In this document: in pieces, positions 1 to 5,523 of the stretch
How the letters are laid out: every line of letters begins with the position of its first letter
How positions within the stretch are numbered: position 1 is the first letter of the stretch
Origin: a virus
Lineage: Duplodnaviria; Heunggongvirae; Uroviricota; Caudoviricetes
DNA: 5,523 nucleotides
IMG/VR virus record: IMGVR_UViG_2695420565_000012
Reading direction: 5' to 3' (one strand)
The notes under the pieces: generated by a model
Seen by the model: only the letters and a program-made list of their open reading frames with translations
What the model was told of the DNA's origin: nothing
Databases searched by the model: none
Position numbers and translations under genes: made by a program

Positions 1-169
1 AACTGATAGTCTGCCAGACCCGCCATAACCAGCTGGGTCAGTATTAACTGGCAGCGTTCGCGTGAAAGGTAAGTATTCTGCGCAATCTCCCCGACTGTCG
101 CCGGTTCGGTGACGCTCAATTCATTAAACACCACTCTGGCGGTTTCGGTCATATCTTGCTGTTTTAGCA
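1..169 (-). CDS. 5' portion of a gene running off the left window edge; possible winged-helix/HTH DNA-binding protein
   Basis: ATG at 169..167 (plus-strand cat) preceded by GAAGGGAAAAAGAC. Frame is open to position 1, reading MLKQQDMTETARVVFNELSVTEPATVGEIAQNTYLSRERCQLILTQLVMAGLADYQ... The EIAQNTYLSRERCQLILTQLVMAGL stretch resembles a recognition helix/wing. Not in the ORF track because no stop lies inside the window. Confidence 0.4.
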
Positions 170-292
170 TGTCTTTTTCCCTTCTGGTTAACATGACATA
201 CCAATAACTCTTGTCTAAAAAGCCAGCAAGATAAAAAGTCAGTATTCACGACCACCAGCGTGTTTACTGTACTGCACCAAGTTTACAGGTAC

Positions 293-317
293 AAAAAACC
301 CGCTCAGTGGCGGGTTT
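293..317 (-). terminator. Rho-independent terminator-like hairpin downstream of the 205-aa gene
   Basis: Plus strand reads aaaaaa-CCCGC-tcagtg-GCGGG-ttt. Stem is 299-303 with 310-314 (5 bp GC-rich), loop 6 nt. On the minus-strand transcript the hairpin is followed by U6 (complement of the A-run at 293-298). The plus direction has only a short T-run, so it is weaker that way. Confidence 0.5.
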
Positions 318-446
318 AAGTTGTGTGGCGAAGTAACCACTCTTAACACACTAATAGCATTTTTGTTATAACACAAGTAGCTCATTCAGTATTTTTAGAA
401 TCTTGACTTTCTTAAGCACGGCGAACTCTGAATACCAAACATAAAA

Positions 447-1064
447 TCAATTATCTTCCAGGCCGGATGCTATCAACGAAAGCCTCTCAAAAAACGCTGT
501 AGCAGCCTTGTCCAAAGTTGAATAAGTACTGTATTCTCCGTGTTCGGGACCAACCACTACCCATGGTCGTCTTTTTGGGATTCGGGACTTCTCAGAAATC
601 ACTGTTCCAGATATACCAATATCAATTGTTACACCTGTTATTATTTTCTCTTCATCTCTTTCCCTGAACTCAATTGCCATAAATGCCGTTTTTTTTCGTT
701 TCCCGTTTTTAAAAAAATCAAATAAAGCAAAGCGATGCTCATTAAAATCAACACCCCATCGTCCTTCAGGATAAAGGGCATGAAAGTTGTCATTTACGCT
801 CTGCATCGTCTCATAAGCTTTAACTTTTAAATCTCCATAGTGCATAGATACCGCGCAGGAGTCACTGGGTAACTGTATTTTCCCAAGATTGAAAACCTTT
901 ACTGCTCCAGAACTATGGCATCTTGCCCGCAATTTATCCCCATTTATACTAATCGGAGAAATATTCCTTAATGTTCCGGGCTGGCTCCCTCCTAAGTAAA
1001 CGACTGTTAAAGATTGCTTATTTTCAATTGCATCAACTAATACATGCTCTACATTTTTATCCAT
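447..1064 (-). CDS. Hypothetical protein, 205 aa, AT-rich orphan/moron gene immediately downstream of Q; N-terminal region reminiscent of a WYL/Sm-like beta-barrel
   Basis: ORF-track entry 447..1091. I prefer the internal ATG at 1064..1062 because it has a strong SD (GGGAGG at 1076..1071, 5-nt spacer), whereas the ATG at 1091 has none. Stop TGA at 449..447. Hand count of 601-700 gives 33% G+C versus 50% for 4301-4400 in the Dam gene. N-terminal pattern LTVVYLGGSQPGTLRNISPISINGDKLRARCHSSGAVKVFNLGKI loosely fits the WYL-domain spacing, but this is unverified. Confidence 0.7.
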   Translation of the reverse strand: MDKNVEHVLVDAIENKQSLTVVYLGGSQPGTLRNISPISINGDKLRARCHSSGAVKVFNLGKIQLPSDSCAVSMHYGDLKVKAYETMQSVNDNFHALYPEGRWGVDFNEHRFALFDFFKNGKRKKTAFMAIEFRERDEEKIITGVTIDIGISGTVISEKSRIPKRRPWVVVGPEHGEYSTYSTLDKAATAFFERLSLIASGLEDN

Positions 1065-1139
1065 AATAACCTCCCAATGAACAGGTATCATCAGGAGGTT
1101 ATAATAAAATATGATTATTTACTTTGATTGAATTTATTA

Positions 1140-1511
1140 CTATATGTAACAATCAATTTCTAAAGATGCCCCCAACATTGCCAGACAACCGTCAATAAAC
1201 CCTTCAGCTTTCTGCAGTCTGATAACAACCTGATTAAGTGATATCCCCAGTTTTACCCCCAATACCCGTAATGTAACCCCATACACATAATACATTTCCA
1301 GTAATTCGTATTGATACGGTTCCTTTTTCTTAAGAACTGTCATCGCAGAGCTAATGATCAGGCCATCGTCATCGCTACATTGCGGGCGGGATTTTACTTT
1401 CGAAGGAATTAATCCCTTAAAACCTGCAGCAACAGATGACCATTCCACATCCTCGTGATTATTTGCCACCCATGCCCCCCAACGTTCAAGAACCATTTGA
1501 ATATCACGCAT
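1140..1511 (-). CDS. Late-gene antiterminator Q, phage 82 / QuuD-like family
   Basis: Translation [45 protein letters not shown]...[11 protein letters not shown] closely matches my recollection of E. coli DLP12 QuuD and phage 82 Q ([22 protein letters not shown]...SKVKSRPQC...RLQKAEG). Start taken at ATG 1511..1509 with SD GGAGAAA upstream, rather than the TTG at 1526 used by the ORF track. Stop TAG at 1142..1140. Confidence 0.85.
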   Translation of the reverse strand: [123 protein letters not shown]

Positions 1512-1528
1512 CAACTTTCTCCACAAAA

Positions 1529-2524
1529 TCAGGCCAGCACGCCTATTGCCAGCGCACGATCGATAAAACGAAATATCAGCTCCAGCTGGGAGCCATACTT
1601 CTCTTCAAATGCCACGGTATCCGCATGCAGCTCGTCGTGATGCTTTCTGCACAAAGGCAGCACGAAGAGGTCATGCGCTTTTGTACCCATTCCCCCCTGA
1701 CCGTGGCCTATCAGGTGGTGGGGATCATCAGCAGGCTTTCCACAACATGCACACGGCTGCGTCTTAACCCAGCGCGTGTACTTTTCGTTAACCCAGCGGC
1801 GACGTTTTGGGCGTAACATAAAAGACTCCGGCGACTCCGGATCCACTTTCAGCGCCAGCACCTTTTTCGCTTTATTCTGGATGATGCTGGTGGCCGGAAC
1901 CGAAGGCACAAGGTCACTCTCCCGGGTGACAGACGGCACAACAGGCTTCGGTAATCTCAGTGCCTTACGGGCTGCACTTTCCGGTAAGGCATCCGCCAGA
2001 TCATTACGAACCAGCCACCAGCACAGTTCCGGCATTGTCACAACGTGACTGTCATCAAAACCGAGATCCCGACGCACAACAGACAACACCCAGCGGGCAC
2101 AGTTATCCGTTGCCATTGATTCCAGCCGTTCCGTGAACTGATCGCGCAGCTGGTTATCGCAGTGCCAGCACAGACGGATTGCGCCCGGCGCGTGTCGCAT
2201 TGTGGTCATGTTCTCGCTGTGCCAGTCGGAATGAGGCCACTGGCAACCTTTTTCACGAAGTAACCAGCTTTCAAGACATTCCACGCCACCAGCACGACGG
2301 ATCACTGCCTCATTGCGGAACACGGCCCGAACGGCAGGATCATCCGCCAGCGGTTGTGATGCTGCCGGAACGGCACCACTGGCAAAAGATGAATAACGTT
2401 CCGGCTCAGGCTCCAGCAGGACACGCCCCTGCATAAACAGGGGCATCAGCTCTGAACCGGGTCTGAACAATACGATCCCCATACGCGGGGCAATTTCAGG
2501 GGTCAGTAGTGCTCTCACGGTCAC
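1529..2524 (-). CDS. Prophage protein, DUF968/YdfU-like, with a C-terminal Cys/His motif resembling an HNH-type zinc-binding nuclease fold
   Basis: 331-aa ORF. GTG start at 2524 with GAGG upstream, overlapping the stop of the upstream antirepressor gene (TGAGGTGACCGTG). C-terminus CACCGKPADDPHHLIGHGQGGMGTKAHDLFVLPLCRKHHDELH carries a CxxC...HH...H arrangement. Its position directly upstream of Q matches ydfU-quuQ in the E. coli Qin prophage (from memory). Confidence 0.7.
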   Translation of the reverse strand: MTVRALLTPEIAPRMGIVLFRPGSELMPLFMQGRVLLEPEPERYSSFASGAVPAASQPLADDPAVRAVFRNEAVIRRAGGVECLESWLLREKGCQWPHSDWHSENMTTMRHAPGAIRLCWHCDNQLRDQFTERLESMATDNCARWVLSVVRRDLGFDDSHVVTMPELCWWLVRNDLADALPESAARKALRLPKPVVPSVTRESDLVPSVPATSIIQNKAKKVLALKVDPESPESFMLRPKRRRWVNEKYTRWVKTQPCACCGKPADDPHHLIGHGQGGMGTKAHDLFVLPLCRKHHDELHADTVAFEEKYGSQLELIFRFIDRALAIGVLA

Positions 2525-2525
2525 C

Positions 2526-3341
2526 TCAATGAACGGTATCGAGCAGCTTTAACAGCTCAGGGAATCGGGATTCGAAGAAATGCGGCTGCGTCTCGCGCGG
2601 ATTTGCGGGACTGGTGATGTTCTTGCCGAACATGCAACCTTTCGCTGTCAGCGACCAGAATTTTTTGATGTTGTTAATCGCGGTACGGCTGTATCGTTCG
2701 CGTTGTTCAACGATCCCCAGCTTCGCCATCTGGTGATATGCCTGATTAGCCGTCAGGCGGATACCATACTGCTTCAGCAGTGCACTCAGCGACAGCGTAG
2801 GGCGGCTTGAACCATCTGGCGCATCAGCAGGTGCATCAATGGCATAGATCGGCATAAGTTCAGGAAGACCAGCTACCTTTGATAATTTCTGGTATGCACC
2901 AAGTTTCGAGGAGTTTGACAGATTTAGAGTCTTTGCTGCTGATTCAAGCAGAATGACCCCGGATTTAATTTTGTCGGATGTGGTTTCTTCTGGTGATGAA
3001 TTATGAAGCGCATCAAAAGTACGTATCACTTTTAAGCTGAATGCCGGGCTGATCCACATTGCATATGCATAGACCAGCTCTTTACAGACATACGTCCCAC
3101 CATTGCGCCCCTGAATGGTGATGACAGGAATACTACGGGAATCTCCCGTAGTTTCTTCTTCCAATAATTCCACAAGAGCCTTCGTTTCAGGACGACGCAT
3201 AAACTCGTGAACTTCCAGCGAACGGGAGGAGCGATTCTCACCAGCGGCAAGAAGAGCAGCTTTCTGAAGGTCGTTAAGACAGTAGTTAGATTCGAAGTAC
3301 TGGCGCACAGAAACGCCATCAATTACAAGCAACTGATTCAT
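2526..3341 (-). CDS. Antirepressor-like protein with N-terminal KilA-N domain and ANT-like C-terminal region
   Basis: ORF-track entry 2526..3353 (GTG start). I prefer ATG 3341..3339 (MNQLLVIDGV...) with SD GGAGAA 5 nt upstream. N-terminal VRQYFESNYCLNDLQKAA...GRNGGTYVCKELVYAYAMWISPAFSLKVI fits the KilA-N pattern (G-T-W/Y-V...W-I/L-S-P-x-F). The C-terminal part resembles phage antirepressor C-terminal domains. Confidence 0.8.
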   Translation of the reverse strand: MNQLLVIDGVSVRQYFESNYCLNDLQKAALLAAGENRSSRSLEVHEFMRRPETKALVELLEEETTGDSRSIPVITIQGRNGGTYVCKELVYAYAMWISPAFSLKVIRTFDALHNSSPEETTSDKIKSGVILLESAAKTLNLSNSSKLGAYQKLSKVAGLPELMPIYAIDAPADAPDGSSRPTLSLSALLKQYGIRLTANQAYHQMAKLGIVEQRERYSRTAINNIKKFWSLTAKGCMFGKNITSPANPRETQPHFFESRFPELLKLLDTVH

Positions 3342-3438
3342 TGGTTTCTCCACAAATTTTTATCCACGAGCGGGACTGCACTCCCTTTTCGTTGATGCAG
3401 GATGAACTTACTGCGATTTTTAATAGTTATCAAGGATA

Positions 3439-3458
3439 CACTGTTCATAAATACAGTA
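3439..3458. promoter_or_regulatory. LexA (SOS) box candidate in the rusA-ant intergenic region
   Basis: Plus strand cactgttcataaatacagta has a perfect CTGT-N8-ACAG core with an AT-rich spacer and matches 16 of 20 positions of the consensus TACTGTATATATATACAGTA (counted by hand). It lies about 98 nt upstream of the antirepressor ATG at 3341. Confidence 0.5.
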
Positions 3459-3469
3459 TCTTTAACGAG

Positions 3470-3498
3470 GTAATACCCAAATTTAGGGTGTTGCTCAA
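3470..3498 (-). promoter_or_regulatory. Candidate sigma70 promoter for the antirepressor operon (-35 TTGAGC, 17-nt spacer, -10 TATTAC)
   Basis: Minus strand reads TTGAGC (3498..3493), a 17-nt spacer, then TATTAC (3475..3470). That would put the LexA box at about +5 to +24. An alternative pair, TTGATA-17 nt-TAAGTT, lies just downstream of the box. Prediction by eye only. Confidence 0.25.
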
Positions 3499-3503
3499 TT
3501 CCG

Positions 3504-3899
3504 TTACCGAGTTGCTAATTTGCAACTCGCTTTTTCGTACTTACTGATAGTGATCTCGACCTTCCCCTCCGGGATAACCGGTCCCCACTCCACCAGCATT
3601 CTTTTCACCTGTCTGTCGTCTTCCCACACACCCGCGTGGGTCAGGGCGTCAAACAGCGCCTTGTTATAGTTGTCCAGATCGCGGATCCGGTTATCCGGAG
3701 GAAACAACACGATCTCCACTGAAGCAGGTGCCGACGTTGGTTTCGGCAGACGACGTAACTGCTCAACTATTGCTGCACACGCCGCGCTCTGGAATTTTCG
3801 CCCCGCCGCGCTTATCAGGCTCTTACCAGCAAACGCCCCTTTGTTGGGGTGTCGCCAGTACGTGTTCACGCTGGGCGGAAAAGGCAGTATTAGCTTCAT
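3504..3899 (-). CDS. rusA: Crossover junction endodeoxyribonuclease RusA (Holliday junction resolvase)
   Basis: 131-aa ORF. LPFPPSVNTYWRH and RDLDNYNKALFDALTHAGVWEDDRQV match the RusA N-terminal and catalytic Asp-rich motifs (compare E. coli RusA LPWPPSNNRYYRH...[27 protein letters not shown]). ATG 3899..3897 overlaps the upstream stop as ATGA. Confidence 0.9.
   Translation of the reverse strand: MKLILPFPPSVNTYWRHPNKGAFAGKSLISAAGRKFQSAACAAIVEQLRRLPKPTSAPASVEIVLFPPDNRIRDLDNYNKALFDALTHAGVWEDDRQVKRMLVEWGPVIPEGKVEITISKYEKASCKLATR
3508..3535 (+). terminator. Plus-strand terminator-like hairpin inside the 3' end of rusA
   Basis: cgagttgc (3508-3515), loop taattt, gcaactcg (3522-3529) form an 8-bp stem, followed by cTTTTTcg on the plus strand. 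The minus-strand reading has no U-run. No convincing plus-strand gene lies upstream of it. Confidence 0.3.
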
Positions 3900-4222
3900 A
3901 CTTTCAGGCCCCTCTCATGTAACCAGTGGGCTGCACGCAGCCTGGCGTTTGCCTCACCGGCAAGCAGGGCGCGGATAATCCCGACCGCCTCGCTGTCGTC
4001 GTCCTTCACCGCGGTATGAAGAGTGATACCCCGGGCCACGCCACGCTTTATCGTGATGACACCTTTTTTCTCCAGTGCGCGAAGATGCTCCACCGCTGCA
4101 TTCACCGAACGGTATCCCAGCATGGTTGCCACCTCCTGATTGGTTGGCGGGAAGCCACGTTCTTTCTGATAAGAAATCAGCATATCCAGCACCTGCTGCT
4201 GGCATTGAGTTAATGTCGTCAT
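3896..4222 (-). CDS. LexA-family DNA-binding protein consisting of the LexA N-terminal winged-helix domain only (no S24 peptidase/autocleavage domain)
   Basis: 108 aa. LTQCQQQVLDMLISYQKERGFPPTNQEVATMLGYRSVNAAVEHLRALEKKGVITIKRGVARGITL aligns along its length with the E. coli LexA N-terminus ([65 protein letters not shown]). It is too short to contain the Ala-Gly cleavage site and Ser/Lys dyad domain. SD GGGAG upstream; ATG 4222..4220 overlaps the Dam stop (ATGA). Confidence 0.85.
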   Translation of the reverse strand: MTTLTQCQQQVLDMLISYQKERGFPPTNQEVATMLGYRSVNAAVEHLRALEKKGVITIKRGVARGITLHTAVKDDDSEAVGIIRALLAGEANARLRAAHWLHERGLKV

Positions 4223-4872
4223 GCCGCCATCTCCCTGACCAGTTTTTCCGCCTGCTGGCGAACCTGCGCCAGAAACGCCTCACCACATGCCTCAAGTTCA
4301 TCGCGCCCGATGTAGCTGATTGCCGCTCCCTTCCAGGTCTTGTCGAAAACAGCAATAGCACCAGCGAAGAAAGCACCTGTTGGCACCTGCTTTTCGTCTT
4401 TCGGGATAAACCAGGCTGGCAGTTCAAAACCAATACGCCCGCGAATAAAAGCAATATGATCTGCATCTTCCGGCCACCACACTTCGCTGGTGGCCGCTTT
4501 GATCAGGAAAACATAGCGCCCGCCCTTATCACGCATGGCACTGGCATGTTTCATGATGTAACGCATGCCGGTGATGTATTGCCCCTCATGCTGACTGGCG
4601 CGGCTGTATGGGGGATTACCAAAGGCAGCACCTTTAAGCTCCGCAAGACGTTCTGACCAGTCATGCGCCAGCGCGTTGTCTTCCGCCGTGTAATACGCGG
4701 CACATTTGGCGTTATCACCGTCAGTGAACAGATCCAGAACAAACGGACCAAACAAGGTGTTAATTCCCCAGAAAATGTTGTCCGGCGTGCGCCACTGATC
4801 GCCCACTTCCTTCAGTTCATGGGCTGGTTTGTTCCGCAGTTCTACCAGCGCCTGGCAATATTTATTACTCAT
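4219..4872 (-). CDS. Phage Dam-type DNA N6-adenine methyltransferase
   Basis: Contains FGNPPYSR, the (D/N)PPY catalytic motif of N6-adenine methyltransferases; overall resembles the phage N-6-adenine-methyltransferase family. Start taken at ATG 4872..4870 (MSNKYCQALVELRN...) rather than the GTG at 4917 from the ORF track, because the ATG overlaps the stop of the upstream micro-ORF (TAATG) and follows a GGGGG run. Stop TGA at 4221..4219. Confidence 0.85.
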   Translation of the reverse strand: MSNKYCQALVELRNKPAHELKEVGDQWRTPDNIFWGINTLFGPFVLDLFTDGDNAKCAAYYTAEDNALAHDWSERLAELKGAAFGNPPYSRASQHEGQYITGMRYIMKHASAMRDKGGRYVFLIKAATSEVWWPEDADHIAFIRGRIGFELPAWFIPKDEKQVPTGAFFAGAIAVFDKTWKGAAISYIGRDELEACGEAFLAQVRQQAEKLVREMAA

Positions 4873-4964
4873 TAAGCCCCCACGTAAAAAGCATCCGCAA
4901 TGTCTCCGGAAGTACACCCCGGATGGGCTTCAATGAATTTCTGAACTTCATTCAAAAGACTCAT
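4872..4964 (-). CDS. Possible 30-aa micro-ORF translationally coupled between the upstream ORF and Dam
   Basis: ATG 4964..4962 lies 2 nt after the upstream TGA stop (TGATCATGA). It reads MSLLNEVQKFIEAHPGCTSGDIADAFYVGA, and its TAA stop overlaps the Dam ATG (TAATG). Not in the ORF track (too short). No recognisable family. Confidence 0.3.
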   Translation of the reverse strand: MSLLNEVQKFIEAHPGCTSGDIADAFYVGA

Positions 4965-4966
4965 GA

Positions 4967-5467
4967 TCACCCCCTGAATCCTTCCGGGATCTGGCTGTAG
5001 TCCACGTTGTCGTAACTGGCTTTGAAGTACGGGTCCTCGCGTCTGGCTGCAGATACCGCAGGAACTTCCCAGGATTCTTCGAAATGACGATCCGGACCAA
5101 AGAACGTCGACGCCTGCTTCACGAACTGGGTACCGGTATTTCCAGAGACACGCACCCAGGCGGCATAGCGTTTCACACCGTCGAGCATGGTTTCGGGTGT
5201 CACACCTTCCCTGATTCGGGCTTTCCAGGCTTTAAAAGCGGCGGATTTTGAATTACCACCAGCACGTTTGGGATATTCCTGCCAGGCCTGTTCAAATTCC
5301 GGTGAATATTCCTGTCTGGCAGAACGCGCTGGTGCAGACGCGTCAGCGGATGCGCCAATAGTGTTTTTAGTCTCCGTTGTAATCTCTGTAGTAATCTCTG
5401 TAGTAATCTCTGTATTTGAGGTGTACTGACAATAGCGGACACTACCATTTGTTCTTTTTTTAAGCAG
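4967..5467 (-). CDS. Phage replication-associated protein (conserved phage C-terminal domain, Phg_2220_C-like motif) with N-terminal (TEIT)n repeats; start codon undetermined, possibly frameshifted
   Basis: The frame is open from the stop TAG (5470..5468) to TGA (4969..4967). It reads ...NTEITTEITTEITTETKNTIGASADASAPARSARQEYSPEFEQAWQEYPKRAGGNSKSAAFKAWKARIREGVTPETMLDGVKRYAAWVRVSGNTGTQFVKQASTFFGPDRHFEESWEV... The F-x-x-(F/A)-W-x-x-Y-P-K-R...A-x-K-A-W...F-x-x-x-x-W pattern matches the conserved C-terminal domain of phage replication proteins as I recall it. No ATG/GTG/TTG occurs in this frame upstream of the GTG at 5203, which is the ORF-track start. Confidence 0.5.
   Translation of the reverse strand: MLKKRTNGSVRYCQYTSNTEITTEITTEITTETKNTIGASADASAPARSARQEYSPEFEQAWQEYPKRAGGNSKSAAFKAWKARIREGVTPETMLDGVKRYAAWVRVSGNTGTQFVKQASTFFGPDRHFEESWEVPAVSAARREDPYFKASYDNVDYSQIPEGFRG
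5379..5414. repeat. Perfect 12-bp tandem repeat x3 (gtaatctctgta), preceded by a degenerate copy from about 5371
   Basis: Read directly: 5379-5390, 5391-5402 and 5403-5414 are identical, and 5371-5378 (tctccgtt) is a partial related unit. In the minus-strand frame continuous with the downstream conserved domain it encodes TEIT-TEIT-TEIT. Confidence 0.9.
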
Positions 5468-5523
5468 CTATCTGATGATATTTTTCCCTGAAGGCTGCCG
5501 GGGAGATATTCCCCAGACGAGAG
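5460..5523 (-). CDS. Possible 3' end of an upstream gene entering from the right window edge
   Basis: One minus-strand frame is open from the edge and reads ...SRLGNISPAAFREKYHQIAA before TAA at 5462..5460. A second frame is also open from the edge, so the assignment is uncertain; only about 20 codons are visible. Confidence 0.25.
   Translation of the reverse strand, partial: SRLGNISPAAFREKYHQIAA

Follow-up and report, generated by a model that had tools for sequence, protein, structure and literature searches.

WYL domains are understood mainly as the part that senses single-stranded DNA (ssDNA) in DNA-damage and defense transcription factors such as DriD, PafBC, CapW and BrxR. In DriD, the residues Tyr168, Ser172 and Arg178 make hydrogen bonds to the backbone phosphates of ssDNA (PMC9186387). 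In CapW, which also senses ssDNA, the equivalent serine and flanking arginine residues make the contacts, and derepression of CapW protects cells against λ prophage induction (PMC11662680). A pattern of basic residues accompanied by a cysteine has been described for WYL domains (PMC4012209).

The protein considered here is encoded within a window of 5,523 nucleotides, that is, the whole stretch of phage DNA that was analyzed (Caudoviricetes; IMG/VR record IMGVR_UViG_2695420565_000012). It is a new and not yet characterized architectural variant in the WYL sensor superfamily. The family to which it belongs has kept the sensing site and has every known output domain replaced by a new one.

Gene organization of the window

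According to the list of open reading frames, all of the genes in the window are located on the minus strand. In the direction of transcription, the gene for a Dam methylase is followed by genes for a protein consisting only of a LexA DNA-binding domain, RusA, a KilA-N protein, a DUF968/HNH protein and a small antiterminator Q, after which come the target ORF, a terminator and the start of a phrog_331 gene (65 aa). An identical arrangement is present in E. coli S88, where it proceeds to an HTH protein, tRNA-Met/Arg/Arg, a SASA (NanS-p-like) esterase, DUF1378, a holin, a lysozyme and a terminase. Since the S88 arrangement runs on into holin, lysozyme and terminase genes, the window is judged to be the early-to-late junction of a lambdoid prophage. 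In the S88 prophage, the terminase and Rha genes are frameshifted.

The Q gene (1140..1526, minus strand) is of the small PF06530 type (Pfam E = 8e-47) and is the upstream neighbor of the target gene. The target coding sequence (447..1064, minus strand; ATG at 1064-1062, stop codon at 447-449) specifies an HTH-less WYL-domain protein of 205 aa, assigned to phrog_8498. The protein matches the RefSeq class 'WYL domain-containing protein' of E. coli S88 with full identity along its length, and the RefSeq call is also 205 aa. An in-frame ATG upstream at 1091 would serve as an alternative start and extend the protein to 214 aa. The Shine-Dalgarno (SD) sequence GGGAGG is found at 1070-1075 (minus strand), 5 nt before the ATG. 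The gap between the Q gene, which ends at 1140, and the target gene is exactly 75 bp (1065..1139, minus strand); this spacer is 25% G+C and has a -10-like TATTAT without a good -35. An intrinsic terminator (290..317, minus strand) with an 8-bp stem, a 6-nt loop and a U run is situated 130 nt past the stop codon, with a calculated ΔG of -13.8 kcal/mol (z = -3.2). Its sequence is the same as the annotated terminator of phage Ayreon, is identical in the Stx2c phages and is common to many lambdoid prophages; it was not among the listings of a simple terminator scan. These features confirm what had been described in an earlier, sequence-only reading of this DNA, namely a 205-aa ORF with an SD sequence that starts 75 bp after Q and is followed by a terminator.

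An Rfam scan of positions 1-1600 gave nothing above threshold, with STnc130 reaching 30 bits against a cut-off of 55. No LexA box was identified near the target gene. The sole perfect core is at 3441-3456, upstream of the KilA-N gene, to which the SOS box in this prophage is already wired.

Composition and selection

Taken as a whole, the target gene is 39.5% G+C (GC3 32%) against 48-56% G+C for five neighbors, the Dam, LexA-like, RusA, KilA-N and DUF968 genes, a difference in composition of the kind by which lambdoid morons are recognized. The Q gene is also low (42% G+C, GC3 40%), and the spacers range from 25 to 38%. Since Q is likewise low in G+C, the low-GC tract comprises Q, the cargo and both spacers rather than the cargo alone. 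The earlier proposal that the cargo is atypical in composition holds insofar as the target gene falls below its flanking genes, but the low G+C is shared by Q. The sample of 33% G+C from 601-700 on which that proposal was based was reproduced; the comparison sample from 4301-4400 is 54% G+C and not 50% as claimed.

A homologue that is 70% identical to the target, and that is also located directly downstream of a Q gene (locus L020), permitted a calculation of dN/dS, which was 0.24. Because of this value and a full-length match to hundreds of clusters, the target ORF is concluded to be a real gene under purifying selection.

The cargo slot and the late promoter

A 1-kb query spanning the gene was covered over at least 80% of its length in 51 of 5426 complete E. 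coli genomes, and partially matched in 1438. Where Q is of the same small type, the slot is empty in strain 2014C-4135 (L013), where Q is frameshifted; it holds an antisense gene for a 148-aa lipoprotein in two genomes and in the viable phage PhiR40_1, and one for a 308-aa protein, again antisense, in phage mEp460_4F5. Unrelated cargo accompanies the same Q type at loci L014, L015, L021 and L022. Where Q is of the large type, as in Ayreon and the Stx2c phages, the slot contains a gene for a 141-aa lipoprotein. Presence or absence at a fixed slot is a hallmark of lambdoid morons, and the finding that the same Q type may be followed by an empty slot or by unrelated antisense cargo agrees with the variable moron slot that had been proposed. 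From these comparisons, the target is considered to be a prophage accessory gene of the moron type, in a slot between the small-type Q and a conserved late leader and terminator. The locus offers a natural comparison of cargo insertion between a small Q and the late promoter, which includes an empty slot, three unrelated cargos and a putative translation-gating hairpin.

In the large-Q phages, Q is followed directly by a λ-like pR' (TTGCAT-17-TAAGAT, then AACGAT) and by the first of two terminator copies. The cargo is located between two copies of the same terminator, a layout that places it within the late transcript. At small-Q loci, a 31-nt block, TGTTAAGAGTGGTTACTTCGCCACACAACTT, is present directly before the terminator in every case and with any cargo. 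Since all of the small-Q loci have this block and none of the large-Q phages do, the block looks to be coupled to the small Q type. In the window, the block (318-348) forms part of a candidate pR' and leader (318..376, minus strand) in which TAGTGT (348-353) and TTGTGT (371-376) are separated by a 17-nt spacer. In each of the four independent contexts, the block is abutted by a hexamer whose second and sixth letters are A and T (TAGTGT, TATGCT, TATCGT and CAGTAT), and PhiR40_1 presents TTTACA-16-TATGCT at the same place. The candidate pR' hexamers are weak, with 7/12 in the window, and two of the four contexts are without a good -35. In the two viable small-Q phages, a terminator is found after Q and ahead of the cargo. 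A paper on the pR' regions of Stx phages does not include this Q type (PMC6266700).

The block and its abutting hexamer suggest, at somewhat better than even odds, that pR' and its leader are located at about 318-376, downstream of the target gene. Since pR' would then follow the gene, the target would fall outside the Q-dependent late operon; it probably resides between Q and pR' and is probably not Q-dependent. The Q-type-specific block and the -10-like hexamer found downstream of the gene argue against the earlier view that the Q-dependent late promoter drives its expression. No strong or convincing σ70 site for the target gene came out of a promoter scan. The TATTAT of the spacer, which abuts the 5' hairpin described below and was absent from the scan output, is weak by consensus and could at best be a candidate promoter belonging to the gene itself; at the equivalent position, the L020 homologue has TACAGT preceded by TGAACA-16. 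Transcription is probably independent of Q, either initiating at a weak promoter that belongs to the gene or continuing from the early operon as read-through, and the gene is probably expressed in the lysogen.

A hairpin in the 5' untranslated region

When a 100-nt segment of the 5' untranslated region (UTR) was folded, a hairpin (1060..1108, minus strand) was predicted that pairs the SD sequence (1070-1075) and flanks the start codon (MFE = -23.4 kcal/mol, z = -3.2). An equivalent hairpin was identified in the L020 homologue, where the changes are partly compensating. The description of the SD as strong is correct in that GGGAGG is present, but the sequence is sequestered in this conserved hairpin. 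The probability that the SD is unpaired is predicted to be 0.001 in a read-through RNA from Q, and 0.5-0.8 if the RNA starts 5-9 nt after TATTAT, in which case the 5' arm of the hairpin is missing. From this model, it may be hypothesized that the hairpin lets a short transcript of the gene's own be translated (in the lysogen, for example) and keeps early lytic read-through RNA from being translated. The hairpin was also considered as a terminator and rejected, since its U tract is poor and its stem takes in the SD and start codon of a gene on which purifying selection acts.

The N-terminal WYL domain

Residues 1-65 (870..1064, minus strand) are predicted to form an N-terminal helix and a five-stranded WYL (Sm-like) barrel. 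The WYL motif residues are Y23-x-GGS27-x-PG-x-x-R33, followed by KLRARC (44-49), K56, F58 and K62. A comparison of the target sequence with the Pfam WYL family (PF13280) gave 16.5 bits (E = 0.008, residues 8-64), which is below the gathering cut-off of 21.8. Relatives score between 13 and 20 bits, and one of them (P0115) has a precomputed PF13280 hit. An AlphaFold model calculated from 60 sequences (pLDDT = 84.5) has a helix and a five-stranded barrel in residues 1-62, with the barrel beginning at residue 17 after a single helix. This order, a helix and then an Sm-like five-stranded β-barrel, is that of a WYL domain. In the full-length model, how the two domains are oriented to each other is uncertain (pTM = 0.57).

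The target protein alone retrieved nothing in a sequence search of the PDB, and DriD was matched only by the family profile. The profile search identified the WYL domain of DriD (E = 3e-4), with DriD YEGGSTPGRTRE aligned with YLGGSQPGTLRN of the target, such that Y23, S27 and R33 correspond to DriD Y168, S172 and R178. These three residues and F58 are invariant in 60 diverse family members, K56 and K62 are invariant or nearly so, and C49 is invariant among the seven closest relatives. The ligand-groove residues of WYL domains, a Ser or Thr with several basic residues and often a Cys, are present in the target, where the basic and Cys pattern is made up of K44, R48, C49, K56 and K62. Taken together, the DriD profile match, the predicted barrel and the conserved contact residues uphold the WYL/Sm-like N-terminus that had been suggested from the sequence-only reading. 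By analogy with the structures described above, the ligand of this domain is most likely a single-stranded nucleic acid. It could also be RNA, as for the WYL1 protein of Cas13d, or a nucleotide.

The linker and C-terminal domain

The WYL domain is followed by a variable linker of low confidence (residues 66-85; 810..869, minus strand), with pLDDT below 50 at residues 69-73 and 77-79 and indel-rich alignment columns. Residues 86-205 (450..809, minus strand) are predicted to adopt a family-specific α/β fold consisting of a helix, an antiparallel sheet and a long C-terminal helix. A model of this domain alone had a pLDDT of 85.6 and a pTM of 0.75. The conserved residues W103, FKNGKxxK (118-125), RxRPW (about 164-168), A187 and F191 are basic and aromatic in character, with no catalytic-looking set among them.

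A fold comparison of the C-terminal domain provided no confident match and no recognizable motif. The earlier remark that the C-terminus lacks a recognizable motif is therefore correct, and no fold relative was found either. Foldseek against viral predicted structures returned nothing at E ≤ 1e-3, just small Sm-like barrels. Frataxin/CyaY-like and PsiB-like homologies were considered and rejected, given an identity of 8-14%, scores expected of a generic topology and no shared functional residues seen. A profile search with the C-terminal domain only, in which the word index limits sensitivity, retrieved no other architectures; the domain was always accompanied by a WYL domain.

No HTH was identified in the target protein by Pfam or NCBIfam, and neither the winged HTH of class A WYL regulators nor the C-terminal WCX dimerization domain is present. 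Searches with Pfam and by fold comparison also found no nuclease, TIR, Sir2, pore-forming or other toxic or enzymatic domain in the E. coli protein. Since it has no HTH and no enzymatic domain, the target cannot act as a WYL transcription factor. The only matches in PADLOC-DB 2.0 were to two CRISPR-associated WYL signaling models (E = 1e-3 to 7e-3), with the same result for longer relatives, and no HMM of a known anti-phage defense system was matched.

Distribution and genomic context of the family

A single-sequence search of 5.8 billion proteins identified only nine relatives. With a profile made from these nine and three tblastn hits, the family grew to 310 clusters at 90% identity; phmmer, run exhaustively on 1.84 billion representatives, gave 491 clusters at 50% identity. 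Since the relatives are nearly all 190-205 aa in length and align from end to end, the family unit is taken to be a conserved two-domain protein. On the basis of these searches, the family is considered widespread, and the stand-alone form of ~200 aa to be the commonest.

The target matches the PHROGs entry phrog_8498 over its full length (E = 8e-126), for which the function is listed as unknown. The 90% cluster to which the target belongs has 314 E. coli members, most of which are named 'hypothetical'. Given the cluster counts at 90% and 50% identity and the RefSeq name, the gene is not the orphan that it had been called. NCBIfam has no family for the target protein, and in the literature, the accession and PHROG were mentioned in no paper found, nor was a paper found on phage-encoded HTH-less WYL proteins.

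A minority of relatives contain an added module. Those of Enterobacter soli pENTAS02 and Serratia have an N-terminal BRCT domain, and the relatives P0145 and P0249 have an N-terminal transmembrane segment. In P0227, P0188 and Pseudoalteromonas phage PY3, a C-terminal extension of about 170 aa was observed, and this module of 155 aa was named 'domain X'. It is encoded by a separate gene 3 nt downstream of a family member in one metagenomic genome (L017) and has no match in Pfam, PADLOC or the PDB.

The relative in Marinobacter prophages comes second in an operon that diverges from cro, with a CI-like repressor gene immediately ahead of it. Serratia and Enterobacter carry P2-like elements in which a relative is located between the C repressor and the integrase. 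The relative abuts the integrase in Pseudoalteromonas phage PY3 and also in a defense/toxin-antitoxin island with Abi_C, RloB/AAA_21 and HicB. One relative is beside a type I-F CRISPR-Cas system in a mobile region, and several are found in unremarkable chromosomal settings. A BLASTP analysis of the neighbors in 12 sampled contexts identified no conserved neighbor gene apart from 'domain X' (one neighbor and a few fusions). The picture suggested by these contexts is that of a mobile-element accessory gene, often located where temperate phages keep lysogen-expressed functions. That relatives are found in immunity operons makes it plausible that the gene has an accessory role during lysogeny.

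Proposed function and alternatives

The reading that is favored, with a probability of about 60%, is that the target is a moron-carried WYL sensor or adaptor that stands alone, binding single-stranded nucleic acid and using its C-terminal domain to act on a partner. The WYL domain would contact the backbone of ssDNA, and possibly of RNA, with the Tyr/Ser/Arg triad that DriD uses, the ligand being generated on DNA damage, on induction of the prophage or on entry of a phage. Binding would change the arrangement of the two domains, and the basic, family-specific C-terminal domain would then act on a partner that is not encoded adjacent to the gene in E. coli. Translation would be gated by the hairpin that buries the SD. 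In this proposal, we infer ligand binding, lysogen expression, the position of pR' and the downstream effect. Since no conserved neighbor was found in the 12 contexts, the proposed partner is hypothetical.

A tentative extension to the family as a whole, which we regard as doubtful, is that its members are stand-alone and hitherto unrecognized ssDNA or ssRNA sensors in the immunity and integration modules of temperate phages and other mobile elements. The C-terminal domain, as an output of a new kind, would act alone or by way of the BRCT domain, membrane anchor or 'domain X' to exclude other phages or to tune induction or a host alarm.

An alternative that we consider unlikely is single-gene anti-phage defense or superinfection exclusion, the role (abortive infection included) that the sequence-only reading had put forward, in which the WYL domain would detect ssDNA or replication intermediates of an incoming phage in the lysogen, and the C-terminal domain would block the infection or the cell. 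The positions of relatives after cI, and between the C repressor and int, are comparable to that of rexAB and are lysogen-expressed. One relative occupies the Abi_C, RloB/AAA_21 and HicB island and another is beside the type I-F CRISPR-Cas system, the variants fused to a transmembrane segment or extra domain may possess an effector, and the other cargo of the same slot are typical morons. However, the PADLOC matches are confined to CRISPR-associated WYL regulators, the E. coli protein is without a nuclease, TIR, Sir2, pore-forming or other toxic domain, and its C-terminal domain has no relatives outside of the family. Several members are also found in ordinary chromosomal contexts, and the sequestered SD speaks against simple constitutive expression.

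It is less likely again that the protein serves as a counter-defense or SOS-damping sponge for the ssDNA alarm of CapW, BrxR or RecA, which would keep CBASS or BREX repressed or stabilize lysogeny during induction. CapW uses the same residues for ssDNA, and CBASS driven by CapW restricts λ induction (PMC11662680); a phage would gain from blunting this response. A sponge would also be consistent with a protein that has kept the ligand site and lost every transcription-factor output domain, and with a gene that is directly after Q, has no terminator between and would be co-transcribed with delayed-early genes on induction. This mode of expression is at odds with the SD, which is predicted to be fully paired in the Q read-through RNA, and the stoichiometry of a sponge would require a high level of expression. 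Moreover, the fold resemblances are at noise level and reflect a common α/β sandwich, and many members are chromosomal and outside of phages.

Relatives are found immediately beside repressor genes in three phage lineages, which raises the possibility of a modulator of induction, that is, a RecA-independent sensor of DNA damage that feeds the lysis-lysogeny switch, for example by binding a repressor or antirepressor. The C repressors of P2-type phages are not known to be cleavable by RecA, and an added damage sensor would be useful in their case. The BRCT fusions are suggestive of DNA-damage biology (Makarova et al. 2014, PMC4012209), and the prophage already links an SOS box to its KilA-N gene. 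This role is nonetheless improbable for the E. coli gene, which is far from the immunity region. Viable phages that are closely related and carry this Q do without the gene, and it is therefore not needed for induction. Nor does it co-vary with any type of repressor, and non-phage members exist.

Finally, a chance ORF or the decaying, non-functional remnant of a defective prophage might be suspected from the AT-rich region, the lack of a named function and the frameshifted genes (terminase, Rha) of the S88 prophage, but this is excluded by conservation, as dN/dS is 0.24, hundreds of clusters in many phyla are conserved over their full length, a two-domain fold is confidently predicted and the DNA identity over the 1-kb query is ~99.7% in the 15 best-matching E. 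coli genomes among the matches listed.

If the tentative extension to the whole family is true, WYL sensing would extend from transcription factors to a direct, non-transcriptional mechanism. With a family that is often beside the repressors and integrases of temperate phages, it would show how phages use the ssDNA alarm to exclude rivals, blunt defenses or time induction. The target is small, is encoded by a single gene and occurs in E. coli pathotype strains that have been sequenced, S88 among them.

Comparison with known systems

With respect to position, relatives of the target resemble λ rexAB, being co-oriented after cI or placed between C and int, and the E. coli gene shares its slot with lipoprotein morons. 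There is no sequence or fold similarity to rexAB or to lambdoid morons such as the bor-type lipoproteins.

The WYL1 protein of type VI-D CRISPR systems, an accessory of Cas13d, has 385 residues in its solved structure and adjoins cas13d; it also possesses an N-terminal ribbon-helix-helix domain. In contrast, the second domain of the target family is a different one, and its genes share no conserved neighbor.

DriD, PafBC, CapW and BrxR share a wHTH-WYL-WCX architecture of about 300-330 aa, whereas the target is ~200 aa and lacks the winged HTH, the linker or three-helix bundle and the WCX domain, with a C-terminal domain that is unrelated. Since the wHTH and WCX domains are absent, a bound ligand could not be read out as DNA binding by the target itself. 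The survey of Makarova et al. 2014 contains neither the conserved C-terminal domain nor the stand-alone 200-aa form, while the BRCT-fused relatives from Serratia and Enterobacter P2-like prophages fit the WYL-BRCT architecture that it describes (PMC4012209).

Predicted translational control of the WYL-domain gene

RNA folding predicts a stable hairpin in the 5'-UTR of the WYL-domain gene (window 1060–1108, minus strand), which pairs the Shine-Dalgarno sequence (1070–1075) and flanks the start codon. An equivalent 5'-UTR hairpin is kept by a homologue of 70% identity. The Shine-Dalgarno sequence is predicted to be closed in RNA reading through from Q, and to be accessible in a short RNA whose 5' end lies after the TATTAT that adjoins the hairpin.

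A candidate late promoter and leader

A 31-nt block, TGTTAAGAGTGGTTACTTCGCCACACAACTT (318–348, within a candidate promoter region at window 318–376), and a terminator (290–317), all on the minus strand, are also found in E. coli 2014C-4135 (L013), where the slot is empty, in two further E. coli genomes (L014, L015) and in phages mEp460_4F5 (L021) and PhiR40_1 (L022). At each of these small-Q loci, irrespective of the cargo, the block is situated before the terminator. It is abutted by a -10-like hexamer with A at position 2 and T at position 6. As judged from sequence, the block and the hexamer are a candidate for the late promoter and leader of the small Q type, positioned downstream of the cargo slot. 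The terminator region is overlapped on the opposite strand by a sub-threshold Rfam match to STnc130, an enterobacterial sRNA candidate (window 189–325, plus strand; it scores 30 bits where the cut-off is 55, E = 0.04), which is probably not significant.

Alternative cargos and added modules

Two other cargos of the slot are encoded antisense to Q. The first protein, 148 aa long, carries a lipoprotein signal (L014 1941–2387, L015 1804–2250, L022 2742–3188); the second, a 308-aa protein of phage mEp460_4F5 (L021 2737–3663), returned no family match.

Some members of the WYL-domain gene's family carry a C-terminal fusion of approximately 155 aa, domain X, which is encoded as a separate gene 3 nt downstream of another member. 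Domain X presents the motif WxFxVPYxFRxAxDIKYE...WTQGP...MGWDxDK and occurs in a metagenomic genome (L017 7582–8049), in proteins P0227 and P0188, and at L005 2006–3115; searches of Pfam, PADLOC and the PDB gave zero matches to it. Membrane association is also recurrent among the relatives. Two members, P0145 and P0249, have an N-terminal transmembrane segment, one member is overlapped from upstream by the gene of a small membrane protein (L023 5706–6011), and the Enterobacter soli member is preceded by a protein anchored in the membrane at its C-terminus (L004 4079–4708).

Possible SOS-related features and a tandem repeat

The spacer immediately upstream of the KilA-N gene (window 2526–3353, minus strand) contains a perfect LexA-box core, CTGTTCATAAATACAG (3441–3456; extended form ACTGTTCATAAATACAGTAT), and this placement suggests that the KilA-N gene is SOS-controlled and of the antirepressor type. 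Upstream of this box, between the Dam and RusA genes, lies the gene for a 108-aa protein composed of the LexA DNA-binding domain alone (PF01726, E = 3e-19; 3896–4222, minus strand). Neither a peptidase nor a cleavage domain was matched in it by Pfam. The protein could serve as a non-cleavable LexA mimic.

Close to the right end of the window is a 12-bp tandem repeat, TCTCTGTAGTAA (5371–5414, 3.7 copies, 93% match), placed upstream of the gene whose S88 counterpart is annotated as a PerC-family regulator. The repeat may be iteron-like or part of a coding region.

Comparison with large-Q phages

In the large-Q Stx2c phage PV98-693 (L002) and phage Ayreon (L003), the terminator AACCCGCCACTGAGCGGGTTTTTT is present twice in the region of about 3000–3900, with one copy on each side of a 141-aa lipoprotein cargo. 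Insertion of this cargo may have been accompanied by duplication of the terminator. The first copy follows a promoter that resembles λ pR', TTGCAT-17-TAAGAT, and then AACGAT.

Follow-up and report, generated by a model that had tools for sequence, protein, structure and literature searches.

Does a LexA-type palindrome lying inside a packed prophage gene cluster place the genes behind it under the control of the host SOS repressor, and is the first of these genes an antirepressor? The question arose from a first-pass annotation, which had proposed that a near-consensus SOS box brings a KilA-N antirepressor under host LexA control. The window, that is the whole stretch of DNA analysed here, comprises 5,523 nucleotides of the IMG/VR virus record IMGVR_UViG_2695420565_000012 (Caudoviricetes). 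Its genes are all carried by the minus strand, are tightly packed and belong to a lambdoid E. coli/Shigella prophage, of which they represent the nin-like region (Table 1). The gap that contains the palindrome and the kilA-N gene are 99-100% identical in Shigella phage SfIV, coliphage PhiR49_1, the O104:H4 outbreak strain C227-11 and the ExPEC strain S88, and both were found in 186 of 5426 complete E. coli genomes (about 3%). The best full-length matches of the window are S88-type prophages (97.7%). A literature search retrieved no ChIP, EMSA, footprint, expression or transcript data for this locus, and yielded no account of the box, the coliphage mini-LexA or the pairing of kilA-N with DUF968; LexA, SOS and KilA all go unmentioned in the paper on the SfIV genome.

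Table 1. Genes, signals and side features of the window, with related features in other phages. Positions are those of the window unless a locus handle (L) is given.
Feature	Position	Strand	Remarks
Three tandem 12-nt repeats GTAATCTCTGTA	5378-5413		right-end region with the replication-type gene; read from sequence
Replication-type gene	right end of window	minus	first in transcription order
30-codon ORF MSLLNEVQKFIEAHPGCTSGDIADAFYVGA	4872-4966	minus	read by eye; fills the apparent gap before the Dam gene
Dam-family methyltransferase gene	4219-4872	minus	second in transcription order
Phage mini-LexA gene, 108 aa	3896-4222	minus	third gene; LexA DNA-binding domain without cleavage domain
rusA, Holliday-junction resolvase gene	3504-3899	minus	last gene ahead of the gap
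Stable 8-bp palindrome in last rusA codons	3508-3529		terminator-like on plus (antisense) strand only; -13.5 kcal/mol, z -5.4
rusA/kilA-N gap, 162 nt	3342-3503		contains the SOS box
Candidate LexA operator (SOS box)	3439-3458	plus CACTGTTCATAAATACAGTA; minus (gene strand) TACTGTATTTATGAACAGTG	CTGT-N8-ACAG core; HI 4.5/5.5
Weaker alternative promoter TTGGGT-16-TACTGT	3453-3480	minus	-10 within box; score 5.7, not above background
Candidate -35 TTGATA of PkilA	3433-3428	minus	5 bp downstream of box; sigma-70 PWM
Candidate -10 TAAGTT of PkilA	3410-3405	minus	spacer 17; sigma-70 PWM
Leader hairpin GGGA-GTGCAG-TCCC	3372-3385	minus	21 nt upstream of Shine-Dalgarno GGAG (3348-3351)
kilA-N, 271 aa	2526-3341	minus	N-terminal KilA-N/APSES DNA-binding domain, long helices, C-terminal alpha/beta domain
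DUF968/HNH nuclease gene	1529-2524	minus	start 1 nt past kilA-N stop
Antiterminator Q gene	1140-1511	minus	Phage_antitermQ match; 17 nt past DUF968
WYL-like protein gene, 214 aa	447-1091	minus	downstream of Q; marginal WYL match, E 0.0096
STnc130-like match	189-325	plus	covers stem-loop AAACCCGCTCAGTGGCGGGTTT at about 297-318
Left-operon TTGCAG-loop hairpin, L085	20477-20496	plus	
Left-operon TTGCAG-loop hairpin, L092	5186-5201	minus	
Left-operon TTGCAG-loop hairpin, L087 (SfIV)	27241-27260	minus	
LexA box inside cI, L085	19329-19348		linker between HTH and Peptidase_S24
LexA box inside cI, L086	18525-18544		linker between HTH and Peptidase_S24
LexA box inside cI, L092	6408-6427		linker between HTH and Peptidase_S24
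LexA box in methyltransferase gene, L085	9720-9739		codons 3-9
LexA box in methyltransferase gene, L092	15934-15953		codons 3-9

Some features of the window lie outside this question. The 30-codon ORF upstream of the Dam gene falls below the cut-off of the ORF list and its stop overlaps the Dam ATG (TAATG); S88-type prophages carry a PerC-family gene at this place. The tandem repeats near the right end look like origin iterons. The WYL-like protein belongs to PHROG 8498, its S88 copy is named WYL domain-containing in RefSeq, and its gene may be a moron inserted between Q and the late genes. At the other end of the window, the Rfam match to the enterobacterial sRNA STnc130 reached 30.1 bits (E 0.15), which is below the gathering score of 55.

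The candidate operator contains an exact CTGT-N8-ACAG core, the sole one on either strand of the window, where 0.08 would be expected and where 16 of 200 shuffled sequences contained one. By direct count it is identical to the consensus TACTGTATATATATACAGTA at 16/20 positions, in agreement with what had been claimed for it, and the window holds no match to this consensus with three mismatches or fewer. The site was scored with a heterology-index (HI) matrix of our own, built from 30 E. coli LexA operators; its absolute values differ from the published ones, and its ranking is robust. The HI was 4.5 in the plus reading and 5.5 in the minus reading, which is mid-range for the 30 real operators (1.1-10.0; 5.1 for recA), and the second-best site in the window reached 12.1. 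By chance, a site of this score would turn up 2e-4 to 6e-4 times per window, 4e-6 to 2e-5 times in the gap and less than once in 5.2 Mb. The position given by the first-pass annotation, about 98 nt before the start codon in the only sizeable gap of the operon, was likewise confirmed: no other sizeable gap separates the packed genes of the window, and 97 nt lie between the end of the box and the kilA-N ATG (3341). For Salmonella SOS genes, box-to-ATG distances of 8-236 nt have been reported (PMC8072944). All four E. coli/Shigella variants of the sequence keep the core intact, even those that have lost 11 nt closer to the start codon, and the SfIV and AZ187 boxes, which end in ACAGTA, reach 17/20 identity to the consensus. 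Conservation within the species says little, because the E. coli/Shigella copies are 90-100% identical. With its core, its AT-rich centre and a score in the range of proven operators, the site has the attributes of an E. coli-type LexA operator and is, judged from its letters, a high-quality predicted one.

We compared 80 loci encoding KilA-N-domain relatives (44-75% identity) in genomes of other species, and took as test subset 30 non-redundant distant loci with the full two-domain KilA-N and DUF968 architecture. A box with an HI of 13 or less was present between -180 and -40 in 10 of these 30 loci, against 0.30 expected (Poisson P about 1e-12), and six had a box with an HI of 10 or less, against 0.09 expected. 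The remaining distant modules, among them the Proteus/Morganella group, have 19-45 nt between rusA and kilA-N and no box. Boxless and gapless too are the commoner E. coli alleles of 265, 269 and 280 aa, including the allele of phage Stx2a_1447; their clusters hold about 2300, 2300 and 1000 member sequences, respectively, and most homologous modules have neither box nor gap. A mosaic joint was located within kilA-N, near 3116. Other coliphages match only the C-terminal two thirds of the gene (2526-3116), at 81-84%; their N-terminal KilA-N domain is another one, and no gap precedes the gene. In the window allele, a different N-terminal domain and the region upstream of it appear to have been acquired jointly, and the box-bearing leader and the N-terminal KilA-N domain seem to travel as a single cassette.

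The box had also been described as overlapping or adjoining candidate promoters. A stricter consensus scan of the gap for promoters and terminators passed no promoter, and a sigma-70 position weight matrix (PWM) of our own was used after it. With this matrix, TTGATA-17-TAAGTT on the gene strand obtained a score of 10.2, compared with 8.8 for the 95th percentile of random 110-nt stretches; its -10 hexamer matches the consensus at 3 of 6 positions. The box adjoins this best gene-strand PWM candidate, hereafter PkilA, which had no counterpart in the consensus scan. On the plus strand the best promoter score in the gap was 6.7, which is not above background, and a LexA-controlled antisense RNA directed toward the plus-strand hairpin at 3508-3529 was dropped for this reason. 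Transcription from PkilA would start near 3398, which would place the centre of the box at about -50. Most of the LexA operators known in E. coli overlap one of the two promoter hexamers or the start site; a box just upstream of the -35 and centred near -50 would be less typical, and repression from it could be weak.

The arrangement of box and promoter was seen in other lineages. In the window, in Raoultella L074 (TTGAAG-17-TAATCT) and in Citrobacter L083 (ATGCAA-17-TAAAAT), the -10 starts 47-48 nt past the start of the box, and the three leaders have in common the layout of box, 4-5 nt, -35, 17 nt and -10, being otherwise dissimilar by eye. In Erwinia L051/L052 (TTGCCA-17-TATATT, score 13.0) and Serratia L007, the predicted promoters are strong and their -10 falls within the box. 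A LexA-type palindrome at a predicted promoter is thus a recurring design, the exact register of which varies by lineage.

In all cases kilA-N is followed by the translationally coupled DUF968 gene and by Q. In a published description, proteins of the DUF968 family are fusions of an HNH nuclease with an Orf-like domain that binds ssDNA (PMC4118853). A terminator between DUF968 and Q was rejected, as the only hairpin found there is no more stable than shuffled sequences (z +0.7) and has a 4-U tail. Since no convincing terminator intervenes, Q probably belongs to the same transcription unit as kilA-N and DUF968. On the gene strand no U-run follows the palindrome in the last rusA codons, and transcripts from PR are therefore expected to read into kilA-N. 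We infer that the SOS unit would consist of kilA-N, DUF968 and probably Q. Direct control of Q by LexA would be of biological significance, but also dangerous for the lysogen, which might then lyse even when SOS is mild. An extra brake on the unit is therefore likely, and could be a weak promoter, the leader hairpin or Rho.

This hairpin was observed in the window, in L004 (3321-3336, minus strand), L018, L006, L016, L017, L074, L083 and others. Its (G/T)TGCAG loop is invariant, its stems covary freely, and it lies 20-45 nt upstream of the kilA-N Shine-Dalgarno sequence. The kilA-N leaders contained 18 copies in 10.4 kb and other sequence 52 copies in 761 kb, which makes the motif 25-fold enriched in leaders. 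Among 20 examples, which had been picked by a stem filter, 83% of cells pair and the covariation score was 0.95, compared with 0.24 in shuffles (0/500). The hairpin occurs even where gap and SOS box are absent, and two copies are present at some loci. A search of the gap and leader against Rfam, with E values up to 1, returned nothing. The element could serve as an operator at the RNA level, as a stabiliser or as a nut-like site. In three phages, the same hairpin, with a TTGCAG loop, compensatory changes in the stem and GAGGAG and ATG behind it, also stands ahead of the first gene on the left of cI, which is yfdP-like. With one copy in each of the two operons, left and right, the motif has a nut-site-like distribution.

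Because the site is of high quality, adjoins a promoter candidate and recurs in distant relatives, LexA control of the kilA-N unit is likely. We consider it probable that the box is a working host-LexA operator abutting an internal sigma-70 promoter, PkilA, which would serve kilA-N, DUF968 and probably Q. In the lysogen, CI would keep PR off, and a LexA dimer bound to the box, about 5 bp upstream of the -35 TTGATA, would keep PkilA off. Upon DNA damage, RecA-stimulated self-cleavage of LexA would free PkilA. The transcript starting near 3398 would carry a leader with the GTGCAG-loop hairpin and would encode the KilA-N protein, the coupled DUF968 (Orf-like/HNH) nuclease and probably Q. During lytic growth, the same genes would also be read from PR, through rusA. 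The KilA-N and DUF968 products would act in DNA processing or regulation early in the SOS response, and not in antirepression. Occupancy by LexA, the promoter and its start site, repression from near -50, read-through into Q and the roles of the proteins are all predicted steps of this scheme.

The mini-LexA encoded upstream of rusA is a second possible ligand of the box. Its LexA_DNA_bind match covers residues 1-65 (E 2.9e-19) and scores 70.7 bits, against a cut-off of 110.95 for full-length LexA; the DNA-binding domain is present and the S24 cleavage domain absent, as expected of a truncated LexA. The protein aligns without gaps to residues 2-70 of E. coli LexA and keeps S39, N41, A42, E45, R64 and G65, which we take to include base-contacting residues. 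Five of these (S39, N41, A42, R64 and G65) are invariant in 12 phage mini-LexA homologues. In view of these conserved residues, mini-LexA may recognise CTGT half-sites. The box could then be mainly or additionally an operator for this uncleavable protein, which would be made from PR two genes upstream and would re-repress or activate PkilA in lytic growth. Besides the alignment, a position near -50 is more usual for an activator than for LexA acting as a repressor, the P3 promoter of GIL01, where host LexA and the truncated homologue gp6 act jointly, offers a model, and each of the four mini-LexA-bearing phages examined has at least one box with an HI of 4.5 or less. We nevertheless regard this reading as rather unlikely. 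A LexA DNA-binding domain lacking the dimerisation domain binds poorly, though the 40-aa tail of mini-LexA might dimerise. Box and gene are moreover unlinked across loci: a box without a mini-LexA gene within 2.5 kb upstream was found in L006, L007, L052, L068, L020 and L016, and a mini-LexA gene without a box in L004/Stx2a_1447, L018, L061, L088 and L091. As the two occur independently, host LexA is the more economical binder, and the neighbourhood of a phage LexA homologue, to which significance had been attached, turns out to be a weak link. As for the model, GIL01 gp6 recognises a diverged site and not the LexA box (PMC6182141).

The same prophages contain further strong LexA boxes, which ties the lineage to LexA at several points. 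Near-perfect boxes lie inside cI genes (Table 1), TACTGTATGTAAAAACAGTA (HI 2.5) and TACTGTTTTTATATACAGTA (HI 1.1), the first being common to the O104:H4 and S88 prophages and a different box being present in the Stx2a_1447 repressor gene. They could possibly act as an internal promoter or as a roadblock; we know of no description of LexA boxes inside cI genes. The O104:H4 prophage and the Stx2a phage have one more strong box in common, AACTGGATATTTTTACAGTA (HI 4.1). It overlies codons 3-9 of a gene for a DNA methyltransferase that lies between Q and the tRNA/late region.

Host LexA and mini-LexA might also share the operator. Host LexA would silence PkilA (and Q) in the lysogen and, after PR has fired, mini-LexA would take the same site, either re-closing the promoter or boosting it; it might in addition re-occupy host SOS boxes and the strong boxes in cI and at the methylase gene. 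We hold this combined scheme to be unlikely. If true, it would constitute a two-LexA timing switch in lambdoid coliphages, including the mini-LexA-bearing Stx2a phages, and would link SOS directly to the Q-dependent late and toxin genes.

We then come to the product of kilA-N. In the original proposal, the 271-aa protein would be a LexA-controlled antirepressor that inactivates the repressor of its own or of a co-resident prophage, like Tum, AntC or GfoA/GftA. The part of this proposal that concerns LexA is retained, as the site, the promoter candidate and the recurrence of the box make control of the downstream unit likely; the antirepressor label found no support. Pfam detected KilA-N alone, at residues 10-114, and neither ANT/KilAC (PF03374) nor Bro-N, so that the protein differs from antirepressors of the Ant/KilAC type (P22 Ant, P1 Ant). 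Sequence and fold both identify a KilA-N (APSES-type) DNA-binding domain, the fold matching APSES/KilA-N domains only. The C-terminal 150 residues belong to no family beyond PHROG 129/6486, and PHROG 129 is labelled 'transcriptional regulator' only. NCBIfam returned nothing for the protein. A winged-helix-like C-terminal domain was not claimed, since the matches were weak (DnaD-N, ScpB and PadR, all with E > 0.6). The best 120 homologues are all named 'KilA-N domain-containing' or 'DNA-binding' protein, and none antirepressor. PADLOC gave no BstA match, but a 56-residue overlap of KilA-N type with the candidate family PDC-S22; with no meaningful match, membership in a defence system was rejected.

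The repressors of the carrier phages were informative in this respect. Antirepressor systems go with repressors that lack an autocleavage domain, and Peptidase_S24 is present in CI of each of the three carrier phages checked, namely SfIV and the O104:H4 and S88 prophages (E 6e-19 to 1.5e-26). Induction should therefore need no antirepressor, unlike in 186, N15 and Gifsy, whose repressors are unable to cleave themselves (PMC3121763). Most alleles, moreover, lie in the PR operon behind a gap of 19-45 nt, with no box and no promoter of their own; a lysogen would make their product only after repression has been lifted, which would be pointless for an antirepressor. The invariable pairing with the DUF968 HNH nuclease suggests instead that the KilA-N protein has a DNA-directed function. 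On the other side, the LexA operator itself looks real, the C-terminal domain has no assigned function, and antirepressors acting in trans can target other prophages, so that a cleavable cognate CI is no strict bar. In Gifsy prophages, LexA-controlled antirepressor genes are indeed located outside the immunity region, downstream of the replication genes (PMC3121763). On balance, we find an antirepressor role of the protein very doubtful. Finally, it is highly improbable that the box is a chance or vestigial palindrome without regulatory role and that kilA-N is expressed solely by read-through from PR: the standard consensus scan passes no promoter, no gene-strand terminator separates rusA from kilA-N and most alleles manage without a box, but only 2e-4 to 6e-4 such sites are expected per window, unalignable relatives have boxes at the same position (10/30 versus 0.3 expected) and the spacing to promoter-like hexamers is fixed in three lineages.

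If host LexA controls PkilA, about 3% of complete E. coli genomes, as well as SfIV, carry a DNA-damage-responsive prophage unit that needs no cleavage of CI. Among these carriers are O104:H4 outbreak strains and, with S88 as an example, ST95 ExPEC. With Q at the end of the unit and no convincing terminator before it, late genes (lysis genes and, in related phages, toxin genes) could receive direct SOS input, which bears on the effect of SOS-inducing antibiotics on lysogens. The finding also offers a handle on the function of the very common, uncharacterised KilA-N/DUF968 pair and of the phage mini-LexA. LexA-regulated prophage genes are already well established, and this locus thus extends a known theme.

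In phages 186 and N15, host LexA directly represses a prophage promoter, that of p95-tum and that of antC respectively, and thereby brings a prophage gene into the SOS regulon. The same direct repression is predicted for the window. These LexA-repressed antirepressor genes are cited in PMC8044961. Tum and AntC are small antirepressors without KilA-N, from phages with non-cleavable repressors, and have no relation in sequence or fold to the 271-aa protein. The P3 region of GIL01 resembles the window in combining a phage-encoded LexA DNA-binding domain, without cleavage domain, with a LexA-boxed promoter upstream of late functions. In that system, gp6, a truncated homologue of LexA, occupies a diverged palindrome and acts as an activator from -43.5, beside LexA boxes (PMC6182141). 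GIL01, however, is a Bacillus tectivirus whose gp6 site has diverged, and in the coliphage loci co-occurrence of the mini-LexA gene and the box was not seen. BstA, a prophage abortive-infection protein, has two domains, the N-terminal one being a KilA-N-like DNA-binding domain (PMC8585504). The product of the window gene is likewise a two-domain prophage protein with an N-terminal domain of KilA-N type, but falls outside BstA as defined in PADLOC. Whereas bstA is reported to neighbour the repressor locus and to be expressed in lysogens, the window gene is located in the nin region, before Q.

The locus also resembles the LexA-controlled dinI-antirepressor operon of the Salmonella prophages Gifsy-1, -2 and -3. 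In these lambdoid prophages too, the LexA box lies outside the immunity region, downstream of the replication genes, with a palindrome ahead of it (Lemire et al. 2011, PMC3121763). Gifsy repressors are devoid of a cleavage domain and depend on small antirepressors, whereas CI of the three carrier phages checked has Peptidase_S24. The first gene of the Gifsy operon is a dinI homologue; in the window, its place is taken by the gene for the 271-aa KilA-N protein, followed by the DUF968 nuclease gene and Q. LexA dependence is proven in Gifsy and predicted in the window. In Gifsy, an internal unit fires on SOS independently of the prophage repressor, and we propose the same wiring for the kilA-N unit.

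Follow-up and report, generated by a model that had tools for sequence, protein, structure and literature searches.

A protease-less LexA-type protein encoded between Dam and RusA in lambdoid prophages, a candidate RecA-proof repressor of SOS-box promoters

What might a lambdoid prophage do with a gene for the DNA-binding head of LexA, set between a DNA methyltransferase and a Holliday-junction resolvase and close to a LexA box? Such an arrangement is found in the window, by which the whole analysed stretch of 5,523 nucleotides is meant, where the following features are all read on the minus strand.

3896..4222, minus strand: LexA-like gene (108 aa), an open reading frame matching PF01726 LexA_DNA_bind and phrog_362, in RefSeq 'LexA family transcriptional regulator'
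4219..4872, minus strand: phage Dam N6-adenine methyltransferase (PF05869, E = 6.8e-45; TIGR01712, 254 bits)
3504..3899, minus strand: RusA Holliday-junction resolvase (PF05866)
3439..3458, minus strand: near-consensus SOS (LexA) box TACTGTATTTATGAACAGTG, in the RusA to KilA-N intergenic region
2526..3341, minus strand: KilA-N domain protein ('antirepressor-like', PHROG 129; PF04383, E = 1.3e-15; phrog_129, E = 3.8e-109)
1529..2524, minus strand: DUF968/HNH-like protein, a member of the conserved module (PF06147, E = 1.5e-81)
1140..1526, minus strand: Q late-gene antiterminator, the end of the conserved module (PF06530, E = 8.1e-47)

The 108-aa open reading frame that the first-pass annotation had placed at 3896..4222 is present exactly so, with an ATG start, and profile matches bear out the neighbours then given for it, Dam upstream and RusA downstream. 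The reading frame shares bases with both neighbours, its start codon with the Dam stop (ATGA at 4219-4222) and its stop codon with the RusA ATG at 3896-3899. RefSeq lengths make the ATG at 4872 (654 nt), rather than 4917, the most likely start of the Dam gene, and the ATG at 3341, rather than the GTG at 3353, that of the KilA-N gene. A sigma-70 promoter scan of positions 3200-5523 found no promoter of the LexA-like gene's own, and the gene appears to be translationally coupled within the early-right operon, for which two reasons its product is probably absent from the repressed lysogen. This speaks against the proposal that the phage sets its own induction threshold through the protein, which, probably not being made before induction, could act only later. 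Self-regulation of the antirepressor-like gene (ant) would also matter little, since read-through from pR would traverse the box-controlled genes anyway.

Within the protein, three parts can be recognized, their coordinates being as follows.

4019..4222, minus strand: LexA-type winged helix-turn-helix domain, codons 1-68 (AlphaFold, Foldseek)
4073..4111, minus strand: recognition helix RSVNAAVEHLRAL, codons 38-50 (alignments with LexA)
3914..3997, minus strand: putative dimerisation module formed by an amphipathic hairpin of two helices, codons 76-103, enclosing the 'LLAGEA' relic (AlphaFold, family alignments)

Homology of the first part to the N-terminal winged helix of host LexA, as first proposed, is far above chance in Pfam, BLASTP and Foldseek searches. 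Residues 1-65 match positions 1-65 of 65 of Pfam LexA_DNA_bind (PF01726, E = 2.9e-19), and BLASTP against E. coli LexA gives 43% identity across residues 1-91 (E = 1e-21). The AlphaFold model, with helices at 6-22, 28-35 and 40-52 and strands at 56-59 and 65-68, finds its best solved matches in the LexA N-terminal domain structures 1LEA and 3JSO, superposing on the latter with an rmsd of 1.4 Å over 68 residues at 50% identity (Foldseek). The first-pass annotation had named membership of an unrelated winged-helix family as a possible outcome of a homology search; what was returned is a LexA-type family. Of the five residues by which LexA contacts bases (PMC3091678), four are retained, namely Ser39, Asn41, Ala42 and Glu45, while Val stands in place of both Pro40 and Glu44 of LexA. 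The whole protein, residues 1-108, further matches positions 1-106 of 106 of PHROG 362 ('LexA family regulator', E = 4.2e-59), a full-length match in which the profile covers both the winged helix and the C-terminal tail.

Beyond the head, the two proteins part ways. Only positions 1-91 of the 203 of TIGR00498 (lexA) are aligned, with 70.7 bits against a cutoff of 110.95, and the Pfam profile search found no Peptidase_S24 match in the 108-aa protein, which ends at residue 108; the S24 peptidase/dimerisation domain with its Ser119-Lys156 dyad is absent. The statement that the protein is too short to hold the autocleavage domain is thereby confirmed. Ala88-Gly89 does align with the LexA cleavage site Ala84-Gly85 ('LLAGEA' versus 'VAAGEP' in LexA), and a working cleavage-site relic was considered and rejected, since the Ala-Gly is not conserved (relatives have AN, VG, TR, SG, ER, DD or AC), is placed by AlphaFold in a helix or turn, the LexA site being a strand-loop, and has no catalytic domain in cis. 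These same traits agree with the earlier claim that the protein is incapable of autocleavage. With neither a catalytic domain nor a conserved cleavage site, it is predicted to be RecA-proof, so that activated RecA should not be able to remove it.

The tail that takes the place of the protease domain is itself a family trait. AlphaFold predicts helices at 76-87 and 93-103 (pLDDT ~88), and the alignments show Ala97 and Leu101 invariant and hydrophobic residues at 79/80, 82/83, 86/87 and 100. The helical character that had been attributed to the C-terminus is therefore borne out by a prediction that is also amphipathic and conserved, compatible with an alternative dimerisation interface, and this two-helix tail, common to the family, probably serves as a dimerisation module. 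A different dimerisation module may in turn impose a different half-site spacing.

Considering that (i) the protein has the homology and fold of the LexA N-terminal domain and keeps four of its five base-contact residues, (ii) it has no S24 domain and an unconserved Ala-Gly, together with a conserved amphipathic hairpin, (iii) an SOS box lies 440 nt downstream and a sister subgroup has an SOS-box operon resembling the Gifsy dinI-antirepressor operon, and (iv) the isolated LexA N-terminal fragment retains weak operator binding and non-cleavable LexA(Ind-), e.g. lexA3, blocks SOS, the best reading, which we adopt tentatively, is that of a RecA-proof repressor of SOS-box type made after induction. 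A LexA-type winged helix, a short flexible linker and an amphipathic hairpin would together form a phage-borne LexA surrogate, the hairpin standing in for the S24 protease/dimerisation domain and most likely giving dimers. Its gene would be translated from the early-right (nin) transcript along with those of Dam and RusA, so that the protein would appear only after derepression or infection; activated RecA would be unable to inactivate it. It could then occupy CTGT-type (SOS-box-like) operators and re-repress promoters just vacated by host LexA, its own target being presumably the phage SOS-box promoter ahead of KilA-N, DUF968 and Q, with host SOS genes and the LexA-controlled antirepressors of co-resident prophages as probable further targets.

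The recognition helix tells in part against such a surrogate. In favour of the surrogate, the family alignments show no departure from Ser39, Lys53 and Arg64-Gly65-Ile66, Asn41 and Gly54 are nearly invariant, and in the E. coli/Citrobacter subgroup R38-S39-V40-N41 is invariant and A43, V44 and E45 are at least 90% conserved. Glu at position 44, however, is found in none of 14 diverse family members, some lineages replace Glu45 by Gly, Asp, Ile, Thr or Leu and Asn41 by Tyr, and positions 42-45 read, by lineage, AAVE, TIAG, AATD, GAFE, AAAE, TVFI, AAYE, AVAL/AVLL or AAAT. Helices of the 'NAVALHL' and 'NTVFIHL' types still stand behind canonical SOS boxes; since these boxes are canonical though Glu45 and Asn41 vary, they evidently serve host LexA. 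Judged from the alignments, the helix would not be under the constraint expected of a pure LexA mimic, and both the constant loss of Glu44 and the variability of Glu45 and Asn41 beside canonical boxes disfavour the surrogate.

The main rival, possible if rather unlikely, is that the protein has become a phage-specific transcription factor, its recognition having drifted from the SOS box to an operator of the phage's own, where it would activate or repress a lytic-phase promoter, e.g. in the nin/Q/late region. It has a precedent in gp6 of the Bacillus tectivirus GIL01, a truncated homologue of LexA whose binding site is a distinct, non-SOS palindrome overlapping the -35 and which activates the late promoter P3 (PMC6182141). 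Lineage-specific residues at 42-45 are what phage-specific operators would lead one to expect, many loci with the LexA-like gene have no SOS box, and every lineage examined has the gene at one constant position, just ahead of RusA, DUF968 and Q. Against drift, the subgroup studied here keeps Ser39, Asn41, Ala42 and Glu45 as well as half of the residues of the LexA N-terminal domain, and an alternative operator was not found in the window, whose notable palindromes are the SOS box and others within coding regions; that at 4929-4955, tried as an operator, was discarded because it lies inside a 30-codon remnant of a PerC/YfdN gene. Nor does BLASTP show any similarity to gp6, with no alignment at E <= 100, on which ground membership of the gp6 family was rejected.

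If the RecA-proof repressor has a target in the window, the box at 3439-3458 is the candidate. Its CTGT-N8-ACAG at 3441-3456 is the sole perfect box in the window, the 20-mer matching the consensus at 16 of 20 positions, and it lies 440 nt 3' of the LexA-like stop within the 162-nt gap between RusA and KilA-N (measured to the ATG at 3341). The KilA-N gene is the first after the box, and in distant relatives its place is taken by Rha/ANT proteins. The first-pass annotation was right that a near-consensus box lies near the LexA-like gene, but the functional pairing that it drew from this reduces to physical linkage. The box was found in 98 stretches of viral contigs, each copy sitting after a 93-100% identical RusA (96-100% except at one locus), and it is present in 16 of the 80 loci carrying the LexA-like gene, whereas 23 of these 80 close loci have no SOS box at all. 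In six loci the LexA-like gene is missing although box, RusA and KilA-N are all kept, and in five of these Dam adjoins RusA directly, so that the gene is dispensable for the box module. As proof of functional pairing the box was accordingly set aside, its copies being non-independent, riding on one RusA allele, and six loci doing without the gene. The repressor reading is likewise weakened by these six loci and by the box-free loci and lineages.

A firmer connection comes from a sister subgroup (P0137), whose protein matches the same PHROG 362 (E = 3.4e-38). A perfect CTGT-N8-ACAG lies within 1.5 kb upstream in 30 of 37 loci, the upstream density being 0.72 boxes per kb versus 0.043 per kb in the remainder of these loci, and 22 different 20-mers occur among the boxes, their spacers variable but CTGT/ACAG never changing. 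The operon runs SOS box, DinI or RecA, phrog_1813, LexA-like gene, RusA, DUF968 and Q, led either by DinI (PF06183, E = 1.1e-23), a binder of RecA filaments, or by RecA itself (PF00154, E = 1.1e-130), and with the box at its head it is under SOS-box control. The prophages in question have short, non-cleavable repressors of the DicA/RacR type. Through this operon the PHROG 362 family is tied genetically to SOS circuitry.

The direction in which the protein acts within that circuitry could also be the opposite one. As an anti-LexA, pro-induction factor, it would compete at SOS operators or block re-repression while itself repressing poorly, so that the SOS-controlled antirepressor and Q operon stay on and the phage is committed to lysis; this corresponds to the 'dominant-negative' option raised at first and is judged distinctly improbable. 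DinI, full RecA and a small ORF at the position of the Gifsy antirepressor are partners that plausibly reinforce SOS and induction, and a factor locking it in would be useful, since LexA/antirepressor induction of Gifsy prophages is reversible once LexA is replenished (PMC3121763). Nonetheless, a dimeric winged-helix protein on an operator beside or over a promoter would normally repress, and there is no LexA C-terminal domain through which heterodimers could form. In sequence comparison, no similarity of the small ORF phrog_1813 to GftA was found.

The surroundings of the gene are conserved far beyond the subgroups with boxes. The order LexA-like gene, RusA, DUF968, Q is kept in about ten lineages with identities down to 40%, making a deeply conserved module, and its placement in the lambdoid nin region just upstream of RusA, (Ant-like), DUF968 and Q is common to the window, SfV, S88 and nine diverged lineages. 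The LexA-like stop and the RusA start overlap or nearly abut in most of them, a few having a ~67-aa small ORF, a gap or (L088) a reverse-strand gene in between. Relatives at 44-52% identity show identical synteny and lack the SOS box; a search of 10-12 kb in three syntenic diverged lineages (L084/L085, L088 and L191) found no CTGT-N8-ACAG.

Such constancy could instead indicate a DNA-binding accessory of recombination and DNA-processing genes rather than a regulator, e.g. one that targets or modulates junction resolution. About ten lineages at 40-52% identity have the gene directly before RusA, in the constant company of RusA and DUF968/HNH and with a DNA methyltransferase gene directly upstream in most lineages. 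On the contrary, the fold of the LexA N-terminal domain binds operators in a sequence-specific manner, with a recognition helix that is conserved within subgroups, gene order in the nin region can reflect inheritance as a module rather than physical partnership, and RusA is widespread without the LexA-like gene, loci with Dam abutting RusA being among the examples. Of all readings, this one is the least probable.

The LexA-like gene is common, with no rarity among lambdoid prophages. It occurs in 2233 of 5426 complete E. coli genomes (41%) and also in SfV, SfII, mEp460 and Stx2 phages, that is, in Stx2-converting, Shigella serotype-converting and many other lambdoid phages. Profile scans reached less far: with one family alignment, only 4 loci were found in genome contigs, and the scan of viral contigs seeded with P0189 returned zero loci. 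A literature search for functional study of a PHROG 362 protein brought up catalogue mentions only, such as that of the family as pham 237 in Stx phages (PMC8136144), and the paper on the 'bully phage' phi1720a-02 credits the effect to Cro, not to the LexA-like gene. A part in anti-phage defence was dismissed, PADLOC having given one marginal, irrelevant match. New here are the conserved two-helix tail, the unconserved Ala-Gly relic, the synteny across about ten lineages and the SOS operon of the sister subgroup.

The RecA-proof repressor may belong to something larger, though we consider this unlikely: an 'SOS take-over' kit of lambdoid (Stx, SfV-like, Gifsy-like) phages, in which it would be the DNA-binding effector alongside phage DinI/RecA homologues and, after induction, would silence anew both the SOS regulon of the host and the LexA-gated antirepressors that rival prophages carry, or lock the phage's own SOS-gated antirepressor/Q operon. 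Were this so, a gene present in ~40% of E. coli genomes would shape induction kinetics, prophage competition and Shiga-toxin release. If the protein binds SOS boxes, induced prophages bring their own uncleavable LexA, and models change for SOS shut-off during induction, for antibiotic-triggered Stx production and for cross-talk between prophages that share a host and carry antirepressors gated by LexA, of the Gifsy and 186 types. If its operator has drifted, this would be a second, independent phage recruitment of the LexA head as a transcription factor, after gp6 of GIL01.

Among known systems, E. coli LexA shares with the phage protein the winged helix-turn-helix, the Arg-Gly-Ile of the wing and Ser39/Asn41/Ala42/Glu45; the host protein alone has S24 with Ser119/Lys156, Ala84-Gly85, Glu44 and Pro40, whereas the phage protein continues after the linker into the two-helix hairpin. 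In gp6 of GIL01 the likeness lies in a phage-encoded LexA-type DNA-binding domain and nothing more of LexA, belonging to the early genes of a phage that couples its lytic switch to host LexA; gp6 differs in its 66 aa, its lack of a C-terminal hairpin and its Gram-positive tectiviral origin, and it has a known target and an activator role. The dinI-antirepressor-irsA operon of the Salmonella Gifsy prophages, for which LexA control has been proven experimentally (PMC3121763), resembles the operon of the sister subgroup in its succession of terminator, SOS box, dinI, small ORF, third gene, junction resolvase and Q. Its resolvase is NinG, not RusA, and its third gene, irsA (STM1020), is DUF1367/NinB-like; an identity of the LexA-like gene with IrsA was rejected, STM1020 of Gifsy-2 having no significant similarity to the P0137 protein. 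In the window, unlike in Gifsy, the LexA-like gene stands upstream of the SOS box and not behind it. Repressors of the BlaI/MecI, MntR and Rrf2 types also join an N-terminal winged helix to C-terminal helices and give weak whole-chain Foldseek matches (ranks 13-48); having no sequence homology, an rmsd of 5-13 Å and tails much longer than that of the phage protein, they offer an analogy of design only. Functional parallels may be LexA(Ind-) and the LexA 1-84 fragment, in which LexA-type DNA binding likewise lies beyond the reach of activated RecA, so that an SOS response blocked or cut short would be expected; these are host mutants or cleavage products with the native dimer interface or none, whereas the phage gene is natural, separately evolved and provided with a tail of its own.

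The window corresponds to the nin/early-right part of a lambdoid prophage, with its genes on the minus strand:

4967-5203 and beyond, minus strand: 3' end of the replication-initiator gene
4872-4964, minus strand: PerC/YfdN-family remnant of 30 codons (MSLLNEVQKFIEAHPGCTSGDIADAFYVGA), with overlapping stop/start codons towards the replication gene and Dam
4219-4872, minus strand: Dam
3896-4222, minus strand: LexA-like ORF, 108 aa
3504-3899, minus strand: RusA
About 160 nt: RusA to KilA-N intergenic gap
2526-3341, minus strand: KilA-N protein
1529-2524, minus strand: DUF968/HNH
1140-1526, minus strand: late antiterminator Q
447-1091, minus strand: WYL-like protein of 205-214 aa just after Q, weakly matching the WYL domain and assigned to PHROG 8498 (function unknown)

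From the replication gene to RusA each stop codon overlaps or abuts the following start, indicating that the LexA-like protein is made from the early-right transcript; a sigma-70 scan of positions 3200-5523 revealed no promoter of its own for the gene. Several further features were recorded in this region. A full PerC/YfdN-family gene of about 160 aa occupies the place of the remnant in most relatives, and the remnant itself contains a 13-nt palindrome (4929-4955). An 18-nt inverted repeat (1063-1105; 83% complementary, 7-nt spacer) covers the start and ribosome-binding site of the WYL-like gene. The replication-initiator gene contains 3.7 tandem copies of the 12-nt unit ACAGAGATTACT (minus strand, 5371-5414), which resemble ori iterons such as those in lambda O.

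Residues 1-68 of the LexA-like protein are a LexA DNA-binding domain, as the first-pass annotation had recognized. The entire 65-position Pfam profile PF01726 is matched (E = 2.9e-19), E. coli LexA aligns over residues 1-91 with 43% identity (BLASTP, E = 1e-21), the top PDB sequence matches are 1LEA and 3JSO, and in the AlphaFold model (mean pLDDT 78.8) 68 residues superpose on the N-terminal domain of LexA in 3JSO to within 1.4 Å, half of them (50%) being identical. There is no S24 protease/dimerisation domain; of the 203 positions of TIGR00498, the lexA equivalog model, only 1-91 are aligned, and the score of 70.7 bits falls short of the 110.95 cutoff, in agreement with the protein having been considered too short for autocleavage. 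Beyond a low-confidence linker (residues 69-75), two helices are predicted at 76-87 and 93-103 (pLDDT about 88), consistent with the helical C-terminal part also noticed at first pass. In the BLAST alignment LLAGEA faces the LexA cleavage site VAAGEP; it was rejected as a cleavage site, as the Ala-Gly pair is replaced in relatives by AN, VG, TR, SG, ER, DD or AC and lies in a helix/turn, and it is read here as an evolutionary remnant from a lexA gene that was truncated.

A HMMER search against 1.84 billion representatives returned 4625 matches at E ≤ 1e-3, most of them LexA proteins, and the top ones include a family of about 105-135 aa that aligns at full length, tail included, with 40-52% identity. 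Among 14 diverse family members Ser39, Asn41 (13 of 14), Leu50, Lys53, Gly54 and the wing residues Arg64-Gly65-Ile66 are (nearly) invariant. So are Ala97 and Leu101 in the tail, without exception, with conserved hydrophobic residues at 79/80, 82/83, 86/87 and 100; both tail helices are amphipathic (hydrophobic moments 1.19 and 1.04). At the level of sequence, these patterns indicate that both DNA binding and, in the tail, a protein interface are under selection. This fits the earlier suggestion of an alternative dimerisation interface, and a dimerisation module would be the simplest reading of the tail.

LexA contacts bases through Ser39, Asn41, Ala42, Glu44 and Glu45 (PMC3091678). The recognition helix of the LexA-like protein, RSVNAAVEHL, keeps four of these five, Glu44 being replaced by Val. 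R38-S39-V40-N41 do not vary within the E. coli/Citrobacter subgroup, where A43, V44 and E45 show a conservation of 90% or more. None of the 14 members has Glu at position 44, which is taken by Val, Ala, Thr, Phe, Tyr or Leu; at position 45 nine have Glu and the others Gly, Asp, Ile, Thr or Leu. It is therefore plausible that the protein of the window recognises a CTGT-like half-site, but the family at large is not under the constraint of a strict LexA mimic. This variability is where a regulator of diverged specificity, comparable to GIL01 gp6, has to be weighed; with four contacts retained in the window's protein, we consider it rather unlikely. Some database relatives (P0131, P0133, P0148, P0151 and others; 141-352 aa) carry two tandem LexA_DNA_bind domains per chain and may be single-chain pseudo-dimers.

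Of 5426 complete E. coli genomes, 2233 carry the 327-nt gene, with a maximum of four copies and nearly always on the chromosome; it is annotated as 'LexA family transcriptional regulator/protein' and always flanked by 'phage N-6-adenine-methyltransferase' and 'RusA', the same position that had been described for the window. It is also found in SfV (orf42), SfII, mEp460, cdtI and many Stx2 phages, as well as in phi1720a-02, whose prophage interference is credited to Cro in its paper, and the protein corresponds at full length to PHROG 362, labelled 'transcriptional repressor'. The feature is real, ordinary in frequency and already annotated as to its domain. In about ten lineages with 40-67% identity to the window protein, the gene always lies just upstream of RusA, its stop overlapping or nearly abutting the RusA start in most; a small ORF of ~67 aa, a gap or a reverse-strand gene (locus L088) intervenes in a few. 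Downstream of RusA, DUF968 and Q follow either directly or after a KilA-N or Rha/ANT gene, and a DNA methyltransferase directly precedes the LexA-like gene in most lineages. Of the new facts on the gene, this conserved LexA-like/RusA/DUF968/Q module is the most robust. It is also the context in which a DNA-binding accessory of RusA/DUF968 comes into question, which we regard as very unlikely.

The only perfect CTGT-N8-ACAG box of the window (3441-3456; 20-mer TACTGTATTTATGAACAGTG) lies in the RusA to KilA-N gap, and had been paired with the gene at first pass. The exact 20-mer is present in 98 stretches of viral contigs; among the examined loci that carry it together with 800 nt or more of upstream DNA, the LexA-like gene is at the same distance in 89, displaced by an insertion in one and missing in six, in five of which Dam abuts RusA directly. 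RusA is 93-100% identical in these loci (96-100% in all but one), so that the association is, judging from the alleles, physical linkage and not independent evidence. Conversely, this box accompanies a near-identical LexA-like gene in only 16 of 80 loci, 23 of the 80 have no perfect box in the DNA examined around the gene, none was found in 10-12 kb of the diverged loci of same synteny L084/L085, L088 and L191, and SfV has only 19 nt between RusA and KilA-N. The proposed pairing is therefore not a conserved feature. Other SOS-like boxes recur in these phages:

L002 (E. coli S88 prophage) 21525-21544, L083 836-855, L188 1865-1884: near-consensus box (e.g. TACTGTATGTAAAAACAGTA) inside the S24-type cI coding sequence, about 211 nt from its start; recurrent among the 80 loci, and at identical position in lineages with only 48-67% LexA-like identity
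L004 13912-13940, L190 7739-7758, also L196 and L222: near-perfect box atgaaaaaTACTGTAAAAATAAACAGTG overlapping the start codon of a DNA methyltransferase gene downstream of Q; conserved in both E. coli phages and a lineage whose LexA-like protein is only 43% identical
L002 20291-20310: poor box GGCTGTAAGTAACCACAGAG, intergenic between ymfL and the DUF4222/Rha pair of the early-right operon and upstream of that pair, in about 33 of the 80 loci; no obvious promoter nearby

A closer tie to SOS is displayed by a sister subgroup of PHROG 362, related to P0137, whose members share 40-45% identity with the protein of the window. In 30 of 37 loci the 1.5 kb upstream of the gene contain one or more perfect boxes, mostly near-consensus, at a density of 0.72 per kb against 0.043 per kb elsewhere in the same loci. 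The boxes comprise 22 different 20-mers with variable spacers and fixed CTGT and ACAG, the signature of a maintained binding site; in L089 and L190, the loci read in detail, the box comes after a terminator-like hairpin and adjoins promoter-like -35/-10 elements. Behind it runs an operon that starts with a DinI homologue (PF06183, E = 1.1e-23), a RecA or a RecA_C fragment and continues with the small ORF phrog_1813, LexA-like, in some lineages phrog_1212, then RusA, DUF968 and Q. After single or tandem boxes, this phage-borne 'mini SOS regulon' opens as follows, each first gene preceding phrog_1813 and the LexA-like gene:

L218 4598-5683, and L219: full-length RecA (PF00154, E = 1.1e-130)
L192 4310-4597: RecA C-terminal-domain-only ORF
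L213 5383-5634: DinI homologue

The family thus recurs within the phage SOS interface, beside proteins acting on RecA, which supports an SOS-related role. An anti-LexA or lock-in factor is a further reading of this setting, and an improbable one. Canonical boxes persist ahead of subgroup members lacking Glu45 (NAVALHL, NTVFIHL) or Asn41 (YAAYEHL); given such diverged recognition helices, the boxes evidently serve host LexA and are uninformative on the target of the phage protein. The one immunity region of the subgroup that was read (L089/L090) encodes a short HTH repressor without S24 domain. Just upstream of the SOS-box promoter, reverse-oriented morons were observed in L089 (3863-5232) and L192 (2833-3801), namely an RNase A-like bacterial toxin with a CdiI-like immunity gene and an Abi_2 gene.

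Our tentatively preferred reading, held at somewhat less than even confidence, is that of a RecA-insensitive LexA surrogate, for whose timing, dimerisation, target and direction of regulation we infer the following course; the architecture, the missing protease, the conserved tail, the synteny and the SOS-box operons on which it builds are shown. In a lysogen the gene would probably be silent because of its coupling to the cI-repressed early-right operon. Upon DNA damage LexA and cI, the latter of S24 type in S88-type prophages, would be cleaved, the SOS-box promoter ahead of KilA-N, DUF968 and Q would open, and transcription from pR would yield the LexA-like protein. This would dimerise via its tail, bind CTGT-type operators and, being uncleavable, re-repress SOS-box promoters in phage and host as well as in co-resident prophages. 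That the prophage sets its own induction threshold, as initially suggested, is unlikely here in the literal sense, since the protein is expected only once the prophage is derepressed; it may act in feedback after induction.

The protein belongs with the phage-encoded truncated LexA homologues; full-text literature searches on it returned only catalogue mentions (for example 'pham 237, pfam01726, 15 Stx phages'; PMC8136144) and no functional study. The only characterised homologue of this type found in the literature is GIL01 gp6, which activates the late promoter P3 via a non-SOS palindrome (PMC6182141). Gp6 has 66 aa and no tail, whereas the LexA-like protein has 108 aa and carries one, and BLASTP gave no alignment between them; gp6 is an analogue and not a relative. 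The LexA head with helical hairpin, and its genomic logic, are described for neither gp6 nor LexA. GftA of Gifsy shows no detectable relationship to phrog_1813, and the third Gifsy gene, irsA, is DUF1367/NinB-like, whereas that of the sister subgroup is LexA-like. In layout, the sister-subgroup operon nonetheless matches the dinI-antirepressor-irsA operon of the Gifsy prophages, for which LexA control is experimentally established (PMC3121763).

Follow-up and report, generated by a model that had tools for sequence, protein, structure and literature searches.

Genomic context of the repeat locus

The stretch of DNA analysed here (5,523 nucleotides, hereafter the window) carries, close to its right-hand end on the minus strand, the 3' remnant of a phage replication initiator gene (4967..5416; codons 183-331, with the TGA stop at 4969-4967), which encodes a linker, a helical C-terminal domain and an ...IPEGFRG tail. 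The first 182 codons of the gene are missing and their place is taken by the terminal 107 bp of IS600, an insertion sequence of the IS3 family (5417..5523, minus strand), which contributes its right inverted repeat and the 3' end of its transposase gene and runs off the window edge. The inverted repeat, ...GGTAGTGTCCGCTATTGTCAGTACACCTCA, ends at 5417, the transposase ORF finishes in ...NISPAAFREKYHQIAA with a stop codon at 5462-5460, and the inverted repeat (...TACACCTCA) and transposase 3' end together abut unrelated DNA at 5417. Window positions 5415-5523 (109 nt) are 99% identical to annotated IS600, copies of which occur in 2,886 of 5,426 complete E. coli genomes, and comparison with a full annotated copy, whose left end (IRL) reads TGAGGTAGCC... 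and whose right end reads ...GTACACCTCA, places the last base of the element at window position 5417.

An uninterrupted form of the gene is present in E. coli E2, at 191984-192979 of NZ_CP104509, where its 331-aa product (WP_032240285.1; PHROG 270) is annotated as an 'LvrA C-terminal domain-related protein'; window positions 4960-5418 are 100% identical to this gene at the DNA level. The initiator gene is likewise uninterrupted in two prophage contigs from IMG/VR, L004 and L005, which match the window at 100% identity over 3,449 bp. The exact junction between IS600 and the repeat described below was absent from the genome, viral and metagenome collections, the complete E. coli genomes and the phage records that we searched. 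The sequence probably comes from an IS600-rich strain of Shigella or E. coli. One other contig, L124 (IMGVR_UViG_2695420456_000024), shows at its last 13 bases the 5' part of the same initiator gene, of the window's type, fused to the left end of IS600 (...GATACGCCGAA joined to TGAGGTAGCCTGA), at a point 10 bp upstream of the window junction in intact-gene coordinates. This may be the partner of the window junction, with a small deletion, or it may reflect an independent second IS600 insertion.

On its 3' side, the initiator gene is followed by a truncated PerC-family ORF of 30 codons (4872..4964, minus strand), its usual neighbour, which overlaps the initiator stop (TGATCATG). In E. coli E2 the annotation of this stretch is a partial CDS, incomplete at its C-terminus; other genomes list it as a PerC family regulator, and a full-length yfdN-like gene occupies the site of this remnant in other prophages.

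The reading frame of the initiator remnant is preceded by a TAG stop at 5470-5468 and contains no ATG, GTG or TTG until a GTG at 5203. A spurious 82-codon ORF on the same strand (5200-5448) has its ATG within the IS600 end and translates the repeat, out of the initiator frame, as (QRLL)n. This ORF is almost certainly a chimeric artefact of the junction that a gene caller might nonetheless annotate, and ORFs called in the window upstream of 5203 are to be regarded as artefacts of the IS600 insertion.

A tandem 12-bp repeat in the interdomain linker of a replication initiator

A TRF scan of the whole window returned a single array, at 5371-5414 (period 12, 3.7 copies, 93% matches, score 74), and plus-strand positions 5379-5414 within it consist of three copies of gtaatctctgta, all perfect. 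Read in gene orientation on the minus strand, the array extends over 5366..5414 as NTEITTEITTEITTETKN, in which three perfect 12-bp units (ACAGAGATTACW) are followed by a degenerate one. Units 1 (5413-5402) and 2 (5401-5390), both ACAGAGATTACT, and unit 3 (5389-5378; ACAGAGATTACA) each encode TEIT, and unit 4 (5377-5366; ACGGAGACTAAA) encodes TETK. Three contiguous perfect 12-mers lie far beyond what chance would produce, and the array is real. By-eye inspection for a DnaA box, an IHF site or a promoter as the source of the 12-mer gave no convincing match.

The initial annotation had described an in-frame, TEIT-coding 12-bp tandem repeat upstream of the motif EFEQAWQEYPKR...KAWKARI, and in these respects it was accurate, as the translation runs TEIT TEIT TEIT TETK and the motif lies downstream of the array in the same minus-strand frame. 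It had also placed the repeat at the N-terminus of the protein, and this has to be revised. In the intact 331-aa homologue the array corresponds to residues ~184-199, in the linker that connects an HTH-like N-terminal region to the conserved C-terminal domain; it seems N-terminal in the window because IS600 took the 5' 60% of the gene out of it, and positions 5417-5523 on the 5' side of the array are IS600. The last base of the gene before IS600 is 2 bp from the start of the TRF array in intact-gene coordinates. An AlphaFold model of the window fragment has low overall confidence (mean pLDDT 54); in it, pLDDT stays below 50 over residues 1-34, which contain the repeat and are predicted to be disordered, and helices occupy residues 39-106.

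Assignment of the gene to replication, also proposed at the outset, is upheld by the intact homologue, which matches PHROG 270 'replication initiation protein' from end to end (E=2e-77). The window fragment itself matches PHROG 26426, PHROG 270 and PHROG 1701 'DnaD-like helicase loader', and phage records name homologues replication protein O, replication protein or primosomal protein I. Neither the fragment nor the intact proteins gave a significant match in Pfam or NCBIfam, and a PDB sequence search gave a chance match only.

Copy number varies and the array marks a joint between initiator modules

Homologous genes fall into three N-terminal types that share one C-terminal domain: type A, which is that of the window (start MSRYAPTPEV...), type B, which is that of SfV and cdtI (start MSMELMVKAMK...), and type C, which is O-like and occurs in Stx phages (start MRPSDLLLDF...). 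We counted perfect TEIT units in 80 type-A genes from IMG/VR whose N-terminal parts are at least 97% identical and found one unit at 1 locus, two at 66, three at 11 and four at 1, the remaining gene of the 80 being cut by IS600. Type B genes have another 12-mer at the same position (GAACCAGTCAAA, encoding EPVK) in 1-4 copies, and type C genes have 3-5 imperfect units. As the unit is 12 bp long, slippage alters the copy number and keeps the frame, and the spread of alleles in the type-A sequences is consistent with replication slippage. The expectation that copy number would differ among relatives is therefore borne out, with 1-4 perfect units across the 80 type-A genes. That alleles with one to four perfect units all persist may mean that copy number is unimportant or that many of these prophages are defective. 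We also considered a phase-variable simple-sequence contingency locus and rejected it, given that all observed alleles are in frame and that the gene encodes an initiator, not a surface or restriction function.

The N-terminal parts of types A and C have no BLASTP similarity to one another. Type-C N-terminal domains occur in combination with at least four C-terminal domains that are unrelated to one another, including a lambda-O-like one, and the array is kept in all type-C N-terminal relatives down to 56% identity. In megablast searches, the homology of the window to Stx-phage genes of type C (annotated 'replication protein O') starts at the first 12-mer (query base 110; window 5414, L001 2501). 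Because this homology begins exactly at the first 12-mer, the array can be recognised as a mosaic joint at which different N-terminal modules are attached to the same C-terminal module, and it thereby marks the place where N-terminal and C-terminal initiator modules swap. Types A and C also have in common a near-perfect 14-bp palindrome, GCTGACGCGTCTGC, which in the window lies at 5334..5347, 19 bp downstream of the array in gene orientation (repeat search: I8 in L002, 3072-3085, and I7 in L001; coordinates converted as window = 8419 - L002).

The 'replication protein' group represented by SfV orf39 and cdtI orf46 resembles the window in its C-terminal domain (~85% identity to the window fragment) and in its neighbourhood of PerC-like, Dam methylase, LexA-like and RusA genes. 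By contrast, it has another N-terminal domain, iterons of a 21-bp GTGCAGGAGTTGCAC type and the EPVK-encoding 12-mer GAACCAGTCAAA.

The extreme C-terminus of these proteins occurs as alternative tails that seemingly track the downstream genes (L002 gene end; L001, L085, L250 and P0052). An ...IP(E/A/T)GFRG tail is found in E2, SfV and cdtI, whose neighbourhoods are without a helicase or loader gene after the initiator, and the GFRG tail is likewise present in Kp4884-1 and P0052; where the tail is ...DYGSTNFNW or ...SDKFGKSSDKLTF, helicase-related genes come next. We take the GFRG tail to resemble the C-terminus of E. coli DnaT, and this would presumably account for the 'primosomal protein I' annotations.

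Longer, lineage-specific repeats adjoin the 12-mers

The linker-coding DNA on the 5' side of the array holds longer repeats. In type-C lineages and in Klebsiella Kp4884-1, BcepIL02, WCHABP12 and Aaphi23, 3-6 repeats with a 23-bp period end directly at the 12/13-mers (in Kp4884-1, five copies of TGGGGAAAGTCCATTCCGGGAAA stand just before the array), and these repeats are partly dyad-symmetric and lambda-iteron-like. Those of type A are few and weak: just upstream of the array, ACGTYAWAACGGAACA occurs twice in clear form and once in degenerate form, with a spacing of 23 bp. They lie beyond IS600 and outside the window, the IS600 joint falling exactly between this iteron side and the 12-mers. Lineage-specific repeats of 21-24 bp are also found in type B and in its relatives from Pseudomonas, Vibrio, Salmonella and Aggregatibacter, where a constant ...AGAACCAGTCACTCTTTTGAACCAGTCAA... 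block comes after them, and in type B this block includes an extra GAACCAGTCA copy 17 bp upstream of the next, in another reading frame. In SfV/cdtI-type genes (L016 2819-2968; L083 gene offsets 266-436; L255-L259), we noted 5-8 copies of a 21-24-bp dyad repeat, GGTAGTGCAGGAGTTGCACCA, which encode GSAGVAP-like peptides and differ in number between phages. The repeat at this position is a different one in Pseudomonas, Vibrio, Salmonella and Aggregatibacter, and the adjoining AGAACCAGTCACTCTTTTGAACCAGTCAA block is nearly invariant.

Judged by these sequence patterns, the 21-24-bp repeats behave as specificity-determining iterons and the 12/13-mers as their constant neighbour. The early suggestion of an iteron-like element embedded in coding sequence was thus right to the extent that the region resembles an origin inside a lambdoid initiator gene, but the 12-mers are probably not the iteron set, separate 21-24-bp repeats lying upstream of them and the 12-mers themselves standing where lambda has its AT-rich tract. 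A reading in which the 12-mers are double-stranded initiator-binding sites, that is, iterons of a second class, would account for the specific conservation of their sequence, which goes beyond AT-richness, and for the way in which the type of 12-mer tracks the initiator family within the same host, ACAGAGATTAC occurring with the O-like types A and C and GAACCAGTCAA with the SfV/cdtI type B; the extra type B copy in another frame would also suit it. We nevertheless consider this reading unlikely. The 12-mers are contiguous at a period of 12 bp and have no dyad symmetry, and it is the adjoining 21-24-bp repeats that resemble classical lambdoid iterons. Moreover, in types B and C the longer repeats change by lineage and the 12-mers stay constant, the opposite of what specificity sites should do, and types A and C have the same 12-mers despite N-terminal domains without BLASTP similarity.

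The array is a minimum of duplex stability in several lineages

We calculated nearest-neighbour duplex stability in 36-nt windows along each gene, with lambda O as a control, in which the known AT-rich tract was the least stable window of the gene (rank 0, z=3.0). The type-A array behaved in the same manner, being the least stable 36-nt window of its gene (z=3.0, rank 0 of 961), and the arrays of Kp4884-1 and Aaphi23 also have the lowest stability in their genes. The array ranks 1 in Pmp11, 2 in BcepIL02 and 8 in type C, and it is not the stability minimum in WCHABP12 (rank 39) or type B (rank 46). The GC content of the type-A array is 0.28 over 40 nt versus 0.52 for the whole gene; at 33% GC the array itself is moderately AT-rich, the lambda tract having 20% GC in 40 nt. 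In type A, an AT-rich, easily melted tract directly flanks the putative iterons.

Conservation of the array at the DNA level

As the type-A sequences are all at least 97% identical, the question of whether the array is conserved as DNA or as peptide was addressed with type C and more distant relatives. Type-C units follow the pattern WCA GAG ANT ACW, and relatives down to 56% protein identity, with different C-terminal domains, can be summarised as ACA GAG AnT ACw. The wobble positions in type C are fixed (ACA, GAG and never GAA, and a third-codon T), yet any of the four bases can stand at the second position of codon 3 (giving I, N, T or S) and codon 2 may be GAG, AAG, TAT or GAT. In pairwise comparisons, third-position identity within the array is 75-100%, often above the amino-acid identity of the array, and in the N-terminal domain the fraction of identical residues that also share their codon is 0.40-0.59.

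The 12-mer takes the form ACAGAGANTACW in E. coli and Klebsiella, CAGAGACTAC in Burkholderia and ACAAGAGAATAC in Acinetobacter, with three copies of ACAGAGATTACT in Klebsiella Kp4884-1, 2.5 copies of CAGAGACTACTA in Burkholderia BcepIL02 and two copies of ACAAGAGAATAC in Acinetobacter WCHABP12. In Aggregatibacter Aaphi23 and Pasteurella Pmp11 the unit is a 13-mer, ACACTAGATTACA, present as two perfect copies. Since this unit is 13 bp long, the identical copies fall in different frames and are translated as TLDY and TRLH, and one DNA repeat being read in two frames rules out a peptide-level explanation in Aaphi23 and Pmp11. Based on these comparisons, the array looks constrained as DNA rather than as peptide.

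These data bear directly on the notion of a neutral, slippage-prone, low-complexity disordered linker that has no function as DNA and whose copy number drifts. Such a linker would be expected to show perfect units in 1-4 copies among near-identical genes and to lie in a region of predicted disorder (pLDDT <50 for fragment residues 1-34), both of which are the case, and other homologues do have unrelated short repeats at this place (DPQVNSK x2, QDQEQDQE and EPVN x2, in a sample from a homologue search with the C-terminal domain that consists mostly of short partial proteins). It is, however, improbable that this is all the array amounts to, given that wobble bases are fixed though amino acids change between lineages at 56% identity, that the array outlasts exchange of both flanking domains, that the 13-mer recurs and is read in two frames, and that the array coincides with the stability minimum immediately behind the iterons in phages whose hosts belong to five genera. 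An identical copy number in all relatives with no initiator gene nearby, which would have favoured the neutral linker, was not what we found, as there are 1-4 copies within a gene for a PHROG 270 initiator. To call the repeat a variable linker is therefore descriptively true as regards its location and its 1-4 copies, but the DNA-level conservation contradicts a neutral one. Selection for the Thr-Glu-Ile-Thr peptide, as a tunable spacer or as a modification or interaction motif between the initiator domains, is very improbable indeed: although the unit is in frame in phages of E. coli, Klebsiella, Burkholderia and Acinetobacter and a T/S-E-x-T pattern recurs, residue 3 is I, N, T or S and residue 2 is E, K, Y or D while synonymous sites are fixed, Glu is always encoded by GAG and the first Thr always by ACA, neither of which protein-level selection needs, and the DNA repeat of Aaphi23 and Pmp11 encodes two unrelated peptides.

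A candidate replication origin within the initiator gene

In lambda and the Stx phages, the origin lies in the middle of gene O and combines iterons with an AT-rich tract (PMC7466680), and the unwinding element of RK2 consists of four 13-mers that Rep binds as single-stranded DNA in a sequence- and strand-specific manner, all four of them being required (PMC4081077). Similar to ori-lambda, with its four iterons and AT-rich tract in O, and to the six-iteron Stx origins, the element described here is located in linker-coding DNA of an initiator gene, which in the intact homologue separates the DNA-binding N-terminal domain from the C-terminal domain, and repeats of ~20-23 bp are followed by the least stable DNA of the gene. 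The region also shares with lambda the presence of mosaic joints between phages, the lambda record having misc_recomb marks in the AT-rich tract. It differs from lambda in that the lambda tract is non-repetitive and far more AT-rich, whereas here there are tandem, sequence-conserved 12/13-mers. In addition, the type-A protein has no significant pairwise similarity to lambda O, and no P-like or helicase-loader gene follows the type-A initiator.

The 13-mer unwinding elements (DUEs) of oriC and of the TrfA-bound RK2 oriV offer a further parallel, with 2-5 direct repeats of 12-13 nt beside initiator-binding repeats, which in the present case are candidates, at a local minimum of duplex stability and with a conserved repeat sequence. 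The array likewise consists of conserved direct repeats of ~13 nt in a putative unwinding region. The oriC and RK2 elements are non-coding, whereas the array is translated and its role in unwinding is proposed by analogy, and RK2 requires all four of its 13-mers, whereas the array is polymorphic with 1-4 copies. We also compared the 3' flank of the array with ori-lambda, to which it has a collinear likeness (GGACACAAAAGACACTATT; TGGCGAATCCTCTGAC); 51 and 75 of 200 codon-shuffled controls reached the same local score, and for this reason DNA likeness to ori-lambda was dropped as evidence. In the literature that we searched, there was no report of binding, unwinding, replication or origin activity for this initiator family and no mention of the motif, and matches to the motif or peptide were unrelated primer sequences.

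Iterons that adjoin a repeated, easily melted and sequence-specific block are most simply read as a design of the lambda/RK2 kind that runs in frame across linker-coding DNA. We therefore think it probable, though by no means assured, that the initiator gene contains a lambda-style origin whose unwinding-element-like repeat block is the 12-mer array at 5366..5414, and that IS600 has inactivated this origin in the present prophage. In intact relatives, the gene encodes a winged-helix origin-binding domain at the N-terminus, then a linker predicted to be disordered and a C-terminal domain, and its linker-coding DNA presents 2-6 iterons at ~23-bp spacing followed by 1-4 perfect 12-mers and one degenerate unit. 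The initiator would bind the iterons, whereupon the duplex would open at the adjoining 12-mers, the least stable DNA of the gene, and the opened strands might be held sequence-specifically as single strands, by analogy with Rep on the 13-mers of RK2. The encoded TEIT peptide would then be a tolerated by-product. In the window, IS600 has entered precisely at the border of iteron side and 12-mers and has taken the 5' 60% of the gene away. Because the promoter, the N-terminal domain and the putative iterons are split from the array and the C-terminal domain, both the initiator and the origin of this prophage are very likely dead, and the array in the window is a relic.

A broader and more tentative possibility is that O-like initiator genes in phages of Gamma- and Betaproteobacteria contain a two-tier origin, in which lineage-specific 21-24-bp iterons are paired with a family-constant block of 12/13-mers, of the ACAGAGATTAC or GAACCAGTCAA type, that serves as a recognised site of unwinding or helicase entry and whose copy number, set by slippage, tunes firing. 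If this were true, a conserved origin element would so far have been read only as a peptide linker. A lambda-type origin inside an initiator gene is known; what would be new is an AT-rich part in the form of a conserved tandem 12/13-mer block. Taken at the level of sequence, our analysis suggests that a coding repeat easily taken for low complexity is a cis-acting part of an origin, conserved as DNA in phages of at least six host genera. If confirmed, the block would provide a simple sequence signature with which to find origins in prophages that have O-like or DnaD-like initiators, and the natural alleles of one to four copies would be available for studying the contribution of unwinding-element repeats to initiation.

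Follow-up and report, generated by a model that had tools for sequence, protein, structure and literature searches.

Reading frames that meet near the edge of the window

The DNA analysed here, hereafter called the window, is a stretch of 5,523 nucleotides from the virus record IMGVR_UViG_2695420565_000012. Near position 5523, an open reading frame on its minus strand carries TEIT repeats and a conserved C-terminal motif and has no canonical start where one would be expected, which raises the question of whether the frame is reached by recoding, is initiated at an unusual codon, or is only part of a gene.

The minus strand of 4600..5523 was read together with an ORF listing and a frame walk by script, and everything that a previous reading of the letters alone (the sequence-only reading) had stated about the sequence itself proved correct. 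The TEIT frame, encoding NTEITTEITTEITTETKN..., opens after TAG 5470..5468, contains no ATG, GTG or TTG before GTG 5203 (the next ATG is at 5188), and terminates at TGA 4969..4967 according to the frame walk. ATG 5448..5446 is the start of an arginine-rich ORF of 82 aa in another frame (5200..5448, minus strand). A run of seven A (A7) lies at 5461..5455 on the minus strand, and the third frame has its stop at TAA 5462..5460. From this arrangement, three causes had been proposed: an indel in the A-run that produced a pseudogene or split gene, programmed frameshifting, or initiation at a rare codon. That the ORF is incomplete stood; none of the three causes did, as described below.

The right end of IS600

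The right-hand 107 bp of an IS600 element (IS3 family) were found at 5417..5523 on the minus strand, and the window ends inside the element. Window 5523..5417 matched positions 1158-1264 of a complete 1264-bp IS600 copy on plasmid p720632_94 (L003 444..1707) with 106/107 identity. This complete copy starts TGAGGTAGCC... and finishes ...GTACACCTCA, has TG...CA ends, and is flanked in L003 by a direct repeat of 3 bp (AAT/AAT). When 5405..5523 was searched by megablast, about 2,885 of the 5,426 complete E. coli genomes gave matches; a single genome had as many as 43 matching places, and 876 places in this genome set were on plasmids. At 95-99% identity, at least 80% of the query was covered in 3,423 E. 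coli records and in 754 records of E. coli and Shigella plasmids, and the matching records were annotated as 'IS3-like element IS600 family transposase'.

The frame closing at TAA 5462..5460 had been suspected to be the tail of an upstream gene, and this is what it is, the gene being the IS600 transposase gene orfB. The 3ʹ end of orfB occupies 5460..5522 (minus strand) and reads ...SRLGNISPAAFREKYHQIAA before the stop; the tail is also given as ...NISPAAFREKYHQIAA. Upon translation, the last 20 orfB codons in the window matched without a difference those that close the 305-codon orfB frame in the complete copy, and the annotated transposase CDS stops at the equivalent position in L003 and in four further reference loci (L005-L008). 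Beyond the stop, the right terminal inverted repeat covers 5417..5444 (minus strand); it is imperfect, about 27 bp long, and finishes 5ʹ-...CA-3ʹ at 5417, where the window reads ...ACACCTCA. The pattern common to the left and right repeats (IRL and IRR) is TGAGGT...CTG...CGGACACT.C, a pairing seen only on the complete reference copy, with the window holding the right repeat. The IRR of the window carries one substitution, T at 5429.

We aligned the IS600 end of the window with those of seven other copies, from E. coli O121, O26, 2013C-4830 and p720632_94 and from S. boydii, S. flexneri and S. sonnei. All eight ends agree up to ...CACCTCA, after which each enters different flanking DNA, the behaviour of a mobile element. 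Because the aligned copies diverge directly after ...CACCTCA, position 5417 is placed as the outer end of IS600. Judged by this alignment, the meeting of frames at 5440-5470 is no chance coincidence, since at the outer end of an IS600 copy three unrelated frames come together. One is that of the transposase, the second is non-coding and belongs to the IS end, and the third is that of the orphaned C-terminal half of the interrupted gene, read back into IS sequence.

The 82-aa ORF is spurious, because its start lies in the IS600 terminal repeat and its remainder runs out of frame through the replication gene described below. In IS600 coordinates ATG 5448 is at position 1233, where the IS end is non-coding, and beyond the IS end the ORF follows the -1 frame of the replication gene, whose true frame is set by homology.

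Two single-base features of this IS600 end were also observed. The A at 5469 (GATAGC), which creates the TAG taken by the sequence-only reading as the opening of the frame, is common to the window and the p720632_94 copy, the six other copies having G (GATGGC). In the terminal repeat, none of the other aligned copies, eight with the window, has the T that the window carries at 5429. Both A 5469 and T 5429 could be used as markers for tracing the source lineage.

The replication-initiator fragment downstream of the IS end

In megablast searches against phages and E. coli genomes, everything from 5418 downstream was identified as the replication gene of a lambdoid prophage. From 5418 downstream, the window is 99.06% identical over 532 nt to 2501..3032 of L001, a locus of E. 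coli ExPEC XM (NZ_CP025328.1) in which the intact relative, a 331-aa 'replication protein' (WP_101356868.1), is encoded at 1957..2952. The intact protein reads ...TPNVDTNTEITTEITTEITTETKNTIGASADAS..., and its TEIT frame runs upstream to an ATG preceded by a GGAAGGAGG ribosome-binding site. The TEIT frame is the true frame, because the intact WP_101356868.1 protein reads through it. Orthologues had been put forward as the way to decide which frame is contiguous, and in the intact relatives the TEIT frame continues 182 codons upstream to an ATG. That continuation is not what the window carries: no part of the intact gene upstream of GATACAAAT resembles the window, and nucleotide comparison found the sequence of the intact relatives upstream of 5418 to be unrelated to it. 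At least 35 E. coli genomes were 100% identical over 5418..5200 by megablast, and none of them continued into the window's 5419..5523.

The window therefore retains, as judged from these homologies, a 3ʹ fragment of the replication-initiator gene at 4967..5416 (minus strand), consisting of codons 183-331 and the stop, without the start and the N-terminal domain. Residues 10-148 of the fragment matched phrog_270 'replication initiation protein' (E=1.6e-51) and phrog_26426 (E=7.4e-58), and in both cases the match was confined to the C-terminal part of the profile. Neither Pfam nor NCBIfam assigned a significant family to the replication protein or its fragment, which was named by PHROGs alone. 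The C-terminal conserved domain of the phrog_270 (lambda O-like/DnaD-like) initiator is present. The N-terminal (winged-helix/origin-binding) domain and an in-frame start are absent, as the fragment begins at codon 183 of 331 and its first canonical start is GTG 5203. On the strength of these comparisons, the 'conserved-domain ORF without start' consists of the last 149 codons of a gene that IS600 disrupts.

The TEIT repeats correspond to a 12-bp tandem repeat, ACAGAGATTACT, present in 3.7 copies at 5371..5414 (minus strand; Tandem Repeats Finder score 74) and encoding the TEIT linker; the repeat is identical in the intact relative L001. The repeats separate the N-terminal domain of the replication initiator from its C-terminal domain, and IS600 is located 3 bp from the first repeat unit. 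In phage cdtI, the homologous gene carries tandem repeats of 21/66 bp in this place (L009 676..846), unrelated to those of the window. In lambda, the origin iterons lie at the corresponding place, inside gene O. By analogy, the 12-bp TEIT-coding repeats may be origin iterons rather than a mere peptide linker.

The A7 run and the proposed recoding

The A7 run (5455..5461, minus strand) overlaps the orfB stop (TAA AAA AAG) and lies in the untranslated IS end. An error or mutation in the length of this run was one of the proposed explanations, by which one continuous gene would have been split into two frames. Homopolymer runs are error-prone, and two frames do switch near A7. Yet the run is identical in all eight aligned IS600 ends, that is, its length is the same in the seven other copies from E. 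coli, S. boydii, S. flexneri and S. sonnei. Moreover, the run is not the junction that it had been taken for: both of its flanks belong to IS600, the switch in homology is at 5417 and not at 5455-5461, and between the run and the point where resemblance to the replication gene ends there are 38 to 40 nt, the run being upstream. An altered A-run would join the replication-gene frame merely to non-coding IS sequence or to the transposase, and coding continuity across A7 was not found, the intact homologues sharing nothing with the window upstream of 5418. We give this explanation practically no credence.

The other proposal was that ribosomes reach the TEIT frame by programmed -1 frameshifting on A-AAA-AAA, or enter it by initiation at CTG 5467 or ATT, which would yield a product with the peptide LLKKRTNGSVRYCQYTSNTEITT... 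or a transposase-TEIT fusion. The heptamer A AAA AAG is one of the classic slippery sequences, and the sequence-only reading had rightly spotted a motif capable of slippage. IS600 contains TTAAAAAAAG twice, at positions 316-322 and 1220-1226, the second being the A7 site of the window. The first, about 900 bp upstream (L003 759..765), lies in the orfA/orfB overlap; reference IS600 copies carry a 'programmed frameshift' annotation, and the annotated -1 frameshift of the transposase is presumably located at this first TTAAAAAAAG.

The copy in the window, however, is not translated through. The heptamer does not lie in the zero frame of a translated ORF, as A7 follows and overlaps the orfB stop. 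The frame that would act as donor is non-coding in IS600; past the window edge it stays open for only 9 more codons, still inside the element, and it has no start before the run, the first being ATG 5448. The only frame translated here is orfB, which ends at the TAA overlapping the run and whose offset from the TEIT frame is +1/-2 and not -1. From TAG 5470 to 5416, the 18 codons come from the IS terminal repeat and do not resemble replication proteins, and protein alignment of LLKKRTNGSVRYCQYTS found no similarity to replication proteins. As for a rare start, CTG 5467 falls within IS600. The TAG/CTG context varies among IS600 copies, and a scan of 4850..5523 gave no promoter-like site. Relatives did not preserve the site and its pair of frames either, the junction occurring in 0 records of the 5,426 E. 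coli genomes, the GTDB representatives, the metagenome contigs and IMG/VR. Recoding or rare-codon initiation at this site is thus vanishingly improbable. A +1 frameshift or readthrough from orfB was considered as well and was rejected along with the A-run indel, the -1 frameshift and CTG/ATT initiation. On the aligned sequences, the A7 of the window is not a recoding site; it is a fixed part of the untranslated right end of IS600.

The junction and the target site

Taken at the level of sequence, it is almost certain that a copy of IS600 splits the replication-initiator gene of the prophage, the window containing only the right junction between IS and target. IS600 lies in the region coding for the inter-domain linker, between or next to codons 182 and 183 and in the same orientation as the gene, at ...ACA AAT|ACA..., three bases before the first TEIT repeat. 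The element supplies the transposase stop TAA 5462, A7 and the terminal repeat to 5417, and the gene supplies the sequence from 5416 down to TGA 4967.

IS600, of the IS3 family, moves by copy-out/paste-in transposition and generates a 3-bp target duplication. Next to the IS end, the window has a target-derived AAT triplet (5414..5416, minus strand), presumed to be the 3-bp target-site duplication, of which one side is visible. The intact gene around the site reads GAT ACA AAT ACA GAG (L001). For IS600, a target sequence of 3 nt has been described (PMC9397093). Five bases (CAAAT) are common to the IS end plus target and to the intact gene, so that the breakpoint is fixed only to within the known terminus of the IS. 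The sequence comparisons show the identity of both sides as well as the breakpoint.

With a simple insertion, which we infer, the N-terminal half of the gene would follow 1.26 kb further on, beyond the window edge. The full arrangement would then be ...GTTGATACAAAT followed by the IS600 left end, TGAGGTAGCCTGAG, 1264 bp from 5417, and this left end would be preceded by ...CCGAATGTTGATACAAAT, the 5ʹ half of the gene with the duplicated AAT last. A different history would be an IS600-mediated rearrangement. Adjacent deletion or IS-IS recombination would then have removed or relocated the 5ʹ half of the gene together with the prophage DNA upstream of it, so that the far side of the IS would be unrelated DNA. 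The presence of IS600 at up to 43 places in some genomes favours IS-IS recombination, and a single junction with one flank of the target triplet is what the window makes visible. No positive evidence for a rearrangement was found, however, and the AAT beside the IS end fits a simple insertion that duplicated 3 bp in ...ACA AAT ACA.... We consider a rearrangement unlikely, though it is the alternative to be taken most seriously.

The exact junction between IS and target (the 27-mer GTACACCTCAAATACAGAGATTACTAC) had zero matches in GTDB species-representative genomes, JGI metagenome contigs and IMG/VR, and in a megablast search of 5200-5523 against the 5,426 complete E. coli genomes, no record covered 80% or more. 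Because it was absent from all collections searched, the IS600/replication-gene junction is probably strain- or lineage-specific.

The window edge at 5523 lies 107 bp inside the multicopy IS element, a typical signature of a short-read contig break at a repeat, and because the window ends there, its source is probably a draft assembly. Such an edge, together with a junction seen in no other collection, would also suit an assembly chimera in which an IS600 end was wrongly joined to the prophage gene. Against such a misjoin, the sequence common to the IS end and the target is just CAAAT, and 5 bases are far too few to mislead a k-mer assembly. The break also coincides with the canonical IS600 terminus, which is expected from real transposition but not from a random misjoin. 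A chimera is accordingly judged extremely unlikely, and an IS600 copy within the replication gene remains the preferred reading.

Consequences for the prophage

By inference, the replication gene is inactivated, leaving a 149-codon 3ʹ fragment without its own start, and the prophage would probably be replication-defective (cryptic) in the source strain unless the IS excises. A promoter and terminator consensus scan of 4850-5523 on both strands found nothing. With no promoter-like site, there is no support for an outward hybrid promoter that would drive the fragment; read-out transcription is conceivable, because no terminator-like site was found in 4850..5523. It is very unlikely, although not quite so remote as the chimera, that the C-terminal domain is made from GTG 5203 or ATG 5188 via transcription out of IS600 and then acts as a free helicase-interacting fragment hindering related superinfecting phages and that, separately, the TEIT-coding repeats are origin iterons, in which case IS600 would sit at the origin of the prophage.

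For annotation, the locus should be described as an IS600 right end and a disrupted replication-gene fragment (pseudogene), not as recoding or a non-canonical start. Disruption of a gene by IS600 insertion is an already known, ordinary event, and no new biology is involved.

Prophage context of the window

The rest of the window is a typical early-right region of a lambdoid prophage on the minus strand. Its genes, all on the minus strand, encode a short PerC-like ORF, a Dam-type methyltransferase, a protein with a LexA DNA-binding domain, RusA, a KilA-N protein, a DUF968/HNH protein, the antiterminator Q and a 214-aa protein. Window 5361..1 is 97.6-97.8% identical to prophages of E. coli strains such as S88.

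The gene for the PerC-family regulator is reduced to a 32-aa ORF (window 4872..4970, minus strand, versus L001 2949..3443). Compared with L001, an in-frame segment of 396 bp (132 codons, L001 3033..3428) with TT microhomology at its ends is missing, which removes the Pfam PerC domain. Span differences indicate the same 396-bp absence relative to the listed best whole-window E. coli matches. In phage cdtI, too, the replication gene and dam are separated by only about 50 bp, and the shortened PerC gene may reflect natural mosaicism and not a recent deletion.

The 214-aa ORF (window 447..1091, minus strand) lies downstream of the Q antiterminator and had no Pfam match at E<=0.001; in some E. coli genomes, its relatives bear the annotation 'WYL domain-containing protein'. 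Accessory or defence cargo is often found at this position in lambdoid phages.

Comparison with known systems

Among lambdoid initiators (phrog_270; the 'DNA replication protein O' and 'DnaD domain' proteins of phages cdtI, SfV, mEp460 and Stx), the C-terminal 149 residues of the fragment are 90-99% identical, and the downstream gene order (dam, LexA-like, RusA, KilA-N) is the same as in the window. In contrast to these initiators, the copy in the window is without the N-terminal 182 residues and the start codon, and it is therefore a gene fragment and not a functional member of the family.

The -1 frameshift site of IS3-family elements (A AAA AAG in the orfA/orfB overlap) has the same TTAAAAAAAG motif as the A7 of the window. 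The motif in the window differs in that it comes after the orfB stop, with no translated zero frame through it and no -1 coding continuation within the IS.

With IS600 itself, the window shares the C-terminus and stop of orfB, A7, the CA-ending repeat and an A/T-rich triplet beside the end. It differs in having the right end alone and in an insertion site, the prophage replication gene, that was unseen in the other collections searched. IS600 is known to insert into and inactivate genes, for example lacZ of STEC O121:H19, where the insertion is reversible and IEE-promoted excision of IS600 restores lacZ (PMC9397093). As in that strain, where the target sequence is 3 nt (PMC9397093), IS600 in the window interrupts a coding sequence, whereas the gene hit here is a replication initiator.
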